Sequence record: MT833283.1 | Length of the DNA stretch: 64,000 nt | Origin: Escherichia coli phage vB_EcoS_Ace | Direction: 5' to 3' (one strand) | Part shown: positions 1-64,000 of the stretch, one piece after another | Layout: each line of letters begins with the position of its first letter | How positions within the stretch are numbered: the first letter of the stretch is position 1 | The notes under the pieces: model-generated | What the model saw: the letters and a program-made list of their open reading frames with translations, nothing else | Database searches by the model: none | What the model was told of the DNA's origin: nothing | Position numbers and translations under genes: made by a program

Positions 1-33
1 TCGCATAAAGCCCTCCTCACTTTCAATACGAAT

Positions 34-62
34 ATTATACTAAATTCGAGGGCTTTAAGCAA
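34..62 (-). promoter_or_regulatory. Early sigma70-type promoter (TTGCTT-N17-TATAAT) reading leftward out of the window
   Basis: Reverse strand reads TTGCTT, 17-nt spacer, TATAAT, followed by GAGGAG RBS and an ATG near position 4-6; coordinates +/-2 nt. Confidence 0.5.
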
Positions 63-82
63 GTGAATTTTTAAATTATTTA

Positions 83-571
83 TTACATCTCAGCAAGTTC
101 TTGCTCAGTAATTACAGTATTGCATAGAGCATCAACTTCTTCATTACCACGAATACCTGAGTGACCTTTAACCTTAACAAAGGTTGGATTGGTATCATGG
201 AAGTTAATATACTGTTGAGTTAGTTTAAATGCTTCTTGCCAGAGTTCTAGATTAAGAGGAGTTTCACCATCTCCCTTCTTCCAGCCTTTCTTCTGCCAAG
301 ACCACATCCAGCTTTCCATACCATTTTTGCAGTAAGCAGAATCAGTGTAGATAATTACTGGACGATTATCTTTCTTAGTAGACCAACGAAGAACTTCTAC
401 AATTGCAGTAAGTTCCATTTCGTTATTAGTAGTTTTAGGGCTGAAGCCAGATTTAGAGCCAATACGATCATCATTATCATTATAGACAACGAATCCCCAC
501 GCACCTAAACCAGGATTGCCTTTACATGCACCATCTGTATATATGTGGAAAACCGACATTATTTGCTCCAA
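83..571 (-). CDS. rnh: Ribonuclease H
   Basis: 162 aa; N-terminal YTDGAC..GNPG and C-terminal VKGHSG..GNE..D motifs of the RNase H fold. Confidence 0.8.
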   Translation of the reverse strand: MEQIMSVFHIYTDGACKGNPGLGAWGFVVYNDNDDRIGSKSGFSPKTTNNEMELTAIVEVLRWSTKKDNRPVIIYTDSAYCKNGMESWMWSWQKKGWKKGDGETPLNLELWQEAFKLTQQYINFHDTNPTFVKVKGHSGIRGNEEVDALCNTVITEQELAEM

Positions 572-828
572 TCAATTTCAAGCCAAAAACCTTCACGTTG
601 CTCATACTTAGCTTCCACAACATAACCTAGTTTGCTAAGTTTTTGCATGACGCTATTTCTAGCGTTTTCTGAGTATTCAGTTAATCCCTGGATGTGACAA
701 TTAAATTCTTTATCTTTAATAGCTTTGTCAATCTCTACGGCAATAAGTGATTCTAGGTCAATTACTTCCTTTTTAATGCTAGCAATAGTATTTTGTTTTG
801 CTTCTAGAGCAGATAAAAGAATAGACAT
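559..828 (-). CDS. Hypothetical protein (89 aa)
   Basis: ORF overlapping the RNase H start by 13 nt (translational coupling layout); no recognisable motif. Confidence 0.4.
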   Translation of the reverse strand: MSILLSALEAKQNTIASIKKEVIDLESLIAVEIDKAIKDKEFNCHIQGLTEYSENARNSVMQKLSKLGYVVEAKYEQREGFWLEIDWSK

Positions 829-830
829 AT

Positions 831-1409
831 TTATTCTCCAATTACTAAAACATCATGTTGAGAAGATACACCACACATATAATCTGCACAATGCGTAAAA
901 GCCAGATCAATGATTTCAAATATATCATCTACATCTAAATCTGTGGCTCGACAATACGCAATAGCTAAACCTGTACGAATACTGGAAAGTACATCTTCTC
1001 CTCCACAGCCTACACCGGCATATTCAACTTCTAGAATAGAAGCATTAGATTGGAAAATAAAGATTCTTCCTTTGTAGAGCATAATAAATTGTCCCAGATT
1101 AGGTTCAGCATATTTTTCATTTTTCTTTTCGCCAAAATCTTTCTGGTTAAACATATCACGTAATTTAGGTACTATTTCCGTGTATAAATATTTATCATCA
1201 GAAATATCTGCTAAACGTGGTGGTACAGTAAAGCTATGCTCTAGTAATTGTCCCATGTAGAAGGAACTAGTGTATCCGAAGTACAAATCATCAGAGATTT
1301 TGAATACTTTCGGATTTTTAACCAGCAGTTTCGTATAGCCATTAGAACCCATACGATCACCAGCTAAGTATACTTTATCTTTATATTTAAATGCTACTAT
1401 GGCTGTCAT
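831..1409 (-). CDS. Putative Ntn-hydrolase, HslV/proteasome beta-subunit-like peptidase
   Basis: 192 aa; Met-Thr N-terminus followed by AIVAFKYKDKVYLAGD, later GVGCGG; resembles HslV TTIV..AGDGQ and GSGG motifs; by-eye similarity only. Confidence 0.4.
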   Translation of the reverse strand: MTAIVAFKYKDKVYLAGDRMGSNGYTKLLVKNPKVFKISDDLYFGYTSSFYMGQLLEHSFTVPPRLADISDDKYLYTEIVPKLRDMFNQKDFGEKKNEKYAEPNLGQFIMLYKGRIFIFQSNASILEVEYAGVGCGGEDVLSSIRTGLAIAYCRATDLDVDDIFEIIDLAFTHCADYMCGVSSQHDVLVIGE

Positions 1410-1439
1410 TATTAAATCCTTCTGTCAAATTAGAAGTAT

Positions 1440-1468
1440 ATTATATTTAAATTTCACTCAGTAAGCAA
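1440..1468 (-). promoter_or_regulatory. Early promoter TTGCTT-N17-TATAAT embedded in a 15-bp perfect inverted repeat
   Basis: Reverse strand: TTGCTT, 17-nt spacer ACTGAGTGAAATTTAAA, TATAAT; precedes the 831-1409 gene. Confidence 0.55.
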
Positions 1469-1484
1469 ATGAAATTTAAATATA
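1442..1484. repeat. Perfect 15-bp inverted repeat TATATTTAAATTTCA / TGAAATTTAAATATA with 13-bp spacer
   Basis: Arms at about 1442-1456 and 1470-1484 are exact reverse complements; spacer contains the -35 hexamer of the promoter above. Confidence 0.6.
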
Positions 1485-1485
1485 A

Positions 1486-1503
1486 TAGCCCCGAAGGGCT
1501 ATT
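1486..1503 (-). terminator. Hairpin terminator candidate downstream of the membrane protein gene
   Basis: ATAGCCC-CGAA-GGGCTAT stem-loop followed on the minus strand by a T/A-rich run. Confidence 0.4.
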
Positions 1504-1507
1504 TGAA

Positions 1508-1861
1508 TTAGATTATAATCAAGATTATTAGGGCGTATGTCAGATAATGCAGTAACTGATCAAATCCTAAAGCTATCCAAAACTTAGCATCGCTTATAGC
1601 GTATTTACAGCGTTGTGCTTTCCAATAATCTATAATAAAGTGTAGAATTAATTCCATAATAGCTAAAGCTATAGACATTCCTGGTGATGTGAATAGGATT
1701 AGAATTGCAAATGTTAATCCAGCATGTACTAGCGAATGGGTTAATAATGGAAGTTTCCACCCTATTTTATGCGTCTTTCTTAGCATATATGGTGTTTGGA
1801 GTGGATAATCGGCCATAAAATGTTTTAGAAATAATATGACAAATAATAGTATAATTAACAT
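1508..1861 (-). CDS. Hypothetical integral membrane protein
   Basis: 117 aa, at least three strongly hydrophobic segments (LIILLFVILFL, LTFAILILF, ALIILIII). Confidence 0.5.
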   Translation of the reverse strand: MLIILLFVILFLKHFMADYPLQTPYMLRKTHKIGWKLPLLTHSLVHAGLTFAILILFTSPGMSIALAIMELILHFIIDYWKAQRCKYAISDAKFWIALGFDQLLHYLTYALIILIII

Positions 1862-1864
1862 ATG

Positions 1865-2719
1865 TTACACCGTAAATGGATATGCAATAGCAGGATGGTG
1901 TTCATAGCCACGAACAGTAAAATCATCCTTACTTACCCACGTTAATACATCATCCAAAGTTCTAATATTTGGATTGATTTCTAAAGTAGGAGGTGCAAAA
2001 GGTTCACGATCGAATTGCTTGTGCTCCATCAGAACATTATACTGATCTTCATAGATATGAAGATTAATAATCTTTTGACGAGCAATACCTGGCTTAAGAC
2101 CTGTAATCTGTGCCATAATAGCTAGAAGTGCATAGCATTGCACCATATTAAATACTTGGCCCAGCAAGAAATCATTAGACCTCTGGAAAGAGTTTAGGTA
2201 TAGTGTATCACCTAAAATAGAGAATTGATGGGTATGCATACACGGACGTAGGCATCCTTTACGAAATTCCCCAGGGTTCCAAAAAGTTAAAATTTCTCCA
2301 CGATCGTCAATCCCTCTTTTCAAATTATGATAGACTTTGGCTAACTGATCAAATACCATACCATCAGAATTAGTCCAATGACGTCCTTGAACACCATAAA
2401 CTCGTCCCATATCATCCTCGCCTTTACGGAATGGATTACCTAGCCAGGCAATATTTTCATTTGCATTAGCATTCCATGTATTAACACCAATAGCGCGGAA
2501 TTGTGCTGCTGAGTCGTACCCACGGAGATATCCGATCATTTCCATTATTGCTTGTTTAGCAAATGCTTTACGAGTAGTTACTAGCGGCAGTTCTCCTGCT
2601 CCTACGTTAAAGGTAAAGTCTGCATCAATAATGGTTAGGCAACGAACCCCTGTTCTAGGATTCGTTACCCATACACCCTCTTCAAGAATACGTTTTCCAG
2701 TTTCAATATATTGCTTCAT
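1865..2719 (-). CDS. thyA: Thymidylate synthase
   Basis: 284 aa; conserved ThyA blocks including the catalytic Cys region [10 protein letters not shown] and the C-terminal HPAI..FTV. Confidence 0.9.
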
Positions 2720-3246
2720 TTAAATATCACCAATTCTTGTAAGAATGAAAGCGTTTTATCTGCATTCTGTCCTGCCACATAGTCCATTCTAGTTGCCATT
2801 GAATTAGTTAAAGTAATATGATGATGCAGATGTACATCAGCAGATAATGGTGTGGCTGAAGTAATAGTAGAGATATACGCCATATCTAGATGATTTTTGA
2901 CATACATTTCAAGAAGCAGAGTTGCTCCCCCTAATACTACAGTTACCTCTTCCTTGAGAAAATCAGGCAGACGGTATCCAATGTTGCTTATGCGTGTAGC
3001 TGATCCTACAGAGTTAGGTAGTGGTCTATTTGCATAAATAAATAGGTCAGAATCTCCTAGTATTCTTTTTTGCAGAGTCTCAGGGAAGGCTAACCAAGTT
3101 CCTGCTCCTACAATAATATTATCAGGTGCTAGAGAATCCAAAGTAGCATAGAAAGTATTTAGTTCTTCTTTGAAAGAACCCCAAGGGAGTTTACCATTGA
3201 GGCCGAACTCCCCATTCGGCCCAGTTGCATAGATTGCTGCTATCAT
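2716..3246 (-). CDS. frd: Dihydrofolate reductase
   Basis: 176 aa; N-terminal [22 protein letters not shown] matches the DHFR N-terminal NADPH/folate-binding signature; overlaps thyA start by 4 nt. Confidence 0.85.
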
Positions 3247-4391
3247 TAGAACATGCCCTCAAATTCGTTACCCAGATCTTTCAGGGTATCAGCAGAAGTT
3301 TCAGTTACCTGACCCACACGATATGCTGCACCAATCTGGATTTCTTGTGGGGCAGGCTGTAAGGAAGTAGTATCCAGCCAGTTCATAATCCACGGAATAG
3401 GGTTCTTAGTAATTACAGGTAAGTGGCTTGGCCATTCTACACCAATGTGCATAAATGCGTTACGTCCTACAAAGTAAAGGTATTCTTCAAGCAGTTCTGC
3501 GTTCAAACCAATCAGACTACGGCCTTTAAAGATAAAGTGACCCCATTCAATCTCAGTTTTCAGAGTTTTTAGGAGTTGTGTTGGTGCTTTAGCTAATGCT
3601 TCATCTACCAGATCTTTATCAAACTGCTGGAACATAATCTGGATGATAGCTTTAGACATTTGAGTATGTAGAGCTTCATCTTTAGCGATTAATTGCAGGT
3701 TCTTAGCAATACCTTGCAGAATATCGTTCTCTGCTAGAGCAAAGGTACATGCAAAGGATGCGTAGAACTGCATTGCTTCTAGACCGTAGATTGCAAAGTA
3801 AGCGTCTAACAGTTTAGCCTGAGTTTCACGTTTAACTTCAGGGAACTCAGTTTCTGGATAAGTATTATCACCACGATGATCACGTACTGCAAGGAAATAC
3901 TGGCCTAACAGATACAATTCATCAAACAGTTCAACAGAATCTGCGATACGTGCAAATGCTTCTTGGTTTTTAGTTACAGAATCAATAAATTCTGCTGGAT
4001 CAGTCAGAACGTTACGAATAATGTTACTATATGCACGGCTATGCAGATCTTCGAAGTAGCTCCACTGCTTGAGCATACCCTCCAATTCAGGACGGCTTAC
4101 AAGCGGCATAATAGCTGCTTCAGGAGCACGGCTAATGAAAGAATCTGTTTGGGTCTGCCATGCTAAGTTCAGGAGAGTAATTTCCTGAATATCACGCGGA
4201 AGGTTTGGCCATTGTTTCTTATCAGCTTCCAGACTGATTTCAGTTTCAGTCCAAAATTGAGAACGTTGCAGAAGTGCTAGACGCTCAAGTTCAGGATGTG
4301 CTACACGAACGTAATCTGCGATACCAAGAGAATCGCCCAGGAAAAGGTCAGCGTTAGTATGATCCCAATTCAGGTTTAGTAAAGTAGTCAT
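3246..4391 (-). CDS. nrdB: Ribonucleotide reductase class Ia small subunit
   Basis: 381 aa; ferritin-like di-iron/tyrosyl-radical protein signature (FYASFACTFALAE, EALH), located next to nrdA. Confidence 0.9.
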   Translation of the reverse strand: MTTLLNLNWDHTNADLFLGDSLGIADYVRVAHPELERLALLQRSQFWTETEISLEADKKQWPNLPRDIQEITLLNLAWQTQTDSFISRAPEAAIMPLVSRPELEGMLKQWSYFEDLHSRAYSNIIRNVLTDPAEFIDSVTKNQEAFARIADSVELFDELYLLGQYFLAVRDHRGDNTYPETEFPEVKRETQAKLLDAYFAIYGLEAMQFYASFACTFALAENDILQGIAKNLQLIAKDEALHTQMSKAIIQIMFQQFDKDLVDEALAKAPTQLLKTLKTEIEWGHFIFKGRSLIGLNAELLEEYLYFVGRNAFMHIGVEWPSHLPVITKNPIPWIMNWLDTTSLQPAPQEIQIGAAYRVGQVTETSADTLKDLGNEFEGMF

Positions 4392-4422
4392 TGATTTTCC
4401 TCTTTCTCACTATTTCAGGAAT

Positions 4423-4451
4423 ATTATAGCAAATCTGGTAGCGATTAGCAA
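4423..4451 (-). promoter_or_regulatory. Early promoter TTGCTA-N17-TATAAT upstream of nrdB
   Basis: Reverse strand TTGCTA, 17-nt spacer, TATAAT, followed by an AGAGGAAAA-type RBS and the nrdB ATG. Confidence 0.5.
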
Positions 4452-4458
4452 GTAAAAT

Positions 4459-4490
4459 TTCAAAGAAAAAGGAGACCCGAAGATCTCCTT
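4459..4490 (-). terminator. Rho-independent terminator downstream of nrdA
   Basis: AAGGAGA-CCCGAAG-ATCTCCTT hairpin with flanking T-runs on both strands. Confidence 0.55.
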
Positions 4491-4497
4491 GTTTTTA

Positions 4498-6828
4498 TTA
4501 TAGGTTACAACCACCGGATGCACAACCTGCTGCTTCTTCACCAGCTCCACCACCATTTTCAGTGTTGAAGTTAGCGTAGTACCAAGTTTTCCAACCGTAC
4601 TTAACAGCAGTCATGAAATCACGAACTACTACTGGACCAGGAATGATTTCATTCTCAAACTTGGTGTAGTCATAGTACATATTCGTACTGATAGACTGAC
4701 TGAAAAATTTCTGCATGGTTGCTACCCATTTGATCCACTCGATACGATCTACATCATAAGCCAGTTTATAGCTCATTAATATATCCCAATCGGTTGCACC
4801 TGGAGCAATTGCAATTACTTTATTCACTGCACTACCCTTGATAGATACAATCTTACGAGGTGGTTCAATAGAGTTAGTAACACCTAGCAGTACAGAGGAA
4901 CTTTCACCCGGCATCTGAGCAGTCAGAACAGAGTTACGCATACCGTATTTCAGGATATCTGCACGCAGAGATTCCCAATCCATTTCTAGACCTACGGTTA
5001 CCAGTTCATCAACAGTTTTCTTGTACGTGTCGATTACCAGAGTTCCTTTGGATGGCTTAGTACGATTAAACCAGTCACATGCACCTTGTTCTTTAGCCAG
5101 ACGTACAGATGCTTTGTGCAGGAAGTAAGACAGTTTTTCAGCTTCACGGTGAATCCAGTTACGAGCTTCAACACCTTCGTAAGCCAAACCTTCTGCTGCC
5201 ATTGCACCTGCTGCGTTCATCAGGCCAATACCAACGTTTCGACGTTTCTTAGCCGTGTATTCCATAGTTGGGAATGGGTAATCCTGAATCTCGATGATTG
5301 TATCAACTAATTTCAGAAGGATGTAGCAAGTTTTCTCCCATTCAGCCAGAGATTCCATGCGGCCTAGTACAACACCACCTAAGTTACACAGAGATACTTC
5401 ACCAATATCTTCTGGACGCATATCGTCTAACTGATCTTGGGTTTTATACAGTTCCGTAATGTGATGGAATGGACGGGTTGGCTGAGTAATTTCAACACAA
5501 AGGTTGGTCATACGAATCGGGTCAAGGAAGTTACCATGACGGTTAGATTCACCAATGTGATGAGCATACATACGCCCTGTTTCCATACGGATACGTAACC
5601 AAGTATCTAGGATTTCTTTTGCAGAGATTCTAGGAGCTGCTGGAATTGTTTTTCCTTCGTGGTCGGTCTTTGTAAGAGATGCCACACGTTTCTCCGCTGC
5701 CACGTAGATTTCTTCAAACTTAGCCTCATCTTCACCATAAAACGCTTCATGAACTTCTGGTGCGTAGAAGTAGGACATTAGCGTAATATCTTCGTTTTTC
5801 AGGTAACGTTTTAACAGAAGGTTGTTAAAGCTCAGAGAATAATCCATCTTATCGATTTTATTCTCGTCTGTAGCACGTTGCTGCTTAACCTGCATCAACT
5901 GAATGATTTCAGGATCGAAGTATGGATAAGACACAGTAGCAGAACCGCCACGGGTTTGCTGAGTGTTAGCTTTTACTGAACGGTCAATGTGTCTATAATA
6001 TGGCAGTTTTCCGGAATGCGGGAATGCCCCATTTCGCACCGGATCAGCAATTGATCGGCTTTCAAGATGATACCCGATTCCCGCTCTGGCTGCGACCATT
6101 TTGAAGACGATATGCTCGGCTGTGTCGATTGAATCGAGGGTATCAGTACTATCAACAAGACAACAAGAAGCAAAACCGCGGTCGCTGCTCCTAAGACCCA
6201 CGAGAGGTGGAGTAGGAACGTTGATTTTGTGGAGCGACATTGCATTGTAGAGGTCGATTGCATCTAGAATTGTCCAGTTAGGTTGAGATAACATCGCCAT
6301 TGCCATACCCATGTAAGCAAACTGCGGGGTTTCATAAATTTCACCAGTTGCAATATTACGACGGGAATACTTGTCGAAGAACTGTTTCAGCCCACCACTG
6401 GTGAATAAACGATCGCGATCATGATCAATAACTTGATTCAGAGCATCAAACTGATCATCGCTAATCCATGCACTCATGTCTTCCCAAGCTCCAACACTAA
6501 CCATATGATCGTGGAAGAAACGCAGAGAAGGAGGCTCGAAGGAGTCATATAGACGTTTACGCATCTGCGCAAGACGTAATTCCTTAGCTGGCACATCATA
6601 TGCTGGGTTATCTTTGATAAGACCTTCAGCGGCTTTAATTAACGCATCCATTAGGGTGTCGGAGTCTACAACACCTTTAGGTAGAGTTTTTTGAGCAGCC
6701 ATAGTGATGGATGACCAGCTTACATCAACTGTTTTGCAGCCATACACTGCCCAACCATTGAGTTTTTCAGGAGCAAAGTCTTCTACAGTACCGTCACGTT
6801 TGATTACTTTTTCTATGCGATGGCTCAT
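4498..6828 (-). CDS. nrdA: Ribonucleotide reductase class Ia large subunit
   Basis: ATP-cone start MSHRIEKVIKRDGT, catalytic-site CNLG block, C-terminal Cys pair; track ORF extends to 6933 but the internal ATG at 6828 has an AGGAAA-type RBS and starts the ATP-cone. Confidence 0.9.
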   Translation of the reverse strand: MSHRIEKVIKRDGTVEDFAPEKLNGWAVYGCKTVDVSWSSITMAAQKTLPKGVVDSDTLMDALIKAAEGLIKDNPAYDVPAKELRLAQMRKRLYDSFEPPSLRFFHDHMVSVGAWEDMSAWISDDQFDALNQVIDHDRDRLFTSGGLKQFFDKYSRRNIATGEIYETPQFAYMGMAMAMLSQPNWTILDAIDLYNAMSLHKINVPTPPLVGLRSSDRGFASCCLVDSTDTLDSIDTAEHIVFKMVAARAGIGYHLESRSIADPVRNGAFPHSGKLPYYRHIDRSVKANTQQTRGGSATVSYPYFDPEIIQLMQVKQQRATDENKIDKMDYSLSFNNLLLKRYLKNEDITLMSYFYAPEVHEAFYGEDEAKFEEIYVAAEKRVASLTKTDHEGKTIPAAPRISAKEILDTWLRIRMETGRMYAHHIGESNRHGNFLDPIRMTNLCVEITQPTRPFHHITELYKTQDQLDDMRPEDIGEVSLCNLGGVVLGRMESLAEWEKTCYILLKLVDTIIEIQDYPFPTMEYTAKKRRNVGIGLMNAAGAMAAEGLAYEGVEARNWIHREAEKLSYFLHKASVRLAKEQGACDWFNRTKPSKGTLVIDTYKKTVDELVTVGLEMDWESLRADILKYGMRNSVLTAQMPGESSSVLLGVTNSIEPPRKIVSIKGSAVNKVIAIAPGATDWDILMSYKLAYDVDRIEWIKWVATMQKFFSQSISTNMYYDYTKFENEIIPGPVVVRDFMTAVKYGWKTWYYANFNTENGGGAGEEAAGCASGGCNL

Positions 6829-6949
6829 TTGGCTTTCCTTTTTGTAGTTATCAGGATTTAGGAAATAGTTTACTTTATTCTCAGTCATTTGGCAAATAAA
6901 ATTTTCTGATAGAAAAGGCCCGAGTATTTTCATACCCAGGCCTTCTATA

Positions 6950-7192
6950 TTACCAGTCTAGTTTTTCGGCTTGATTAATTACTTTTGCTTTCGCATTCGC
7001 CCTCAGAAGAATATCTACTGATGTTGAAAGTTCATTATAATTAAAAGGCCGATTTGGATTAGAGGCTACAATTTTCCACGCTAGGGTAGTCTTAGGACTT
7101 TCTTCCCCTTCCTTACGTGTAATCATATTAGCAGCACTCAGTGAAGTACGGTGGATCTTAGTTTTGCGGTGCAGATGTACGACGTTTCCCAT
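6950..7192 (-). CDS. Hypothetical protein (80 aa)
   Basis: ORF packed between phoH and nrdA on the same strand. Confidence 0.4.
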   Translation of the reverse strand: MGNVVHLHRKTKIHRTSLSAANMITRKEGEESPKTTLAWKIVASNPNRPFNYNELSTSVDILLRANAKAKVINQAEKLDW

Positions 7193-7193
7193 A

Positions 7194-7955
7194 TTACACC
7201 TTCCCCATATCCTTAAAGATATCGTAGAATGCTTTAGACTCTGGTGAGCGAACGTTGTCGATCAGTTCGATCATAGAGAAAGGAGAGTTTTCATACTTCT
7301 CATAGACTTCCATAAGAAGTGCTAGACCTGAATCACCCTTGATGTCTTTCTGAGCTATATCTCCACAGATAATTAAACGACAATCTTGTCCTACACGAGT
7401 CAAAAGACAGATCATTGCTTCAACGGAGATATTCTGAGCTTCATCGACAATTACATAGGAGTTGTTGAAAGTTCGGCCACGGGCATGTTCGATAGCCAGG
7501 AATTTGATTTTCTGACGTTCGACATATCCTTTGTAGGCATGATCACCGATTGCCCATTTCATACCATCGGCTATTGGTTCCAACCAAGGCTCTAGCTTTT
7601 CTGCTAGATCACCTGGGAGCATACCAAGAGATTTACCTAGAGGTTCGTTCGGACGCACGAGGATCACTTGCTCAATATCTGAGTGAATGTCTACGAGTTC
7701 CTGAGCTGCAAGAACGGATGGAATAAAGGTTTTACCAGTACCTGGTTCACCTATACCCACAGTCACTGTGTTGTTCTTGATCATATTGATATATGATTTT
7801 TGCTCACGGTTTTTACCAACTAGGGATTTAGCAACTGGATTGGCGTAATCACCAGAGAAATCTGCTTGAATTACGTTACTCTCGTACTTGTTGCCACGCT
7901 TTCTTGAACCATTGCGGTTCTCTCTTTTTTGACGTGCTTTTCCCATAAATAACAC
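7194..7955 (-). CDS. phoH: PhoH-like ATPase
   Basis: 253 aa; Walker A GEPGTGKTF and the conserved PhoH core that follows. Confidence 0.85.
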   Translation of the reverse strand: MLFMGKARQKRENRNGSRKRGNKYESNVIQADFSGDYANPVAKSLVGKNREQKSYINMIKNNTVTVGIGEPGTGKTFIPSVLAAQELVDIHSDIEQVILVRPNEPLGKSLGMLPGDLAEKLEPWLEPIADGMKWAIGDHAYKGYVERQKIKFLAIEHARGRTFNNSYVIVDEAQNISVEAMICLLTRVGQDCRLIICGDIAQKDIKGDSGLALLMEVYEKYENSPFSMIELIDNVRSPESKAFYDIFKDMGKV

Positions 7956-8019
7956 TCCTATAGTGTACTTCGCTAACAGAGGATCAACAAAAAGATCTTG
8001 TTTATCAACTTACAAATAT

Positions 8020-8048
8020 ATTATACCAATATATACGGGAGAAAGCAA
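8020..8048 (-). promoter_or_regulatory. Early promoter TTGCTT-N17-TATAAT driving phoH-nrdA
   Basis: Reverse strand TTGCTT, 17-nt spacer, TATAAT in the divergent intergenic region. Confidence 0.55.
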
Positions 8049-8240
8049 CTACAATTTTAAATAAGCCTATGATATTGCATTTAAATAAAAAATTTGCTTG
8101 CTTTTATTGGGAAATGTATGGTACTAGATAATCATTTTATATCGCGTACACGGGTGCGTGATTATACTATTTTTAGTAGAGGTTGGCAAATAAAATTTTT
8201 TGACTCAGATCAATTTACAGAATGTTATAGTAAAATATTG

Positions 8241-8269
8241 TTGACATCCGCCTTCGAATGAGTTATAAT
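8241..8269 (+). promoter_or_regulatory. Consensus sigma70 promoter TTGACA-N17-TATAAT upstream of nrdD
   Basis: Exact consensus -35 and -10 hexamers with 17-nt spacing, followed by GAAGGAGAG RBS and ATG at 8299. Confidence 0.7.
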
Positions 8270-8298
8270 AGTAGTCTTAGTTAGAGAAGGAGAGTATA

Positions 8299-10173
8299 AT
8301 GAATCGCAATGAAGAACTAAAGTATAAAGGAATGCAGTCCTTGATTCGAAACTGCAAAGAAATTATCGAAGGTTCAGCAGATGAAGAGCTGCTGTTTAAT
8401 AATGCCAATAAGCCCTCAGAACGTTTCCCTACACAAAGGGATATGCTTGCAGGGGAATTGAGTAAATATCTGATTCTGGAAGAAATGCCAATCCAGATTC
8501 GAAATGCTCACATGATTGGTGATATTCACTTCCATGATGCTGATTACGCTGCATTAGGTATGACTAACTGTTGCCTGGTTGCTTTGGAAGATATGTTGAA
8601 AAACGGTATGAAGGTTGGTAATGCTGAAATCAGTACGCCAAACTCCATTACTACTGCGGCTGCTATTACAGCTCAGATTATTACTCAGGTTAGCTCCCAT
8701 CAATATGGTGGTACTTCTGTAGACCGATTAGATGAAGTACTGGCTCCTTATGTTCGTAAGTCTTATGATAAGAATCATGCGTTTGCAAAACGTTGGACTA
8801 AGGATGAAGCCAAAGCATCTGTAATGGCTACGGAAATGACTGAGAAAGAAGTTTACGATGCCTGTCAGGGCCTGGAGTATGAAATCAATACGATGTTCAA
8901 CTCTAATGGTCAAAGTCCGTTTATTACCTTTGGGTTTGGTCTAGGAACTTCTTGGGAAGCACGTCTTGTACAGAAAGCAATCCTAGAAGTGCGTATGGAT
9001 GGTTTGGGTATCAATAAACGTACAGCTATCTTCCCTAAACTGGTATTTGTTTTGCGTGATGGCGTAAACATGAAACCTGGTGATGTTAACTATGATATCA
9101 AGAAGTTAGCTATGAAATGTACTGCTGAACGTATGTATCCTGACTACATCAGTTATGATAAGGTTGTAGAAGTTACGGGAGACTACAAAGTCTCTATGGG
9201 CTGTCGTTCATTCCTGGCTGCTGCGGAAGATGGTGAAACTTCTGGTCGTAACAACTTAGGCGTTGTTTCCGTAAACCTTCCTCGAATCGCTATCGAAGCG
9301 GAAGGAAATATTGATCTATTCTTCGATCTACTTGAGCTGCGTGTGGATACCGCGTTAAAAGCATTGGAGTGGAGGGTTGATCGCTTAAAATACATTCAAG
9401 CTAAAGCTGCGCCCATCCTCTATATGTCAGGAGCCTTTGGATTACGTCTGGGGCCAGATGAATATGTATTTGATCATTTCTACAAGCGTGCTTCCGTATC
9501 TCTAGGATATATTGGTTGCCACGAAATGTTGCAGCTCATGTTTGGTAAAGATGTAGATACAATGTCTGAGTCTTGTATCAAGTTCGTTCAACGTGTGCTA
9601 CAATATATGCGTGATCGTGCTGATCAGAAGAAGGAAGAGACTCAGTTAGGTTATAGTCTGTATGCTACACCATCTGAATCTCTGTGTGATCGCTTCTGTC
9701 GTCTAGACCGTGAGTACTTCCCAGAGCATGAGGATATTCTGGCTAAAGGATATTACACTAACTCCCATCACCTTGATGTAGAACGTAAGGTTGCTCCAAA
9801 TGTGAAATTTGATTATGAGTCTAACTTTACTCCTATTGCTTCTGGTGGGTGCATTTCCTACGTGGAATTACCTGACATGAAGAAATTCCCAGATGCCCTA
9901 GAATGGGTAATTAACTATGCTGCAAGTAAAGTTCACTACTTTGGTATTAATACTCCAGTTGATTCTTGTGGTGAGTGTGGATTCTTAGGCGAAACAATTG
10001 CTTCTGAAGATGGATTTAAATGCCCAATTTGTGGCAACCATGATCCTGAGACTCTTGAGGTAACACGTCGTGTTTGTGGGTACCTTGGTAATCCAGGTGC
10101 ACGCCCATTTAACCCAGGTAAACAGCATGAGGTTATGGGACGAATCAAGCATGCAGATGTAAGAGCTAAATAA
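8299..10173 (+). CDS. nrdD: Anaerobic ribonucleoside-triphosphate reductase (class III)
   Basis: 624 aa; C-terminal Zn ribbon CGECG..CPICG and glycyl-radical motif RVCGYLG. Confidence 0.9.
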   Translation: MNRNEELKYKGMQSLIRNCKEIIEGSADEELLFNNANKPSERFPTQRDMLAGELSKYLILEEMPIQIRNAHMIGDIHFHDADYAALGMTNCCLVALEDMLKNGMKVGNAEISTPNSITTAAAITAQIITQVSSHQYGGTSVDRLDEVLAPYVRKSYDKNHAFAKRWTKDEAKASVMATEMTEKEVYDACQGLEYEINTMFNSNGQSPFITFGFGLGTSWEARLVQKAILEVRMDGLGINKRTAIFPKLVFVLRDGVNMKPGDVNYDIKKLAMKCTAERMYPDYISYDKVVEVTGDYKVSMGCRSFLAAAEDGETSGRNNLGVVSVNLPRIAIEAEGNIDLFFDLLELRVDTALKALEWRVDRLKYIQAKAAPILYMSGAFGLRLGPDEYVFDHFYKRASVSLGYIGCHEMLQLMFGKDVDTMSESCIKFVQRVLQYMRDRADQKKEETQLGYSLYATPSESLCDRFCRLDREYFPEHEDILAKGYYTNSHHLDVERKVAPNVKFDYESNFTPIASGGCISYVELPDMKKFPDALEWVINYAASKVHYFGINTPVDSCGECGFLGETIASEDGFKCPICGNHDPETLEVTRRVCGYLGNPGARPFNPGKQHEVMGRIKHADVRAK

Positions 10174-10178
10174 TGAAT

Positions 10179-10212
10179 CAGCCAGGTCGCTAGTCGATCT
10201 GGCTTTTATTTT
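10179..10212 (+). terminator. Rho-independent terminator after nrdD
   Basis: CAGCCAG..CTGGCT hairpin followed by TTTTATTTT. Confidence 0.5.
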
Positions 10213-10214
10213 AC

Positions 10215-10243
10215 TTGCTTTCTAGCTAAAACTTATGTATAAT
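10215..10243 (+). promoter_or_regulatory. Early promoter TTGCTT-N17-TATAAT with conserved ATAAATTTGAGAGGAG leader
   Basis: Hexamers and spacing read directly; leader motif shared with the PN25-like promoter at 16663. Confidence 0.6.
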
Positions 10244-10272
10244 TGATTTATAAATTTGAGAGGAGAAAACGA

Positions 10273-10491
10273 ATGGCAAAAGTACCACAAGAATTTACGG
10301 ATGGAATTAAGGCAGATCTAGATGTAATGCTAATGGCCCAATGGGAGTCTGGCTTCCGAGATGGAATTGATTGTTGTGTGGCCGTGCTCGATACTATTAG
10401 TTGGCAGCTTATTCAATCTGGAAATGATGCAGAAGGCAACCTTCTAGCTAACCTTTCTAAACAAATTAGGGAAATGAAATGCGCAGATTAA
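10273..10491 (+). CDS. Hypothetical small protein (72 aa)
   Basis: ATG at 10273 preceded by GAGAGGAG RBS; track ORF begins upstream at a TTG inside the promoter leader; stop overlaps the Sir2-like start. Confidence 0.5.
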   Translation: MAKVPQEFTDGIKADLDVMLMAQWESGFRDGIDCCVAVLDTISWQLIQSGNDAEGNLLANLSKQIREMKCAD

Positions 10492-11321
10492 TTATTGTTA
10501 GTGGTGCAGGTTTGAGTGTAGATAGTGGTGTTCGTGCTTTCCGTACTGATACTGCTAGTGGGAAATCCTTGTGGGATGAGTACGATCTAGAGGAAGTATG
10601 TAGCTTGCCTAACTTTGAAGCTGGCTTCCGTCGCTTCTGTGGTGAAGATGATCCTAACTACTTCAGTGCTCGTTTCCCTGGCATTGATGAAGATGGTAAC
10701 GATCTGTATCTCAAGACTCATGAGTTCTACAACATGCGTCGTCAGGAATTACAGACTGTTGAGCCTAACATTGCCCATCTGCGAATTGCAGAATGGTTCC
10801 AGCGTTATGATGCGGATAGCGTGAAGAACTTCACTACTAACGTTGATGACCTTCTGGAACGTGCTGGTATCCCTCGTGATGAAATCATTCACGCTCACGG
10901 GTACTTGAAAGAGGTGATCTATCGTCAGGGTCGCAATCAAATCATCGAAGATGTTGGGTATACTGCGATTGCCCCTGAAGATTACGAATGGGTAAAACCA
11001 AACGTAACATTCTTTGGTGAGACGGCTCCGTGGTATATGGGTCAGATTAACCTGTTTGATACGCTTACTAGCAATGATATGGTTATTGTGGTAGGTTGTA
11101 GCAACCAAGTGATTGACTTCAACTGGGAACTATTCCCTGCTGTATGTCGTGGAACTAAGATGATGGTTGTTAACCCTCAAGTTCGCTATGATGAACAGCT
11201 TGAATATGAGAAACGTGGTGTTACTGTATGGCGGGCTGGAGCTGCCGAAGTTTTTGGTAACAAGCATTTCATTGGTCAAGTAGAAGCCTTTATGGAAGGA
11301 ACTATTTATGTCGCATCCTAA
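10479..11321 (+). CDS. Sir2 (sirtuin)-family NAD-dependent protein
   Basis: 280 aa; GAGLSVDSGVRAFR (sirtuin GAGIS..SGIP.FR), HAHG (HG catalytic His), TFFGE (FGE motif), VVGCS; no Zn-ribbon cysteines seen. Confidence 0.65.
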   Translation: MRRLIIVSGAGLSVDSGVRAFRTDTASGKSLWDEYDLEEVCSLPNFEAGFRRFCGEDDPNYFSARFPGIDEDGNDLYLKTHEFYNMRRQELQTVEPNIAHLRIAEWFQRYDADSVKNFTTNVDDLLERAGIPRDEIIHAHGYLKEVIYRQGRNQIIEDVGYTAIAPEDYEWVKPNVTFFGETAPWYMGQINLFDTLTSNDMVIVVGCSNQVIDFNWELFPAVCRGTKMMVVNPQVRYDEQLEYEKRGVTVWRAGAAEVFGNKHFIGQVEAFMEGTIYVAS

Positions 11322-11523
11322 TAAGGGTAAAATGGGAGATATGGGATCAGACCCCCGATTTTACAAATCGCCTAAAAGACACCCTGATGATATAATTGTA
11401 TGGCCAGATAAAACATGGTGCTATCGTGAAGAGTTGTGGGAAATGGATTATATGTCAGATGATTTCTGTGTAATCTATATCGACACACCGGAACATAAAG
11501 CGTTCCTAGAGGAGAACGAATGA
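11308..11523 (+). CDS. Hypothetical protein (71 aa)
   Basis: ORF overlapping the end of the Sir2-like gene; Trp/Asp-rich, no recognisable motif. Confidence 0.4.
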   Translation: MSHPNKGKMGDMGSDPRFYKSPKRHPDDIIVWPDKTWCYREELWEMDYMSDDFCVIYIDTPEHKAFLEENE

Positions 11524-11705
11524 TAAAGAAGATTTTTAAGGGTATCTGGAAAGGTCTAGTATGGTTTGTCAACCTAATCGGTATGATTACCATTTATTCT
11601 CTGTTCCTATCTGTTATGTGGGGTAAAGGTGAATTGAAGGTTCCGGTTCCTTTTACTGAGGAAGTTAAAGTCTGGACGTGGGATGCTACTGGTGGAAATA
11701 AGTAA
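11520..11705 (+). CDS. Hypothetical small membrane protein (61 aa)
   Basis: One hydrophobic segment (LVWFVNLIGMITIYSLFLSVMW); overlaps neighbours. Confidence 0.4.
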   Translation: MIKKIFKGIWKGLVWFVNLIGMITIYSLFLSVMWGKGELKVPVPFTEEVKVWTWDATGGNK

Positions 11706-12198
11706 TACTCCTGTGATTTTCCTGGATATTGATGGGGTGCTCAATTCGAGCATCTCTCACCATCATGCTCCAGACAGTGAAAAGCTGTTCTTTGGCAGTG
11801 ATTGGGTTTATAAGCCATTACTCCAGGCTTTTCAGAACTTTCTTAAACCCTCCCCAATAATGATTGTTGGGGTCTCTTCATGGTTTTCTGTACGAAATGA
11901 AATGGAGAACGTTCAGATTATGACCGGACTCGGTTTGATCGATCGTTTCCTTGGTACAACAGATTTTACTGGAGGTGGTTTATCTCGGGGTAATTCTGTT
12001 TTACGTTTCGTCGAAAAATATAAGCTCAAGCATTGGTGTGTCCTAGATGATGCTGGTGCTATGATGTACCAATTCCCTACTGTTATTGTAAATGGCAGGA
12101 CTGGAATAAACCTTCAAGATTTAAATGCTATCAGCTATATGCTGGAGTTTAGTCCAGATCTTGAAATGTGTAAGGCTCTTCAGAAACTTAAGGTGTAA
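11683..12198 (+). CDS. HAD-superfamily hydrolase-like protein
   Basis: 171 aa; motif I FLDIDGVLN near the N-terminus and a C-terminal VLDD acidic motif. Confidence 0.5.
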   Translation: MLLVEISNTPVIFLDIDGVLNSSISHHHAPDSEKLFFGSDWVYKPLLQAFQNFLKPSPIMIVGVSSWFSVRNEMENVQIMTGLGLIDRFLGTTDFTGGGLSRGNSVLRFVEKYKLKHWCVLDDAGAMMYQFPTVIVNGRTGINLQDLNAISYMLEFSPDLEMCKALQKLKV

Positions 12199-12200
12199 AT

Positions 12201-12629
12201 ATGTTCGATAATCTTTTCATGAAAGAGGTAAACCCTATGCTCCTCAACTTCTGGCGTTCTCTCCCTAATGGTATGTATAATGAAACCATCAATCTGCTTA
12301 AGATTTGGTGTGAGAATAACGATATCTTCCTATCCTTTAAAGGCCCACTAGAGGAAGCTCCATGTATTGGAGTTAGCGTGGATTTAGGTGAGGGAGTAGA
12401 AGAAATTGTAGACTGGAAAGAACTCGATGAAATGGGTCTGGTTTTTGCCTTGAACCATAAGCTGTTTATGCCTGCAAATCACCGTCTTATTGTAAACTAT
12501 CGCACTGGTGAAGCTCCTGCTTTCCAGGTAAATGAACGTGAGGGCTGGTCATATTCGCCCAAAGAAGTAAATGAGGGGATTCAGAAACTTCGTCGTTTCG
12601 GGTATATGATCCCAGGTTTAACTGCTTAA
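12201..12629 (+). CDS. Hypothetical protein, tandem paralog A (142 aa)
   Basis: Shares with the next ORF the blocks DW.EL..MGL..ALN, ..TGE.P and R.G..(I/V)PGL. Confidence 0.5.
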   Translation: MFDNLFMKEVNPMLLNFWRSLPNGMYNETINLLKIWCENNDIFLSFKGPLEEAPCIGVSVDLGEGVEEIVDWKELDEMGLVFALNHKLFMPANHRLIVNYRTGEAPAFQVNEREGWSYSPKEVNEGIQKLRRFGYMIPGLTA

Positions 12630-12638
12630 GGAGGCAGA

Positions 12639-13034
12639 ATGGAACAAGTATTTTGGCGTCAGATAGATCCTAGTTTGGTAGAGCGTGCTGAAGGGCTCCT
12701 TGCACGTTGGTTGGGGGTTGACAAGGTTAGTGTAACATTTCCGTTTACTTCTGTAACAGACCCTAGTGTAGGTGTCTTTGTGGACGAAGATGAAGATGAT
12801 GGTTGGGAAGCTGACTGGAATGAATTGTCCAGTATGGGCTTGATTGTTGCCCTCAACTTCTCTATATTCCATCCACGTGGCTTAGCCATTACACGTGACC
12901 CCGAAACTGGTGAATCCCCTTATCTTTTGCAAGTAGAAGATGATATTTGGGAGTACACCGAAGATATTCTCGAAGAAGCTAAAGGTCAATTAAATCGCAT
13001 TGGGATCTATGTTCCAGGCCTAAATGATGATTGA
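12639..13034 (+). CDS. Hypothetical protein, tandem paralog B (131 aa)
   Basis: Paralog of 12201-12629; GGAG RBS upstream. Confidence 0.5.
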   Translation: MEQVFWRQIDPSLVERAEGLLARWLGVDKVSVTFPFTSVTDPSVGVFVDEDEDDGWEADWNELSSMGLIVALNFSIFHPRGLAITRDPETGESPYLLQVEDDIWEYTEDILEEAKGQLNRIGIYVPGLNDD

Positions 13035-13059
13035 TTTTCATTAGTCCAATCCTGATTAC

Positions 13060-13086
13060 CGAGTCATTTTGGCTCGGTTTTCTCTG
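13060..13086 (+). terminator. Rho-independent terminator
   Basis: ACCGAGTC-ATTTT-GGCTCGGT hairpin followed by TTTTCTCT. Confidence 0.55.
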
Positions 13087-13125
13087 TGCTCAAAGACACT
13101 GATAGCACCTTCGGAAAAATTTTAC

Positions 13126-13154
13126 TTGCAGGATGCTCAAAATCTTGATATAAT
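13126..13154 (+). promoter_or_regulatory. Early promoter (TTGCAG-N17-TATAAT) with conserved leader
   Basis: TATAAT followed by ATTTATATTGAATTGAGAGAC leader resembling other early leaders; -35 is weaker. Confidence 0.45.
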
Positions 13155-13647
13155 ATTTATATTGAATTGAGAGACATTAGTAAAAATTGATTTTGCTAAT
13201 TTTTCTTGTTTACAATCCGCAATACGGAACAGTTAGGCTGCCCCATTAAGGGTTGTTTTAACTATTACTAGTGTTTATACTGCATTAGTTAATTATCAAT
13301 TAAGTGATCTGCGTACCCTGAATTCGGAAAGGTAAATCCAAACCGTGCATATTTAGCTCGTTATATAGGCAGAGCTTTATATGGGGGTGCGAACGAAAAG
13401 AGCAGCGAATGGTGACACGTCCAGTAGCCACCTACCAATAGGATAGTGAGGGCAATCAGAATAGGCTTAGCGGCCAATGACCTAGGTTCTGATCTGGATA
13501 AGAGTTAAGAGAGCGCAGCACTGAGGTATGATAACTTATTCATACTGCTTGATGATTAATGTTTGTGTAAATGGTAGTAATAGTTGTTCTATTCTTTTGA
13601 ATAGTCCTAAAGAAAGATATCCGAATAACCAACATAGGAGTATTGTT

Positions 13648-16437
13648 GTGTTCTCAATCCTACAAGGTCACGCAGGATTTTCCAGAGATAAAGCCACTGG
13701 CATCTGGAAAGAGATCAAAGTGGAAGATTACACCTTTGCAAAGCGATTCTCTAAAGAGCATCCAGAAGGTAAACCAGCTTCCATGCCCTTCAAATTTGAT
13801 GTACTTGAAGAACTTGACCCGCAAAACCTTGCTGAAATGTTACCTATCATGCGTCGTCTTACCAAAGACCCGCATATTGTAGCTATTCGTGGTAAATGTC
13901 TAGCTCCAAAAGATAATGTGCGTCGTACCAGAGGAAACTTTAACGTATCCAATCCTAGTCATATTATCGCTATGGACGTGGATGGTATTGTAGATACTGG
14001 TGGCTATGACAAGTTTAATCTTGTTGGCATGGCACGTCATATTATTAAGATGTTGAATAGTATTAGTGAGGATATGTTTCCTCTTGATGCAGGGTTTATT
14101 GCTCATGCATCGTCTTCGGCTGGATTAAAACCAGGTATCCGAATGCACTTAATGCTAGAATCTAATGTCAAGGTAACGCAGGGGCAATTAAAATTCTTAT
14201 TTACATCCATCAATGACAGTAGTAAGCAAAAGTATGGCTTTGATATTGCTGACTTAGCTTATTATTCTTCTGTTCAGCTTCACTATTTCGCAGATCCCTT
14301 ATTTGATGATGGTATAGTCGATCCGTTTAAAGCGGAGAATAAACCACGTCTTGTGTATGTTAAGGGTTCGAAAGTGAATCTACCCAATAACCTAGTTGAC
14401 TTTGAAACAACTAGAGGTGAGTTTAAAGAAGAATTCTACTCCTTACTTGACCAAATTAAAGGCAAGAAGGCTGCATCTGATAAAGTGGAAGAAACCATCA
14501 GCGAACTAGAAGAAGCTGAGGATGGGGTGTACCTGCGTATTATCCCAAAACTTTATCACAGAGCGTTAGAAGATGGTGTTGACTTTACGTGGTTAGAACG
14601 TGAGATTAAACCAGCTTTATCTGAATATATTGCAACTAAAGATAATAGTCGTAATATTCAAGATTACTTTAATAACGGTCGTAAGCAGGCTCTAAAAGCC
14701 TTTGTGAATAACTCCAAACGTGAGATTCCACCCAACTTAAAAGGTGTACCACTAAAGCGTCTGGACACAGATTCACCGCCAGAAGTTCCATACTTGAAGA
14801 TTAACATTGTACCCCCAAAAGGACATTTAACATTTGTTAAGGCAAGTCTTGGTACAGGTAAAACCACAGCAGTAACTAAGTGGCTAGATGCAGGTGTTCT
14901 TCCAGGAAACTTTATTGCAATCACGAATACTAGGGCACTTGTATCTTCAAACGCGAAGAAATTCGGTGCTGGTCAGTATGATAAGTCAGTTGATATGCTG
15001 AACTTCAAACGTGGTGCTATTGATCGTATGTCTTCAACTATTCACTCTATCCATAAGTTCAAGAGCTTTGTGGGTCAGATTGATACGATCTTTATTGATG
15101 AATGTGACGCAGTAATGAATGATCTGTTATTCGCCCCGGTTGTTAAAAACCGTCGTGAATGTATTCAGGTTCTTCGCGATATTCTTATTACTGCAAAAAC
15201 GGTTATCTTATCTGATGGTGATATCAGTGCAGAAACGATTGAAGCCTATGGTTCTTTGATTGATTTTGATAAACCGGTCGCGTTCTATAATCATCACCGT
15301 AAAATGCTGGCAAAAGCTCATGCATATGAGTTCCCTGATGAATCCAGTATTTGGGTCGCACTCCAGACTTCACTAGAGATGGGGGAGAAATCAATCCTAG
15401 TATCTGACTGTGGGCCAGATGAACTGAATGAAAAGGGGATGGCGTTACGTCGTAACACTGGTGCGTTAGTTAAAGAAATTCACTCAAACTCTACGTCTGA
15501 TGTAGATATCCGACGTATTCTGGATTACACTACTAATGAGCTAATTGATCAACAGATTGATTGTTTGTTATGTAGTCCATCTGTAACGAGTGGCGTTGAC
15601 TTTAACTATTTTGATAACGTATTTGTTATCACTAGAACCTCAAACCAAGCGCCAAACATGCGTTTTCAAGCAATCAGGCGCGACCGTGGTGCTCAGAACA
15701 TTTATTATTTTATTGATAAATCTACGAGTGGATTTTCTGCGGGTTCCGAGCAATATAATATTGACGAAGGTTGGATTGAGTTAGCCCAACAACTGTACGC
15801 ACGTCGTCGTGAGCTGGAATCTAGAAACTATACTAGTACTTTGCGTTATTATCTGCTTGATCAGGGTGCAACTATCGATATTTTCAGCGAAAGCTGGGGA
15901 ACTATCGAAGGTGCAGGAAAAGAGTATACAGAAGAGCGAATCAAAGCTATTTTGCACTCAACTCCTGAATATTGTGCACCACGTCATGCAGATGCCTATG
16001 AAGCCAAGTTACTTCTGGTTCGCTATTATCATCTGGATTCTATTAAAGATGTAACAGTGGAACACGTTGAACAGTATATCAAGGATAAACCAAACGATAG
16101 AGCTGCATTCTTCCATAAGATGCACGACATGTTCTGGGAAGATATTAAAAAGTGTTCAAACGTAACAATCAAACCGTTTATCGAAGCTCTTAAGAATAAG
16201 AAGAAGGATTTCTTCCTTAAGACAGGTCAGAGCGCTAACCCAAAATATGCTCGTATGTATCTTGGCATGATGGGTATCGGTAAAGATCTGGATACGGAAA
16301 AGATTGTGGACTGGTACAGAACTTACTGTAAGATCGAATGTATGCCGATTCCAGTTAAGTTTATGACAGATGAAGAACGTCAGATGCATGAGGAAGCTCT
16401 TGCTGAATTGGGGGCTAGAAATGACAGCGAAGAATAA
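13648..16437 (+). CDS. Putative replication origin-binding / helicase-like ATPase
   Basis: Walker A GTGKTT and DExD-type IFIDECD; probable GTG start at 13648 with AGGAG RBS 7 nt upstream (track ORF begins at 13528 without RBS). Confidence 0.6.
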   Translation: MFSILQGHAGFSRDKATGIWKEIKVEDYTFAKRFSKEHPEGKPASMPFKFDVLEELDPQNLAEMLPIMRRLTKDPHIVAIRGKCLAPKDNVRRTRGNFNVSNPSHIIAMDVDGIVDTGGYDKFNLVGMARHIIKMLNSISEDMFPLDAGFIAHASSSAGLKPGIRMHLMLESNVKVTQGQLKFLFTSINDSSKQKYGFDIADLAYYSSVQLHYFADPLFDDGIVDPFKAENKPRLVYVKGSKVNLPNNLVDFETTRGEFKEEFYSLLDQIKGKKAASDKVEETISELEEAEDGVYLRIIPKLYHRALEDGVDFTWLEREIKPALSEYIATKDNSRNIQDYFNNGRKQALKAFVNNSKREIPPNLKGVPLKRLDTDSPPEVPYLKINIVPPKGHLTFVKASLGTGKTTAVTKWLDAGVLPGNFIAITNTRALVSSNAKKFGAGQYDKSVDMLNFKRGAIDRMSSTIHSIHKFKSFVGQIDTIFIDECDAVMNDLLFAPVVKNRRECIQVLRDILITAKTVILSDGDISAETIEAYGSLIDFDKPVAFYNHHRKMLAKAHAYEFPDESSIWVALQTSLEMGEKSILVSDCGPDELNEKGMALRRNTGALVKEIHSNSTSDVDIRRILDYTTNELIDQQIDCLLCSPSVTSGVDFNYFDNVFVITRTSNQAPNMRFQAIRRDRGAQNIYYFIDKSTSGFSAGSEQYNIDEGWIELAQQLYARRRELESRNYTSTLRYYLLDQGATIDIFSESWGTIEGAGKEYTEERIKAILHSTPEYCAPRHADAYEAKLLLVRYYHLDSIKDVTVEHVEQYIKDKPNDRAAFFHKMHDMFWEDIKKCSNVTIKPFIEALKNKKKDFFLKTGQSANPKYARMYLGMMGIGKDLDTEKIVDWYRTYCKIECMPIPVKFMTDEERQMHEEALAELGARNDSEE

Positions 16438-16654
16438 AAAGTGGGAAACAAGGAAGTTTCCCGTAAAAGAACGTAAAACTTCTGTTTACGATACTGCGGA
16501 GAAACTATGTAGGGTTGTACCACCTCGTCTCGCTGGCATCCCTAACGTCTCCATATGGTTACTTAAACAACGGAAGACTCGTGTGTCTCTTCGTATTGGC
16601 TTTGAGTTAGATAAAGTCTATGCTGAACTTGCTTCTTTGCTCAAAGAATCGTAA
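16421..16654 (+). CDS. Hypothetical small protein (77 aa)
   Basis: ATG at 16421 overlapping the end of the preceding gene; basic, KK-rich. Confidence 0.35.
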   Translation: MTAKNKKWETRKFPVKERKTSVYDTAEKLCRVVPPRLAGIPNVSIWLLKQRKTRVSLRIGFELDKVYAELASLLKES

Positions 16655-16662
16655 AAATTTAT

Positions 16663-16691
16663 TTGCTTTTAGGAAAATTTTTCTGTATAAT
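16663..16691 (+). promoter_or_regulatory. Phage T5 PN25-type early promoter
   Basis: Recalled PN25 sequence (pQE-vector T5 promoter) TTTATTTGCTTT.AGGAAAATTTTTCTGTATAATAGATTCATAAATTTGAGAGAGGAG matches except one position in the spacer. Confidence 0.85.
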
Positions 16692-16722
16692 AGATTCATA
16701 AATTTGAGAGAGGAGTTTAAAT

Positions 16723-17427
16723 ATGGCTGGTTCTCGTAGAAAGAAACTTATCCATGAAATCCCTGATGAAACCTTTAAAAAGGTTATTGAACATCTGGAG
16801 AATGGTGGTACTAAGAAAGCAGCATGTGAAATGCTCGGCGTTTCTTCTAACCCAACTATGGAACGAATGATCGAGGAATGGAGAGATCGTCAGGTTCAAG
16901 TTGCGGAAATGAAAAAGAAGAAGCGCGGAACACTGATTGAGGGGGTTGAGCTTGCAAACGTAATTGAACAGTATCTTTCTGGTGATTCTTTTGAAGAAAT
17001 TGCTGATCGTAACTATCGTTCTGTAGCGATGATTAAATCTGTTCTGGAACGTTATGGTGCTCTGCTTCGTTTAAACGATATTGTTGATCCATTGAATCCT
17101 CCGTTGATTCCTGATGATGCAATGGCAGAAGAATTTGAAGTTGGTGAACTTGTTTGGGTTCCTGGCTATCAGTGTATTGGTGAAATCAAGAAAGCAATGA
17201 CTAACCCAGTTGGCTGCTACCGTGTTTGGTTGTTATCAGAAGGTAAACAACAGAACGTTCACTATATGCACTACGAATTAGCTTCTGTTAAACATCTGGA
17301 AAAGCTGGGAGTTGATGTTAAGGCTCTGGGCTTTAAATGGAGTCGTGAAGAAGTTATCACGTTGGTTAATGAAGCTGTTAAAGCTGCCTTGAAACTCGAT
17401 AAAGAGAAAGGAAAACGCCGTGAGTAA
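16723..17427 (+). CDS. Putative DNA-binding regulator with two HTH-like motifs
   Basis: 234 aa; GGTKKAACEMLGVSSNPTMERMIEEW and SFEEIADRNYRSVAMIKSVLERYG resemble HTH units; expressed from the PN25-type promoter. Confidence 0.5.
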   Translation: MAGSRRKKLIHEIPDETFKKVIEHLENGGTKKAACEMLGVSSNPTMERMIEEWRDRQVQVAEMKKKKRGTLIEGVELANVIEQYLSGDSFEEIADRNYRSVAMIKSVLERYGALLRLNDIVDPLNPPLIPDDAMAEEFEVGELVWVPGYQCIGEIKKAMTNPVGCYRVWLLSEGKQQNVHYMHYELASVKHLEKLGVDVKALGFKWSREEVITLVNEAVKAALKLDKEKGKRRE

Positions 17428-17683
17428 ACTAACTGATCTGTTAAAAGCTGGAGACGTAAAATATCTCCAGCGAGATAGTTGGGTTAACTGGGATGTTCGT
17501 AGCTGCTACTCTACCATTATAAAGGTAGATGTTGATAATAATGATATTATCGAATTTACTTGGTGGCCTGATGTAGGTGGGTATACTAATCTCTCTTTTG
17601 AGAAAGCATCGTGGAAAACCACTGAGCTGACTCTAGAAGAAGCTCTGGCCGACGATTGGGAGATCGTTGAACTAGATATGTAG
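17420..17683 (+). CDS. Hypothetical protein (87 aa)
   Basis: ORF overlapping the preceding stop by 8 nt. Confidence 0.4.
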   Translation: MSKLTDLLKAGDVKYLQRDSWVNWDVRSCYSTIIKVDVDNNDIIEFTWWPDVGGYTNLSFEKASWKTTELTLEEALADDWEIVELDM

Positions 17684-17703
17684 CAGTTACTGAAAAATTT
17701 CAG

Positions 17704-17732
17704 TTGCTTAATCCTGTAATTCTTGATATAAT
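17704..17732 (+). promoter_or_regulatory. Early promoter TTGCTT-N17-TATAAT
   Basis: Hexamers and spacing read directly. Confidence 0.55.
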
Positions 17733-17790
17733 ATTCTCATAGTTTGAAAAAACTATTCTGTTTAATTCTTAATTAAGGAAATCGAAAAAT

Positions 17791-18201
17791 ATGACTACTC
17801 CAACTCAGTGGACTGATGAACTGTTCGAAAAAATGTCTTCCGACTACGTTGCTCGTATGGAGCAAATCCCAGAAGATGAGCGTCCGGGCGTTAGCATGGA
17901 AATTGTTAGCGAAATTGCTCAGGAAAATGGTGTAACTCCGAACGGTTTTCGTATGAAGCTGACCAAAGCAGGTCTGTATATCAAGAAAGCTGCTGGCTCT
18001 ACTTCTAAATCAAGCGCATCTACTGGAGAAAAAGCTTCTGGTGGTTCTCGTACTTCCAAAGCTCAGGCTCACTCCGATCTTCGCTCTGCATTCTCTGATG
18101 CTGGCTTAGCACCGGACTTCCTGGACGACGCAATCATCGACAAGCTGACCGGTAAAGCAGCTGCTCATCTAGCAGAAGCTATCCGAGCTATCACTAAGTA
18201 A
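17791..18201 (+). CDS. Hypothetical protein with one copy of the HTH-like module found four times in 21118-21885
   Basis: 136 aa; IAQENGVTPNGFRMKLTKAGLYIK parallels the repeat unit of 21118-21885; host-like codon usage (CTG, CGT, GGT). Confidence 0.5.
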   Translation: MTTPTQWTDELFEKMSSDYVARMEQIPEDERPGVSMEIVSEIAQENGVTPNGFRMKLTKAGLYIKKAAGSTSKSSASTGEKASGGSRTSKAQAHSDLRSAFSDAGLAPDFLDDAIIDKLTGKAAAHLAEAIRAITK

Positions 18202-18237
18202 TTCTTAGATAAATCCACCAACACAAGGAATACAGTT

Positions 18238-18534
18238 ATGAATAAAGCTGAAATTATTGCTCAATGCGAAAAATTTGGTGAGTTTTATCTTCATTACGAA
18301 AAACTTCGTCAGAAAGGAACCACGTACCTTCAGGGTACGATGGGATTTGATCCAGCTCAGGATAAATACCTGGCTGAGCGTATTAAACGTGAGCGCATCC
18401 GTAAGCCGAAAGAAGATGAAATCCTCGTTTTCTCTCGTACTAACGATAGCTTCCGTTTCATTCCTGTTGCGAAAGTTCGCCGTGTGACGAGCCTCCAGTC
18501 AGAGTTAGATCGTGCTTCTCCAGTAGGCCGATAA
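18238..18534 (+). CDS. Hypothetical protein (98 aa)
   Basis: AAGGAA RBS, basic C-terminal half. Confidence 0.45.
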   Translation: MNKAEIIAQCEKFGEFYLHYEKLRQKGTTYLQGTMGFDPAQDKYLAERIKRERIRKPKEDEILVFSRTNDSFRFIPVAKVRRVTSLQSELDRASPVGR

Positions 18535-18544
18535 GAAACCAATT

Positions 18545-18566
18545 AGCCCCTATATGGGGCTTTTTG
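18545..18566 (+). terminator. Rho-independent terminator
   Basis: AGCCCC-TATAT-GGGGCT hairpin followed by TTTTTG. Confidence 0.55.
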
Positions 18567-18584
18567 TGTATTTGGGATATGTAA

Positions 18585-18893
18585 ATGAGCGATCAGGTAA
18601 ATCAAAACTATGAAGGACACGTTGACGACCAGTCCATCATGCTTTGGGAGAAGGAGGGAGAACAAGTAAGACTAACCGTATCTGAATTTCGTGGGAATCT
18701 ATACATGGGAATTCGTTACTGGCTCCAAGATATTACTGGAGAGTGGTTTCCAACGAAATCCGGCTTCTCTTTTCCTTATACCCTAGAAACTACGTCACAG
18801 CTATTCTACGCTTTTACGCAAATCCTCAGTGAATCCGAGGTCTTGCATGAAGTACAGAAACGAGCTGAAGAACTCAAAGCCAAGAATGCCTAG
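18585..18893 (+). CDS. Hypothetical protein (102 aa)
   Basis: ORF with ATG start; no recognisable motif. Confidence 0.45.
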   Translation: MSDQVNQNYEGHVDDQSIMLWEKEGEQVRLTVSEFRGNLYMGIRYWLQDITGEWFPTKSGFSFPYTLETTSQLFYAFTQILSESEVLHEVQKRAEELKAKNA

Positions 18894-18910
18894 TTCTTGG
18901 CTTTTTCTTT
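18879..18910 (+). terminator. Rho-independent terminator overlapping the stop codon
   Basis: GCCAAGAA-TGCCTAG-TTCTTGGC hairpin followed by TTTTTCTTT. Confidence 0.55.
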
Positions 18911-18920
18911 ATAAATGTAC

Positions 18921-18949
18921 TTGCTTTCGACTCAGTTTTCATATATAAT
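18921..18949 (+). promoter_or_regulatory. Early promoter TTGCTT-N17-TATAAT with ATAAATTGATGAGAGGA leader
   Basis: Hexamers and spacing read directly. Confidence 0.55.
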
Positions 18950-18978
18950 ATTTATATAAATTGATGAGAGGATCAATT

Positions 18979-19179
18979 ATGGCAATGACAATAACACTTC
19001 CAAAGATTCAAGCAAAACTTAATTTGCTTTCCATAGCAAAGATCAATTATCAGGACAATATTGGCACTCCAAACCAGAAAGCGTACAAAGATGCGTGGTT
19101 AAAAGAAGCTGCTGATTTAGCTGGTATGGCTGCTCAGTATAATAAAGAACTCAAAATGGAAATCGCAGACGATGAATAA
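18979..19179 (+). CDS. Hypothetical small protein (66 aa)
   Basis: ATG at 18979 with GAGAGGA RBS; track ORF starts at a TTG inside the leader. Confidence 0.4.
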   Translation: MAMTITLPKIQAKLNLLSIAKINYQDNIGTPNQKAYKDAWLKEAADLAGMAAQYNKELKMEIADDE

Positions 19180-20143
19180 TGTAAAAGACTTTATCAAACG
19201 TTGTCAAGAAGCGTACTACCAGGGAATGAGTCTTATTTCCGATGAAGAATATGATCGTCTGATTAAAAGATTCCCACTAGAGGAAGAAATCGGACCGAAA
19301 GGTGATATTCCTCACTTGTATCGTATGTATTCTTTGCAGAAAGTCTATTACGGTCGTGGTGATAAAGCTCCATTCAATCCATTAGGTCAGGTTGAAACTG
19401 ATAAGTTAGATGGCTGTGCAATTTCTCTGTTATATATTAATGGTGAATTTGTTCAAGCGTTAACTCGTGGTAACGGTATTCTAGGGAATGATGTAACGCA
19501 TAATGTTAAAATGCTAAACATCCCCAAAACTATTTCCCAAAAAGTACCAACTCAAATCACTGGTGAAGTTCTCATTACTAAAGAAGTAGAGAACAAACGT
19601 AACTACGCTTCGGGTGCTATTAACCTGAAAGACAGCGATGATTTCATGCAACGTATTGGTGAAGGTGGTTTAATCTTCGTTGCATATGGTATCCAGTGTT
19701 CAGCGGAAACAGTCGGTATTACAGAAGCCTATTTAAAAGATATGCTTTGGCTAGAGAATGAGAACTTCTTGACAGTTGTTAATGTTCGTTCCTTCTTTAA
19801 GTGGATTCCGACGGATGGTAAAGTTGTTCGTATTAATGATAACAACAAATTCTTCCGTGAAGGTTGGACTAATAAATTTCCTCGCGGTGCATTTGCTATT
19901 AAAGAGGATGAAGAAGGCGAAATTACCACACTTGTTAAAGTTGAATGGCAAGTAGGGGCTTCTGGTAAAGTAACTCCAGTTGGTTATTTCGAGCCGGTGA
20001 TTATTGATGATGCCACAATCGTTAAAGCAACTCTTAATAACGTTGATTATATTAACGCTCTCGATTTAGAGATCGGTTGCCAGATTCGAGTGATTCGTGC
20101 TGGTGGTGTAATCCCTTGTATAGTAGAGCGAGTATACGACTAA
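19172..20143 (+). CDS. NAD-dependent DNA ligase, N-terminal (adenylation) subunit
   Basis: 323 aa; KxDG adenylation motif (TDKLDGCAISLLY) and LTRGNG block; ends without the Zn-finger/HhH/BRCT part. Confidence 0.75.
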   Translation: MNNVKDFIKRCQEAYYQGMSLISDEEYDRLIKRFPLEEEIGPKGDIPHLYRMYSLQKVYYGRGDKAPFNPLGQVETDKLDGCAISLLYINGEFVQALTRGNGILGNDVTHNVKMLNIPKTISQKVPTQITGEVLITKEVENKRNYASGAINLKDSDDFMQRIGEGGLIFVAYGIQCSAETVGITEAYLKDMLWLENENFLTVVNVRSFFKWIPTDGKVVRINDNNKFFREGWTNKFPRGAFAIKEDEEGEITTLVKVEWQVGASGKVTPVGYFEPVIIDDATIVKATLNNVDYINALDLEIGCQIRVIRAGGVIPCIVERVYD

Positions 20144-20193
20144 TTCGTAACCCTTTGCTACCCGTTTACCATGTCGGAATTATAAAGTGGTTA

Positions 20194-20222
20194 TTGACAT
20201 TTTCGCCGCTTAGGTATATACT
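20194..20222 (+). promoter_or_regulatory. Promoter TTGACA-N17-TATACT between the two ligase ORFs
   Basis: Consensus -35 and near-consensus -10 read directly. Confidence 0.45.
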
Positions 20223-20285
20223 ATTATCATTCAGTTGAGGGATAGAAAGTTATGGCGAGGGTAAGCAAAGTTAGTTAAAATTGTA

Positions 20286-20314
20286 GTTGCTAAATGCTTA
20301 AATACTTGCTATAA
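20286..20314 (+). promoter_or_regulatory. Early promoter TTGCTA-N17-TATAAT with ATAAATTGATAAGGAAG leader
   Basis: Hexamers and spacing read directly; immediately upstream of the second ligase ORF. Confidence 0.5.
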
Positions 20315-20345
20315 TATTTATATAAATTGATAAGGAAGAAATTTG

Positions 20346-21125
20346 ATGAAAATCGAAATTCCAACACAATGTCCCTCTTGTGGTTCTAAGCTAGATCTTG
20401 TCAACGGGCAATTATTCTGTAGGAATAAGTCCAACTGTCCAGCGCAATCAAGTAAGTTAATCGAGAACTTCTGCACAAAAATGAAGTTAAAGGGCTTTGG
20501 CCCGAAAACTATTGAGAAGCTGGAGCTGACTAAGATCTCAGAACTGTTTTACCTGACCGAAGAAGATTTGGTAGGAGCTGTGGGTAGCAAGGTTGCCGCT
20601 AAGTTGATTAGCGAGTTAAATACTAAGGTTCGCGGAGACATTGACTTTGGTTCAGTTCTCGGTTCTTTAGGAATTCCTCTTATTGGAGAGGTTGCAGCAA
20701 AGAAACTGTCCCAAAATTGCACTAGCTTCCACGATGTGAAGGCTGACGGCAAGGCTGGAGAAAATTACAAAACCTGGCTAAATTCCCCACAAGGCAAGGA
20801 TGTTATTGAACTACCGTGGAAATTCTCAACTGGTATTCGAGGTGCTAAAGCTGATATCATCATTACAGATGATTTAGTTGCCCAGCCAAATGGAATCACG
20901 GTCTGTATTACCGGATCTTTGCAAGACTTTGCAAATCGAACGGATGCAACAAACTATTTAGAAAGTCTAGGATATACGGTCAAGAAGTCCGTTACCAAAG
21001 ACGTCAAATACCTAATCTGTGAGGATGAATCAAAACGTTCTTCCTCATCTTATAAGAAAGCCGAAACGAATGGGATAGAAATCCTGTCGATTAAAGAACT
21101 ATTGGAGAAAAATAATAATGTCTAA
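20346..21125 (+). CDS. NAD-dependent DNA ligase, C-terminal subunit
   Basis: N-terminal Cys4 Zn finger (CPSCGSKL..CRNKSNCP), helix-hairpin-helix-like GFGPKTIEKL, then a BRCT-like tail. Confidence 0.7.
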   Translation: MKIEIPTQCPSCGSKLDLVNGQLFCRNKSNCPAQSSKLIENFCTKMKLKGFGPKTIEKLELTKISELFYLTEEDLVGAVGSKVAAKLISELNTKVRGDIDFGSVLGSLGIPLIGEVAAKKLSQNCTSFHDVKADGKAGENYKTWLNSPQGKDVIELPWKFSTGIRGAKADIIITDDLVAQPNGITVCITGSLQDFANRTDATNYLESLGYTVKKSVTKDVKYLICEDESKRSSSSYKKAETNGIEILSIKELLEKNNNV

Positions 21126-21885
21126 ACTGAACTGGAACGTAGAAGGTGTAACCGAGTCTCTGAAAGCAAAAGCCACTGCTCTGGGTGTTGCTGTAATCTC
21201 TCAAGAACAAGTAGCTGCTATCGCTGCTGAACTGGCTACCGAGACTGGCAAAGACGTTACCGCTCGCTCTGTTGGCTCTAAGCTGCGTAAAGAAGGTTTC
21301 GAAGTACAGAAAGCTAACGAAGTACAGAAATCCCCGTGGACTCCTGAGCAGGAAGCTGAACTAGTTGATTTCCTGAACGCTCATGCTGGTCAGTATACTT
21401 ACGCTGAAATCGCTGCTGCTGTAGCTGGTGGTCAGTTCGGTGCTAAGCAGGTACAGGGTAAGATCCTGAGTCTGGAAATGACCGCTTCTGTTAAGCCAAC
21501 TGAAAAAGCTGCTGCTGTTCGTTCCTTCACTCCTGACGAAGAAACTGATTTCGTTAATCAGGTTGTTGCTGGTGCTACTATTGAAGCTATCGCTGCTCAC
21601 TTCGGTCGCAATATTAAGCAGATTCGTGGTAAAGCTCTGAGCCTGCTTCGTGAAGGTCGTATCGCTGCTATGCCGGTACAGGAAACTTCAAGTGCTAAAA
21701 CTCGTGAAGATCTGTTAGAAGGTCTGGATCTGGCTAACATGACTGTTGCTGAGATCGCTGAGAAAACTGGTAAGTCTGAGCGCGGTGTTAAATCTATGCT
21801 GTCTCGTCGTGGTCTGGTTGCTAAGGACTATGATGGTGCCGCTAAGCGTGCTAAACTGGATGCAAAAGCTGCGGCTGCTGAATAA
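21118..21885 (+). CDS. Putative abundant DNA-binding protein built from four tandem HTH-like repeats
   Basis: 255 aa; four ~55-60-aa units each ending in a basic helix (SVGSKLRKEGF / GKILSLEMTA / KALSLLREGRIA / VKSMLSRRGLVA); strongly host-like codon usage. Confidence 0.5.
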   Translation: MSKLNWNVEGVTESLKAKATALGVAVISQEQVAAIAAELATETGKDVTARSVGSKLRKEGFEVQKANEVQKSPWTPEQEAELVDFLNAHAGQYTYAEIAAAVAGGQFGAKQVQGKILSLEMTASVKPTEKAAAVRSFTPDEETDFVNQVVAGATIEAIAAHFGRNIKQIRGKALSLLREGRIAAMPVQETSSAKTREDLLEGLDLANMTVAEIAEKTGKSERGVKSMLSRRGLVAKDYDGAAKRAKLDAKAAAAE

Positions 21886-21902
21886 TCTGGTAAATTAAAC
21901 CT

Positions 21903-21935
21903 AAGGGGAGGGGGCTATGCTCCTTCCCCTTTTTG
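21903..21935 (+). terminator. Rho-independent terminator
   Basis: AAGGGGAGG..CCTTCCCCTT hairpin followed by TTTTTGC. Confidence 0.55.
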
Positions 21936-21967
21936 CATTTAGAAGGCACGAAAGCGTGCAAAGGAGA

Positions 21968-23440
21968 ATGACCTTGTTTAACGTGCAAGCTGTAGTGTTG
22001 AAGATGCTTCTCGCTTCTGAACAGAAGCAAGTAGCATTGGAAACATTCTCAAAACTGCATAAAGATCATTTTAATGACGCTTTCTCCTCAATTTACCAAG
22101 CCGTCCAGAATTATTATAAGAAATATAACGCAATGCCGTCCATTGACGCACTGATGCTTGAGGCCAATAGGAACGCCCGCCTTTCTCAAGCTCTTGTCGT
22201 CTTAGCTAACACTCAAATTCCAGAAGTGAGCATGGAACAGGCACTTGAAGTCCTAGAAGCTGAATATACGCAGGATCTATTCCTGAAACTTCTAGAAACA
22301 GACGTGCTTCAAGATTTAACAATGCTGGATCAGGGAGAAATTCTCAACCGAGTTGCCTCCCTTCACTTAAAATTAGAAGAGAAAGTAACGAATACTGGAA
22401 AGGTATTCAACGCAGACACAATGCGTATTTTCCAGAGAGAAGAAGATACCAAACTGAACTTGATCGCTCTTGGTATTTGTAATGAGTTCGACGCTCAAAT
22501 TGGTTTAGCTCGCACAGAAACGTTACTGCTTGGTGGTTGGCGTGGTACTGGTAAATCCATTATCTGTTCAAACATACAGGTTCAGCAATATTTGAATGGA
22601 GACATTGCTCCATATTTCTCAATTGAGATGAAAGAGCACGAAGTGTTTAGACGTAATCTGGCTATGTTAGCTGGAGTATCTGCATTAGCAATGCGTAATA
22701 ACACTCTTGAAGGTGCTGCTCTGTTGAGATTAGCCAGAACTAGGGCTAGGATGTTTAATGGTGGTGAAGAGCTTTTCGATAACTTCGTTAAGCAATACAC
22801 TATGGCTAAAATGAGTGACTTCTATGATATGGAAAGTAAACTCCTTGAAGGCTATGAGCTTCACACTCCTATGATCATCGTTTACGATCCTGAACTGTCT
22901 ATTACGACGGTTGATGTAGAATTAAATAAACTAGTTGCTAAGTATGGTGATAAGGTTACTGTAGCTCTTCTAGACTATATTAACCAAACAAGACTTCCAG
23001 ATTCAAAGACCATTGATATGTATGACTGGAAAGAACAGATGGTTGTTAGTTCATCTTTCAAATCTATCTGCCAGAAACATAACGTGGCTGGTGTTGCCCC
23101 TTACCAGATTGACCAAGATGGTAGAACGCGTATGTCTAAAGGGATTCTTGATTCCGCAGATATGGCTGCTAATCTTAATGCTGCAAAAGCTGATAACGGT
23201 CAAGGTGCTATTATGTTTGACTTCGTTAAGACTCGTTCCTCTGATAGTGTGAAGTTTATGCCTAAGATGAACTGGGAAACTCTGCGAATGGATAACACTA
23301 CCAACCTAGCAATGGAAGATATTGCGCAAATGGAAGCTGAGTTCGTTATTCCTATTGAAAAGGATAAACCAGCTCAACCTAAACGTGCTAAGAAAGACAA
23401 AGCTGAAAATTCAACAGGTGAACAGGCCAGCGATATATGA
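21968..23440 (+). CDS. Putative DnaB-like replicative helicase
   Basis: Walker A GWRGTGKS, later VALLDYINQ (DnaB H2-like); start set at the ATG after the terminator, and is uncertain. Confidence 0.55.
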   Translation: MTLFNVQAVVLKMLLASEQKQVALETFSKLHKDHFNDAFSSIYQAVQNYYKKYNAMPSIDALMLEANRNARLSQALVVLANTQIPEVSMEQALEVLEAEYTQDLFLKLLETDVLQDLTMLDQGEILNRVASLHLKLEEKVTNTGKVFNADTMRIFQREEDTKLNLIALGICNEFDAQIGLARTETLLLGGWRGTGKSIICSNIQVQQYLNGDIAPYFSIEMKEHEVFRRNLAMLAGVSALAMRNNTLEGAALLRLARTRARMFNGGEELFDNFVKQYTMAKMSDFYDMESKLLEGYELHTPMIIVYDPELSITTVDVELNKLVAKYGDKVTVALLDYINQTRLPDSKTIDMYDWKEQMVVSSSFKSICQKHNVAGVAPYQIDQDGRTRMSKGILDSADMAANLNAAKADNGQGAIMFDFVKTRSSDSVKFMPKMNWETLRMDNTTNLAMEDIAQMEAEFVIPIEKDKPAQPKRAKKDKAENSTGEQASDI

Positions 23441-24327
23441 GTAGAATAACAGAACTACTTGATCTGAAAGGCATTGAATACAAAGACACAGGTGGGGATA
23501 TCCTCATCTGTTGTCTCAATCCAGATCATGATGATAAACACCCAAGTTTGCGTATTGATCCTGAATCAGGAATTATGCATTGCTTGAGTTGTGGCTTCGG
23601 TAGAGGAATACCGAGCATTTACCATTATTTTAATGAGACTCAGTACAGACAGTCACCAAGATTGTCACAAGTACGTAAAAAGATTTCAGAGATTAGGAAT
23701 GGATCTACGAATCTTGCAATTCCTGAATCTGCTTACCTTTTCGAAGGTGATTTCCGAGGTATCAGTTCTAAGACCTTGAAGAAATATTTTGCTTTCCAAC
23801 ATCAAGCAGACTGGGAAGGCAGAATTGTATTCCCAATAACAGATGCTGTTGGACGCAATATCCTATTCCTGGGACGTTCTATAAACAGTTCTGCCCCTCC
23901 TAAATACTTAGTAAAACCAAAACAAGTTTCACCACCGATTTTCCCCGTACGATATAATACACCAGTTCTTGTTCTAGTTGAAGGTATCTTTGATATGTTA
24001 AATCTAGAAGATAACGGTGTGGATTATGCTTCTTGCTGCTTTGGTACACATCAGTTTACATCTGATAACATTGCTGATAAGTTCAGTCCTTACATTATTG
24101 CTGGAGTAAGAGTAGTTGTTATCTTGCTAGATAATGATGCCTCTGGTAATAAAGCTGCTCAAGCACTAGCGAAGCTAATTCGTACAAAAACACGTTTAAC
24201 ACCTGTAGTTGGTAACTTCCTTCTTCCAGAAGGTAAAGACCCAGGTGATTTAAATAAAGAAGAGATCGATATGTTGGCTCAACGTATTGAAATTTTAGTT
24301 GCCGAATCGCTCAAAGATTTGGTATAA
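23437..24327 (+). CDS. DNA primase (DnaG-like: Zn-binding plus TOPRIM)
   Basis: 296 aa; CCLNPDHDDKHPSL..CLSCGFG Zn-binding motif; VLVEGIFDMLNL and LLDNDASG acidic TOPRIM motifs. Confidence 0.75.
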   Translation: MSRITELLDLKGIEYKDTGGDILICCLNPDHDDKHPSLRIDPESGIMHCLSCGFGRGIPSIYHYFNETQYRQSPRLSQVRKKISEIRNGSTNLAIPESAYLFEGDFRGISSKTLKKYFAFQHQADWEGRIVFPITDAVGRNILFLGRSINSSAPPKYLVKPKQVSPPIFPVRYNTPVLVLVEGIFDMLNLEDNGVDYASCCFGTHQFTSDNIADKFSPYIIAGVRVVVILLDNDASGNKAAQALAKLIRTKTRLTPVVGNFLLPEGKDPGDLNKEEIDMLAQRIEILVAESLKDLV

Positions 24328-24389
24328 TATATTGGTAAGTTAGAGAAGAAACACTGAAGTTATACTTACTTACCAAAAGGAGACTAAAT

Positions 24390-26957
24390 TTGAAAATTGC
24401 AGTAGTTGATAAAGCTCTAAATAACACTCGTTATGATAAACACTTCCAGCTTTATGGTGAGGAAGTTGATGTATTCCATATGTGTAACGAGAAGTTATCT
24501 GGTCGTTTGCTGAAAAAGCATATTACAATCGGAACTCCAGATAACCCGTTCGATCCGAACGATTACGATTTTGTTGTGCTAGTCGGTGCTGAACCTTTCC
24601 TGTATTTCGCAGGTAAGAAAGGTATCGGTGATTATACTGGTAAACGTGTAGAGCATGGTGGCTATGCCAACTGGATTGCAAGTATTAGTCCAGCTCAGCT
24701 ACACTTTAAACCTGAAATGAAACCAGTTTTCGATGCTACTGTTGAAAGTATTCACGACATTATTAATGGTCGTGAGAAGATTGCAAAAGCTGGTGATTAT
24801 CGTCCTATTACTGATCCAGACGAAGCTGAAGAATACATCAAGATGGTGTATAACATGGTTATCGGACCTATCGCATTCGACTCCGAAACCTCAGCTCTGT
24901 ATGCTCGTGATGGTTATCTTCTTGGTGTTTCTATGTCTCACCAAGAGTATCAGGGTGTCTATATTGACTCTGACAGCATCACCGAAGTAGCTGTACATTA
25001 TCTCCAGAAAATTCTGGATAGCAAGAATCATCAGATCGTTTTTCATAACTTGAAGTTCGATATGCACTTTTATTCCTATCATCTAGGACTTTCCTTTGAG
25101 AAAGCGCATAAAGAGCGTAGACTTCACGATACCATGTTACAACACTATGTTCTCGATGAACGTCGTGGTACTCACGGCTTGAAATCTCTGGCTATGAAGT
25201 ACACTGACATGGGTGACTATGACTTTGAACTGGATAAGTTCAAGGATGATTATTGCAAGGCACATAAGATCAAAAAAGAGGATTTCAGCTATGATCTGAT
25301 TCCTTTTGATATTATGTGGCCATATGCTGCAAAAGATACCGATGCTACTCTGCGTCTGCATAACTTCTTCTTACCAAAAATTGAGAAGAACGAAAAGCTT
25401 TGCAGTCTATACTACGAAGTTCTGATGCCTGGTTGTGTATTCCTGCAACGTGTTGAAGATCGTGGTGTACCGATTTCCGTTGATCGCTTGAAAGAAGCTC
25501 AGTATCAGTTGACACATCGATTAAATATGGCTCGTGAGAAGCTGTATACTTATCCAGAAGTCGTTCAGCTGGAGAAGGATCAGAACGAAGCGTTTAACCC
25601 GAACTCTGTTAAGCAACTCCGTGTTCTTCTGTTTGATTATGTTGGTTTGACTCCAACTGGTAAACTGACGGATACAGGTGCAGATTCTACAAATGCAGAA
25701 GCTCTGAATGAACTGGCTACTCAGCACCCGATTGCTAAAACTCTGCTAGAGATTCGTAAGCTGACTAAGCTGATTTCTACTTATGTTGAGAAGATTCTTC
25801 TGAGCATCGATGCAGATGGTTGCATTCGTACAGGTTTCCACGAACACATGACTACTTCTGGTCGTCTGAGTTCTTCTGGTAAGCTGAACCTGCAACAGTT
25901 ACCACGTGATGAATCTATTATCAAGGGTTGTGTAGTAGCTCCTCCTGGATATCGTGTAATCGCATGGGACTTAACAACTGCGGAAGTTTACTATGCTGCT
26001 GTTCTATCTGGTGACAGAAATATGCAACAAGTATTTATCAACATGAAGAATGAGCCTGATAAATACCCTGACTTCCACTCAAACATCGCACACATGGTAT
26101 TTAAACTGACTTGTGAACCACGTGATGTTAAGAAGCTGTTCCCAGCTCTGCGTCAGGCTGCTAAGGCAATTACCTTCGGTATTCTGTATGGTTCTGGCCC
26201 AGCGAAAGTAGCTCATTCTGTTAACGAAGCTCTTCTGGAACAGGCTGCTAAGACAGGCGAACCGTTTGTTGAATGTACCGTTGCAGATGCGAAGGACTAT
26301 ATCGAAACTTACTTCGGTCAGTTCCCTCAGCTTAAGCGTTGGATTGATAAGTGCCACGATCAGATCAAGAACTTTGGATTCATCTATAGTCACTTTGGTC
26401 GTAAGCGTCGTCTGCACAATATCCACTCCGAAGATCGTGGTGTTCAGGGTGAAGAAATCCGTTCTGGATTTAACGCAATCATTCAGTCTGCATCTTCTGA
26501 TAGCCTGTTGTTAGGTGCTATTGATGCTGATGAAGAAATCCTGTCCCTGGGTCTAGGAAAAGAGATGAAGATTGTCATGTTGGTTCACGACTCCGTGGTT
26601 GCTATTGTACGTGAAGATCTGATTGATCAGTATAACGAGATTCTGATTCGTAACATCCAGAAGGATCGTGGTATTAGTATCCCTGGCTGCCCAATCGGTA
26701 TTGATTCTGATTCTGAGAAAGGTGGTTCTCGTGACTACTCTTGTGGTAAGATGAAGAAACAGCACCCATCAATCGCTTGTATTGATGATGATGAATATAC
26801 TCGTTATGTTAAGGGTGTATTACTCGATGCAGATTTCGAGTATAAGAAGTTAGCTGCAATGGATAAAGAGCATCCAGACCACAGCAAGTACAAGGATGAT
26901 AAGTTTATTGCTGTATGTAAAGATCTGGATAATGTGAAAAGGATTTTAGGTGCTTGA
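24390..26957 (+). CDS. DNA polymerase, family A, with 3'-5' exonuclease domain
   Basis: 855 aa (the length recalled for T5 DNA polymerase); exo motifs (IAFDSET, YAAKD), pol motifs (RQAAKAITFGILYG, LVHDS); TTG start after AAAGGAGAC RBS. Confidence 0.9.
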   Translation: MKIAVVDKALNNTRYDKHFQLYGEEVDVFHMCNEKLSGRLLKKHITIGTPDNPFDPNDYDFVVLVGAEPFLYFAGKKGIGDYTGKRVEHGGYANWIASISPAQLHFKPEMKPVFDATVESIHDIINGREKIAKAGDYRPITDPDEAEEYIKMVYNMVIGPIAFDSETSALYARDGYLLGVSMSHQEYQGVYIDSDSITEVAVHYLQKILDSKNHQIVFHNLKFDMHFYSYHLGLSFEKAHKERRLHDTMLQHYVLDERRGTHGLKSLAMKYTDMGDYDFELDKFKDDYCKAHKIKKEDFSYDLIPFDIMWPYAAKDTDATLRLHNFFLPKIEKNEKLCSLYYEVLMPGCVFLQRVEDRGVPISVDRLKEAQYQLTHRLNMAREKLYTYPEVVQLEKDQNEAFNPNSVKQLRVLLFDYVGLTPTGKLTDTGADSTNAEALNELATQHPIAKTLLEIRKLTKLISTYVEKILLSIDADGCIRTGFHEHMTTSGRLSSSGKLNLQQLPRDESIIKGCVVAPPGYRVIAWDLTTAEVYYAAVLSGDRNMQQVFINMKNEPDKYPDFHSNIAHMVFKLTCEPRDVKKLFPALRQAAKAITFGILYGSGPAKVAHSVNEALLEQAAKTGEPFVECTVADAKDYIETYFGQFPQLKRWIDKCHDQIKNFGFIYSHFGRKRRLHNIHSEDRGVQGEEIRSGFNAIIQSASSDSLLLGAIDADEEILSLGLGKEMKIVMLVHDSVVAIVREDLIDQYNEILIRNIQKDRGISIPGCPIGIDSDSEKGGSRDYSCGKMKKQHPSIACIDDDEYTRYVKGVLLDADFEYKKLAAMDKEHPDHSKYKDDKFIAVCKDLDNVKRILGA

Positions 26958-27447
26958 TTTCAAATTGCCCGTATATGCTTTACGGGCATTTGTATCAATT
27001 GAGCAGGAAGGTGATTATTCCGTAATTACAACAAGATATAATAAATATGTGCTAGATAACAGGGAGTTGCCTGGCACATTCTCTCAACGTAGGTTAGCCT
27101 TATTTGAGAAGCGGAAAGAATTACCTTATAAGCTCTATCCTATTCGTGGTAGAATATCAATGTTGTCCCAATTAGTTGGGTCAAAGCGTAGCCAGTTCAT
27201 AGATTCTGATGGAAATCTCATTAACTGGAAGAAAACTACGTTCTACGATGTTATCACGTCTAAAGTTCTGCATTCTGCAAGAATTTATAATGGAAAGTAT
27301 CAATGCTATGTGGCTAAAGTCCCATATCCATTCGTGCTATCCTATGTTCCAGCTTATATAAGCTATATTCTGGTAAATAATAGCCCTGTTATTTATCAAG
27401 TCCATCAAGAGGAGCCTGAAATTCCTAGACTTAGAATAAAATTATGA
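26950..27447 (+). CDS. Hypothetical protein (165 aa)
   Basis: ORF between the polymerase and helicase genes, overlapping both. Confidence 0.4.
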   Translation: MLDFKLPVYALRAFVSIEQEGDYSVITTRYNKYVLDNRELPGTFSQRRLALFEKRKELPYKLYPIRGRISMLSQLVGSKRSQFIDSDGNLINWKKTTFYDVITSKVLHSARIYNGKYQCYVAKVPYPFVLSYVPAYISYILVNNSPVIYQVHQEEPEIPRLRIKL

Positions 27448-28796
27448 AGGTTGTTATATCTAATAAAGCCTATTTCAAGCCCGATGATGAACTCTGGGAT
27501 TATTGTAGTAAACAAACCACTTACCACATCGAGACAATGACTAGTAAATACCCTATTATGTATAAGAATAGTGGTGTTGTTGCTAAAGAGATTAAGTGGA
27601 TTCCCATTACGCGTCTGGATTTGCTAGATGCTAAGGGAGTAAAATACGAATTAGTTGATAAACGCACGTTAGCTCCGGTAAAAATACCAGAACCTCAGTT
27701 CAAGCTGCGTGAAGAAGATCAACTCCCTATATATGAAGAGTGTGATGATACTTGTATTATCAATGGTAAGCCCGGATTTGGTAAAACTATCCTAGCTTTA
27801 GCTCTTGCATATAAGTTTGGCCAGAAAACTCTGGTAATCTGCACCAACACATCCATACGGGAAATGTGGGCTGCAGAAGTTCGTAAATGGTTTGGATTCG
27901 AGCCTGGTATTATAGGTTCTGGAAAGTATAATATTGATCCACCAATCGTGGTCAGTAATATACAAACCGTGAATAAACATGCGAATAATCTTTCTAAGGT
28001 GTTCGGTACTGTTATAGTTGATGAAGTTCACCACTGTGTGGCTACAACTTTCACTAATTTCTTAGAGATCTCGTGTGCTCGCTACAAGATTGGTTTATCG
28101 GGTACGTTAAAACGTAAAGATGGCCTACAAGTTATGTTCAAAGATTTCTTTGGATATAAGATCTTTAGTCCGCCTGTCAATAACACTGTTCCACCCACAA
28201 TCCATAGGTACTCCGTGCCTGTTGAGTTATCAGGAAACCAGAACGTACCGTGGGCATTACGTGCTAACGATGTGTATAACCATCCTGAATATCGAGAGAC
28301 TATTATAAATCTAGCTCATTTATATGTGTCTATGGGGCATAAGGTTCTCTTTGTAAGTGATAGAACAGAACTAATTCAAACAATACTAGAAGCTCTCGCA
28401 CAACGTGGTGTTACAACCTATGAGATTATAGGTGCAACTCCTTTGGATGATCGATTGAGAATCCAGAAAGATGTAGCGGAGGGCGGACCTTGTGTACTTG
28501 CAGCAGCTCAGAGTATCTTCTCAGAAGGTATTTCTCTTAACGAGCTATCTTGTTTAATAATGGGGAGTCTCATTAATAATGAATCTCTCATAGAACAGTT
28601 AGCAGGCCGCGTTCAACGTATTGTTGACGGAAAGCTAGATCCGATTGTTGTAGATTTAATTATGAAAGGAGGTACTGGTTTAAGACAGGCTTCTGGACGT
28701 ATGGCCGTGTATCGCAATAATGCGTGGAAAACTATTACTATGACTCCGGAGAAAGCAGTACAATTAGCTAAAATTGCATTTGGCAACTGCTCATAA
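27444..28796 (+). CDS. SF2 DNA helicase (T5 D10-like)
   Basis: 450 aa; Walker A GKPGFGKT, DEVH box (VIVDEVHH), later helicase motifs. Confidence 0.75.
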   Translation: MKVVISNKAYFKPDDELWDYCSKQTTYHIETMTSKYPIMYKNSGVVAKEIKWIPITRLDLLDAKGVKYELVDKRTLAPVKIPEPQFKLREEDQLPIYEECDDTCIINGKPGFGKTILALALAYKFGQKTLVICTNTSIREMWAAEVRKWFGFEPGIIGSGKYNIDPPIVVSNIQTVNKHANNLSKVFGTVIVDEVHHCVATTFTNFLEISCARYKIGLSGTLKRKDGLQVMFKDFFGYKIFSPPVNNTVPPTIHRYSVPVELSGNQNVPWALRANDVYNHPEYRETIINLAHLYVSMGHKVLFVSDRTELIQTILEALAQRGVTTYEIIGATPLDDRLRIQKDVAEGGPCVLAAAQSIFSEGISLNELSCLIMGSLINNESLIEQLAGRVQRIVDGKLDPIVVDLIMKGGTGLRQASGRMAVYRNNAWKTITMTPEKAVQLAKIAFGNCS

Positions 28797-28808
28797 TTAT
28801 TGTATAAT
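28780..28808 (+). promoter_or_regulatory. Early promoter (TTGGCA-N17-TATAAT) with ATAAATTTGAGAGAGAAAG leader
   Basis: Read directly; followed by a short hairpin and no long ORF before the next promoter. Confidence 0.45.
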
Positions 28809-28879
28809 ATACACATAAATTTGAGAGAGAAAGTTTCGGATTGATAAGAAAGTCCGAAGCAGAAAAATAAAAATTGTAC

Positions 28880-28909
28880 TTGTCAAATCCTCCCGATTTA
28901 ATGTATAAT
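28880..28909 (+). promoter_or_regulatory. Early promoter (TTGTCA..TATAAT) with ATAAATTGATGAGAGAC leader
   Basis: Read directly; precedes the ATG at 28937. Confidence 0.5.
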
Positions 28910-28936
28910 ATATACATAAATTGATGAGAGACAAAA

Positions 28937-29299
28937 ATGAAATTCTTTGATTACGAGAGAATTTACCTCTTAGCTAGAGGAAACTCCGACCTGATTGTCA
29001 AGCTATTTAATAGAATGCTTGCAGAGCCTGATGCTCACCAGTTACTGGTCGGTTCTTCATTCATCTTGAATGAATCAACTATTGTTGATAACCCTTACAA
29101 ATTGTCTAATAGACAACTGGCAGAATATCTAGGAATTCTAAGTCTACGAAATTATGCCGAATATAAGTTTACAAACGATCCGAGTTTGGACATGCAATAT
29201 GTCCCCATATGGATACCACGTTCTGTAATCGACACTAACCCACTAATTGCAATCAATAAATCGAAGATAATCTTTAAAGAGGAAATAAAATATGGCTAA
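28937..29299 (+). CDS. Hypothetical protein (120 aa)
   Basis: ORF immediately after the tandem promoters. Confidence 0.45.
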   Translation: MKFFDYERIYLLARGNSDLIVKLFNRMLAEPDAHQLLVGSSFILNESTIVDNPYKLSNRQLAEYLGILSLRNYAEYKFTNDPSLDMQYVPIWIPRSVIDTNPLIAINKSKIIFKEEIKYG

Positions 29300-30065
29300 G
29301 TCTTGGGGCGAAACTACTGGCGGTTCTAACGATAAAATCGACTTCCTGAAATTCAACAACGGTGTAACTCGTGTTCGTATCGTTTCTGGTGTTCTTCCAC
29401 GTTATGTCTACTGGCTGACTAACAAAGATGGTAATGCAGCTCCGTTTGAGTGCCTGCGTTTCAACCGTACTAAAGAGAGCTTCGTTCGCGGTAAAGCTGA
29501 CCCGATTCACGAAATGGGCTTCTTCGAGAAAGAGCTGGACAAAGATGGTAATCGTGTTCCGCTGAAACCGAAGAAAAACTACATCGCTTTCGTTATCGAC
29601 CGTTCTGATAACAAACTGAAAGTTATGGAAGTTAAAGCTACGATCCTGAAAGGCATCCAGTCTATCATGAAGCAGCTGAAACTGTCCGACCCGTTCGATA
29701 TCGATATTTCTATCGAGAAGAAAGGTAAAGGCTTCGATACTGAGTACGATGTACAGCAGATCGCAGCAATGCAGTTCCAGATGGCTCTGAAAGATCCTAC
29801 TAGCGCAGAAGCTAAACTGCACGCCGCAGATGCCGATATCCTCGGTGAAGCTATGTGTGATGATACTGGTGAGTTCATCAAGTTTGAAAAAGTTCCTTCT
29901 CTGGAAGAAACCTACCCGGTTCCGTCCTACGAAGAGCAGAAAGAAGCTATTCTCGCCTTCATGGAAGGTCGTGAGAAGCAAGACGGCGGTGACGCTAAGT
30001 CTGGTGGTGATGCTGGTTCTCAGAAAGGCATCGACGCTGAAGCTGCTAGCGATCTGGACGACTAA
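29292..30065 (+). CDS. Putative ssDNA-binding protein (abundant, acidic C-terminal tail)
   Basis: 257 aa; host-like codon usage; RVRIVSGVLP..APFECL core and acidic tail ending DAEAASDLDD, reminiscent of gp32-type SSBs; by-eye only. Confidence 0.4.
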   Translation: MAKSWGETTGGSNDKIDFLKFNNGVTRVRIVSGVLPRYVYWLTNKDGNAAPFECLRFNRTKESFVRGKADPIHEMGFFEKELDKDGNRVPLKPKKNYIAFVIDRSDNKLKVMEVKATILKGIQSIMKQLKLSDPFDIDISIEKKGKGFDTEYDVQQIAAMQFQMALKDPTSAEAKLHAADADILGEAMCDDTGEFIKFEKVPSLEETYPVPSYEEQKEAILAFMEGREKQDGGDAKSGGDAGSQKGIDAEAASDLDD

Positions 30066-30075
30066 TAAACCAAGT

Positions 30076-30099
30076 GGAGCTACGGCTCCCTTTCTTTTT
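30076..30099 (+). terminator. Rho-independent terminator
   Basis: GGAGC-TACG-GCTCC hairpin followed by CTTTCTTTTT. Confidence 0.6.
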
Positions 30100-30104
30100 A
30101 ACTT

Positions 30105-31082
30105 ATGAGAATACTATTTAGTGCTGATCATCATATCAAATTAGGACAAGATAAAGTTCCAAAGGAATGGCAGAAGCGTCGCTTCCTGATGCTAGGAGAA
30201 CGGTTAAATGACATATTCCATAATCATAACTGTGATCTGCATATTGCTGGTGGTGATATTCTTGATGTTGCCGACCCATCGTCGGAAGAAATAGAACTTC
30301 TTGAACAGTTCATGTCAAGACTTGACCATTCAGGCAAGATCTTCACTGGGAACCATGAAATGTTAACTAAAACTATTTCATGTCTGTATCATTATGCAGG
30401 AGTTATTAATAAAGTAACAAACGGAAATTGGGAAGTCATTACTAAACCATATCGTTCTCCTGAATTTGATATTATCCCTTATGATGAAATCCACAAACCA
30501 AAGTGGAAACCATCTGAGTCAAAACTATGTTTCACGCATGTTCGTGGTGAAATCCCTCCACATGTAAAACCAGAGATTGATCTAACGAGGTATAACTGTT
30601 ATGACACTGTAATTGCTGGCGATTTACATTCTTATACTAATAGTCAAACTGTTGGTTCTACTAGACTTCTTTATCCAGGATCTCCATTAACTACATCGTT
30701 CCATAGAGAACGAACAAAAGGTACAAATGGTTGTTTTATCATTGATACCGACACATTAAAAGTAGAATGGATTGAACTTGGTGACTTACCACAACTGATT
30801 CGTAAAACAATCGGAGTTGGTGAGGAAATGGAGCCTAGTGACTATGACCGTGTAATTTATGAAGTCACTGGTGACGTCGTTCAGTTAAAGTCTATTAAAG
30901 ATTCTGATCTCTTAGATAAAAAGATTAACCATCGAGTTACTAAAGATGCTAAGTTAAATCTTGTTGATCTTGATATGTTAGGCGAGCTTGAGCTTTACTT
31001 CCGTGAAGTTGAAAAGCTGCCTCAAGACGACATTGATAGAATCTTGGCTAGAGCTGCTAAATATGTCAAAGATTATAATTAA
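30105..31082 (+). CDS. SbcD/Mre11-like nuclease (calcineurin-like phosphoesterase)
   Basis: 325 aa; DHH near the N-terminus, GGDILD, GNHE and later His motifs. Confidence 0.75.
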   Translation: MRILFSADHHIKLGQDKVPKEWQKRRFLMLGERLNDIFHNHNCDLHIAGGDILDVADPSSEEIELLEQFMSRLDHSGKIFTGNHEMLTKTISCLYHYAGVINKVTNGNWEVITKPYRSPEFDIIPYDEIHKPKWKPSESKLCFTHVRGEIPPHVKPEIDLTRYNCYDTVIAGDLHSYTNSQTVGSTRLLYPGSPLTTSFHRERTKGTNGCFIIDTDTLKVEWIELGDLPQLIRKTIGVGEEMEPSDYDRVIYEVTGDVVQLKSIKDSDLLDKKINHRVTKDAKLNLVDLDMLGELELYFREVEKLPQDDIDRILARAAKYVKDYN

Positions 31083-32901
31083 GACACTAAAATTCAGCAA
31101 CGTTATGTCTTACGGTAAGGATATCGTAATTCATTTCGATAAGAATCCAGTTACTCAGTTAATCGGAGGAAACGGTCTAGGGAAGTCCACTATTGCTACT
31201 GTTATTGAGGAATTGTTTTATAACAAGAACTCACGTGGTATCAAGAAGGACGCCCTATTCTCTTGGGGTTCTCCGAAGAAAGAGTATGATATGCATGCTT
31301 ACTTCTCGAAAGATGAAGATGAGTATGAATTGCATAAAGTAGTTAAATCAACTGCTAAGGTTACACTGATTAAGAATGGAGAAGATATCAGTGGACACAC
31401 AGCAACTCAAACGTACAAGATGATTGAAGAGATTATGGGTGGTGACTTCCAAACATTCACTAAACTAATCTATCAATCTGTTGGTTCCAATCTAGACTTC
31501 CTCAAAGCAACTGATGCAACACGTAAAGCTTTTCTTGTTAATCTGTTCAATCAGGAACAGTATAAAGAGATGTCAGAAACTATTAAGGCTGATCGTAAAG
31601 AAGTGGCAAGTACGTTAAGTAACTTGCAAGGCCAGATGGCCGTAATTACGAAGATCCTCAATGGAAAAGGTAATCTCGGAAGTTTACAGGAGCCAGTTGA
31701 AGTTCCAGAATTTGATGAAGAACCGTTAGCACAAGAACTTACTGAATCGAAAATTAAGGCGGCATTAGCCAAGTCACAAGAGGCTAATATTACTAAACTC
31801 CGTAATTTGGACAAAGCTGTACAAGTTGCCGAACAATCTTTCGAGCCTTTCAAAAATTTCCCTGCGCCCACTGACCAATCTGAAGAGATCTCAAGTGTTA
31901 CGCGTGACTTAACGATTGTTACCTCACGTGCGGGAGAAGTCAAGAAACGTTATCAGAAGTTTAAGCAAGAGGCTTCAAATACTGAATGTCCTACTTGTGG
32001 CACTCACCTTGATACAACTGCTGCTCAAAAAGCAATGGATATGGCTAGAACAGAATATGATCCTCTGTTTAAAGAGAAACAATCTCTTGAAGCTACATTG
32101 GAGCAGTTGAAGAAAGAACAAGTCGAGTACACTGCGTATACTAGAGCTAAGGATGCTTTGGATAAGGCAATAGCAGCTAGGGGCGAGTTCAAAAATTCAA
32201 TGAGTGATGCTTCTTTTGAAGAACTCAATGTGCAAATCCTACAGGTGCAAATCCGACAATTAGAACAGGAAATCGCAGATGGACGTTCTAAAGTTGCAAT
32301 TGCCAAAGAGCATAATGCAAATGTCGAGTTAGCCAATGCAAAGTATAAAGTGAAACTAGAACAGATTGAGAAAGCTGAGGCAGAAATGTCTGAGATAACG
32401 TCCAAACTGGATGGAGTATCAGAAGCTGTCGCTGATCTTGATATTCTGATAGCTGCATTGAAAAATCTGGTAGGATATAAACTAGAGCATAGTGTGAAAG
32501 TATTTGAGGAATTGATTAATAAATATCTTTCTATTATGACTGGTGGTAAGTTCGCACTTGGATTTGAGCTTGATGAAACTAAATTACAAGTAGTAATCTT
32601 CAATGATGGAAACCGTACCAGTATGGAGAACTGCTCTACTGGTCAGCAGAGTAGAATTAACCTAGCAACTCTGTTGGCAATTCGAATGCTGTTAACATCT
32701 ATCAGCAAAGTTAATATTAATCTTCTATTCCTTGACGAAGTTATTAGCTTTATTGATACGAAAGGACTTGATACTCTTGTTGAACTATTAAATGAGGAAG
32801 ATAGTCTGAACTCTATCATTGTTTCTCATGGGCATACGCATCCATTAGCCCATAAGATTACTGTCAAAAAAGATGCAGAAGGATTTTCCTACTTAGAATA
32901 A
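31063..32901 (+). CDS. SbcC/Rad50-like ATPase
   Basis: N-terminal Walker A GGNGLGKST, long coiled-coil middle with CPTCG zinc hook, C-terminal signature and D-loop (LLFLDEV); start set at the ATG at 31063. Confidence 0.75.
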   Translation: MSKIIIKTLKFSNVMSYGKDIVIHFDKNPVTQLIGGNGLGKSTIATVIEELFYNKNSRGIKKDALFSWGSPKKEYDMHAYFSKDEDEYELHKVVKSTAKVTLIKNGEDISGHTATQTYKMIEEIMGGDFQTFTKLIYQSVGSNLDFLKATDATRKAFLVNLFNQEQYKEMSETIKADRKEVASTLSNLQGQMAVITKILNGKGNLGSLQEPVEVPEFDEEPLAQELTESKIKAALAKSQEANITKLRNLDKAVQVAEQSFEPFKNFPAPTDQSEEISSVTRDLTIVTSRAGEVKKRYQKFKQEASNTECPTCGTHLDTTAAQKAMDMARTEYDPLFKEKQSLEATLEQLKKEQVEYTAYTRAKDALDKAIAARGEFKNSMSDASFEELNVQILQVQIRQLEQEIADGRSKVAIAKEHNANVELANAKYKVKLEQIEKAEAEMSEITSKLDGVSEAVADLDILIAALKNLVGYKLEHSVKVFEELINKYLSIMTGGKFALGFELDETKLQVVIFNDGNRTSMENCSTGQQSRINLATLLAIRMLLTSISKVNINLLFLDEVISFIDTKGLDTLVELLNEEDSLNSIIVSHGHTHPLAHKITVKKDAEGFSYLE

Positions 32902-32904
32902 AAC

Positions 32905-33387
32905 ATGGCCGTAGATAGTAGAGAGAAAGGTAAACGTGGTGAATATCAGGTAAGAGATATACTGCGTGAACGTACAGGTCTTGAGTGGGAACGTGTTCCA
33001 GGCTCTGGTGCTTTTGGCCAGAGCCATGGACTGAAGGGTGACATCTACCTTCCACCACAAAGCGGACACATTAGTAAATACTGCTTCGAAGTTAAGTGGT
33101 ATAAAGATGATAACATATCAAGTAATTTATTTAACGTTGGTGAATCCACTCTAGAGAAGTGGTGGCAGCAGTGTTCCCGTGAAGGTGAACAGATGAACTC
33201 CAAACCAGCCTTAATATTCAAGAAAGACAGAGGACAGTGGTTAATTGCTTTGGATAGCTCAGACCCGATGGTTGACAACTTAATGAGTCGCACCCATATG
33301 GTGTTAAATAAGAAAGACATGGAAATCGTAATCGGGTTATTCGAACCGTGGTTACATCACGCATCTGTTGAGGACTTAATTAAATAA
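32905..33387 (+). CDS. Putative Holliday-junction resolvase, Hjc-like PD-(D/E)XK nuclease
   Basis: 160 aa; GKRGEYQVRDILRERTG..VPGSGA..GDIY..FEVK reproduces the archaeal Hjc layout (Glu, GSG, Asp, E-x-K). Confidence 0.55.
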   Translation: MAVDSREKGKRGEYQVRDILRERTGLEWERVPGSGAFGQSHGLKGDIYLPPQSGHISKYCFEVKWYKDDNISSNLFNVGESTLEKWWQQCSREGEQMNSKPALIFKKDRGQWLIALDSSDPMVDNLMSRTHMVLNKKDMEIVIGLFEPWLHHASVEDLIK

Positions 33388-34262
33388 TGAGTAAATCCTG
33401 GGGAAAATTTATTGAAGAGGAAGAAGCTGAGCTGGCTTCTCGTCGCAACCTAATGATTGTTGATGGAACTAACTTGGGCTTCCGCTTCAAACATAATAAT
33501 AGTAAGAAACCATTCGCATCAAGTTATGTTTCTACAATTCAATCTCTCGCAAAATCCTATTCAGCTAGAACCACAATCGTTCTCGGTGATAAAGGAAAGT
33601 CTGTATTCCGTTTAGAGCATCTTCCTGATTACAAAGGGAACCGTGATGAAAAGTATGCTCAACGTACAGAAGAAGAGAAAGCACTAGATGAACAGTTCTT
33701 CGAGTATCTTCGTGATGCTTTCGAGTTGTGTGAAACCACATTCCCAACTTTCACTATTCGTGGTGTAGAAGCAGACGATATGGCAGCTTATATTGTTAAG
33801 CTCATTGGTCATTTATATGATCACGTTTGGCTGATCTCTACTGATGGTGACTGGGATACTCTATTAACTGATCGAGTTTCTCGCTTCTCCTTCACCACAC
33901 GTCGTGAGTACCATCTTCGTGATATGTATGAACACCATAACGTTGATGATGTTGACCAATTTATCTCTCTGAAAGCAATTATGGGAGATCTCGGTGATAA
34001 CATCCGTGGTGTTGAGGGCATTGGTGCAAAACGTGGTTATAACATTATCCGTGAATTTGGTAATGTTCTGGATATTATTGATCAACTCCCTCTGCCTGGA
34101 AAACAGAAGTATATACAGAATCTGAACGCATCGGAGGAGTTGCTTTTCCGAAACTTGATTCTGGTTGATTTGCCGACCTATTGTGTAGATGCTATTGCTG
34201 CTGTGGGTCAAGACGTATTAGATAAGTTTACGAAAGATATTTTGGAGATCGCAGGACAATGA
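33387..34262 (+). CDS. Flap endonuclease / 5'-3' exonuclease (T5 D15-like)
   Basis: 291 aa (the length recalled for T5 D15); N-terminal LMIVDGTNLGFR, acidic metal-site clusters, HhH-like C-terminal part. Confidence 0.85.
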   Translation: MSKSWGKFIEEEEAELASRRNLMIVDGTNLGFRFKHNNSKKPFASSYVSTIQSLAKSYSARTTIVLGDKGKSVFRLEHLPDYKGNRDEKYAQRTEEEKALDEQFFEYLRDAFELCETTFPTFTIRGVEADDMAAYIVKLIGHLYDHVWLISTDGDWDTLLTDRVSRFSFTTRREYHLRDMYEHHNVDDVDQFISLKAIMGDLGDNIRGVEGIGAKRGYNIIREFGNVLDIIDQLPLPGKQKYIQNLNASEELLFRNLILVDLPTYCVDAIAAVGQDVLDKFTKDILEIAGQ

Positions 34263-34705
34263 TTAAAATTAAACTAACTCATCCAGATTGCATGCCGAAG
34301 ATTGGTTCTGATGATGCCGCAGGTATGGATCTGCGTGCATTCTTTGGTACTAACCTTGCAGCAGATTTACGTGCTATTGCACCAGGCAAATCCCTTATGA
34401 TCGACACCGGTGTCGCGGTGGAAATTCCGCGAGGTTGGTTTGGTCTGGTAGTTCCTCGCAGCTCTTTAGGTAAGCGTAAACTAATGATCGCAAATACCGC
34501 AGGAGTGATCGACTCAGACTACCGTGGTACTATTAAGATGAACCTGTTTAACTACGGTTCTGAAATGCAAACTCTGGAGAATTTCGAGAGACTTTGTCAG
34601 CTAGTAGTACTACCACACTACTCAACTCATCATTTTGAAATCGTTGACGAACTAGAGGAGACTGATCGTGGAGAAGGCGGCTTTGGAAGCTCAGGAAGTA
34701 AATAA
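34259..34705 (+). CDS. dut: dUTP diphosphatase
   Basis: 148 aa; dUTPase motifs AAGMDLRA, PRSS, GVIDSDYRG and C-terminal RGEGGFGSSG. Confidence 0.85.
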   Translation: MIKIKLTHPDCMPKIGSDDAAGMDLRAFFGTNLAADLRAIAPGKSLMIDTGVAVEIPRGWFGLVVPRSSLGKRKLMIANTAGVIDSDYRGTIKMNLFNYGSEMQTLENFERLCQLVVLPHYSTHHFEIVDELEETDRGEGGFGSSGSK

Positions 34706-34931
34706 TTATTCAGATCTTAATATGGTAGGTAATTTTGAGCAGTCAAATACTTATCATGTAGCAGTTGCTGAACCTAATCTGAATAACGTGGTTCTTAAAG
34801 TAGACCGTGAAGGTAATGTAATCCATTGGGATGAAGACGCTTTTGTCGAATTGTGTAGTAAGTCTGAAGATCCTACACTCAGAGCTATGTTAGCAGTATT
34901 TAATTTAGGTGTTATTGCCGGAAGTAGATAA
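34668..34931 (+). CDS. Hypothetical protein (87 aa)
   Basis: Last plus-strand ORF before the strand switch. Confidence 0.35.
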   Translation: MEKAALEAQEVNNYSDLNMVGNFEQSNTYHVAVAEPNLNNVVLKVDREGNVIHWDEDAFVELCSKSEDPTLRAMLAVFNLGVIAGSR

Positions 34932-34936
34932 TAATA

Positions 34937-34970
34937 AACCCCAGTGGACAATCCACTGGGGTTTTCTTTT
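34937..34970. terminator. Bidirectional terminator at the convergence of early and late gene blocks
   Basis: CCCCAGTGG-ACAAT-CCACTGGGG hairpin with an A-run upstream and T-run downstream. Confidence 0.65.
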
Positions 34971-36735
34971 ACTTAGTGAGTAGTTGTTTTACTAATTCCT
35001 TGAGTTCATCAATTTCTTGCCTCTGTTGCTCAACAATCCCATTAAGTTCGTTAACAGCGCTAACTAGAAGAGCAGAAACACCACCATAACTAACACCAAG
35101 ATAACCGTCTTGGCTTACTTGGTATACAGCTTCAGGTAATACTTTCTGGAGATCCTGAGCAATAATACCTGCTTCCATAGAATAATCTTTGCTTTCAGGG
35201 TCATCAATATTAGTTCGTTTCTGGTAAGTATAGCCGCATAACAGCTTAACCTTACTTAGAGAATCTTCGATCTTAGTAAGATTAGACTTAGTTCTAATAT
35301 CAGAAACGTTAATCCAGTTAGATGCTCTAGCTCCCCCATCACTATGGAAATAGAATCTGGAAGCACCTGTCATTATATCCAGTTCAGAAGTGCCATCCCC
35401 CCATAGGATACCATCAACGTTACAAGCGTATCCCTTTCCAGGAATAGTTACTTTGGCAATACCTACAGCTACATCAGTAGTGTTACCATCTACGCTAACA
35501 GCTACAGGCCTATAAGACCAACTAGATAGAGCACCCCCATTAATTTTACAACCATAACCATACGACCAATCCCCTCCTTTATAGTCAGGCAGGTATACTG
35601 AGTCGAAAATTACTTGCTGACGTGTGCCAAGAGATAAGTTATTACGGGCAGTATTAACATCTGTACCTCCTGTACCTCCCGAAGCAATAGGTAGAGGTTT
35701 TCTAATAGCAGCAGACTTATCGTAGACACCCCAATCTCCTGCAGCATATACAAAGAAATAGGTATCTTTATCCGGAGCCCAAAGCATTGATTGTTCCCCC
35801 GCTCTATCTACCTGGTCTACTAAGAGATTCTCTCTTGCCTTAGCCACTGTAGTAGCTCCTGTCCCTCCATTTGTAATAGGAACGGTAGACTGACCGTTAA
35901 ATTGTTTTTGCCACGGCAACCAGTTACCAGTACCGTTTAGTATAGTAAGCCATGAGCTTCCAGATTTTCCTACCGCCTTCAATATACCGTATTGGGCGAA
36001 GCCATCAATATCTGTACTATGACAGTGAAAATTAAAAGTCCACCAATCCTCGTCTACTGGAGGACCAAAGGTAATTAGGTTACCTGAAGAGTAGTAACCA
36101 CTTTGCCCGGTAGCACCAATAAAACCAAGAACATTACTGTTAGGAGGAATAGGTACAGCAGTAGCCCCTACAGGAACATCTAGATTTTTTCTTGCTGTTT
36201 TAGCATCAGAAGCCCCTGTTCCACCGAACTGCACTTTCATGGCCTGGACGGCAGCGGTAGAACTATTGATTAATCCAAAGTCTCCGCTATTATAAACGAA
36301 TAAAGAATATTTTCCATCAGGAGACGTAATAAAGGTACCATTATCCTGCTGTCTTAAACGATCTATTTGTAAAGCTGTTTTTGCCTCTAATAAGGTGCTA
36401 GCACCTGTACCACCCTGAGCAATAGTAATAGCCTTAGTCAGTGCGTTTAATTCTGTAATATCGTTATTAGCACCTTTTGCCGCCTTCGTACCTAGGTTAG
36501 TGTTAATACCGCCAATAGCAGTATTGATATTACCTATTGATTCGTTAATACTATTAATATATGCGTCAGTAGCAGTCTTATCAGTAGTATATTTTGTAAG
36601 CTGTAGATATTTAGAGGTTAGTACAACAGCACCAGCCTCCCCATCAACAGAGAAAACACCAGCAACCGCCGCATCTCTGTTAACAACAACATAGGGGGCC
36701 ATAGCCCCACTTTTTGGCATTAATTGTCTAGACAT
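34969..36735 (-). CDS. L-shaped tail fibre protein B-like, with C-terminal intramolecular chaperone domain
   Basis: 588 aa; four GGTGA.T...AR.NL repeats; C-terminal block (…LLCGYTYQKRTNIDD…GIIAQDL…) alignable with the C-terminus of the next ORF. Confidence 0.6.
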   Translation of the reverse strand: MSRQLMPKSGAMAPYVVVNRDAAVAGVFSVDGEAGAVVLTSKYLQLTKYTTDKTATDAYINSINESIGNINTAIGGINTNLGTKAAKGANNDITELNALTKAITIAQGGTGASTLLEAKTALQIDRLRQQDNGTFITSPDGKYSLFVYNSGDFGLINSSTAAVQAMKVQFGGTGASDAKTARKNLDVPVGATAVPIPPNSNVLGFIGATGQSGYYSSGNLITFGPPVDEDWWTFNFHCHSTDIDGFAQYGILKAVGKSGSSWLTILNGTGNWLPWQKQFNGQSTVPITNGGTGATTVAKARENLLVDQVDRAGEQSMLWAPDKDTYFFVYAAGDWGVYDKSAAIRKPLPIASGGTGGTDVNTARNNLSLGTRQQVIFDSVYLPDYKGGDWSYGYGCKINGGALSSWSYRPVAVSVDGNTTDVAVGIAKVTIPGKGYACNVDGILWGDGTSELDIMTGASRFYFHSDGGARASNWINVSDIRTKSNLTKIEDSLSKVKLLCGYTYQKRTNIDDPESKDYSMEAGIIAQDLQKVLPEAVYQVSQDGYLGVSYGGVSALLVSAVNELNGIVEQQRQEIDELKELVKQLLTK

Positions 36736-36782
36736 TTTATTACCTTTATAGGGGCTTTCATAAGCCCCCTATTATACTTTTT

Positions 36783-39700
36783 TTATACTGGAGTTAAGGC
36801 AGCTACAACTTGTTTGAGTTGTTCTAACTCTTGTTCTAAAGTATTCATTTTATTACCCATGTACACCATAGCACAAGCCATATCCGTTAGAATAACGTTA
36901 CTATCAAGAGCAAGTGTGTCATCAGCTCTATCGGTTTCAATTTGACGATCCACATATTCGTTACCATCCGTGTCAACTCCAATTACGTCTTCAAAAACTG
37001 GAGAGCCAGGTACGATTTTTACATATTGAAGATCTATTTTTGCAAGATCCTGGGCTATAAGACCATAACGTTGAGTATCGCCCCACTTATATTTAAACAT
37101 AGTAGGCAACCACTGCATAACACGGTCATAACTTTCCTTTCCATCTGTGTAAATAATTTCTTTCTTTAAGTCACGGTCTGAAGTTGGGTTTTTTGCAAAA
37201 TCATAACCAACTCCCCACATATCCCCGGGCGCGTTTGCCCATGTTCCTAAACTACCATCTACGTTAAATTCAAATCCTCTATGTTTATCGTTATCACCTA
37301 GCAGCTTGAGTATTGTCCTGGACCATCCAGCGGCGCCCGGGGACAACATACCAATTGCGAAACGTATGTTATAACCGTTTGGAGTTGAAGTGCCTCCCGC
37401 GACTACCGGACTGAATGATGCGTTATTGTTAGTTGTACTCACTGAATTGAATGGAATTCCATTACCACTATCGTACTGCTCAATACCCCAACCATGAATG
37501 TTACCCACAGTGCCAGCATTAAATGCACGCGCTTTATGGTAGCCTGTTGGATAGAAATCAAAGTCCGCCACATCAATACTAGGACTATAAACTCTTAAAC
37601 GATGACATTTAATCTTGTCTGAACCAGATCTAACAGCACCGGATATTGACATATCATTATACCAGTTATACCTAGTAAAGTTAGCCCAATCATCCAAAGG
37701 AACACTAGCCCCGGCATAAAGCTCAAGATTGTTTCGCTCACCTCCTTCCATTGTAAAAGCGTAGTTAGCACCAATTTTTATTTTCTGAGCACTAAATTGA
37801 CCATTTTCGTCAAACTGGTAGAAGGCTGTTTTATCGGTGGTTGAGTTTGTAGTCCTTATTGTTGTTTTCGCTACACCAGATTGAAGTTCGTTGTAAATAG
37901 AGGAATAAGAAATTAAGTTTCTAGAAGCATCGTGATTCCTCATATATAACAGACCAGAATTGAATCCATTATATAAGCTAGCAGCAACTTCGGCAAAGCT
38001 AGGTGTATTAGTTTCTCCTAATTCTATGTTAGCCCTTGCACCTGCTGCATTCGTCGCCCCTGTACCTCCATTATTAATAGCTAGAATTCCCTGGGTATCA
38101 TTATTTAAATCAGGCTTATTTGCTGAACCGTATAGAATATTAGTATGGATAGTAGGATTTTCACTATCTAATTGATTATCATTTATAGTCCCGACAAAAA
38201 CAATACCACTAGAGTATTGGGGGCAAATAAATGAGTGAGTATCTGCAGTTTTAGAGTAAAATCCTGCAGAATACGCCGGTAGCCCACCTATTCCTATGTC
38301 GTTTCTATAGTAGCCAGAACCAAAAGCTCTCATAGCTTTAAAAAGAGATACTAAATCAGGCTCGTTTAAAGTGAGTCCTGCACCACCTAAGCCAAAAGCA
38401 CCACGAAGTAAAACCTCACCATTAATGCCATCCCAAACATTCTTAGTAACAACGTTACCTAGAGAAATATTACCACTCTCGTCTGGGCGAATAGTTCCGT
38501 TAACCATTGCTACATAAGGAAGTTTAATAGCTCCGGTATCATCAGCAGGACCAATTCCATTCACAGTAGTGATATAAGGAATCTGTTCCTTAATAGCACC
38601 GCCGTCTTCTTCTCCCTTAGTAGGTGCACGAAAAGCCTGCCCTTGCATCATATCTGGTAGGCGGAATGTGGTAGAACCGTCACCAGTGGAGAAGTAGAGA
38701 GTTGCACCGGCTTGCCATTCAGCTTCTGAAACAGAAGGAATTAGACCAGCTTCGATGGCTTCCCAAGTATCAGGATAGTCAACACGAAGTACTTCACGGC
38801 CATCAGCAGGTAGAACACCAGGGTAACCAACACCTGAATCCTTGTTATAAGGGAACCAAGTAACTTCACCCAACCATAGAGAAGGGTTACCACCCGGAAG
38901 TGTAATCTGTACGTTACCTGCATCATCTGCATGAACGTTGTTGATTGATACGAGTTTTTGCTCGGTTTCTACTAACTCTAGGACAGGAGCTTCAGCAGTA
39001 CCAGCAACTTTATACCAACCGTACTTTGAATCAGTTTGATTCCAGACTAGAACCTTTTCGTCTAGAACACGGTTTGCAACATCAGCATCAGCTTCTGCTT
39101 TCGTCTTATAAACTTTGATAAAACCAGAAATATCTACTTTATCAAGTTTACCATCAACAACCTGAGTAGCACGATCTGCCTCAGCTTTAGCACGATCTGC
39201 CTCAGTAGTAGCATCGATAGCTTTATCGCCAGCTTCAGTAGCAGAACCAGCAGCATTAGTTTCAGAAATCTTAGCGTTTAGTTCTGATTGCTTAGCAGCA
39301 GCAGCATGCTCACCAGCAGTTGTTGCAGCAGCATCGGCTCCTTCTTTAGCAGTTTCTGCACCAGTTTGTGCAGTTTCAGCGGCTACTTGAGCTTGTTGAG
39401 CAGCAGTTTTAGCTTGTTCGGCTAGTTCTCTACTTCTTTCAGCATTTTGAGCAGCTAACTGAGCCGCATCTTTGTGTGTGCCGGCTTCTGTAGCAGATGC
39501 AGCGGATTCTTCAGCGCTAGCCTTAGATAATCCAGCTTGTCTCTCAGATTCCGTAGCAGAAGTAGCTGCTTGAGTAGCAGAAGCTTCAGAAGAATCAGCG
39601 TAAATAGCAGCTCTATTTTCTGAGTCTCTAGCGTTAGTTTCAGATAATTTTGCTGCAATTTCAGAATCTTTTGCTGCCGCAGCAGAAGCAGCAGAGGCTT

Positions 39701-39845
39701 CTACAGCAGCAGTTAATTCACCAGCAGTAATAGAACTAATAGAATTACCTAAAACTACTGTATATTTAGGATACTTACTAGCAGTAGTTGTAGTGTCATC
39801 TATGTTCAGAATCTGCTGTACAATAATTTTAGTTTTAAGTGCCAT
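36783..39845 (-). CDS. L-shaped tail fibre protein A-like (pb1-like), with C-terminal intramolecular chaperone domain
   Basis: 1020 aa; Ala/Glu/Lys-rich coiled-coil N-terminal region, beta-rich Gly/Asn-rich body, C-terminal chaperone-like block (…DRDLKKEI…YGLIAQDLAK…). Confidence 0.65.
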   Translation of the reverse strand: MALKTKIIVQQILNIDDTTTTASKYPKYTVVLGNSISSITAGELTAAVEASAASAAAAKDSEIAAKLSETNARDSENRAAIYADSSEASATQAATSATESERQAGLSKASAEESAASATEAGTHKDAAQLAAQNAERSRELAEQAKTAAQQAQVAAETAQTGAETAKEGADAAATTAGEHAAAAKQSELNAKISETNAAGSATEAGDKAIDATTEADRAKAEADRATQVVDGKLDKVDISGFIKVYKTKAEADADVANRVLDEKVLVWNQTDSKYGWYKVAGTAEAPVLELVETEQKLVSINNVHADDAGNVQITLPGGNPSLWLGEVTWFPYNKDSGVGYPGVLPADGREVLRVDYPDTWEAIEAGLIPSVSEAEWQAGATLYFSTGDGSTTFRLPDMMQGQAFRAPTKGEEDGGAIKEQIPYITTVNGIGPADDTGAIKLPYVAMVNGTIRPDESGNISLGNVVTKNVWDGINGEVLLRGAFGLGGAGLTLNEPDLVSLFKAMRAFGSGYYRNDIGIGGLPAYSAGFYSKTADTHSFICPQYSSGIVFVGTINDNQLDSENPTIHTNILYGSANKPDLNNDTQGILAINNGGTGATNAAGARANIELGETNTPSFAEVAASLYNGFNSGLLYMRNHDASRNLISYSSIYNELQSGVAKTTIRTTNSTTDKTAFYQFDENGQFSAQKIKIGANYAFTMEGGERNNLELYAGASVPLDDWANFTRYNWYNDMSISGAVRSGSDKIKCHRLRVYSPSIDVADFDFYPTGYHKARAFNAGTVGNIHGWGIEQYDSGNGIPFNSVSTTNNNASFSPVVAGGTSTPNGYNIRFAIGMLSPGAAGWSRTILKLLGDNDKHRGFEFNVDGSLGTWANAPGDMWGVGYDFAKNPTSDRDLKKEIIYTDGKESYDRVMQWLPTMFKYKWGDTQRYGLIAQDLAKIDLQYVKIVPGSPVFEDVIGVDTDGNEYVDRQIETDRADDTLALDSNVILTDMACAMVYMGNKMNTLEQELEQLKQVVAALTPV

Positions 39846-40267
39846 TATTGAGTTACTCCATCGCTGATGTATACTTTACCTTCCATAATACGGAAAGAAC
39901 TGACTTCAGAGCCAATTACATCACGAGTCATTAGGATATCATAATAACCAGCAAAACGTTGTCTTGGGTTATACTTATCACGTTCTTTAGATGCTTTTTC
40001 ACCAATATTAGTAACGTCTGCAACGGAAAGACTAATTGCAGCAGCACCTTGAGCAGCATCAATAACACGAGTTTTAAAGTTAGCTAGAACCTCGGCGTTC
40101 TCATCTAAACTAGATTTAATAGTTCCTCGGAGTGAATACCCCGTCAAGTTAACAGGAACTTCTGTTGGTGGATATACACTATCATCAACATCCATAAATT
40201 GCATGATAAGACCATAAGGTACTTTTTCATCAACAACAATATCAATAACTCGGTTTTCTGTACTCAT
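39845..40267 (-). CDS. Tail collar protein (T5 p132-like)
   Basis: 140 aa (the length recalled for T5 p132), between pb4-like and tail-fibre genes. Confidence 0.5.
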
Positions 40268-40272
40268 TATAA

Positions 40273-42330
40273 TTACCTTATATGGATATACCCACTATTT
40301 AGGTCTATCTTCATCTTGTAGTATGCTTCAGGGTTCCCTGATAATGCAGCATTTCTATCGTAGATTATATTAACACCGATTTGCGATAAGAAGGCATTTC
40401 CTGCCACAATCTTATCCGCAGTAACAGTCCCATTAACAATCATATTGCCATGAAGAACCATTGCAGGGTTAATCCATCCAGCTCCGTTCCATTGACGGGT
40501 AAATGCTGTTTGCGGAGCATTACTGTTAAATTGTGTTAGAACATCATACTTAACCGGAGGTTTTCCAAAGTTATTTTGGAAGAATGCGTTAGCTTGTCCA
40601 TCATCCCAACCACCTAGTCCAGGAATACCCATGGAGTACATCCCAGGACCACGCTGTCCATCATGTCCTATAGTACCTTCAGTACCACTCCACTGAACTA
40701 CATCAGACCAGCTAGTACCTTCAAGAAGTTTGTTAGTAACTGGATCAAGTGTACCTGTAGTCGCATAGATATTTTGTGTCATATCTGTACGGTTAGGTGG
40801 AGTTTTTGCCCAACCAGGAGGCGGATAATCTTGTTCTAGCGGTTTGGCCGGTAAAGATGTTGCTAACTTATAAACAAATACTGTTTGCTTACCTTGTAAA
40901 CCAGTTCCAATATCTACGTCACCATTTGGCGTTCCAATTACTACACCACTAGAGATGCGCAGAGTAGTACCATCATAACGTATCCATTGTGTAGCATTAC
41001 CAATGTCTAGTTTCGCTTTGGCAGAGGTATTATCCATACCCATCCAAATACCAGAATTATTATCTCCCCAAGATTTACCTTGAGTGTAAATTGCTGGATT
41101 ATCTTTACCAGACAAGTTAGTCATGATAAAGTTCGCAGCATTAATATCTCTAGTAATTACTTTACCATCAACGTTAACAACACGATTTATAGGGTCGAAA
41201 GAAATAGGTGCTTTTCCTTCTTCATCGAGCAGACCAATGTTAATAGCACCAGTAGCTGCATCAATTAAGAATGTCTGTCTCCAGATTTCCCCATCTTTCA
41301 TACTACCCTTAATAAAGGCATAGTTAACATCAATACCCGTCTCATTGACAAAACTGTTATCTAGAGGAGTATCCTCATTCAGAATAAATGTTACAGGAGC
41401 TGATTCTGTTATATCTTGCTTATTTGGTCCCCAGGCAATTGATGAAACCTTAAAGGTATGTTCAACTTTCCATGGGAATGATATAATCGTTGCAGCTCTA
41501 GCAGCCCCCACGTTTATCTTTTGAGCTTTAGCCCAGCCAGTCTTAGCGTATTCTTCGGAGTTTATATAAGTAACCAAGAACTCACGAACATTAGCACCAG
41601 CACCGCGTTCCCAATCCCACTCAATTCTAACATCATATCGTTCTTTACCATCAGCAATTCGTGCAGCTTTAAAAACAATATCGATAGGTGCAGTAGGAGG
41701 AACAAAATTATAAGCTACAGTTAGAATACTAGGGAACTCATAGTAACCAGAAGAATCAACTGTAACACCATCAGGCATAGTTACTTGACCAGATATTCTG
41801 ATCTTATAATCTCCGATAGGAACTCCACCAAATTTAATAGTAGAACCTAAAGCCCCAATGTAATACTTAGTCCAAGGACTATCTTCCGTGGCTGTACTTT
41901 TTAACTCAATAGTACAGTAACTTGCTTCACCAGTAGTTTCCACAACAACTATCGGTGCGCCCACCCCAACATCCACTGGTTCTGACTCAGACCTTGCTGT
42001 AACAATTATTGGCTTCTCTTTTGTTTTAAAGTTAGTTTCATTAGAGAGGTTAATACCAATTTTTGCATTTAAAAGTTCTGAGTCAATAATTGAGTCATAA
42101 AAAGCTCCCTGAACCTGATAGGTAGTTGAGGGAGTTAAGTTATTGATCATAACAAAGAAAGTGTCGATTCCAGTGAAATCTCTTCTATCCACTTCTTCGC
42201 CAAGTTTAAGCCAGAATGATCTACCGATAACATCGTAGTCGGTATAGATAGAATGCTGGATATACGCCATAGTATATCCAGTCATAATACTATTTAAGAC
42301 CATCTTGGCTGGTGCATTATTCGAAATCAT
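40273..42330 (-). CDS. Baseplate/tail-tip protein pb4-like
   Basis: 685 aa; Gly/Thr/Asn-rich beta-type protein following the hub protein (T5 pb4 recalled as ~688 aa). Confidence 0.55.
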
Positions 42331-45180
42331 TTAAATAGATGCCCAATCCACAGATTGCTCGCCATTATCACCTTCTGCTCTTATACGGAAGCGTAACTTC
42401 CTATTAATACCTAGAGCATCCTCGTTATGAAGAGCATAGTCTGCCTTATTGTATATCAGTAGATAATCGTAGACATACTGATCTTCAATTCGTACACTTC
42501 TTAATAAACGATCTAGGTTATCGTAGATTTCGAGAGTGTAGAAGATTCCATCAATGATATCTTCTTCTGGAATTCTATCCCAGGCCAACTTAACGTCTGG
42601 TCCTACAAACTCCGATGCATCTCCTGAAGCTGTATTAGTAACCCTGAAATTACTAACGACGCTTAAGTTTTTAGCAGAGTTAAGTTCTACCGATAGTGTT
42701 ACAGGAGAACTTCGTCTACCATTAATATCTACAGCTCTAATCTCAAAGACTGCTAAACCAGCAGGTTCTCCAATAATTTCTTGGATCATTCGTAGATTTG
42801 GATTAGTTTCTAATTGCTGTACGATGTAAGGATCAGCATGTCCAGAATGAACAATGGAGTAGTAAACAACGTTATTAGTTAAGCTAGGAAGCCAAGATAA
42901 CTCACCATTCTTACCAATAGATCCTACTTGTCCACCCGGTGTTGGTGTATACATAAAGTCTCTAGGAGGCAGTACATTATTACTAACATCAGGGATATCG
43001 TTACCACTATTATCAACCTGCTCGGAGTTAATGAATACATCCTCACCATACTCTTGCAGTGTAATATTAATCTTACCTTCTCTAGAGTTTTCAACCTCAT
43101 CAACTAGGAAGTATTTCTTATTCCAACCATAACGACCATATGTAAAAGCAATCGGATCGTTAGGCTCAATGCCTATGAAATGATATGGTAATGAGAATGT
43201 GAGAGTTCGTGAGTAACGAGACTTTTTCAGTTCTCTATCTGCAAAGCTACGTGCAGTATAGTAGTTAGTGATATTTGCAAAAGAAAGCTGAAGTTTTTTA
43301 TCTAATCCTTTATCTTGTTCCTTAAATATAGAGTTAAAGAATGTAATGGAGTTAGTCTTCCAGCTTAATGCAGGATCTAATATGGAGGCTTGTACTGAGT
43401 TGAACTTATTTCTACCTGTGGTATCTGATAGCTCCAAATCACCGTAGGTATCTAAGAAGTCAATCTCTAATGGGGTGTTTGAGAACTTCTCAACAGTTAT
43501 TCTATATTGACCAGATAAGTTGTTGATAGCACCACCATAAGACTCTATTAATCCCTGCACGTTTTTAAATACTGACTCAGAGGTATCGAGAATAGTGTTC
43601 ATTTGAACTATTTGTCTATTCTCTCCTACAGCATCAGTCCATCCAACGTATCTCCAATAGGGTTGCCAAGAAACCTGGTAGGATTCATCAATGATATCCA
43701 AAATAGCTGCTTCTTGAATAAGTTGCTGGAGTGGGAACTGATCGATAGTGATATTAGCACCGTAGCGATCAGAGGTTAGGTAGTCCAGAGTTTGCCATAT
43801 ACCATTTAAGCTGGTCTTATCAGCAGTTACTCTACCATCTGAATGATAGATCTTAATCTTCTTACCTTGAACTTCAGCACTAACTTCTGGAATTTCTGTT
43901 CTGTTTTCATTAATAGTAAAGCGAACGATAGCATAAGCAGTATCTAACAGTTTATAACGAGAGTCCCAGTATTCCGGTCCATTCTCATTCATGTTCTGTA
44001 GATAGAAACCTTTCTCTTTTGCAATGTTAACTAGAACATCAGCAGCAGATTGATCAGCCTTACCATGATAAGTCCAGATACGGATATCGCCATTACCATC
44101 ATTATACTTATATTCCTGTCCATGAATAGAAGGTTCAGAGCTTGGTTGACCAGAAGCAATACGTTGCATGGTATCACCAGCTACTTTCTTAGTACCAAAA
44201 CAAGTACGAGACTTACTATCATTAGGATCAATACAGATCATTGGTACATCACCAAAGTAGAAATCTAGAAATCCATCAATCTCACCCTCACAGAAAGCGT
44301 ATACTACATATACGATATTAGGGTTATGCAGTTCAGTATCTGCAAATACTGGGATTCCAGGAATTTTCTGAACTCCGTATACTACTGGAAGGAATTTAGC
44401 TGCTAAGTTAAAATCAAGATCTACTTCCTTAGTTACAGTCTCATAGTATTTCTTTAGGCTATAGCTTCTAGAAAGACCAAATAACTTTTTCTTAGATTGT
44501 AACTTATAACGTTCTTCCTGAACCTGATACTTAGCAAGAATAGAAATACTCTTGTTAGCGTGGAAGAATCCGTAGTCCTCTTGATATTCAGGTCGTTTAG
44601 CACCATTAGATGGAACTAATTGGCCAGCAACAATCTCAAGTCCCCTATGGTCAGCATCATCTGTGAAACGTCCGTTTACTCTATCAAAGTCATAGAATTG
44701 GTTTGAACAGTTCCATGTAATAACAGATGTACTAACTCCAGAAGTACCAATGTTATCCTTAATACCACCACCAGTGATTTTACCACGGAAGTAAAGTAAA
44801 GGACCATTAGTGTCTGGATCTACAGGAAGAATGTTACCTTCTTCATCAATAACCGCTTGATGGATTGAGATGGATCTATCTAGGAAGGATACACCATTTT
44901 GGACTAGTTTTAATACTTCATCTTCAGCAGTACCTGTGATAGTAAAAGAAAGGCTACCAATGGAAAGTTTTCTATTTTGTTTATGTGTTGTTATAGACTT
45001 AACTTTACCAGATGTGTAAAGAATACCATTATAAATTACATCCCTAAAATAGTCTGTAAGATAAATGTACGCAGAACTTGATCCGGTAGAGCTTGGCAAT
45101 TCAAGAGTAATAAGGCATGCAGTTTTTATTTTATTATTGGTTCTTAAATACTCTCTTGCACTGTCAAGAATTTTCTTCAT
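42331..45180 (-). CDS. Baseplate hub protein pb3-like
   Basis: 949 aa (the length recalled for T5 pb3); position after the Dit-like gene. Confidence 0.6.
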   Translation of the reverse strand: MKKILDSAREYLRTNNKIKTACLITLELPSSTGSSSAYIYLTDYFRDVIYNGILYTSGKVKSITTHKQNRKLSIGSLSFTITGTAEDEVLKLVQNGVSFLDRSISIHQAVIDEEGNILPVDPDTNGPLLYFRGKITGGGIKDNIGTSGVSTSVITWNCSNQFYDFDRVNGRFTDDADHRGLEIVAGQLVPSNGAKRPEYQEDYGFFHANKSISILAKYQVQEERYKLQSKKKLFGLSRSYSLKKYYETVTKEVDLDFNLAAKFLPVVYGVQKIPGIPVFADTELHNPNIVYVVYAFCEGEIDGFLDFYFGDVPMICIDPNDSKSRTCFGTKKVAGDTMQRIASGQPSSEPSIHGQEYKYNDGNGDIRIWTYHGKADQSAADVLVNIAKEKGFYLQNMNENGPEYWDSRYKLLDTAYAIVRFTINENRTEIPEVSAEVQGKKIKIYHSDGRVTADKTSLNGIWQTLDYLTSDRYGANITIDQFPLQQLIQEAAILDIIDESYQVSWQPYWRYVGWTDAVGENRQIVQMNTILDTSESVFKNVQGLIESYGGAINNLSGQYRITVEKFSNTPLEIDFLDTYGDLELSDTTGRNKFNSVQASILDPALSWKTNSITFFNSIFKEQDKGLDKKLQLSFANITNYYTARSFADRELKKSRYSRTLTFSLPYHFIGIEPNDPIAFTYGRYGWNKKYFLVDEVENSREGKINITLQEYGEDVFINSEQVDNSGNDIPDVSNNVLPPRDFMYTPTPGGQVGSIGKNGELSWLPSLTNNVVYYSIVHSGHADPYIVQQLETNPNLRMIQEIIGEPAGLAVFEIRAVDINGRRSSPVTLSVELNSAKNLSVVSNFRVTNTASGDASEFVGPDVKLAWDRIPEEDIIDGIFYTLEIYDNLDRLLRSVRIEDQYVYDYLLIYNKADYALHNEDALGINRKLRFRIRAEGDNGEQSVDWASI

Positions 45181-45791
45181 AGACTTTCCCTCAAGGAAAG
45201 TGAAATACCAGTATATGTACCATTACTATTTAACGTAGAGCCAAAACTGTCTCCGTTCATTAATTTAGTTCTAAACAGAATACCATTAAATACCGGTTTC
45301 TCACTACCCGTAGTAGTAATGAATAGATCAGGATAAACACTTATATTCCAAGTATTTCCTGCTGTGTTGATAGAAGTGATTTTATACACTTTTGGATGGT
45401 TGGACAATTTAAATAAATCGCCTGGTTTAGGCAGTCCACGAAGTGTACCTTTAGTGTCCATAATAACTGTTGAACCTTTTTGTCCAGCAGGAATATTTAC
45501 AGCACTAGTATCACCACGAACTCGGAAAGCTTCATATTGTGGTAATAACACATCAATATAGCTACCTGTTCTTTTATAATCTAGAATGAATGAGTCTAAT
45601 TTAGCAAATTCATCTGGGAATAATTCTGGATAAGAGATATTAATACCCCAATATTGAGCAGACACCTTAACCTCCCTAACTTTACCATTAGGTAATTCAT
45701 CACGAATCATAGGGTCATTGTCTACTAAGTTAACGCTTTCAAAACCTAACCCTGATAGCTCTGGGTTCGTGTATGGGTCTGGTAGTCTCAT
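45177..45791 (-). CDS. Distal tail protein (Dit, pb9-like)
   Basis: 204 aa, between tape-measure and hub genes; AAGAGGAG RBS. Confidence 0.55.
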   Translation of the reverse strand: MRLPDPYTNPELSGLGFESVNLVDNDPMIRDELPNGKVREVKVSAQYWGINISYPELFPDEFAKLDSFILDYKRTGSYIDVLLPQYEAFRVRGDTSAVNIPAGQKGSTVIMDTKGTLRGLPKPGDLFKLSNHPKVYKITSINTAGNTWNISVYPDLFITTTGSEKPVFNGILFRTKLMNGDSFGSTLNSNGTYTGISLSLRESL

Positions 45792-45817
45792 AGTTAATTT
45801 CTCCTCTTAATAACAAT

Positions 45818-45846
45818 ATTATAATAGGATTGGAAAATTTTATCAA
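45818..45846 (-). promoter_or_regulatory. Consensus-like sigma70 promoter (TTGATA-N17-TATAAT) inside the tail gene block
   Basis: Reverse strand TTGATA, 17-nt spacer, TATAAT, then AAGAGGAG RBS and the Dit ATG. Confidence 0.45.
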
Positions 45847-45868
45847 GAAATTTTTATTTTTCCATAAA

Positions 45869-45897
45869 GAAAAGGAGGACTTTATGTCCTCCTCCAG
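45869..45897 (-). terminator. Hairpin (terminator/attenuator candidate) downstream of the tape-measure gene
   Basis: GGAGGAC-ATAAA-GTCCTCC stem-loop followed by a T-rich run on the minus strand. Confidence 0.45.
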
Positions 45898-45899
45898 TA

Positions 45900-48800
45900 T
45901 TAAGAATTACCAAGTGATTTCAGGGTGGTTCCATTCTCATTAAGAGCCTGTTCCACGGCATCCCTGAAAGCAGCACTGTTGCTCGAAGCAAAGTCTCGGA
46001 AGCTAGCCGCATCCATCGTACTGATGTTCAGCACAATAGGTCTACCCGATGTACCCTTTGAAGATCCTTTGAGTTCATCAGTAGGAGTAGCCTTCATCGG
46101 AACCATAGGAGTGATTACTTCGGTACCATGCTCACCCATCTGGTAACTAACTCCAGGATACATATTACCACCTTCTGCACGAGGTACGAAAGAGTTAGCA
46201 TTACCAATCCCTTGATCACCTCGAATATAAGAAAGTTCTCCTGCGTTAGCCGACATAGAAACGTCTACGTTCTTCTGGCGCTCTCCAAGAGTTAAGTAAC
46301 CAGCTGTCTCAGCACCAGAGTCCCCAATAGAAGACATACCAGATGCAGAGGATGCTTGAGCAAGAGCCATAGCACCTGCTAAACCAGCCGCAACCATCAG
46401 AGGAATAGAGAATGGATACGGAACAGCTGTTGCTGCCTGCATCACCGCTACTGCCGTCTGGATAATGATTTGCTTCTTAGCCGCATCTTGCTGGATCTTG
46501 AGCTTTTCAGCCTCTAACTTCTTGATCTTAGCTTTGGATTGCTCAGATTTACCATCACGTTTCTGTTCTGCTGCAATAGCTGCATCAATAGCACTTACCT
46601 GTTGACCAACACTATACTGAATCATTGAAGATACAGTTTGCATACCCGCCGCTACTAGAGAAGTGGTATCCAGAGATCCTTGAGAGAACTGGATCATAGC
46701 GTTAGTTAGGTTACCCATGCTTTGTGCTACAGCAGTTGCTTCGGAGTTCAGCTCAGACAGCTTAGAAATAGCCTGGTCGTAAGATGCCATTCTATTCTGC
46801 ATATCTGCGAAGTTTTTATCTTCTCCAGTTAATCCAGTAGTAGGAGTATACGTAGCCCCTACAGCTGCACCTACAGAAGACTGCATTTCTGCATCACGCT
46901 GTACTCTTAGAGCCGCAAGCTGGGCTCTAGTTTCTGCTAGCTTTTTGTTATATTCTAGCTGAGCAGCAGCATTCCCTAAAGTTTTTTGCTTAAGGTCTTC
47001 GAATAACTGGATTTGCTCCTTGATACGTTCCGCAGCTCCCATTAAAGGATTTGCAGTAAATTTTCTTTGTTGCTCCTCCTCCCTGCCAGCAGCCATTTCC
47101 CTTTGCTGATCCTGACGGAATTTCCATATTTCACGTTCAATTTGTGCCTGAGCACGTCTTGATTGTTCAGCTTCCTTATGCTTATCAACCTGTTTGGAGT
47201 ACCATTCATACTTTTCTTTCTCGACAGTCAGTTCAAGGTTCAACTGAGCTAAACGATATTGAGTATCTGTCATAGTACGGTTATTCAGGAGAGCAATTTC
47301 ACGATCAACACCAAGAATCTTATCGGTATAATCCTTAACCTTCTTCTGAGCTTCCATACCCTGGTTAGTGATCTTGATACGTTCTAACTGAATCTTAGCT
47401 ATCTCACCTTCGATTGCTTTGTTACCCTTGTTAGTTTCTAGGACACGCTTAAGAGCTGCTTCCTGTTCTTCTAACTGTTGGATTTCCAGACGTCTACCAG
47501 CTTCCTGTGCTTTCTCTTTGTCCTTAGTCTGGTTATACACTTCGGCAATCTTCTGCTGAACTTCTAACTGATTCTTAGTTTCATTACCGGTTAGTTTTAC
47601 ATAACCAGCAAGAGCTTGTGAAGCAGTCTTCATCTCACTAAGGGTATTATATCCTAAGTTCAGGCTCTTAACATACTCATCAGCATTTTTACCAGTACCA
47701 GCAGAAAGAGACTCAATAGTCTTAATCGTATCTGATAGGGATGCACTAGTTTTAGCCGCAGTATTAGTATTCTGAGCAATGTTCTGGATATCGTTAGCTA
47801 AATCACTAGCAGTTTTCTTAGCCTGATCATATGCTTTCTGCTGTTCTGTCAGTCCTTTCAGAGTTGCGGAGTTAAAGTCATAAACCGCATCAGGGTCATT
47901 CATATCCTTCTGCAGATTAATCTGCTTCTGAAATTCTGGAGTAGCCTTAGCAGCCGCAGCACCAGCAGCTTGATATGCAGATTTCCATGCACCTAAGTTA
48001 TCGGTTGAATCAGTAACTTCCTTATCCAAACGTTCTACTTGGAGTGCCATAGCCGCAGTTTCAGCTACGAACTTCTTGTTTTCCTCCGAAGCACCAAGAG
48101 CCGCAGCACTTACCGGAACACCTTGAGCTACAGAACGAATTGCACCTGCGGTAAAGAAGTCAGCCTGTTCCATACGCTTGTCTAGATCAGCTTTTAACTT
48201 ATTACGCTTTTCTAGAGATTCTTTATACATATCAAGCGCTTTATTATATCCTTCCTCAGAAGCGGAAAGACTTAAAGCTACAGCACCAACATTAGTTGGG
48301 TCAATCTGACGGTTAGTTTCTTCCTGTGCTCTAGCAGCAGAAGCCGAGATAGATGCTTGAGAAGTATAGAATACTGCGTTGATAGAATCAATTACCGGCC
48401 CTAAATACTTAGCAGCAGCCTGTTGAACCTTTCTCAGGGCAGCATCAGCATTAGCAGCAAACTGTTCCCATGGAGTTGCACGAAGTACGTCATCCAAGTA
48501 GCCGAAACGTTTAGTAGATTCAGCGATTACTGCGTTAGCATATGCTTGTTGCTTTTGGAAAGTGGAAAGACTATTGACGTTATACGTAATACCTGTGTTA
48601 GCAGCATTTAACTGTTTAACGTAGTCAGCGTAAGCATCATTAAGACGAATAGTAACACCAAGTTCGTCCAGAAGTTCGATTTCTTGTTTGGATACACCCT
48701 TGATTACACGGTTAAGTGCATCAGTCATATCAACACCAAGAACAGCAGCAGCACGACGAGCTACTAGACCAAATTTATTAAGTTGTTCAGCATCAAATCC

Positions 48801-49580
48801 ATATGCGGAAGCAGAGGATGCTTGTCTCATTGCTTCTTCGAAGGAGATTGCATAACCAGCAGCCTCTTGTAGAGATCTAGCTAGAGTTTGTACCGGAGTA
48901 CCTGTTTGAGTACCAACAATAGTACCAAACTTCTCAAGACGGTTTAACTGGTCACCCATCTTAAGTTGTTCGAATGCAGATTGTAGAACGAACACGTTAG
49001 ATGCGATAGCAGCGTACATAAGAGGTAAACCACCACCCACTTTAGCCATAGCTGCAAAGTCACGAGTTGCACCACGTGCTGAACCAGAAGTATTACCAAT
49101 TGCACGACTAGCACGTCCTGCAGCGGTAGTTGTATCATTAAAGCCTCTAGCAGTATTACCTAGTGCTCGGTTAGTATCATATAATCTATCTTGAACTTTT
49201 TCAGTTGCAGCAGCTACATCGTTACCCATCGCCTTAACAGATTTACCAACGTGTGTAAATCCAGACTCTAGCTTATCGGATACCTCGATCATAGCAATAG
49301 CAAGGTCATCTAACTTAGCACCAATACTATCCATAGATTTGGTGATACCAGTCATGCCTCTACTAGCCTGCATTTTAGTTAGACTTTTAGCTGCTCTATC
49401 CGCCGCCCTCTCAATGGAGTAAAGAGTTTTGGGCATTTTTCCTAACTGCTCATTAGTCAGTTCGGAAGCGGCAGCAGCATTTTCTAACGCATCGGAAACG
49501 TTCTCAATAGATTTTGCAGTACGGGTTGCCCCTTTCTGCTTTACATCTATAAGTAGTTCTCGTATTAGCTTATCAGTCAT
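45900..49580 (-). CDS. Tail tape measure protein (pb2-like)
   Basis: 1226 aa; long Ala/Gln/Lys-rich coiled-coil, hydrophobic segments near the C-terminus (IIIQTAVAVMQAATAV..MVAAGLAGAMALA) and a Gly-rich C-terminal domain. Confidence 0.8.
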   Translation of the reverse strand: MTDKLIRELLIDVKQKGATRTAKSIENVSDALENAAAASELTNEQLGKMPKTLYSIERAADRAAKSLTKMQASRGMTGITKSMDSIGAKLDDLAIAMIEVSDKLESGFTHVGKSVKAMGNDVAAATEKVQDRLYDTNRALGNTARGFNDTTTAAGRASRAIGNTSGSARGATRDFAAMAKVGGGLPLMYAAIASNVFVLQSAFEQLKMGDQLNRLEKFGTIVGTQTGTPVQTLARSLQEAAGYAISFEEAMRQASSASAYGFDAEQLNKFGLVARRAAAVLGVDMTDALNRVIKGVSKQEIELLDELGVTIRLNDAYADYVKQLNAANTGITYNVNSLSTFQKQQAYANAVIAESTKRFGYLDDVLRATPWEQFAANADAALRKVQQAAAKYLGPVIDSINAVFYTSQASISASAARAQEETNRQIDPTNVGAVALSLSASEEGYNKALDMYKESLEKRNKLKADLDKRMEQADFFTAGAIRSVAQGVPVSAAALGASEENKKFVAETAAMALQVERLDKEVTDSTDNLGAWKSAYQAAGAAAAKATPEFQKQINLQKDMNDPDAVYDFNSATLKGLTEQQKAYDQAKKTASDLANDIQNIAQNTNTAAKTSASLSDTIKTIESLSAGTGKNADEYVKSLNLGYNTLSEMKTASQALAGYVKLTGNETKNQLEVQQKIAEVYNQTKDKEKAQEAGRRLEIQQLEEQEAALKRVLETNKGNKAIEGEIAKIQLERIKITNQGMEAQKKVKDYTDKILGVDREIALLNNRTMTDTQYRLAQLNLELTVEKEKYEWYSKQVDKHKEAEQSRRAQAQIEREIWKFRQDQQREMAAGREEEQQRKFTANPLMGAAERIKEQIQLFEDLKQKTLGNAAAQLEYNKKLAETRAQLAALRVQRDAEMQSSVGAAVGATYTPTTGLTGEDKNFADMQNRMASYDQAISKLSELNSEATAVAQSMGNLTNAMIQFSQGSLDTTSLVAAGMQTVSSMIQYSVGQQVSAIDAAIAAEQKRDGKSEQSKAKIKKLEAEKLKIQQDAAKKQIIIQTAVAVMQAATAVPYPFSIPLMVAAGLAGAMALAQASSASGMSSIGDSGAETAGYLTLGERQKNVDVSMSANAGELSYIRGDQGIGNANSFVPRAEGGNMYPGVSYQMGEHGTEVITPMVPMKATPTDELKGSSKGTSGRPIVLNISTMDAASFRDFASSNSAAFRDAVEQALNENGTTLKSLGNS

Positions 49581-49590
49581 TTATTTTTCC

Positions 49591-49625
49591 CAATAAAAAA
49601 GGCTCTGGGCAAATCACCCAGAGCC
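49591..49625 (-). terminator. Rho-independent terminator immediately upstream of the tape-measure start
   Basis: GGCTCTGGG-CAAATCAC-CCAGAGCC hairpin followed (minus strand) by TTTTTTATTGGGAAAAATAAATG. Confidence 0.55.
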
Positions 49626-49660
49626 AAGCCTCATCGTGGAACGCCCATTGGAGGAAACTT

Positions 49661-50029
49661 TTACTGAGCTCGAGATCTAGCATGCGGTTTAATGTTCGGA
49701 GTGCGACCATTTTGTTTACCATGCTTCTCGGCTCTCTTACGAGCTGCATCTACAGCTTTCGAATCAAATATATTGATGATGTGTAGAACAAACTCTTTCT
49801 CTATAGGATCAGTAATCCCATAGATATCAAATAAAACACCTAGTGCACTTTTGTCTTTTCCTATAAAAATAGGAAAGTCACCTGGTATGAAACAGTCAAT
49901 AAGACTGTTATAAATATTCATACTAGTAGATACAATAGGTGGAAAATCTTCGAGTTCAACAGGCATTGCCTTAGGATCAGGTTCAATACCTAGCGACTCA
50001 CAAAGCATTAAATATTGTTGTTTTGTCAT
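49661..50029 (-). CDS. Hypothetical protein, possible tail assembly chaperone (122 aa)
   Basis: Position between tail-tube-side genes and the tape measure; basic C-terminus. Confidence 0.4.
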   Translation of the reverse strand: MTKQQYLMLCESLGIEPDPKAMPVELEDFPPIVSTSMNIYNSLIDCFIPGDFPIFIGKDKSALGVLFDIYGITDPIEKEFVLHIINIFDSKAVDAARKRAEKHGKQNGRTPNIKPHARSRAQ

Positions 50030-50090
50030 TTTAGATGCTGATGATTTAATGCATTTATCAGCAAAATCGGCAACAGCATCTAGTAACTGC

Positions 50091-50495
50091 TTACGCTTTT
50101 GAGCTACGAAAAGTGTCTAAGTGGAACACTGTCTGGTTGATCCAAGAATCAAACGCAGCAGAGTTCTGCATAAGCATGATAGCATTATCGCGACTAAATG
50201 GAACTTCAGTAGTAGGATCAGCTTCAGTTTCGATAAGCATCAGCTTCTCAACATCTCCAATCGTCAAGCCAGTCCAGCCAGCAATTGCAGTATCAACGAA
50301 AGCTTCAATAAACTTATCATCGTCCTGAACTTGAATCATAGTACCGTTAACCCACTCGTCACGCTTAGCGGAAGAGATAACACGCTTAGATGCAGCACGA
50401 GACATGTAGTTCAGTTGCAGCTTGAAGTTAGGCATACCTGGGTAAGCCAGCTCAATAGTACGAGTTTCAAGGGTAATATCTTTTAAATTGATCAT
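50091..50495 (-). CDS. Hypothetical protein, possible tail assembly chaperone (134 aa)
   Basis: Position upstream of the tape measure; overlaps the stop of the preceding gene. Confidence 0.4.
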   Translation of the reverse strand: MINLKDITLETRTIELAYPGMPNFKLQLNYMSRAASKRVISSAKRDEWVNGTMIQVQDDDKFIEAFVDTAIAGWTGLTIGDVEKLMLIETEADPTTEVPFSRDNAIMLMQNSAAFDSWINQTVFHLDTFRSSKA

Positions 50496-51391
50496 TTCTT
50501 TATTTCTCCAAAGAAGTCGATTCTTACCGGATCAGAGTCTGCAGTAGGGATTACATCCCATTCAACTCTGTATATATCCGAGAATTGTAGGCGTTTTGTT
50601 ATACGTGCTGAAGGAAAGTCAATCGAAATATGTTCATTTCGGATGGTTAATGGTATGTCAGTTTCGGGTTCAATATTATAAAACATATCACCAGCAAATC
50701 GCTTAGTGTAGTAAAATGCAATTGTTGCCGAAGCATTCATTTCATTAACATAAGCTCTCTTATTATTATATATTTTGTTTATGTCAAATACGCTTTTATC
50801 TTCTCTCCAAGAACATTGTTGCTGGAATGACATAGAAGCGGATAAAAGAGCTGGTAAAACATTACTGTTGGTAGATACTCTAGGAGGACTATATGACATA
50901 ACTTCACCCTGAACAATAGAACCAGCAGGAGTAAAAGTAGACACCTCAGAGAACTTACCAGATTCAATTCCTACGTTTAGGATAGGAACGCTTTTGTCTA
51001 GAGAAAAGTCTACAGTAGATACATAGCAATTCTCAAAGTACACACAGTTATTATCTTTATTAACTATGTATATATTAAACATTGTTGGCTCAATATTTGT
51101 ACTATAAAGTGGTAGTAAGAATGTGTTACCCTCTCGGTCAAAGCCCATCCATTCAAAGAAGTTAGCTTCAGTAAGGGTATTACTAAAATTTATAGCCAGC
51201 GATATTGAAGATGGAGTTTGTGCATTAATAATAGAGTCAGCATAGTTGGTTCTACGATGGATAGTCCTACGAAGAGTTTTAAATTCCTCATAGGACGTAT
51301 TGATATCGTAATTTGACAGGGCATCAAAATGATAAGCCCTGCCATCATACTCAACTATAACTTTTGACTCCCTCATTAGAGAGTAGTACAT
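50492..51391 (-). CDS. Tail protein (T5 p140-like)
   Basis: 299 aa, immediately after the tail tube gene. Confidence 0.45.
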   Translation of the reverse strand: MYYSLMRESKVIVEYDGRAYHFDALSNYDINTSYEEFKTLRRTIHRRTNYADSIINAQTPSSISLAINFSNTLTEANFFEWMGFDREGNTFLLPLYSTNIEPTMFNIYIVNKDNNCVYFENCYVSTVDFSLDKSVPILNVGIESGKFSEVSTFTPAGSIVQGEVMSYSPPRVSTNSNVLPALLSASMSFQQQCSWREDKSVFDINKIYNNKRAYVNEMNASATIAFYYTKRFAGDMFYNIEPETDIPLTIRNEHISIDFPSARITKRLQFSDIYRVEWDVIPTADSDPVRIDFFGEIKK

Positions 51392-51395
51392 TTAA

Positions 51396-52805
51396 TTAGC
51401 CACCAGAAGCAGTAACTGTAATGCTCTTAGTACCTTCTACACCAGAACCATCTTTAGCTACAGCTTTCACAGTAACTGCACCAGTCTTAGAAGCATCAGC
51501 GGTTAGTAACCCAGAAGTTGCATCAATAGTGGCAGCAGTACCAGAGGAAATAGACCAAGTTACTTCCTTATTAGTAGCTTCGGCAGGTAAAACATCTACA
51601 GTCATCTGAAGAGTTGCACTATTCTCGACGGAAGTTGCATCACCCGCAGATTTAACAGTAATACCTGTTACCTTAACCGGAGCTGCTTTACCACCGTCAC
51701 CAGTTGCAATCAGATTTGCAATAGTAGTTTTGGTGTACTTATTAGAGAAACCAAGATAACCTTCATCACCAGTATCCAGATCAGTAGGAATTGCTTTGAA
51801 CTCTACAGAAGTACCAAGTACATCGTCAGTCTCAATAGTTGGGATGTTAACGTGAGCTTGCTTAGCAACTAGAACAGCGGCTGGGCGCTCATCATCATAT
51901 TCACCGCCAAGTACTAGAGCGATTTCGAAACGGTTAACTACCTTCAGGGTCTTAATCAGATCTTTATACAGATCCATAGAACCTAGAGCTTTATCGTTAA
52001 GATAAGCGGTCAGAGAACCAGTTAACTCGAATGCACCAGTAAATGAACCGATTGGGATGTTAACACGGGACATGACGTTAGGAGTCAGATAGGTGATGTT
52101 GTTGTTAATTGTAAAGCTACCACCAGTGATCGGAATGTCATATGCCTTACCAGTATCCATATCCTTAATTTTGAGGATAGTCAGTTTGTTCTTGATATAA
52201 GAACCCTGGATAGTCATGTAAGTTTCATCATCAATACCCACAGTATCAGGATCAAATGGAGCAGCGTCCAGAGGGATCAGCTGGTTACCATTACCTGACC
52301 AAGTTACACGACCTATATCTTCGATATCAACGTTTACTTCAGCCTGGTTGATCTGACAGGAATCGATGTAGCTCCATGCTTTATCAGTAAGGATGTAAAT
52401 ATGTAGCATTGCCAGCTCGTGGTATGCGTTATCCTTAAAGTTAACCATGAAGTTAGTTTCGTTAGTGTGAGCACCTGTATCGCCATCTAGGTTGATAGGC
52501 TTACCACTAGAAAGAGCATGCCACAGCATGTAGTCCGGAACGATCTGCTTACTAGTAGTCTTATCTAAGTAAGGCAGGATGTAAGTAGAGAAACTCCACT
52601 CAGCTGCGTTCAGGGAGTCGTTGAAACGTTTTGAACCACGAGTTGGACGCGGACCAGCTTCGTTAACAGTAATATCGGTTGAGTTACTGTCCTGACCCCA
52701 AGAAATATCATCTTGAACTAGAATCTCTTGCGTGTTGGTCTTATCGTGACCAGTCTTAACCGTAGACACGAAGATTCGAGTATTACGTAATAGTTGTAAA
52801 GACAT
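51396..52805 (-). CDS. Major tail tube protein (pb6-like) with C-terminal Ig-like domain
   Basis: 469 aa; C-terminal ~90 aa has a BIG2-like pattern (ATLQMTVDVLPAEATNKEVTWSISSG..TVKAVAKDGSGV). Confidence 0.7.
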   Translation of the reverse strand: MSLQLLRNTRIFVSTVKTGHDKTNTQEILVQDDISWGQDSNSTDITVNEAGPRPTRGSKRFNDSLNAAEWSFSTYILPYLDKTTSKQIVPDYMLWHALSSGKPINLDGDTGAHTNETNFMVNFKDNAYHELAMLHIYILTDKAWSYIDSCQINQAEVNVDIEDIGRVTWSGNGNQLIPLDAAPFDPDTVGIDDETYMTIQGSYIKNKLTILKIKDMDTGKAYDIPITGGSFTINNNITYLTPNVMSRVNIPIGSFTGAFELTGSLTAYLNDKALGSMDLYKDLIKTLKVVNRFEIALVLGGEYDDERPAAVLVAKQAHVNIPTIETDDVLGTSVEFKAIPTDLDTGDEGYLGFSNKYTKTTIANLIATGDGGKAAPVKVTGITVKSAGDATSVENSATLQMTVDVLPAEATNKEVTWSISSGTAATIDATSGLLTADASKTGAVTVKAVAKDGSGVEGTKSITVTASGG

Positions 52806-52831
52806 TTATTTATATTCTCCTAATCTGTAAC

Positions 52832-53317
52832 TTATCTGCGAAGTGCCCTACGAGGTGGCTGATACCTCACTGTTACATTTATTTCCGCTAAACCATATGG
52901 GGCCAGTAGACCCTCATCTGTAGCTACTGAGGTGATGCTCATATCAGTTGCCTCACATGGGAAGGTCGATCCATTAGGTTTACTAACAGTATATTCTAAA
53001 TTTCCACCTGTGTCAATGACGGTTTTTATGTCAGCTACGAGTTTTTCAAGTTGCTCTTGAATATCTGTTTTCTCTTTGTCATACACGAGGATTGGAAGTT
53101 CTAAAAACATCCACTGTTGGCCTGAGGGAAGATACTGCCCAGTTTCAGTTCCGATATGGACTGCCACATAAGGAAATTCTCGGATTTCCTCGAATTTATA
53201 AGTTTGACGAGAAACGTTTCCATAAAGGTTATTGAAATACTCGTCAGGTTGTGAACCATCCATTTGTGTGGCGATTCGGTCAACCACTGCTTGTGCAATA
53301 CTTGTTCTGTGATCCAT
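52832..53317 (-). CDS. Tail terminator-like protein (T5 p142-like)
   Basis: 161 aa; between head-tail joining genes and the tube gene. Confidence 0.45.
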   Translation of the reverse strand: MDHRTSIAQAVVDRIATQMDGSQPDEYFNNLYGNVSRQTYKFEEIREFPYVAVHIGTETGQYLPSGQQWMFLELPILVYDKEKTDIQEQLEKLVADIKTVIDTGGNLEYTVSKPNGSTFPCEATDMSITSVATDEGLLAPYGLAEINVTVRYQPPRRALRR

Positions 53318-53320
53318 TTA

Positions 53321-54088
53321 TTAGGTTCCTTGATTAACCTTGATTTTATATCTAGAGTGAATCAGGTCTCTTGCAGCTTTTGCGATTGCTTCCCCAATAA
53401 GTTTTTGAGGGTTTCGAGCGCCAGGGTAAGGTCGTAGAGAAAGTCTTCGATATGTAGAAACTGCGGGGTTGAACACAGAGTAAGGACGAACCATATAGTT
53501 ATACGTCACATTCAGCTCTGGAGCACCTTTACTAGTTTCTGCATCACGTAACATAACATCTTTAATCTTTAAGGAGTTAGCAAAGCGACCAGTTCTGAAC
53601 TTCAATGGTGCCCCTGCTTTTTTCATATCCTTGATTAAGTATTCCTTAGCTACTATCTCAAGAATAGCACGCATGTTACTATTTGATACGAAACGACCGG
53701 AAGCACCTGTTACTGCACCTGAATAGCCATCTTCAGTATCTCTAGGATCTCCAAAGTTTACCTGAACTCTACCGGTAGAACGTTTTTTACCTACAGCAGA
53801 ACGTTTACCTGCGGTTGCTTGAATTAAATTCTCTAGAGCGCCTAAATCACCAGAAAGATCTAAGTTAGAAGAAACAGCCTTCAGTATAGATGCTGTCCTA
53901 ACATTTAATAAGTCTTGTGATACTGGTTTTGAGAATTTGAAAGATACCTGTGCAACTGTGCCATCTCTTGTAGGATCCTTCAAACCAGTCTCAACTGTAT
54001 ATACAACAGTATTCTTATTATTCTCAGATCGTCCTGCAGTATCTAGCTGCTCTTTAATAATTTGTCTAGCTAGATCAGAAAGAGCCAT
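53321..54088 (-). CDS. Head-tail connector/completion protein candidate
   Basis: 255 aa; position only. Confidence 0.4.
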   Translation of the reverse strand: MALSDLARQIIKEQLDTAGRSENNKNTVVYTVETGLKDPTRDGTVAQVSFKFSKPVSQDLLNVRTASILKAVSSNLDLSGDLGALENLIQATAGKRSAVGKKRSTGRVQVNFGDPRDTEDGYSGAVTGASGRFVSNSNMRAILEIVAKEYLIKDMKKAGAPLKFRTGRFANSLKIKDVMLRDAETSKGAPELNVTYNYMVRPYSVFNPAVSTYRRLSLRPYPGARNPQKLIGEAIAKAARDLIHSRYKIKVNQGT

Positions 54089-54600
54089 TACACTCTCCTA
54101 TAGACTTCGATGATTGTACGAATATGTTCTGGAATACCAGACTTAGTATTGTTAAACGTAACTGTCTCACCACCAATAGTCTTGGCTTGACGATAATCTT
54201 GCTTATGCCAGTGATCTACTAACAGACATGCTGCCAGTTTAAGATCTTCAGGCATTGGATTGAAACCACCTTGAGTATACTCTACATCCATATATCCTTC
54301 AGGAGGATTAAACTTAAGGAGAATAACACCATCAGGATACAGTTTAAACTGTTCCGGATCTATTTCATTCTCGTTAATAGTCATCTTTGTAATAGATGTG
54401 GCTGAAGGAGAACTCAGGAAATATTTCCTACGGCTAGGTTTTGTGGTGATTAATTGATCTACCGCATCTGCATCATCCATACCTAGAAGGCTTGTAATCA
54501 GCGTATTGGCAGCTTTAATCATCATCTCAACCTGAGTTTCCATATCAGGACGTTTTAAATTCCCATATAGTTTATAATCTTCAACAGTGATGATTTGCAT
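54088..54600 (-). CDS. Head completion/adaptor protein candidate
   Basis: 170 aa; first gene after the capsid-gene terminator. Confidence 0.4.
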   Translation of the reverse strand: MQIITVEDYKLYGNLKRPDMETQVEMMIKAANTLITSLLGMDDADAVDQLITTKPSRRKYFLSSPSATSITKMTINENEIDPEQFKLYPDGVILLKFNPPEGYMDVEYTQGGFNPMPEDLKLAACLLVDHWHKQDYRQAKTIGGETVTFNNTKSGIPEHIRTIIEVYRRV

Positions 54601-54610
54601 TTATTTTTCC

Positions 54611-54640
54611 CAATAAAAAAGGAGAGCCGAAGCTCTCCTT
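54611..54640 (-). terminator. Rho-independent terminator downstream of the major capsid gene
   Basis: AAGGAGAGC-CGAA-GCTCTCCTT hairpin followed (minus strand) by TTTTTTATTGGGAAAAATAAATG. Confidence 0.6.
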
Positions 54641-54659
54641 ATCGGCTGAAAAGCCTGTA

Positions 54660-56036
54660 TTAAGATGCAGCGTACGCACCAGATACAACGCCATTTTCGA
54701 AGTAACGTTGCAGGTTAACACGCTGAGTAACGTAGTATGCGTCACGCTGTTTGCCAGCTTGGCGCTCACGTTCAACAGTAACAGCACGCTGACGCGGCAT
54801 TACGAAGTTATCTTTATAAACAATAACTGCGAATTCAGCGGAAGCAGCTTTAGCTGGGAAGTACTCAGAAACTACAACTGGCAGACCATAAATACGACCA
54901 ACCTGACCCTGCAGTTTAACAGCATCATTACCAACCTGGGCAACATCCTGCCATTCTTCATCTTCCAGCAGATCGTAGTAAGCATCCATAGATACGATCA
55001 GTACCAGTTTGCTCAGTTTCAGACCATGACGGCCCAGTTTACGACGTAGCTTGGAGATAGTCTTAGCAGTTACCAGAACAGAACCGTCAGCTTTAGCTTC
55101 GGTAACAACCTTAGCACCATCATCAGCAGCTAGTTTCAGCAGACCCTTAGGCTGACCAGTACCATTACCGGACATGAAAGCTTCTTCGATAGAAACAGCG
55201 TGTGCTTCGATCAGACGCTTACGCAGCAGAGGCAGCAGGGAGAAGATTGCATCTTCTTCAGTTTCATCAGTGATGAAGGACTTAGCAGCCAGCTTGTAAG
55301 TTTTGAAGCTGATTTCAGTCAGTTGACCTTTAACTTCGTCACCAACAGTTTCGTCAGTACCGAATTTGGAAGCATCTACCCAAGTAGCACGACCAGCTTC
55401 TGGTTCAACGAGCATTGTAAGGATTTTGCTGGACATTGGCAGTTCATCGAACAGTGCACCAACTACCAGTTCCTTCTGCAGGTCACGGATAATACGGGTA
55501 GAGAAGATAGTTTCGTATGCTTCGCTAGACATGGAAACGGAAGAAGAACCGTTAACAGCTTTAACGTGAGCCTTACCGTGTTCAGTTTCGAATACGTCCT
55601 TCTCCATCATATAAGACAGAAGAACCAGTTTCTCAACTTCATCTTCGAAAGCATCCTGAGTGCCATAAAGAGCTTTAGCTACGCTATCACCAACGAAGGA
55701 ACGACCTTCACGAGCTGCCAACAGAGACTTAATTTCGTCCTGAAGACCAACGATAGTTTCCTGTTGCTTTTCTACAGTCTGTGCAAACAGTTCTGCGCTC
55801 TTCTTAGACTTCTCGTCCAGGTTCTTAACTAGATCCAGAGCTTCTTCCAGACGCTTACGGTCTTCACCAACAGCTTTAGATACTAGGTCGTTCATACGAG
55901 CCAGTTCTTTTTCTTCCTGCTCTTCACGCAGACGCTTAGCTTCCGCAGCTTTCTGAGCAGCAGTCAGACCTTCCAGAGATTTAGCCAGATCACCCAGACC
56001 AAGTTCTTCCTTCAGCTTATTAATATCAATAGTCAT
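54660..56036 (-). CDS. Major capsid protein precursor (pb8-like, HK97 fold with N-terminal scaffolding domain)
   Basis: 458 aa (the length recalled for T5 pb8 precursor); ~160-aa coiled-coil N-terminus then HK97-type body; host-like codon usage. Confidence 0.85.
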   Translation of the reverse strand: MTIDINKLKEELGLGDLAKSLEGLTAAQKAAEAKRLREEQEEKELARMNDLVSKAVGEDRKRLEEALDLVKNLDEKSKKSAELFAQTVEKQQETIVGLQDEIKSLLAAREGRSFVGDSVAKALYGTQDAFEDEVEKLVLLSYMMEKDVFETEHGKAHVKAVNGSSSVSMSSEAYETIFSTRIIRDLQKELVVGALFDELPMSSKILTMLVEPEAGRATWVDASKFGTDETVGDEVKGQLTEISFKTYKLAAKSFITDETEEDAIFSLLPLLRKRLIEAHAVSIEEAFMSGNGTGQPKGLLKLAADDGAKVVTEAKADGSVLVTAKTISKLRRKLGRHGLKLSKLVLIVSMDAYYDLLEDEEWQDVAQVGNDAVKLQGQVGRIYGLPVVVSEYFPAKAASAEFAVIVYKDNFVMPRQRAVTVERERQAGKQRDAYYVTQRVNLQRYFENGVVSGAYAAS

Positions 56037-56053
56037 TTTTAAATAATTCTCCG

Positions 56054-56686
56054 TTATTCTTTAACGTAGCCTAAAGCTATCGCAAGTTTTTCTAGTTCAG
56101 AAAGATTACGTTCTTGAGCTGGGACAGCCTTAGAACTTGTTGCAGTAAAAGATTTGCGCCATTCAGTGTAATCGTGGCCATTCATACTCTTAGCGAGGTT
56201 GAACGTTGAGTCCTGATTACAAGGTACAGAAACTACCGAGACTTCGTATAGTTCTAAATCTTTAATAATAAATATGTCAGTAGCTTCATCCCATTCTGCG
56301 TCTAGGCAGCGGAATCCGATACTGAAGGTTTTCAGTACACCGTTTTTAATTAGTGAAAAGATAGCTGGATCAGAACTTTCATAAATCTCGCATTCAATTT
56401 CGAGACCCATTTCAGTAGGATTAAGATCAATACACTTGCCGATTGGACGACGATGGTCGTGGCCGAAAAGAATAATAGGATTTTTCATGTAGTTAGCAAG
56501 TGCATTGGACGTTTTCCATGCCGAAGCAGGAATTACGTCACCAGCGCGATCTTTACTAATTGTATTAGCGAATCCACGGATTTTTACAACACCCTCTTTG
56601 GATTCGCTATCAATAGACTTAATGTAAGCGTCTAAATGAACCGGTGCTGATTTTAACTTGTTATAGTCAATAGCAGCATTTGTCAT
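56054..56686 (-). CDS. Prohead protease (pb11-like)
   Basis: 210 aa, immediately upstream of the capsid gene; His/Ser-containing blocks (ILFGHDHRRPIG). Confidence 0.7.
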   Translation of the reverse strand: MTNAAIDYNKLKSAPVHLDAYIKSIDSESKEGVVKIRGFANTISKDRAGDVIPASAWKTSNALANYMKNPIILFGHDHRRPIGKCIDLNPTEMGLEIECEIYESSDPAIFSLIKNGVLKTFSIGFRCLDAEWDEATDIFIIKDLELYEVSVVSVPCNQDSTFNLAKSMNGHDYTEWRKSFTATSSKAVPAQERNLSELEKLAIALGYVKE

Positions 56687-56689
56687 TTA

Positions 56690-57172
56690 TTAAGCCTCCG
56701 GCGCAGGGTTGATAGTTGTTACACACTCGTTAGAAGTAATAGAAGTAGATTTACTATCCGTTACAACAACTTTGTAAGTACCAGCATCTTCTGCAGCAGC
56801 TGTAGCTTTGTTGAAATTAGGGCCAGTAACACCACTTAGTGGAGAACCGTCCTTAGTCCAAGCATAAGTATATGGTGCAGTACCACCAGTAACTGTTACG
56901 CCCAGATTAATTGCTGCACCAGTATCAACAGCTAGAGTTTTAGCCAGATTCTTCGTGAAAGCTAGAGCCGGAACAACCGGAACAGTAACTTCGTATGCTT
57001 CTTTGAACTTATTCCAAACCTTGCGGTTGGTATGTGCAGTGGTCATTCCAAACTCTTTACGTAGAGTAGCGTAGTTTGGAACGAACTTGTGTGCTGCAAC
57101 CGTAGCAAAGAAGATATGAGATTCTGGCAGCTTTTCACCAAAAATGGCCTTTAGACCATCATAATCAATCAT
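56690..57172 (-). CDS. Capsid decoration protein (pb10-like) with Ig-like domain
   Basis: 160 aa; C-terminal Ig-like pattern (GVTVTGGTAPYTYAWTKDGSPL..AGTYKVVVTD). Confidence 0.6.
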   Translation of the reverse strand: MIDYDGLKAIFGEKLPESHIFFATVAAHKFVPNYATLRKEFGMTTAHTNRKVWNKFKEAYEVTVPVVPALAFTKNLAKTLAVDTGAAINLGVTVTGGTAPYTYAWTKDGSPLSGVTGPNFNKATAAAEDAGTYKVVVTDSKSTSITSNECVTTINPAPEA

Positions 57173-58386
57173 TCTTTATCCCCATCGGTAGTGCCTTGCG
57201 GTCTACCACCTTCTTGACCAGATATACCTGTTGCAGAACCAGCAACGTTAGCAGGAATACGAATCTTATTCATCTGCTCATCATCTAAAGGTTCAAGGTT
57301 AAGCTCTTCACGAGCTTCGTTACCAGTCATGATACCGTTATTAACCAAAGAGGTTAAATGTTTAGCCTCAGCTTCTTTATCTGGCGTCAGTGCAGCTACT
57401 TCCTTAGTATTAGGAGTAACCTTGTAGCCAAAGAAGAAAGTAAGAGAACTAGTCAGCTTGTTCAGCATAGGAATGATAGTCATGTAATAGAACAATTCGA
57501 TGTTTGGTCGAATGTTAGCATTATTACCACCATCAAGTAACACTTGCGGAACACCAAAGGCAAGACAGATGGATTTATTAAATCCTTCGATATCTTCCTT
57601 GAAGTCTAGATCTTTAAAAGAGGATATTTGGGAGTACGGTTTTGCTTTCATACCACCATCTAGAATAAGGACAGTAGACTGACCCGTACTAGGATTATAA
57701 TCGAGTTGTAATTCTTCTTGTTTACGCTCACGCAATTTCTTGTTCAGGATTTCATCCGTCTCAAGAATAAGACCAATCACTGTGCCGTTATCGAGGAACT
57801 TCTCTTTAAAGTTAAGCATTTTAGAACGCTTCTCAAGAGAGTCAATAACTGTAGCAACACGAGATTGTCCAGAAATTTGGGAGTTTGTGCCACACACGTA
57901 ACTGTTATCCTTTATAAAGATAATCTCATCTACGCGATAGTCTATCTGGTTATTAAATATGAATTTTTTGATAAACTTATTGGCATCTGCCTCTACTTGC
58001 ATTAGTGCAGCAGGGACATGGTAAAGTGCTGTGCCATCCCAATAGATGTATGCACAACCCTCAAAAAGTAGGTCAGTGACTACAAGTCTACGGAATGTGC
58101 TTATATCCATGAATGGATTAGGTCGTACATTTAAGAGAGTGTCTAGAGTCTTTGCCTTGACGCCATTAGCGTACGTGACAATATTATATTTATCTCCGAC
58201 AGTATAAGAACACTCCGCCGCACTATCGATAACCATGTTAGCAGTTCGGTTGAGAATCTCAATCTTACTGTAGGCTTGTCCAGTGGTAAATGGCTTACGG
58301 TTAGTGCGATGACTAACTGGTTCCATGTCTCTTATAATACGTTGACCCGGATTTAGCTTTTCAGTAATCCAGCTTTTTAAACCCAT
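57169..58386 (-). CDS. Portal protein (pb7-like)
   Basis: 405 aa, between the terminase/HNH and decoration/protease genes; acidic Gly-rich C-terminus. Confidence 0.7.
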   Translation of the reverse strand: MGLKSWITEKLNPGQRIIRDMEPVSHRTNRKPFTTGQAYSKIEILNRTANMVIDSAAECSYTVGDKYNIVTYANGVKAKTLDTLLNVRPNPFMDISTFRRLVVTDLLFEGCAYIYWDGTALYHVPAALMQVEADANKFIKKFIFNNQIDYRVDEIIFIKDNSYVCGTNSQISGQSRVATVIDSLEKRSKMLNFKEKFLDNGTVIGLILETDEILNKKLRERKQEELQLDYNPSTGQSTVLILDGGMKAKPYSQISSFKDLDFKEDIEGFNKSICLAFGVPQVLLDGGNNANIRPNIELFYYMTIIPMLNKLTSSLTFFFGYKVTPNTKEVAALTPDKEAEAKHLTSLVNNGIMTGNEAREELNLEPLDDEQMNKIRIPANVAGSATGISGQEGGRPQGTTDGDKE

Positions 58387-58910
58387 TATAAGAACCTTGC
58401 GAATCCTGATTTAGTTTCAGTCTTGACTTGTGTCTTTTCTTGAGGATTCTGTAGCTTTTCCTTTTGTTTAAGAACCCATGCCTTCTGCTTATTAGCAGAG
58501 AAAAGGGGAGGTTCTTTAGTGTACACCTTATGTAATAGTTGGTGATGGTGGACACAAAGGGTAACAGTGTCATCTACTAGCTCATGCCTATATCTTTCAT
58601 AGAATGCCGTCCTATTTGAGAGGACTGTTTCTTCGTCAGTGAAATCCAATTGGAGTTCTTTAGCAAATTTTTTAACTAGTAGAGACACTGTATGGTAATG
58701 ATGAAGCTCTAATTCTTCACCACAACCACAGATTTCGCAGCGATCGGCTTTTTTATATTGACTTTTTATACCGTCTCGCATGAGTGATATAGCATCACGT
58801 TTATATTTTACATTTCCTGCCACAGTATTCTCCTCAACTGTATGAATATAGTATACATAATCATGTCGAATTTGTAAAGGGGATTTTAAAATGCAGGAAT
58901 GGGATACCAA
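58386..58910 (-). CDS. HNH endonuclease
   Basis: 174 aa; CEICGCGEELELHHYH ... CVHHHQLLH (Cys pairs with HH/H-N-H spacing). Confidence 0.7.
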   Translation of the reverse strand: MVSHSCILKSPLQIRHDYVYYIHTVEENTVAGNVKYKRDAISLMRDGIKSQYKKADRCEICGCGEELELHHYHTVSLLVKKFAKELQLDFTDEETVLSNRTAFYERYRHELVDDTVTLCVHHHQLLHKVYTKEPPLFSANKQKAWVLKQKEKLQNPQEKTQVKTETKSGFARFL

Positions 58911-58937
58911 CTGAGTAGTATCCCATCCTATACTTAT

Positions 58938-60254
58938 TTATTTCCCACGGGAAATTGAGTAAATTCCATAACGCAGTGCGTCACAAAGGTGAGAGTTCGC
59001 ATCATGACGTGGTTTTTCACGTGATAATTTCTCTTCGCCCTCCTGGAAGTCCCACTTGTAGTTCGCTAGGGCGTGGATCAATGAGGTACATGAAGCATCT
59101 ACGATGATCTTACCTTGCTGGAACAGTGCTTGTAGGCATGCCAGACCATCTAGGACAGATTTCTTAGCAGGAGCAGAAGCGATTTCATGTTCATATGCCA
59201 AGTCCTGACGGAACTGAGCAGCAGCGGAGTCTACAAATATACGATCAACGTTATAACGATCTATACAGTGCTGTATGTAAGCAGCGTGTTGAGCTGTAGT
59301 CTTTTCAGCCTGCTGATACTCTTCTAGTACGTAATAAACATCAGTATCATAGTGATACTTGATAGTAAGAACTGCTGTAGGGTCACGATAACCAACGTCG
59401 ATACCAAGTAATGTTTCGAAAGCCTCATCATCTTTAAAGAAGTGACGCATACCTTTGAGGTCTTTAACGTGCTCGATAGCATTGAAGGTATCAAAGATCT
59501 GACCTTCGAATACGGAGAAGTCAGCCTCATATTCTTGACGGAAATAGTTTTTACTAACAGTACGACGCGCTTCTTCGATATCGTTCAGGTCAGCACGTGG
59601 GTTATCCCGATAGGTACCATGAATAGATACCCAGTTAGGCAGCGTCTCATTAAATCCTTTCTCATAGAACTCTTTGAACCAGTTACCACCACGAGGTGTG
59701 GAAATAAACAGAGCCTTAGAGTTTGGCTTATCTAGGGTAGGACGTAGCTGAATATCGAAAGCTGCACCACCAACATCGGAAATCGCTGCTTCGTCAAAGA
59801 TGATGAAGTCATACGAACGACCAACCGCGGAGTCAGCCTGCGCCGCAGAAGCCAGCTTAAAGAGAGAACCATTCGCTAGTTCAATCTCTTTATCTTTTGC
59901 GTTCTCACGTTCAGTCTGTAACCCATACTTCTTAATAAGACCACGAATCTGTGACCAACCTATGTTAGCCAGTGAGTAGTTAGGTGCAACTACTAGCACC
60001 TTTACATTAGGCTCCAGAAGTTTTAGGAACCCAAGTGTATATGCGATGAATGACTTACCTACACGACGTGATACACATGCAGTCACGAAGCGGTGTCTTG
60101 GGTCTTCCAGCGCATTAATGATTGCAATCTGAGGGGCATTAGGTGTAATCCCCTCTTGAGCTAGAATGTTAGAGACTGGCAGACGGAAGAATCGTTTGTC
60201 AATACCAAAGTCAATAACATCTGTGGTGTTAATATAGTCTCTAGAGACTTTCAT
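58938..60254 (-). CDS. Terminase large subunit
   Basis: 438 aa; Walker A-like VSRRVGKSF, Walker B IIFDEAA, C-terminal RNase H-like nuclease fold with acidic residues. Confidence 0.8.
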   Translation of the reverse strand: MKVSRDYINTTDVIDFGIDKRFFRLPVSNILAQEGITPNAPQIAIINALEDPRHRFVTACVSRRVGKSFIAYTLGFLKLLEPNVKVLVVAPNYSLANIGWSQIRGLIKKYGLQTERENAKDKEIELANGSLFKLASAAQADSAVGRSYDFIIFDEAAISDVGGAAFDIQLRPTLDKPNSKALFISTPRGGNWFKEFYEKGFNETLPNWVSIHGTYRDNPRADLNDIEEARRTVSKNYFRQEYEADFSVFEGQIFDTFNAIEHVKDLKGMRHFFKDDEAFETLLGIDVGYRDPTAVLTIKYHYDTDVYYVLEEYQQAEKTTAQHAAYIQHCIDRYNVDRIFVDSAAAQFRQDLAYEHEIASAPAKKSVLDGLACLQALFQQGKIIVDASCTSLIHALANYKWDFQEGEEKLSREKPRHDANSHLCDALRYGIYSISRGK

Positions 60255-60736
60255 TATCTCTTACCTCCTCCTGCTAGAGCGGTAATAAGATTCATATAGT
60301 TTTCGTCACCACTTCCAGCAATAATATTATTCTGAATATTAGTCTGGTTAGCCGGAGTACGGGCTGCTGCCTTCACTTTCTCCAGTTCTACCATCATTTT
60401 CATTTCTTCCATCTTCATCTTGTGCGCCTTCCAGAGAATATCCATGATATCCTGGTCAGAACCCATGCCAGTTTCTTCAAGTTCTTCCAGCTTACGCTTG
60501 ATAACTTCATCAAGAACTCCGAATAAACGGTCACGATTACGGAAGCCACTTTCCATAAATATATCGTTGAGATAGTTTTTAACTTCTCCACGATTCATTA
60601 TATCACGAAATGCAATCTCAGACATACCAAGACTACGAGCAGCGGCAGGAACATCACTACCACACTGTAAATAGGCTTCAATAACATCCATGCCTTCGGG
60701 AGACATGAGATCGGGAACTAATACATCATTTGCCAT
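60254..60736 (-). CDS. Terminase small subunit candidate
   Basis: 160 aa, directly upstream of the large subunit with overlapping stop/start; HTH-like segment [17 protein letters not shown]. Confidence 0.5.
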
Positions 60737-60746
60737 ATATCCTCCT

Positions 60747-62528
60747 TTAGGTTAGGCGTTGAACTGTTACACGTAGTCTTGGTAAGAAGATAGCAGCTGC
60801 TTCTGCAGCATGGATAATAACACCCAACTCAACGTTGCCATTACCAAGGTTTTTAATAGTATAAATATAACCATTCCTTCTAAAAATCATACTATCTGGT
60901 CGGCTCGCCCATTCCTGTGTATAACTATATGCTGTAGTACTATGATATGGTACTAGATATCCTGGAGGCAATGTTAGTATTTGATGAAATATACCATCAC
61001 CAGCAGTATAACTTTGTTGCCGTCTACCTTGTACCTGCCAAGCACTACCTCCGTAAGTACGCACAGGCATTCCAGCAGTATTAATATTACCCATAATAAC
61101 TTCAGTGGTTAGTATAATAGTAGAATGAGCATTAGGCAGACCCAACCATACAGTAGCTAAAGGCTGATAATAGTTGCCTGCCGCTGGGTAAGATGGATTT
61201 ATATCATCCCCAACATAAGTACTAGCAACGTTACCAGGGAATAATCGTAGTGGAACTGTAGAGGGACTCCAAACTGGACCATGTTCATTTCCTATGGAAT
61301 TACTATTAGTATCTACATACCATTGTTTACCTGCACCAAACTTATATAAACTAATCTGAGAGGCAGCACCCCCATAGTTAACTGGAGACCATAATCCACC
61401 ATTGCTAGAGCCAATGAATTCACATCGCGCAGTAGTATCCCCAAAAACCCCAGTATACGCAGCATTATTACCTATATATTCCATATCTGAACGATAACCT
61501 AGATTACCAAAGGCATTCTGATTAATAAATTTATAACCAGAGTTAGGTAAACTTACCCCTTTAATAGTAAAGTTAGATGGAGAGATAAGGATATCAGAAC
61601 CAGTAAATGGATTACCAGAAACCACCATATTACCATTAGAGTAACGTAGGTTTAAAACATACCAGATAACCTTAGTAGGTGTAATATTATACCAGTCCTG
61701 AATATAAACAGTGTTAACAGACTGAGAACCCATATTACTAGCCGAACCTCTACAGGTATATAGATAAGGAAAAGTAGGGGAGGAATAGATATGATTTACA
61801 TTTGCCGGTATTTCTTTTTTCTTACCTATATAGCTGCGAATATTTGAGTTACATACGTAGAAATGATCATGACCTCTACCGGCAGAACCAATAGGTGCCT
61901 GCCAGTTAGGATCCCAATAGTTTAAATCTCCGGCATTTATAGGTACATTAATAGTTCCTCTAGGAAATCCAAGCATTTCATATGCTCTGGCAACCGCTTC
62001 CCCTACCGGAACACCCCCAGGTCTCACTATACCCACATCTGATGATTGTATAATTGTTCCGCCAGTACCTTGTCTGGCTATAGACTCTTCATGTCCTAAT
62101 CCACTATTATAAATATAAGTACCGTGTGCTAGGCTATCGCCGATTGCAAAAGCAGAACTTAAGCCTACTTGAGCGAATGCTCTAAAACCTGGATCCTCCG
62201 CAAGAGTTAAATAGCTACCAACCTGAGATTGAGTACCATTGAGGAATCCTCTATGGGTACCATTAATCTCAATAGCAGTTAATATAACTCTACCCGGATC
62301 ATTGGATTTAATATTTATAATATCCCAAGGCATCTGAGTAACAAAGTATCCATTACCTGCATTACCTAGAGCCGCTTCATAAGTCCCATCAACCAGGACG
62401 AAAGGCATATCTGAGTGAAAGATACTATTAGTATTTGGAGAGTAGTGTTCACCAGTATCACCACCATTAGCAGCGTTTAGCGATAATACAGTTTTACCAT
62501 CACTAAATTTTCCTGCGAAAAAACTCAT
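60747..62528 (-). CDS. Receptor-binding tail protein candidate (pb5-like)
   Basis: 593 aa, Gly/Asn/Tyr-rich beta-type protein, divergently adjacent to the llp-like lipoprotein gene as in T5 (oad-llp); by position and composition only. Confidence 0.5.
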
Positions 62529-62552
62529 ACAATCTCCTTCTTTAAAAATGTA

Positions 62553-62581
62553 TTTGCTTAGATCCCTCTATTTTGCTATAA
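62553..62581 (+). promoter_or_regulatory. Early promoter TTGCTT-N17-TATAAT upstream of llp
   Basis: Read directly; followed by ATAAATTAAACAGAGGAAC leader and ATG at 62612. Confidence 0.55.
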
Positions 62582-62611
62582 TATATTTATAAATTAAACA
62601 GAGGAACGATT

Positions 62612-62878
62612 ATGAAAAAGTTACTAGCTATCGTAGTTGCAGCAGTAGTGTTGACGGGTTGTGTACCAGCTCCCGAGCCATTTTGTAAGGCATATGTGAA
62701 GTCTTATGGTCATGTTGGTGAAGAACACTATGCTTTAGATATTCGAGAAGCACGTACTGTGGGCTACCGATTCCCTAAAACTCAGTTACGCACTAAGTTT
62801 GGGTGGTGGGATTTGTCACAGTTTGATCTCAAATATGGCGATTGCAAATTTAAACTAGAACAATCTGGTCACTTGTAA
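62612..62878 (+). CDS. llp: Lytic-conversion lipoprotein (Llp-like)
   Basis: 88 aa; signal peptide with lipobox (MKKLLAIVVAAVVLTGC), small mature domain with two more Cys; divergent from the pb5-like gene. Confidence 0.65.
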   Translation: MKKLLAIVVAAVVLTGCVPAPEPFCKAYVKSYGHVGEEHYALDIREARTVGYRFPKTQLRTKFGWWDLSQFDLKYGDCKFKLEQSGHL

Positions 62879-62952
62879 TTAGTATAAAGTAAAAAGATCT
62901 CGAAGTAAACAAAAATTTTTATTTCTGGGATGAGGTACAGGTAGCAAACACA

Positions 62953-63267
62953 ATGCAAGATGAAGAAAAGTCCTTTCAGGAACCTGTTAACTTTGAAATA
63001 GATCCCAGGACTAAAGCAATACATGATGCAATTAACGAAATCATTCAAGACGTCATAGAAGATACAATAGAAGACGTGATGGGAACATCCTTCTTAATAG
63101 AAGAATCCGGCTTCGATGAAGTAATGGATCTTATCGGGACAGTCATAATGGTTCGTGCAATTGCTAGGATATTCCAAATACCAGGACTACAGGAGAAGCA
63201 AAGAGATGTCAGACGACAACAGAAGAAAGAACAGACGCGGGGAAGTGTACGAAAGTTGGATAAATAG
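62953..63267 (+). CDS. Hypothetical protein (104 aa)
   Basis: Acidic N-terminal half, basic C-terminus. Confidence 0.4.
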   Translation: MQDEEKSFQEPVNFEIDPRTKAIHDAINEIIQDVIEDTIEDVMGTSFLIEESGFDEVMDLIGTVIMVRAIARIFQIPGLQEKQRDVRRQQKKEQTRGSVRKLDK

Positions 63268-63443
63268 TTTCGGATTCGGGACTGTGTTATTCTTTATCTT
63301 TGTACTCTTTTGGTTAGCAGCTATGGCGGGGTGGTTATAATGGAAGTAGTAATTATTGCTTTACTAGTTGTGGTAATTATCGGACAGTGCATTCTAGATA
63401 ACCACTTAGCTCGTATAGAACGTAAGCTGCGGGGAGACAAATA

Positions 63444-63638
63444 ATGGATTGGCTAGGACTTATTACACTTGTAGTATGGCTTGTCTGGATTGTTGGATAT
63501 ATGACGTCACATCGTAATCGTATACAGCGGCTAGAGGATAAAGTCGCCCAACTGAATATTAATATGGATAAGTTACTGGACTCCCAACGTAATGATCGGG
63601 CACGTATTCACCAACTTGAGAGGGAATTAGATGTTTAG
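63444..63638 (+). CDS. Hypothetical small membrane protein (64 aa)
   Basis: N-terminal hydrophobic helix (LGLITLVVWLVWIVGYM) then charged coiled tail. Confidence 0.4.
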   Translation: MDWLGLITLVVWLVWIVGYMTSHRNRIQRLEDKVAQLNINMDKLLDSQRNDRARIHQLERELDV

Positions 63639-63876
63639 CTTTGTAGCTATCTTTATTATCTGGGTGCTTGCGGGAATCTTCGGAACACTCGGGGCGATTA
63701 ATAAGCATCGTGAATATATTGCGGGAGTATCGCGGGAGCTTTCGGAAAGGGAGCGGAAGTTTGCGGAGAAACGGGAGGAGTTTGAGCGAGAGTGGTCGGA
63801 TGGATCTCGGGCATCGCGGAGGAGATTTCGTATGTCAGAATCAGGAGACAAGCCGGTAGACCGGTGTTCCTCCTAA
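63631..63876 (+). CDS. Hypothetical small membrane protein (81 aa)
   Basis: N-terminal hydrophobic helix then Arg/Glu-rich tail (ERERKFAEKREEFEREW). Confidence 0.4.
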   Translation: MFSFVAIFIIWVLAGIFGTLGAINKHREYIAGVSRELSERERKFAEKREEFEREWSDGSRASRRRFRMSESGDKPVDRCSS

Positions 63877-64000
63877 GTTAGCGCTAATTACCAATTCTCG
63901 AAATCTCATAAGATTACACATGAAGGTGTGCCCAGAGGTTCCCTAGATGAGAATGAGTCTCATTACCGCCCCGGTACTTAGCAAGCTAATAGTCACACCA

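What the first reader, a model, noticed from the sequence alone, without database searches (positions are those of the whole stretch)
17791..21885. Repeated HTH-like module family with host-like codon usage
The 255-aa protein at 21118-21885 consists of four tandem ~55-60-aa units, each ending in a basic helix (SVGSKLRKEGF, GKILSLEMTA, KALSLLREGRIA, VKSMLSRRGLVA). The 136-aa protein at 17791-18201 carries one related unit (GFRMKLTKAGLYIK). Both genes, unlike their AT-rich neighbours, use codons typical of highly expressed E. coli genes, implying very abundant proteins. By position between the ligase and the helicase/polymerase genes, the four-repeat protein may correspond to the abundant T5 early DNA-binding protein D5, whose repeat architecture would then be a new observation.
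Basis: partly seen in the sequence, partly recalled or inferred. Interest (0 to 1): 0.65.

Follow-up and report, generated by a model that had tools for sequence, protein, structure and literature searches.

The report
T5 D5: four tandem HTH modules
The 255-aa gene is the long-known abundant DNA-binding protein D5 of phage T5 (99% identical). It is built from four copies of a small helix-turn-helix DNA-binding module that also occurs in the neighbouring proteins D3 and D2 and in the pre-early protein A2. This refines the description of a known protein and is not a new system.

Summary
The window is a T5-like phage (Epseptimavirus).

- **Identity.** ORF 21118-21885 is 252/255 identical to T5 gpD5 (T5.118). 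ORF 17791-18201 is 132/136 identical to T5 gpD3.
- **Repeats.** D5 has four tandem units of about 50-65 aa. Profile-profile comparison gives U2-U3 E 7e-9 and the other pairs P 1e-4 to 1e-2. All pairs lie 5.8-9.6 sd above column-shuffled controls.
- **Family.** The invariant residues sit in the basic third helix. The N-domain of D3 is a unit-1-type copy (E 3.7e-6). D2 carries one clear unit and one probable unit, collinear with D5 units 3-4 (E 8.8e-6). The pre-early protein A2, outside the window, carries another copy (E 5e-11).
- **Codon bias.** It is strong. D5 has CAI 0.70, first of 65 genes, and D3 has 0.62, fourth. Only the SSB and the major capsid protein are comparable. The bias reflects selection for translation, not host origin.

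D5's DNA binding and its HTH are already known. The four-fold architecture and the A2/D2/D3/D5 paralogy appear undescribed, but they are incremental.

The parts
21118..21885 (+). Gene for gpD5 (255 aa, 27.0 kDa, pI 6.8), the ortholog of T5.118. Its ATG overlaps the end of ligB by 8 nt.
   Evidence: ORF. 252/255 identical to T5 D5. PHROG 323 at E 1.5e-71. CAI 0.70 and Nc 33.
21118..21321 (+). D5 unit 1 (aa 1-68). Helices at 11-22, 29-43 and 49-58. Recognition helix T-A-R50-S-V-G53-S-K55-L-R57-K-E-G-F. This is the 'U1 type', with a longer helix-1/helix-2 region.
   Evidence: AF2. Invariant W6, R50, K55, L56 and R57. hhalign to U2, U3 and U4 gives P 1.3e-4 to 5e-4, z about 9. The GcrA DBD aligns over 46 of 48 columns.
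21328..21492 (+). D5 unit 2 (aa 71-125). W74-T-P-E start, helices at 76-88, 95-101 and 109-118. Recognition helix A-K-Q-V-Q113-G114-K115-I-L-S-L-E.
   Evidence: Weak Myb and HTH_32 Pfam hits. GcrA hhalign score 22.0 against shuffles of 9.0 +/- 2.2.
21520..21675 (+). D5 unit 3 (aa 135-186). F137-T-P-D-E start, helices at 139-150, 155-162 and 166-178. Recognition helix I-K-Q-I-R-G171-K172-A-L-S-L-L-R.
   Evidence: U2-U3 Prob 95.8, E 7e-9. EutK_C, HTH_28 and HTH_23 Pfam hits. GcrA hhalign Prob 72, E 3.4e-5.
21685..21831 (+). D5 unit 4 (aa 190-238). Only two long helices are modelled (210-217 and 221-231). Recognition helix S-E-R-G223-V-K-S-M-L228-S-R-R-G232-L. This is the most sigma-region-4-like unit.
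   Evidence: Sigma70_r4_2 scores 27.7 bits, above the gathering score of 25.7. U3-U4 P 7.5e-5 and U1-U4 5e-4.
21835..21879 (+). Conserved C-terminal helix of D5 (aa 240-254, DYDGAAKRAKLDAK...). Its role is unknown; it may mediate protein-protein or cooperative contacts.
   Evidence: Helix in AF2. G240 is invariant and D237 and K246 nearly invariant. It is unrelated to the C-termini of D2 and D3.
17791..18201 (+). Gene for gpD3 (136 aa), the ortholog of T5.113. Layout: one U1-type module (aa 1-67), a disordered Ser/Gly/Lys linker (68-86), and a small three-helix C-terminal domain (about 89-136) unrelated to the module.
16723..17427 (+). Gene for gpD2 (234 aa), the ortholog of T5.111. Its N-terminal half (aa 9-116) is collinear with D5 units 3-4. 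Unit D2b (aa 68-118, nt 16924-17076) is clear. Unit D2a (aa 9-60, nt 16747-16902) is probable. The C-terminal half is unrelated.
   Evidence: The D2 profile against the D5 profile gives Prob 83, E 8.8e-6 over 100 columns. D2b against U3 gives E 7e-7 and against U4 2.3e-6; D2a against U3 gives 6.6e-4. Only weak HTH Pfam hits.
17704..17732 (+). P-N26-type strong sigma-70 promoter in front of D3 (TTGCTT, 17 bp spacer, TATAAT).
   Evidence: 95% identical to the region annotated as promoter P-N26 in the T5 record.
20194..20315 (+). Tandem P-K28b (TTGACA/TATACT) and P-K28a (TTGCTA/TATAAT) promoters in front of ligB-D5.
   Evidence: 98% identical to the annotated T5 promoters.
16663..16691 (+). P-N25-type promoter in front of D2 (TTGCTT, 17 bp spacer, TATAAT).
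   Evidence: Sequence read. The T5 record places P-N25 immediately upstream of D2.

Best explanation
ORF 21118-21885 encodes the ortholog of T5 gpD5, the early double-stranded-DNA-binding protein required for phage DNA replication, shut-off of early genes and late transcription.

**Shown.** The polypeptide is an array of four anciently duplicated HTH modules of about 50-60 aa, joined by short conserved linkers. Three units are modelled as three-helix bundles; only two helices are modelled in unit 4.

**Inferred mechanism.**
- Each module places its basic third helix in a DNA major groove. The family's invariant residues sit there: R50/K55/R57, Q113/G114/K115, G171/K172 and G223/R230/R231. The structurally closest domain, the GcrA DNA-binding domain, binds DNA this way.
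- One monomer would therefore make up to four linked major-groove contacts. Binding would be multivalent, avid and largely tolerant of sequence.
- The gene has strong promoters (P-K28a/b) and the strongest codon optimisation in the window. The protein should therefore be made in stoichiometric rather than catalytic amounts and should coat replicating phage DNA.
- By coating the template it would affect both polymerases. This would explain the pleiotropic replication and transcription phenotype.

**Paralogues.**
- D3 carries one module, a flexible linker and a small C-terminal domain.
- D2 carries one or two modules and a C-terminal domain.
- The pre-early protein A2 (outside the window) carries one module.
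The phage thus reuses one DNA-binding module in several DNA-handling proteins.
For: - **Identity and context:**. The T5 record's own note reads 'DNA-binding protein; required for DNA replication and late transcription; also is involved in shutoff...'. The title of McCorquodale et al. 1979 is cited.
- **Repeats:**
- **Sequence link to GcrA:** the GcrA sequence aligns end to end with U1, U2 and U3 (scores 22-25, against shuffles of 9-10 +/- 2.2). It puts GcrA G38-K39 onto D5 S54-K55, G114-K115 and G171-K172. In GcrA, G38 contacts a base through van der Waals and water-mediated bonds, and K39 contacts the phosphate backbone.
- **Per-unit HTH Pfam hits:**
- **Paralogy:** D3, D2, A2. Unit HMMs cross-hit only these proteins among 263 + 245 ORFs.
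- **Expression:**
- **Independent functional hints:** T5 escapers of retron-Kva2 carried D5 G53D (unit-1 recognition helix), W74* (first residue of unit 2) and G232D (Gly capping the unit-4 recognition helix). AF3 in that study predicted HTH-DNA binding.
Against: - No DNA-binding experiment or DNA-complex model was made here.
- The relative arrangement of the modules is not reliable (pTM 0.51).
- Unit 4 shows only two long helices in the model, and its link to unit 2 is weak (P 0.013).
- No Pfam GcrA hit was obtained for any unit, and unit profiles do not retrieve GcrA from PDB sequences. The GcrA likeness therefore rests on fold and weak profile similarity.
- D5 is net neutral (pI 6.8), unlike typical coating proteins.
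- The statements that gpD5 binds double-stranded DNA cooperatively and is a major early protein come from my memory of the 1979-1983 papers, which could not be opened.
Confidence: 0.8

Rival explanations
1. D5 is a sequence-specific transcription factor, or a GcrA-like sigma-70 cofactor. In this reading it recognises defined sites at T5 promoters and directly switches host RNA polymerase from early to late genes. It would not be a general DNA-coating protein.
For: The closest fold is GcrA, a sigma-70 cofactor. Unit 4 passes the Sigma70_r4_2 threshold. D5 is genetically required for late transcription and early shut-off. Databases label it a transcriptional regulator. The early-to-late switch mechanism in T5 is still unknown. 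Four different recognition helices could read a composite site.
Against: RNAP purified from T5-infected cells contained gpA1, a pb8 fragment and gpT5.026, but D5 was not reported. D5 and D3 contain no cysteine, so the CCCH sigma-interacting domain that defines GcrA function is absent (sequence). The codon bias equals that of the SSB and the major capsid protein, which suits a stoichiometric protein and not a regulator. From memory, the classical biochemistry describes general dsDNA binding.
Confidence: 0.15
2. The 'repeats' are an artefact of Ala-rich amphipathic helices (17.6% Ala). The similarity to D3 would then be compositional and not homologous.
For: On the single sequence only U2-U3 is significant, and the other pairs have z <= 2.2. 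The U2-U4 profile match is weak. DNA-level repeats are short and weak.
Confidence: 0.03
3. The host-like codon usage and higher G+C reflect recent acquisition of D5 and D3 from an enterobacterial host, not high expression.
For: G+C is 0.47-0.48, against about 0.40 for the neighbours.
Against: GC3 is only 0.34-0.38, so the extra G+C comes from the Ala/Gly-rich composition. The preferred codons are the translationally optimal set (GCT, GGT, CGT, CTG, ACT, TCT, ATC, TTC). There is no blastn match in 5,426 complete E. coli genomes. The family has 548 cluster representatives. Where homologues of the first search sit on long contigs, those are about 105-115 kb, the size of a T5-like genome. The same bias appears in the SSB and the major capsid protein.
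Confidence: 0.02

Closest known systems
Bacteriophage T5 gpD5 (T5.118) and gpD3 (T5.113)
   Same: They are 99% and 97% identical to the window proteins, with the same gene order and the same upstream promoters. These are the same proteins in a sister phage.
   Different: Nothing of substance: three and four substitutions at non-conserved positions. What is added here is the domain architecture, not the protein.
GcrA DNA-binding domain (Caulobacter crescentus; PDB 5yiu; Pfam PF07750)
   Different: No Pfam GcrA match was obtained. GcrA has one DBD plus a linker plus a CCCH zinc sigma-70-interacting domain. D5 has four DBD-like modules and no cysteine. D3 has the DBD-linker-domain layout, but its C-domain is unrelated and has no cysteine. 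GcrA reads methylated GANTC sites; nothing suggests that here.
Archaeal CRISPR repeat-binding proteins Cbp1/Cbp2 (tandem HTH arrays; PDB 2lvs)
   Different: All the matches are far below family thresholds. The module number, organisms and biology differ.
Myb/SANT repeat arrays (c-Myb R1R2R3, SNAPc4, Rap1, Reb1) and the bipartite Tc3/paired HTH domains
   Different: Myb scores for D5 are below threshold (12-18 bits against a gathering score of 24.4). The regularly spaced Trp triad of Myb is absent.
Sigma-70 region 4
   Same: Unit 4 passes the Pfam Sigma70_r4_2 threshold. GcrA itself was noted to resemble sigma-4.
   Different: There is no sigma region 2 or 3. D5 is not a sigma factor.

Membership tests
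T5 gpD5 orthologous group (PHROG 323) | Full-length sequence homology to T5 D5 | tested here: met
   252/255 identical. PHROG 323 at E 1.5e-71 over aa 1-253.
T5 gpD5 orthologous group (PHROG 323) | Conserved position in the early replication cluster (ligA-ligB-D5-helicase D6-primase-polymerase) | tested here: met
   ORFs. Annotations of Seafire, GreteKellenberger and T5.
T5 gpD5 orthologous group (PHROG 323) | Binds double-stranded DNA and is abundant in infected cells | not testable with these tools
   Only indirect evidence: HTH fold, codon bias, strong promoters, and MS detection in a relative.
T5 gpD3 orthologous group (PHROG 1725) | Full-length homology to T5 D3 | tested here: met
   132/136 identical. 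PHROG 1725 at E 6.5e-49.
Internal tandem repeat protein | Units significantly similar to each other beyond composition | tested here: met
   hhalign on the pairs. Shuffled and reversed controls give z = 5.8-9.6. U2-U4 is the weakest pair.
Tri-helical helix-turn-helix superfamily | Three-helix bundle whose helices 2 and 3 form the HTH, with the conserved basic residues on helix 3 | tested here: met
GcrA family (Pfam PF07750) | Sequence match to the GcrA profile at or above the gathering score | tested here: not met
   No GcrA hit was listed for D5, D3 or any isolated unit at E <= 10, though HMMER's filters drop most matches above about 0.1. Only a distant array protein, P0354, reaches 25.2 bits against a gathering score of 26.9.
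GcrA family (Pfam PF07750) | DBD fold | tested here: met
GcrA family (Pfam PF07750) | C-terminal CCCH zinc sigma-70-interacting domain | tested here: not met
   D5 and D3 contain no cysteine (translations).
Myb/SANT repeats (PF00249) | Pfam match above the gathering score | tested here: not met
   11.9-17.8 bits against 24.4.
Sigma-70 family | Region 4 HTH | tested here: met
   Sigma70_r4_2 scores 29.1 bits for the whole protein and 27.7 bits for unit 4 alone, against 25.7.
Sigma-70 family | Region 2 (core binding and -10 recognition) | tested here: not met
   No Sigma70_r2 hit. NCBIfam sigma70-ECF scores 15 bits against a cut-off of 42.9.

The most novel reading that the evidence does not exclude
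T5-like phages have built a lineage-specific toolkit from one GcrA-like HTH module. The pre-early DNA-transfer protein A2 has one copy, D3 has one, D2 has one or two, and D5 has four. In this reading the shared module is also what the type IX retron Kva2 senses. That would explain why its T5 escapers carried mutations in D2, D3 and D5 together, and why all three genes affected growth in the presence of the retron. D5 would then be a phage 'chromatin' protein whose graded occupancy of the template drives the still unexplained early-to-late switch.
Probability: 0.25. Interest if true: 0.55.

Novelty: already known. Interest (0 to 1): 0.33.

Why it matters
D5 is one of the oldest unexplained players in T5 biology. 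It is needed at once for replication, early shut-off and late transcription, and the early-to-late switch is still not understood. It has also just been identified as the trigger of a type IX retron.

The four-module description and the paralogy with A2, D2 and D3 give concrete handles:
- which helices to mutate;
- which single modules to test for DNA or msdDNA binding;
- a reason to ask whether the paralogues share partners or sensors.

This sharpens the annotation of a known protein and does not add a new kind of system. It also suggests that the 'helicase' label carried by D2 in public records is unsupported.

Tried and rejected
- **Unit profiles against PDB sequences.** HMM profiles of units 2 and 3 gave no convincing hit and no GcrA. 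The one sub-threshold hit (E 1.7e-4) was a designed repeat protein with no single stretch passing on its own.
- **Pfam GcrA.** No hit for any unit.
- **Whole-chain Foldseek against the PDB.** Nothing better than E 0.066, so no solved protein shares the overall architecture.
- **DNA-level repeats.** Only short matches of 60-89% identity with a period of 180-189 nt. The duplication is ancient.
- **Host origin of the codon bias.** Rejected (plus GC3).
- **C-terminal domains.** The D3 C-terminal domain, the D5 tail and the D2 C-terminal half are unrelated to each other and to the module. The C-termini of A2 and D3 share only a GGxxxxKA motif.
- **Possible fifth member.** Seafire gp036 (L004:16262-16513), which the U3 HMM hit at E 0.0056, was rejected by hhalign (Prob 3.8).
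- **Classical literature.** McCorquodale 1979 (PMC353123) and Davison 2015 (PMC4743489) are not held, so classical facts are from memory or from record annotations.
- **PF26822.** This Pfam family is precomputed on both D3 and D5 homologues. It is absent from the local Pfam copy and from the literature search, so its name is unknown. Pfam may already define this module.

Full report
**What the window is.** The 6.5 kb around the finding is 99.8% identical to Salmonella phages EH2, EH4 and EH5, and at least 98% identical to many Epseptimavirus genomes of the Demerecviridae, the T5-like phages. In annotated relatives, the 255-aa ORF at 21118-21885 is 'D5 protein' (T5.118), the 136-aa ORF at 17791-18201 is 'D3 protein' (T5.113), and the 234-aa ORF at 16723-17427 is 'D2 protein' (T5.111). 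Against the T5 reference itself, D5 is 252/255 identical and D3 is 132/136 identical. The T5 record notes D5 as 'DNA-binding protein; required for DNA replication and late transcription; also is involved in shutoff...'.

**The repeat.**
- On the single sequence, only units 2 and 3 are significantly alike (z = 8). The other pairs are not.
- I collected homologues (726 hits) and aligned 48 of them at 50-81% identity. I then compared the four sub-alignments profile against profile.
- U2-U3 gives Prob 95.8, E 7e-9. U3-U4 gives 7.5e-5, U1-U2 1.3e-4, U1-U3 2.4e-4, U1-U4 5e-4 and U2-U4 0.013.
- Against reversed and column-shuffled versions of the target profile, which keep composition, the observed scores are 5.8-9.6 sd above the null.
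- AlphaFold2 on this alignment is very confident locally (pLDDT 92.7) but not globally (pTM 0.51). It shows three-helix bundles at 11-58, 76-118 and 139-178, a two-helix HTH at 210-231, and a C-terminal helix at 240-254.
- The invariant residues cluster on the third helices: R50/K55/L56/R57, Q113/G114/K115/L117, G171/K172 and G223/L228. These helices are net basic in an otherwise neutral protein.
- Each unit alone hits a different HTH Pfam family. Unit 4 passes the Sigma70_r4_2 threshold.

**Closest fold.**
- The GcrA sequence, verified against the PDB, aligns end to end with units 1-3 at 5-7 sd above shuffles. This puts GcrA G38-K39 onto the conserved S/G-K dyads of D5.
- In the GcrA-DNA crystal structures the alpha2-alpha3 HTH lies in the major groove. 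I37, G38, H41 and R42 touch bases, and K39, H41 and R42 touch phosphates.
- By sequence, D5 is not a member of the Pfam GcrA family. It also lacks the Cys-rich sigma-interacting domain. I therefore describe the module as GcrA-DBD-like or sigma-4-like and do not class D5 as a GcrA protein.

- The D3 N-domain (aa 2-71) matches D5 unit 1 over its whole length (E 3.7e-6; z = 7.1). D3 continues with a disordered linker and a small helical domain that matches nothing.
- D2's N-terminal half (aa 9-116) is collinear with D5 units 3-4, including the linker (E 8.8e-6). Its second unit is clear (E 7e-7 to U3 and 2.3e-6 to U4) and its first unit only probable (6.6e-4).
- Unit HMMs searched against all 263 window ORFs cross-hit only D5, D3 and D2.
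- I then scanned the rest of a sister genome (Seafire 1-50,000). This revealed a fourth member outside the window, the pre-early 'A2' DNA-binding protein. Its aa 9-64 match D5 unit 1 (Prob 97, E 5e-11) and the D3 N-domain (E 3.7e-5).
- An exhaustive profile search found 548 cluster representatives. The core family is uniformly about 235-262 aa, that is four units. A few long proteins carry 5-10 matched stretches and score as Myb, HTH_23 or HTH_7 arrays.

**Codon usage and expression.**
- D5 has the highest CAI of the 65 window genes (0.70) and D3 is fourth (0.62). The two in between are the SSB D11 (0.69) and the major capsid protein (0.67). The median is 0.28.
- Recoding with background codon usage gives z = 13.4 for D5 and z = 8.0 for D3.
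- Nc, which needs no reference table, agrees: D5 33.0, SSB 31.0, capsid protein 32.1, median 43.8.
- GC3 stays low (0.34), and E. coli genomes contain no similar DNA. The bias is therefore translational selection, not host origin.
- ligB is co-transcribed with D5 and overlaps its start, yet it is essentially unbiased (CAI 0.24, Nc 60.8).
- The T5 promoters P-N25 (before D2), P-N26 (before D3) and P-K28b/a (before ligB-D5) are conserved in the window. From my own knowledge, these are among the strongest sigma-70 promoters known.
- A D5 homologue was among the major proteins by spectral count in a phiR2-01 virion preparation.

**Mechanism.** Shown here: identity, the four-module architecture, the HTH fold, conservation on the recognition helices, the paralogy, and the expression signals. 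Inferred: each module docks a recognition helix in a major groove as GcrA does, so a monomer binds dsDNA multivalently with low sequence demand. At high copy number it would coat the phage template and thereby affect both replication and transcription.

The main rival is a sequence-specific or RNAP-bound transcription factor. D5 is not among the phage proteins that co-purify with RNAP, it lacks a sigma-binding domain, and its codon bias is that of a stoichiometric protein. These points disfavour the rival but do not exclude it.

**Link to recent work.** A July 2026 preprint identifies T5 D5 as the trigger of retron-Kva2 and describes 'a helix-turn-helix motif' binding the msdDNA. Its escapers carried D5 G53D, W74*, V149I and G232D, D3 E30Q and G85D, and D2 E76Q. 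In my alignment these positions fall as follows:
- G53 lies in the unit-1 recognition helix.
- W74 opens unit 2.
- G232 caps the unit-4 recognition helix.
- D3 E30 and D2 E76 are nearly invariant.

That three paralogues of one module appear together in that screen is suggestive, but it is not tested here.

**Verdict.** The object is a known protein with known DNA-binding activity. What is added is the four-module, GcrA-like architecture and the A2/D2/D3/D5 module family. I found neither described in the literature I could search. That search was limited: the classical papers are not held, and an unresolved newer Pfam family, PF26822, already tags both D3 and D5 homologues.

Noticed in passing
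L004:3726-4142 (- strand; Salmonella phage Seafire NC_048110, outside the window): The pre-early A2 protein (138 aa, annotated as DNA-binding and A2) carries the same module at its N-terminus. aa 9-64 match D5 unit 1 at Prob 97, E 5e-11, and the D3 N-domain at E 3.7e-5. Its CAI is 0.47, fifth of 98 genes in that half of the genome.
   Followed up: yes
window 16723-17427 (+): D2 is labelled 'helicase' in RefSeq and PHROG 3611. It shows only HTH-type matches and no Walker A motif by eye, and its N-terminal half is a paralogue of D5 units 3-4. The helicase label looks unsupported.
   Followed up: partly
window 20343-21125 (+) versus 21118-21885 (+): ligB and D5 share the P-K28 transcript and overlap by 8 nt, yet they sit at opposite extremes of codon bias (ligB CAI 0.24, Nc 60.8; D5 CAI 0.70, Nc 33.0). 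This implies very different translational demand within one operon.
   Followed up: partly
window 29292-30065 (+) and 54660-56036 (-): The SSB (D11, PHROG 1607) and a 458-aa ORF that I take to be the major capsid protein (not checked with any tool here) are the only other genes with D5-like codon optimisation (CAI 0.69 and 0.67).
   Followed up: partly
proteins P0360, P0337, P0351, P0354, P0363: Distant relatives of D5 in metagenomes are long 'poly-HTH' proteins (506-1570 aa) with 4-10 matched stretches. They score as arrays of Myb, HTH_23, HTH_7, HTH_38 and sigma-r4 modules. P0354 nearly reaches the Pfam GcrA threshold (25.2 against 26.9 bits). Their genomic origin was not examined.
   Followed up: partly
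window 18585-18893 (+): This 102-aa protein passes the Pfam PC4 (transcriptional coactivator p15) threshold (34.5 bits, E 1.5e-8). It is a PC4-like ssDNA-binding fold and the ortholog of T5.115, lying between D3 and the ligase.
   Followed up: no
D5 and D3 homologues P0046, P0047, P0050, P0063, P0074, P0165, P0167, P0171: The precomputed Pfam column lists PF26822.1 on both D5 and D3 homologues. That family is absent from the local Pfam copy and from the literature search, so its name and extent are unknown. It may already define the shared module.
   Followed up: partly
window 19172-20143 and 20343-21125 (+): The NAD-dependent DNA ligase is split into two ORFs (ligA and ligB). A 199-nt spacer between them holds the tandem promoters P-K28b and P-K28a, as in T5.
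   Followed up: no

What the first reader, a model, noticed from the sequence alone, without database searches (positions are those of the whole stretch)
28780..28936. Promoter followed by a short hairpin and no gene: possible small RNA or leader peptide
The promoter at 28780-28808 has the conserved GAGAGAG leader, but the next 70 nt contain only a short stem-loop (TTCGGA…TCCGAA) and at most an 8-codon TTG-initiated mini-ORF before a second promoter at 28880. This could be a short non-coding transcript, a regulatory leader or tandem promoters.
Basis: seen in the sequence. Interest (0 to 1): 0.35.

Follow-up and report, generated by a model that had tools for sequence, protein, structure and literature searches.

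The report
Known T5-type tandem early promoters
The "promoter with no gene" is the upstream member of a tandem promoter pair already annotated in phage T5 (P31A/P31B); both promoters point into the same short operon for the phage's single-strand DNA-binding protein, so it is ordinary and not a small-RNA gene.

Summary
Two near-consensus sigma-70 promoters lie 100 bp apart (-35 at 28780 and at 28880). Between them is only a stable stem-loop (28833-28860), with no credible ORF.

The window is an Epseptimavirus, a T5-like phage. The T5 reference records annotate the same two sites as promoters P31A and P31B. Neither promoter is followed by a terminator, no Rfam family matches, and no peptide is conserved. 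P1 RNA (from the upstream promoter) should therefore read through P2, the downstream one, as a ~122-nt leader. Both promoters feed a compact unit: a 120-aa ORF (phrog_4258), the D11 single-strand DNA-binding protein (SSB), then a terminator at about 30076.

Gene-free tandem promoters 81-105 nt apart recur at this junction in very divergent relatives. Some lineages have one promoter, some three, and some carry a gene between the two.

The hairpin is 100% identical in T5. It persists with different loop lengths in the Klebsiella and Serratia phages I examined. It shows no compensatory covariation, is absent from other tandem-promoter lineages, and its role is unresolved.

Verdict: already known, low interest. 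The small-RNA and leader-peptide options are not supported.

The parts
28768..28779 (+). A/T-rich upstream block of P1 (TAAAATTGCAT), lying within the last codons of the D10 helicase gene
   Evidence: The same AAAATT-N-TTG context precedes most T5-type promoters in the window. It is conserved in Pectobacterium and Proteus phages. It is also retained as non-coding DNA after a homing-endonuclease insertion in phage S147.
28780..28808 (+). Promoter P1, the ortholog of T5 P31A: -35 TTGGCA, 17-nt spacer, -10 TATAAT. It overlaps the helicase stop codon at 28794-28796.
   Evidence: Scores 11/12. T5 annotates the homologous site as 'promoter P31A'.
28815..28832 (+). Predicted P1 start site (A at 28815) and initial transcribed sequence ATAAATTTGAGAGAGAAA
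   Evidence: The first 15 nt are identical to the leader of the window's PN25-like promoter at 16663. The start-site position is inferred from the published N25 start site (my recollection), not measured.
28833..28860 (+). Stem-loop GUUUCGGAUU-GAUAAGAA-AGUCCGAAGC. It lies at +19 to +46 of P1 RNA and at -83 to -56 relative to the P2 start.
   Evidence: Folds at -14 kcal/mol, z = -6.8. The 50-nt window 28819-28868 is 100% identical to T5. A homologous stem occurs in the Klebsiella and Serratia phages examined. No covariation was found.
28861..28879 (+). A-rich tract AGAAAAATAAAAATTGTAC, read as the upstream (UP-like) block of P2
   Evidence: This 19-nt block sits between the hairpin and the -35 of the proximal promoter in T5, Klebsiella and Serratia phages. 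The same A-rich context occurs at other promoters in the window.
28880..28909 (+). Promoter P2, the ortholog of T5 P31B: -35 TTGTCA, 18-nt spacer, -10 TATAAT
   Evidence: Scores 11/12. T5 annotates 'promoter P31B'. Phage S114 annotates a putative promoter at the same place.
28916..28936 (+). Predicted P2 start site (A at 28916) and 21-nt leader carrying the SD-like GAGAGA at 28926-28931
   Evidence: Read from the sequence. The SD and AUG are 89% unpaired in the modelled P2 RNA.
28937..29299 (+). First gene of the unit: a 120-aa protein of unknown function (phrog_4258, the T5.125 ortholog)
29292..30065 (+). D11 single-strand DNA-binding protein. Its start overlaps the end of the 120-aa ORF.
   Evidence: Matches phrog_1607 at E = 2e-103. 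T5 annotation agrees.
30076..30099 (+). Terminator-like hairpin GGAGCTACGGCTCC followed by CTTTCTTTTT, closing the unit
   Evidence: Found by the terminator scan. T5 annotates a putative rho-independent terminator at the homologous place after D11.

Best explanation
The finding is a pair of tandem sigma-70 early promoters, the Epseptimavirus orthologs of T5 P31A and P31B.

**How it most likely works**
- Host RNA polymerase starts at about 28815 (P1) and about 28916 (P2).
- Nothing terminates P1 RNA, so it runs through the hairpin and the P2 sequence as a ~122-nt 5' leader.
- Both transcripts therefore encode the same short unit: the 120-aa phrog_4258 protein, the D11 SSB, and then a terminator at about 30076.
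- Two strong promoters roughly 100 bp apart are far enough apart to be occupied at the same time. That would raise initiation for an SSB needed in stoichiometric amounts, relative to the catalytic pol and helicase genes upstream.

**Shown versus inferred**
- Shown: the motifs, orthology to annotated T5 promoters, absence of a terminator or ORF, conservation of the layout, and the composition of the unit.
- Inferred: actual initiation at both sites in this phage, simultaneous occupancy, and the dosage rationale.

**The hairpin (lower-confidence sub-claim, about 0.3)**
The 28833-28860 hairpin probably acts at the RNA level as a stability or processing element. It could be a protective 3' stem for upstream pol-helicase mRNA after cleavage in the A/U-rich tract, a 5'-leader structure of P1 mRNA, or both. 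It is not a terminator or an operator.
For: **Promoter quality**
- Both promoters score 11/12, carry the family's extended motifs, and are enriched over shuffles.

**Orthology**
- T5 records annotate P31A at 75467-75541 and P31B at 75568-75642, at the orthologous helicase / T5.125 junction.
- The window and T5 sequences align base for base here.

**P1 is kept as a promoter, not just as coding sequence**
- P1 remains intact as non-coding DNA downstream of a homing-endonuclease insertion in phage S147.

**The layout is conserved**
- Among 64 related loci, gene-free tandem promoters 81-105 nt apart recur at this junction, including in lineages whose helicase is only 37-49% identical.
- The same tandem layout occurs at two more places in the window: 20194/20287 (T5 P-K28b/a) and minus-strand 8189/8048.

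**Nothing else is encoded in the gap**
- No terminator lies between P1 and the ORF.
- No Rfam family matches.

**Downstream unit**
- The downstream genes are phrog_4258 and the SSB, followed by a terminator-like site.

**Hairpin**
- It is far more stable as + strand RNA than as - strand RNA, because of its G.U pairs.
- Loop length varies across lineages (8, 3 and 6 nt) while the 3' arm stays exactly 19 nt from the proximal -35.
Against: - No transcript data for this phage or for T5 at this site could be retrieved. The T5 promoter labels are annotations, and I could not read their experimental basis.
- P1 could be weak or occluded in vivo.
- The hairpin shows no pair with changes on both sides. 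Four cells of the alignment are unpaired, and its scores equal the shuffled controls.
- The hairpin is absent from most other tandem-promoter lineages. Its conservation may be hitch-hiking with the P2 module rather than selection.
Confidence: 0.85

Rival explanations
1. P1 makes a discrete small non-coding RNA. Its 3' end would be set by the hairpin, through processing in the A/U-rich tract, or through collision with polymerase bound at P2.
For: - A strong promoter with no nearby ORF.
- A stable hairpin at +19 to +46.
- The 28819-28868 segment is 100% identical between T5 and this phage, although the region overall is 87% identical.
Against: - No U-tract follows the stem, and the scan finds no terminator.
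- No Rfam match.
- No covariation.
- Relatives with the same tandem layout lack the hairpin.
- Pectobacterium-type phages place the same helicase-end promoter directly in front of the ORF.
Confidence: 0.06
2. The interval encodes a leader peptide or attenuator that controls read-through into the SSB unit.
For: - Two mini-ORFs exist: 28821-28844 and 28841-28870.
- The second lies 11 nt after a GAGAG run and overlaps the hairpin.
Against: - The first mini-ORF starts 6 nt from the predicted RNA 5' end and has no SD.
- The second loses its TTG start codon in the Klebsiella phages through a 9-nt loop deletion.
- The longer ORFs seen in the Klebsiella and Serratia phages are broken by TGA TAA in T5 and in this window.
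- There is no alternative terminator/antiterminator pairing and no terminator.
Confidence: 0.02
3. The gap is an empty gene cassette. The two promoters once flanked a small gene, as in the Vibrio phage Ceto group. P1 and the hairpin would then be leftovers with no selected function of their own.
For: - Ceto-group phages carry a 134-aa gene (phrog_25412) between the helicase-end promoter and the promoter of the 120-aa ORF.
- Other lineages have only one promoter.
Against: - The gene-free tandem layout with constrained 81-105 nt spacing is found in many independent lineages.
- P1 keeps an 11/12 consensus and stays intact even where it is uncoupled from helicase coding.
- The direction of change (gene gain or gene loss) is unresolved.
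Confidence: 0.1
4. The inverted repeat TTCGGA...TCCGAA is a DNA operator for a dimeric regulator acting on P2, centred about 70 bp upstream of the P2 start.
For: - A perfect 6-bp inverted repeat, unique in the window, against 0.03 expected.
- A fixed 19-nt distance from its 3' arm to the P2 -35 in three lineages.
Against: - Half-site spacing varies (12, 3 and 6 nt between arms in T5-like, Klebsiella and Serratia phages), which does not fit a fixed dimer.
- The stem extends through G.U pairs that exist only in + strand RNA.
- The Serratia phage arms are complementary only as RNA.
Confidence: 0.04

Closest known systems
Bacteriophage T5 early promoters P31A and P31B (annotated in AY543070 / NC_005859)
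   Same: - Same junction: D10 helicase stop to T5.125 / D11.
- Same order and the same ~101-nt spacing.
- P1's -10, leader, hairpin and A-tract are base-identical.
- P1 overlaps the helicase stop codon in both.
   Different: - The P2 segment is only about 66-78% identical: -35 TTGTCA here against TTGCTA in T5, and a different spacer and leader.
- The downstream ORF starts with ATG here but ATT in T5.
T5 tandem promoters P-K28b / P-K28a upstream of ligB-D5 (window 20194 / 20287)
   Same: Two same-strand sigma-70 promoters about 93 bp apart, with no gene between them, ahead of early replication genes.
   Different: No hairpin in the spacer: MFE -1.6 kcal/mol, z = +1.5.
Classical bacterial tandem promoters such as E. 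coli rrn P1-P2 (from general knowledge, not tested here)
   Same: Two sigma-70 promoters roughly 100 bp apart drive one highly expressed unit, and the upstream transcript reads through the downstream promoter.
   Different: There is no evidence here for differential regulation of the two promoters. This is a phage early unit rather than an rRNA operon.
Intrinsic terminators and sRNA genes
   Same: A stable G+C-containing stem-loop shortly after a strong promoter.
   Different: The stem is followed by an A-rich tract, not a U-tract, and no terminator call is made.

Membership tests
T5-type sigma-70 early promoter (P31A / P31B orthologs) | -35 and -10 hexamers close to TTGACA / TATAAT with 16-18 nt spacing | tested here: met
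   Both score 11/12, with spacers of 17 and 18 nt. There are 7 such sites in 64 kb against 2.6 +/- 1.5 in shuffles.
T5-type sigma-70 early promoter (P31A / P31B orthologs) | Family-specific flanks: an A/T block upstream of the -35, and the transcribed CATAAATT..GAGAG block | tested here: met
   TATAAT-N5-CATAAATT gives 9 matches against 1.7 expected. P1 and P2 are two of the three perfect matches. The flanks are listed beside the other window promoters.
T5-type sigma-70 early promoter (P31A / P31B orthologs) | Positional orthology to the annotated T5 promoters | tested here: met
   T5 features P31A and P31B lie between D10 and T5.125, and the sequences align there.
T5-type sigma-70 early promoter (P31A / P31B orthologs) | Transcription actually starts there during infection, with early kinetics | not testable with these tools
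   No transcript data were accessible. The paper behind the T5 promoter set is not held, and searches for P31A found nothing.
Small RNA gene ended by an intrinsic terminator | G+C-rich hairpin immediately followed by a U-tract | tested here: not met
   The hairpin is followed by GCAGAAAAATAAAAATT. There is no terminator call in 28800-28940 on either strand.
Small RNA gene ended by an intrinsic terminator | Match to a described RNA family | tested here: not met
   No hit at gathering thresholds over the whole window. The permissive search gave only a chance hit to a C. elegans snoRNA at E = 1.6.
Structured regulatory RNA element | Base pairs maintained by compensatory changes across relatives | tested here: not met
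   No pair has changes on both sides. Four one-sided wobble-compatible changes stand against four unpaired cells. All measures equal the shuffled controls. Only 10 distinct sequences were available, so power is low.
Leader peptide / attenuator | Conserved short ORF with a ribosome-binding site, coupled to alternative structures | tested here: not met
   The mini-ORFs are not conserved across T5-like, Klebsiella and Serratia phages, and there is no terminator to attenuate.

The most novel reading that the evidence does not exclude
The two promoters may produce functionally different mRNA isoforms rather than simply adding up. The long P1 isoform would carry the conserved hairpin, a stability or processing element. 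In several relatives it would be the only RNA able to translate the phrog_4258 ORF. The short P2 isoform would serve mainly the SSB.

Three observations hint at this:
- In Klebsiella, Serratia and Enterobacter phages the ORF's start codon lies only 2-4 nt after the proximal -10.
- Weak start codons (ATT, GTG, TTG, ATA) are common in this gene family.
- The hairpin segment is invariant between T5 and this phage.

For this window itself, P2 has a normal 21-nt leader with an SD and an ATG, so the isoform effect would be weaker here. A test for SD sequestration in P1 RNA was negative.
Probability: 0.1. Interest if true: 0.4.

Novelty: already known. Interest (0 to 1): 0.12.

Why it matters
The result has little value as a discovery. 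It matters mainly for annotation.

- **Annotation transfer.** The apparently orphan promoter belongs to a tandem pair already labelled in T5, so the T5 P31A/P31B labels can be transferred to Epseptimaviruses, of which the one record inspected (S114) marks only P2 and the others list no promoter at this locus.
- **Family-wide trait.** Gene-free tandem promoters ahead of the SSB unit are a deeply conserved, spacing-constrained feature of this phage family.
- **If the hairpin matters.** If the hairpin or an isoform effect proved functional, it would be a modest example of promoter choice shaping the output of a phage mRNA.

Tried and rejected
1. **Intrinsic terminator or sRNA.** Rejected: no U-tract and no scan hit on either strand. 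The minus-strand version of the hairpin is weak at -5.3 kcal/mol.
2. **Known RNA family.** None found.
3. **Covariation in the hairpin.** A plain MAFFT alignment misplaced the Klebsiella and Serratia arms, so I rebuilt it with N-padding. The result was no compensatory pairs.
4. **A hairpin as a general feature of tandem promoter spacers.** Rejected. Only the T5/EPS7, Serratia, L058 and Klebsiella spacers are structured. The spacers of the other tandem-promoter lineages, and T5 P-K28b/a, are not.
5. **SD sequestration in the long P1 isoform.** The idea was that CCUCC in the P2 spacer pairs with the SD. Rejected as a conserved device. In this window SD accessibility falls from 0.89 to 0.52, but shuffled extensions give 0.61 +/- 0.11 (z = -0.8). 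T5 and nine other lineages show no effect.
6. **Conserved micro-ORF.** Rejected on frame and stop-codon comparison.
7. **Minus-strand ORFs across the gap** (49 and 45 aa). These run through A/T-rich promoter DNA, and the gap length differs by 2 nt between T5 and this window, so I did not pursue them.
8. **Literature on P31A/P31B or T5 start-site mapping.** Nothing retrievable.

Full report
**Identity of the window and the locus**

The 1.1 kb around the finding is 99% or more identical to Epseptimavirus genomes (EPS7-like, Demerecviridae). It is 80-90% identical to T5-like Tequintaviruses. The finding occupies the gap between two genes. Upstream is the D10 helicase gene (27444-28796). Downstream is a 120-aa ORF (28937-29299), whose end overlaps the start of D11 (29292-30065). 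The ORF belongs to phrog_4258, of unknown function. D11 matches the SSB family phrog_1607 at E = 2e-103.

**Checking the observation**

- P1 is TTGGCA (28780), a 17-nt spacer, then TATAAT (28803-28808).
- P2 is TTGTCA (28880), an 18-nt spacer, then TATAAT (28904-28909).
- Both score 11/12 and top the list for 26-32 kb.
- The window holds only seven sites at 11/12 or better, against 2.6 +/- 1.5 in shuffles.
- The extended T5 motif TATAAT-N5-CATAAATT occurs 9 times against 1.7 expected. P1 and P2 are two of the three perfect matches.
- P1's transcribed start, ATAAATTTGAGAGAG, is identical to that of the window's PN25-like promoter at 16663.
- The hairpin extends to a 10-bp stem, 28833-28842 with 28851-28860. 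As + strand RNA it folds at -14.0 kcal/mol (z = -6.8). As - strand RNA it reaches only -5.3 kcal/mol, because two of its pairs are G.U.
- The exact inverted repeat is unique in the window, against 0.03 expected.

**This is already annotated in T5**

The T5 records NC_005859 and AY543070 carry 'promoter P31A' (75467-75541) and 'promoter P31B' (75568-75642). These lie between D10 and T5.125/D11, the orthologous positions. One Epseptimavirus record, S114, annotates only the downstream promoter.

The window and T5 are 87% identical over helicase to D11. The 50-nt window 28819-28868 is 100% identical. It spans the later part of the P1 leader, the hairpin and the start of the A-tract. The P2 segment and the start of the ORF are the least conserved part, at 66-78%.

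I could not retrieve the experimental papers behind the T5 labels. The claim "known" therefore rests on the database annotation.

**What P1 RNA does**

The hairpin is followed by GCAGAAAAATAAAAATT, not a U-tract. No terminator-like site is called between 28800 and 28940 on either strand. No Rfam family matches.

P1 RNA should therefore continue through P2 as a ~122-nt leader. This assumes start sites at 28815 and 28916, placed by analogy with the N25 start site, which I recall from the literature and did not measure here. After D11 there is a terminator-like hairpin at 30076-30099. T5 annotates a putative terminator at the same place.

The pair thus heads a compact unit of two promoters, the ORF, the SSB and a terminator. 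The dosage rationale is that a stoichiometric SSB needs more transcription than the catalytic genes upstream. That rationale is an inference.

**Comparative evidence**

I collected 64 related loci from IMG/VR, all with the helicase upstream, and several GenBank phages. The layouts at this junction fall into four groups.
- **Gene-free tandem promoters.** These recur in T5-like and EPS7-like phages, Serratia Kamaji/Slocum, Proteus phage 1, Enterobacter KKP_3711, and divergent metagenomic lineages (L043, L050, L057, L058, L063, L067, L068, L069). Helicase identity in the metagenomic lineages falls as low as 37-49%. Start-to-start spacing is 81-105 nt.
- **Three promoters.** Sugarlandvirus (Klebsiella) and L045 have three.
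- **One promoter.** Pectobacterium DU_PP_V, L039, L056, L062 and others have a single promoter. In DU_PP_V it overlaps the helicase end, as P1 does, and sits directly before the ORF.
- **A gene in the gap.** Vibrio Ceto-group phages carry a 134-aa gene (phrog_25412) between the two promoters.

In phages with a homing endonuclease inserted after the helicase, such as S147, the helicase C-terminus is different. P1 is nonetheless kept intact as non-coding DNA. It is therefore maintained as a promoter and is not merely a by-product of helicase codons.

The window itself has two more tandem pairs. One is 20194/20287, the ortholog of T5 P-K28b/a. The other is 8189/8048 on the minus strand. T5 annotates both.

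**The hairpin**

- It is present with the same arms but different loops in T5/EPS7 (8 nt), Klebsiella (3 nt) and Serratia (6 nt, with extra G.U pairs) phages.
- Its 3' end is always 19 nt from the proximal -35.
- Variable arm spacing and RNA-only pairs argue for an RNA hairpin on the + strand rather than a protein operator.
- In a structure-aware alignment of 10 distinct sequences, no pair changes on both sides. Four one-sided wobble-compatible changes are balanced by four unpaired cells. All measures equal the shuffled controls.
- Most other tandem-promoter lineages have unstructured spacers.

The hairpin is therefore real and conserved within the enterobacterial branch, but it is not shown to be selected as a structure. 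My best guess, at about 0.3 confidence, is an mRNA stability or processing element next to the A/U-rich tract.

**Ideas tested and dropped**

- **SD sequestration.** In the long isoform, the CCUCC/UCUCUC run in the P2 spacer is predicted to pair with the ORF's SD. The drop in accessibility in this window (0.89 to 0.52) is no greater than with shuffled extensions (z = -0.8). It is absent in T5 and nine other lineages.
- **Mini-ORFs.** The first (28821-28844) starts 6 nt from the predicted 5' end and has no SD. The second (28841-28870) loses its start codon in the Klebsiella phages. The longer ORFs in the Klebsiella and Serratia phages are interrupted by TGA TAA in this window and in T5.

**Verdict**

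The sRNA and leader-peptide readings are not supported. The feature is the ortholog of promoters already annotated in T5, so it is already known and of low interest.

The residual open points are small. One is the function of the invariant hairpin. The other is whether the two promoters yield isoforms with different coding capacity in relatives where the ORF start abuts the proximal -10.

Noticed in passing
window 28937; L001 (T5) 9647; loci L015-L036: All Tequintavirus loci have ATT where this window has the ATG start of the phrog_4258 ORF. Codons 2-27 are conserved (14 identical, 8 synonymous, 4 conservative changes), and T5 has no other in-frame start after the upstream TAA. T5.125 therefore probably starts at AUU and is annotated 26 codons too short. 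Across the 64 loci the start codons are ATG 33, ATT 23, GTG 5, TTG 2 and ATA 1.
   Followed up: partly
L004 1344-1356 (Klebsiella phage), L006 2701-2712 (Serratia Kamaji), L076 447-460 (Enterobacter KKP_3711): In these relatives the ORF's start codon lies only 2-4 nt after the proximal promoter's -10 hexamer, with GGTG or AGTG 8-10 nt upstream. RNA from the proximal promoter would lack the start codon or be leaderless. The ORF may therefore be translatable only from the distal-promoter RNA.
   Followed up: partly
window 13126-13528: A T5-type promoter (TTGCAG, 17-nt spacer, TATAAT, leader ATTGAATTGAGAGAC) is followed by about 370 nt with no ORF of 45 aa or more. The next gene is the 969-aa replication-origin-binding-like gene, whose listed N-terminus looks non-protein-like. 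T5 shows the same gap, from promoter 58999-59073 to T5.108 at 59545. This could be a long leader, an origin region or an RNA.
   Followed up: no
L003 (Salmonella phage S147) 793-1323; also SE3, rutana and H8: An HNH homing endonuclease gene is inserted between the helicase stop and P1. It replaces the last helicase codons but leaves P1 intact.
   Followed up: yes
window 20194/20287 (+) and 8189/8048 (-): Two further gene-free tandem promoter pairs occur in the window. They correspond to T5 P-K28b/P-K28a upstream of ligB-D5, and to two annotated promoters upstream of phoH.
   Followed up: partly
L008 (Vibrio phage Ceto) 2589-2993: A 134-aa gene of unknown function (phrog_25412, no Pfam match) occupies the gap between the helicase-end promoter and the promoter of the phrog_4258 ORF. 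It marks this gap as a site of gene gain or loss.
   Followed up: partly
window 16663-16720: This promoter closely matches what I recall of the classic T5 PN25 promoter and its transcribed region (TTGCTT...TATAATAGATTCATAAATTTGAGAGAGGAG). It lies ahead of a 234-aa ORF, and T5 annotates P-N 25 ahead of D2.
   Followed up: no
L037/L004 (Sugarlandvirus) and L045: Three consecutive promoters roughly 100 bp apart lie between the helicase and the ORF. The Klebsiella P2-hairpin-P3 segment aligns at about 74% identity with the T5 P31A-hairpin-P31B segment.
   Followed up: partly

What the first reader, a model, noticed from the sequence alone, without database searches (positions are those of the whole stretch)
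30105..34262. Compact recombination/repair block: SbcCD-like nuclease, Hjc-like resolvase and FEN
The SbcD-like and SbcC-like genes overlap, and are followed directly by a 160-aa protein with the archaeal Hjc catalytic layout (E…GSG…D…E-V-K) and by the flap endonuclease. An archaeal-type resolvase in a coliphage is notable and may resolve branched replication intermediates before packaging.
Basis: inference. Interest (0 to 1): 0.4.

Follow-up and report, generated by a model that had tools for sequence, protein, structure and literature searches.

The report
Phage T5 recombination genes D12–D15
This is the already-sequenced early recombination/repair gene block of a T5-like coliphage, and its 160-aa protein (identical to T5 D14) does have the fold and active site of an archaeal Hjc-type junction-cutting enzyme, though nobody has tested its activity.

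Summary
The window is a T5-like phage: 99.8% DNA identity to Escherichia phage IrmaTschudi and 89.6% to T5. The four genes are T5 D12 (SbcD/Mre11-like), D13 (SbcC/Rad50-like), D14 and D15 (the crystallised T5 flap endonuclease, about 97% identical).

The 160-aa protein is 100% identical to T5 D14. All 25 nucleotide differences from T5 in this gene are synonymous. It belongs to Pfam PF24608 (PDDEXK_15, "phage putative PDDEXK endonuclease").

The Hjc-like reading therefore holds, but D14 is a sister family, not a member of Pfam Hjc, and not RusA-like as many records say. It is not rare: more than 1,400 phage genomes carry a homologue, and an archaeal-like Hjc from a Thermus phage already has a structure and shown activity. 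Junction resolution by D14 remains an inference. Low novelty and low interest, apart from T5 still lacking a demonstrated debranching enzyme.

The parts
28880..28909 (+). Sigma-70-like promoter (TTGTCA-18-TATAAT, 11/12). It lies at the position of T5 putative early promoter T5P38 and probably starts the operon that contains the block. A second 11/12 site lies at 28780-28808.
   Evidence: consensus match plus positional homology to the T5 annotation; not shown to be functional
27444..28796 (+). Context: D10-type SF2 helicase (450 aa; ResIII + Helicase_C). T5 D10 is a demonstrated branch-migration protein.
   Evidence: PMC5180179
29292..30065 (+). Context: D11, a single-stranded DNA-binding protein (257 aa; phrog_1607 E 2.3e-103). 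It is 84% identical to T5 D11.
30105..31082 (+). D12: SbcD/Mre11-like metallophosphoesterase nuclease subunit (325 aa). Motifs: DHH at 8, GDILD at 50, GNHE at 82, GDLH at 172. 96.0% identical to T5 D12.
31063..32901 (+). D13: SbcC/Rad50-like ATPase subunit (612 aa from ATG 31063). Motifs: Walker A GGNGLGKS at 35, zinc hook CPTC at 309, signature STGQ at 525, Walker B LLFLDE at 554. It overlaps D12 by 20 nt and is 96.4% identical to T5 D13.
32905..33387 (+). D14: Hjc-like PD-(D/E)XK nuclease (160 aa; Pfam PF24608 PDDEXK_15). Putative active site E13, D46, E62, K64, with a phosphate-binding R30 and G33-S34-G35 loop. Residues about 1-117 form the conserved core; about 118-160 form a lineage-variable C-terminal extension. 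100% identical to T5 D14.
33387..34262 (+). D15: T5 flap endonuclease / 5'-3' exonuclease (291 aa). About 97% identical to PDB 1ut5/1exn/1xo1.
34259..34705 (+). Adjacent dUTPase (148 aa). It overlaps the FEN stop by 4 nt and is in the same transcription unit.
34936..34964 (.). Bidirectional intrinsic terminator (13-bp stem, T-runs on both strands). It closes the + strand early unit and the converging tail-fibre gene, and matches a terminator annotated in T5.

Best explanation
The region is the early recombination/replication-repair operon segment of a T5-like phage. It carries D12/D13 (an Mre11-Rad50/SbcCD-type end-processing nuclease, the counterpart of T4 gp47/gp46), D14, D15 (flap endonuclease) and dUTPase. 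These are transcribed together downstream of the D10 branch-migration helicase and the D11 SSB.

D14 is a small Mg2+-dependent PD-(D/E)XK nuclease whose core and active site are those of archaeal Hjc. E13 lies on helix 1, D46 at the start of strand 2, E62-x-K64 on strand 3, and a flexible R30...G33-S34-G35 loop is the phosphate-binding element.

The most likely mechanism is inferred, not shown. D14 would act as a homodimer that binds four-way and other branched DNA and makes paired nicks. This would resolve recombination and replication branches in T5's concatemeric DNA so that genomes can be packaged. That is the role played by endonuclease VII in T4 and endonuclease I in T7. D10 could supply branch migration.

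**Shown here:** gene identities, fold, conserved catalytic residues, purifying selection, conserved synteny.
**Inferred:** dimerisation, substrate, and role in packaging.
For: **Identity of the block**
- 99.8% DNA identity to phage IrmaTschudi and 89.6% to T5.
- Same gene order as annotated in both.

**D14 family and conserved residues**
- PF24608 PDDEXK_15, E 1.8e-47.
- Invariant E13, R30, G33-S34-G35, D46, E62, K64 in 40 homologues.

**D14 structure**
- The Foldseek top 15 are all Afu/Pfu Hjc (E 7.5e-4 to 3e-2).

**D14 sequence link to Hjc**
- hhalign of the D14 family against PDB-verified Hjc/Hje sequences gives probability 88.8%, E 2.4e-6. All catalytic residues align, and K106 aligns to Pfu K81.
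- The only PDB sequence-level hit is the phage Hjc 7bgs (E 0.19 to 1.1).

**Selection**
- There are 25 nucleotide differences from T5 in D14 and all are synonymous. The neighbouring genes have 7 to 40 nonsynonymous codons each.

**Synteny**
- The order pol-helicase-SSB-SbcD-SbcC-D14-FEN-dUTPase is kept in a metagenomic phage whose D14 is only 48% identical.
- In Staphylococcus Kayvirus the homologue lies about 2.5 kb downstream of an SbcD/SbcC-like pair in the replication module.

**Supporting literature**
- T5 D10 is a demonstrated branch-migration enzyme (PMC5180179).
- A phage Hjc-like enzyme cleaves X-shaped DNA (PMC8805305).
Against: - No biochemical or genetic data on D14 were found.
- The protein does not hit Pfam Hjc PF01870. 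Only 5 of 40 family members do, weakly, at E 0.0074 or worse.
- The Hjc dimer-interface phenylalanines (Pfu F68, F72) align to Q89 and M97 in D14, so the dimer mode is not predictable.
- D14 has an extra 45-residue C-terminal extension that Hjc lacks.
- PD-(D/E)XK cores support many substrate specificities.
Confidence: 0.62

Rival explanations
1. D14 is a PD-(D/E)XK nuclease with a substrate other than Holliday junctions. For example, it could be an accessory endonuclease that works with D12/D13 and D15 on hairpins, flaps, forks or nicked duplexes, or it could contribute to nucleic-acid degradation.
For: - It is tightly coupled to SbcCD-like and FEN genes, with 3-nt and 1-nt junctions.
- It has a family-specific C-terminal extension.
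Against: - The best structural and profile matches are consistently junction resolvases.
- Phage resolvases are typically promiscuous on branched DNA anyway (abstract of PMC3864405, seen), so this rival overlaps with the main explanation.
Confidence: 0.25
2. D14 is the site-specific nickase that makes the characteristic single-strand interruptions of T5 DNA. One such site lies inside the neighbouring D13 gene.
For: - The T5 'major nick 4' site maps to window 31861-31868 on the minus strand and fits the consensus R/GCGCRGG (PMC3517423).
- D14 is a nuclease of unknown specificity.
Against: - The nicking genes sciA and sciB were mapped to the late region (PMC3517423), whereas D14 is in the early D region.
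- D14 homologues occur in Herelleviridae, Vibrio phages and an archaeal virus, which to my knowledge are not reported to carry T5-type nicks. This rests on my own recollection and was not checked.
- Hjc-type enzymes recognise structure rather than sequence (family knowledge).
Confidence: 0.03
3. D14 is a RusA-like Holliday junction resolvase, as PHROG 244 and many RefSeq records name it.
For: phrog_244 'RusA-like Holliday junction resolvase' E 1.9e-37; RefSeq labels.
Against: - No Pfam RusA hit appeared at E up to 10 for any of 40 members.
- The fold and motifs are PD-(D/E)XK.
- The label may be right about function but is wrong about family.
Confidence: 0.01
4. D14 is a selfish homing or restriction-like endonuclease that happens to be inserted between D13 and D15.
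For: T5-like genomes carry many homing endonucleases. IrmaTschudi has one nearby that this window lacks. Restriction enzymes share the fold.
Against: - It is present at the same position in 434 of 450 related phage records and in a 48%-identical relative.
- It is 100% conserved against T5, with only synonymous changes.
- It has no DNA-recognition domain, being a 160-aa core plus a short extension.
Confidence: 0.03

Closest known systems
Bacteriophage T5 genes D12 (exo1), D13 (exo2), D14, D15 (exo5/FEN), dut (AY587007)
   Same: Same genes in the same order. Protein identities are 96.0, 96.4, 100, 97.5 and 95.3%.
   Different: The DNA is only 89.6% identical. The window's overall closest relative over this block is the Epseptimavirus IrmaTschudi (99.8%). 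Annotated start codons for D13 and D15 differ between records.
Archaeal Holliday junction resolvases Hjc/Hje (Pfam PF01870; PDB 1gef, 1hh1, 2wcw, 1ob8)
   Same: PD-(D/E)XK core. The catalytic E...D...E-x-K, the R...G-S phosphate loop and a conserved strand-4 lysine all align. These are the best structural neighbours.
   Different: - Only 15-20% identity.
- Below the PF01870 threshold.
- The dimer-interface phenylalanines are not conserved.
- The loop between the G-S motif and the catalytic Asp is longer.
- There is an extra C-terminal extension of about 45 residues.
- It occurs in bacterial viruses.
[quoted passage not shown]
   Different: The sequence match is marginal (E 0.19) and confined to residues 4-48. 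The motif is GD-EVK in D14 rather than SD-EVK. The host and phage lineage differ. Hjc_15-6 has shown X-DNA cleavage; D14 has none shown.
T4 endonuclease VII (gp49) and T7 endonuclease I (gp3)
   Same: The proposed biological role: debranching of replicative and recombinational concatemers before packaging. This rests on established knowledge of T4 and T7.
   Different: The folds are unrelated (T4 endo VII) or divergent (T7 endo I), as described in PMC8805305. Neither appeared among the fold-search hits.
T4 gp47/gp46 and E. coli SbcCD / Mre11-Rad50
   Same: D12 has the metallophosphoesterase motifs. D13 has ABC-ATPase motifs split by a coiled coil with a CxxC zinc hook.
   Different: Scores are far below the NCBIfam cut-offs for bacterial SbcC/SbcD. 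D13 is short (612 aa), which from memory resembles T4 gp46 more than the 1,048-aa E. coli SbcC.

Membership tests
Archaeal-type Hjc resolvases (Pfam PF01870 / cd00523) | [quoted passage not shown] | tested here: met
Archaeal-type Hjc resolvases (Pfam PF01870 / cd00523) | Motif I Glu, motif II Asp, motif III E-x-K (Pfu E9, D33, E46, K48) | tested here: met
   E13, D46, E62 and K64 are invariant in 40 homologues and are aligned to these residues by hhalign. The motif definitions come from PMC8805305, which cites Aravind 2000 and Daiyasu 2000.
Archaeal-type Hjc resolvases (Pfam PF01870 / cd00523) | Sequence match to the family model above its curated threshold | tested here: not met
   The window protein has no PF01870 hit at E up to 10. 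Five of 40 family members hit weakly, the best at E 0.0074. The profile-profile probability of 88.8% indicates a related but separate family.
Archaeal-type Hjc resolvases (Pfam PF01870 / cd00523) | Homodimer with two active sites spaced to nick two strands of a four-way junction | not testable with these tools
   Only monomer prediction is available. The Pfu dimer-interface residues F68 and F72 align to Q89 and M97.
Archaeal-type Hjc resolvases (Pfam PF01870 / cd00523) | Mg2+-dependent, structure-specific cleavage of Holliday junctions | not testable with these tools
   This needs biochemistry. No published assay of D14 was found.
Pfam PF24608 PDDEXK_15 (phage putative PDDEXK endonuclease) | Full-length match above the gathering score | tested here: met
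   161.7 bits against a cut-off of 27, covering residues 4-160 and model positions 1-164 of 164. All 40 aligned homologues and nine of the ten distant profile hits sampled also match; the tenth, P0151, is a repetitive artefact.
RusA Holliday junction resolvases (Pfam PF05866) | RusA fold and sequence family | tested here: not met
SbcCD / Mre11-Rad50 nuclease complexes | Nuclease subunit with calcineurin-type phosphoesterase motifs. ATPase subunit with Walker A, Walker B and signature motifs split by a coiled coil bearing a CxxC zinc hook. Adjacent genes. | tested here: met
   - Motifs located.
- Metallophos E 5.5e-6; AAA_15, AAA_23 and SbcC_Walker_B hits.
- phrog_100 and phrog_77.
- Weak TIGR00618/TIGR00619 and Rad50 hits, below the equivalog cut-offs.
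- The coiled coil itself was not computed.
FEN / 5'-3' exonuclease family (T5 D15) | N-terminal PIN-like nuclease domain plus H3TH domain; identity to the characterised enzyme | tested here: met
   PF02739 and PF01367 hits. E 2e-193 and about 97% identity to PDB 1ut5/1exn over all 291 residues.

The most novel reading that the evidence does not exclude
D14 is the so far unidentified debranching enzyme of T5-like phages, and by homology of Herelleviridae. On this reading it is an Hjc-like dimer that works with the D10 branch-migration helicase as a phage-encoded migrate-and-cut pair, analogous to RuvAB-RuvC or archaeal Hjm-Hjc. It would be required for packaging of concatemeric DNA. Its complete amino-acid conservation between phages that differ at 10% of nucleotides would reflect that essential role.
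Probability: 0.5. Interest if true: 0.35.

Novelty: already known. Interest (0 to 1): 0.2.

Why it matters
T5 is a classic model phage, and its D15 FEN and D10 helicase are well studied. No paper found here assigns it a junction-resolving or debranching enzyme.

D14 is the obvious candidate. The evidence here gives a concrete mutagenesis target (E13, D46, E62, K64). It also corrects the widespread 'RusA-like' family label.

Beyond that the block is ordinary. It consists of known genes of a known phage. The family is already in Pfam and already annotated as a resolvase in many genomes, and there is a structural precedent for archaeal-like Hjc enzymes in bacteriophages.

Tried and rejected
**Searches that gave little or nothing**
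- Direct sequence search of D14 against PDB gave only a marginal hit to the Thermus phage Hjc (E 1.1; with the family profile E 0.19). It is not sufficient alone.
- NCBIfam has no model for D14.
- Four literature searches for D14 function in T5-like phages found no functional study.
- One search was swamped by unrelated 'D12-D15' usages and was useless.

**Hypotheses rejected**
- RusA membership was rejected on fold and profile evidence.
- The 'T5 nickase' idea was checked and set aside, because sciA and sciB map to the late region (PMC3517423). The consensus RGCGCRGG is also not enriched in the window (3 matches against 1.9 expected).

**Artefact**
- A 1,605-aa hit with 28 matched stretches in the profile search (P0151) matches many unrelated Pfam families with no discrete domain. 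It was dismissed as a repetitive or low-complexity artefact.

**Not attempted**
- Dimer modelling, because the tool folds single chains only.
- A deeper Hjc profile from a second large database search, because three independent lines already agreed.
Full report
**What is there.**

ORF listing of 28-37 kb shows a run of tightly packed + strand genes:

| Coordinates | Gene |
|---|---|
| 27444-28796 | helicase |
| 28937-29299 | 120-aa ORF |
| 29292-30065 | 257-aa protein |
| 30105-31082 | 325-aa protein (D12) |
| 30988/31063-32901 | SbcC-like ORF (D13) |
| 32905-33387 | 160-aa protein (D14) |
| 33387-34262 | 291-aa protein (D15) |
| 34259-34705 | dUTPase |

Megablast of 30105-34262 against phage genomes finds 450 records. 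434 of them cover at least 80% of the query. The best is Escherichia phage IrmaTschudi at 99.8% (Demerecviridae, Epseptimavirus). The annotations under the match read 'recombination nuclease subunit 1/2, endonuclease, flap endonuclease, dUTP pyrophosphatase'.

Against T5 itself the block is 89.6% identical in DNA. The proteins correspond to D12/exo1 (96.0%), D13/exo2 (96.4%), D14 (100%), D15/exo5 (97.5%) and dut (95.3%). The finding is therefore the D12-D15 segment of a T5-like coliphage.

**Checking the observation.**

- Junctions. The SbcD stop is at 31080-31082. The SbcC-like frame is open from 30988, with candidate starts at GTG 31003 (used in IrmaTschudi), TTG 31033 (used in T5) and ATG 31063.
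- Start of D13. The N-terminus of a homologue from a metagenomic phage contig (its D14 is 48% identical to this one), and the start positions of the SMC_N, AAA_23 and SbcC profiles, all line up with ATG 31063. I take that as the start, giving a 20-nt overlap. The genes overlap under any choice.
- Other junctions. D14 starts 3 nt after the D13 stop. Its TAA shares a base with the FEN ATG. The FEN TGA overlaps the dUTPase ATG.

**The flanking enzymes.**

- D12 has the calcineurin-type phosphoesterase motifs (DHH, GDILD, GNHE, GDLH). It matches Pfam Metallophos, phrog_100 'SbcD-like' (E 1.2e-64) and, weakly, TIGR00619.
- D13 has a Walker A motif, a central CPTC zinc-hook motif, an STGQ signature and an LLFLDE Walker B motif. 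It matches phrog_77 'SbcC-like' (E 1.1e-133) plus weak SbcC and Rad50 models.
- Both score far below the cut-offs for the bacterial equivalogs. They form a phage lineage of the Mre11-Rad50/SbcCD type rather than orthologues of E. coli SbcCD.
- The 291-aa protein is the T5 D15 flap endonuclease, with E 2e-193 and about 97% identity over its full length to PDB 1ut5/1exn.

**The 160-aa protein.**

- Family. It is a full-length member of Pfam PF24608, PDDEXK_15 'phage putative PDDEXK endonuclease' (E 1.8e-47), and of phrog_244, which carries the name 'RusA-like Holliday junction resolvase'.
- Conservation. A search of 5.8 billion proteins returned 146 homologues, all PF24608. In an alignment of 40 of them (45-82% identity) the invariant residues include E13, R30, G33, S34, G35, D46, E62 and K64.
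- Model. An AlphaFold2 model built on that alignment is confident (pLDDT 88.1, pTM 0.85). Its order of elements is that of the restriction-endonuclease fold:
  - E13 lies at the start of helix 12-24.
  - D46 lies at the start of a short strand.
  - E62 and K64 lie in strand 59-66, which is followed by helix 82-96 and strand 100-107.
  - The 31-40 loop has low confidence. The equivalent loop is disordered in the crystal of the Thermus phage Hjc (PMC8805305).
- Foldseek independently gives 15 Hjc chains as its top 15 hits (E 7.5e-4 to 3e-2, target TM about 0.5).
- Sequence-level test. I verified a recalled Pyrococcus Hjc sequence against PDB (100% match to 1gef). I took the Afu Hjc, Sso Hje and Sso Hjc segments from the printed alignments and aligned the four. 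I then compared that profile with the D14 family. hhalign gives 88.8% probability and E 2.4e-6 over 93 columns, with this register (Pfu numbering):

| D14 | Pfu Hjc |
|---|---|
| E13 | E9 |
| R30 | R25 |
| G33-S34 | G28-S29 |
| D46 | D33 |
| E62 / K64 | E46 / K48 |
| K106 | K81 |

.
- Limit of the match. The window protein does not hit Pfam Hjc (PF01870) at all. Only 5 of 40 relatives do, weakly.
- Conclusion. D14 has the Hjc fold and active site but belongs to a separate, related family. The 'RusA-like' name used by PHROGs and RefSeq is wrong as a family assignment: there is no RusA profile hit and no RusA structure among the neighbours.

**Is it a real, working gene?**

Compared with T5, the D14 gene has 25 nucleotide differences, and all 25 are synonymous. 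D12, D13, D15, dut and D11 carry 13, 22, 7, 7 and 40 nonsynonymous codons. D14 is the most constrained protein in the block.

The gene order polymerase-helicase-SSB-SbcD-SbcC-D14-FEN-dUTPase is preserved on a metagenomic contig whose D14 is only 48% identical.

**How widespread is it?**

- A profile search of 1.84 billion cluster representatives finds 1,639 proteins at E up to 1e-3. Nine of the ten sampled are PF24608; the tenth, P0151, is a repetitive artefact.
- tblastn finds the protein in 1,458 phage records. These are not only T5-like phages of Escherichia, Salmonella, Klebsiella, Vibrio and others, but also Herelleviridae of Staphylococcus, Bacillus and Enterococcus, and one Methanoculleus virus.
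- In a Staphylococcus Kayvirus the homologue sits in the replication module about 2.5 kb downstream of a metallophosphoesterase / SbcC-like pair.
- BFVD structural neighbours include phage proteins named Holliday junction resolvase and 'SPO1 gene 91'.

An Hjc-like nuclease in a coliphage is thus common, and databases already record it.

**Operon context.**

Two 11/12 sigma-70-like promoters lie at 28780-28808 and 28880-28909. The latter is at the position of T5's annotated early promoter T5P38. A 13-bp-stem bidirectional terminator lies at 34936-34964. The block therefore looks like one early transcription unit with translational coupling.

**Mechanism.**

- Established elsewhere:
  - T5 D10, encoded just upstream, is a branch-migration helicase (PMC5180179).
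  - T5 D15 is a flap endonuclease with solved structures.
  - A phage Hjc-like protein cleaves X-shaped DNA (PMC8805305).
  - T4 and T7 need junction-cleaving enzymes to debranch DNA before packaging (textbook knowledge of endonuclease VII and endonuclease I).
- Inferred:
  - D12/D13 process DNA ends for recombination-dependent replication.
  - D15 removes flaps and primers.
  - D14, as a dimer, cuts four-way and other branched intermediates.
- Confidence. I put about 0.9 on 'Hjc-like PD-(D/E)XK nuclease' and about 0.6 on 'junction-resolving/debranching enzyme'.

The main rival is a different branched or hairpin substrate in concert with SbcCD/FEN. The T5 nickase idea is unlikely because sciA and sciB map to the late region (PMC3517423).

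**Novelty.**

The sequence is T5 D14 itself, and the block is textbook T5. The PD-(D/E)XK assignment is in Pfam. A resolvase label is already widely attached, and there is a crystallised precedent for archaeal-like Hjc in a bacteriophage.

What remains open is experimental. I found no paper that tests D14. The D10 paper does not mention any resolvase.

Interest is low (0.2).

Noticed in passing
window 31861-31868 (- strand), inside the SbcC-like gene: The sequence GGCGCAGG is positionally homologous to the T5 feature 'major single-stranded nick 4, 64.7%' (T5 78651-78657). It fits the published T5 nick consensus R/GCGCRGG. The consensus occurs 3 times in the window against 1.9 expected, so only the positional homology is meaningful.
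   Followed up: partly
window 30076-30089 (+), between the SSB stop (30065) and the SbcD start (30105): A short hairpin GGAGC-TACG-GCTCC is followed by CTTTCTTTTT. This is a weak terminator or attenuator-like element just upstream of D12 and is not annotated in T5.
   Followed up: no
window 28797-28936 vs L001 2137-2667: The closest relative, IrmaTschudi, carries a 531-bp 'putative homing endonuclease' gene between the helicase and the next ORF. This window, like T5, lacks it. This looks like presence/absence of a mobile endonuclease among near-identical phages.
   Followed up: partly
window 31003 / 31033 / 31063; window 33387 vs 33432: Public records disagree on start codons. For D13 the starts are GTG 31003 in IrmaTschudi and TTG 31033 in T5, while homologue alignment favours ATG 31063. 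T5 AY587007 annotates D15 starting 45 nt downstream of the ATG that gives the 291-aa protein crystallised as 1ut5.
   Followed up: yes
window 32905-33387 vs neighbours: D14 is 100% identical in protein to T5 despite 25 synonymous nucleotide changes. The adjacent SSB (D11, 29292-30065) is the most divergent protein of the block, at 84% identity with 40 nonsynonymous codons.
   Followed up: yes
L005 3974-4459 (Methanoculleus virus L4768, NC_074642): A weak D14 homologue (32% identity over residues 6-120, E 7e-4) in an archaeal virus is annotated 'diguanylate cyclase/phosphodiesterase'. This is probably a mis-annotation of a PD-(D/E)XK nuclease.
   Followed up: no
PHROG 244 / RefSeq records such as NC_048010, NC_048818: The name 'RusA-like Holliday junction resolvase' is propagated to this family, although the fold is PD-(D/E)XK (Hjc-like) and not RusA.
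   Followed up: yes
protein P0151 (profile search): A 1,605-aa metagenomic protein matches the D14 profile in 28 stretches. It also matches many unrelated Pfam families with no discrete domains, so it looks like a repetitive or low-complexity artefact.
   Followed up: partly
window 32229-32258 (by offset from T5 79019-79048): T5 annotates two short 'direct repeat D' copies (11 and 12) inside D13 at this position. They were not examined in the window.
   Followed up: no
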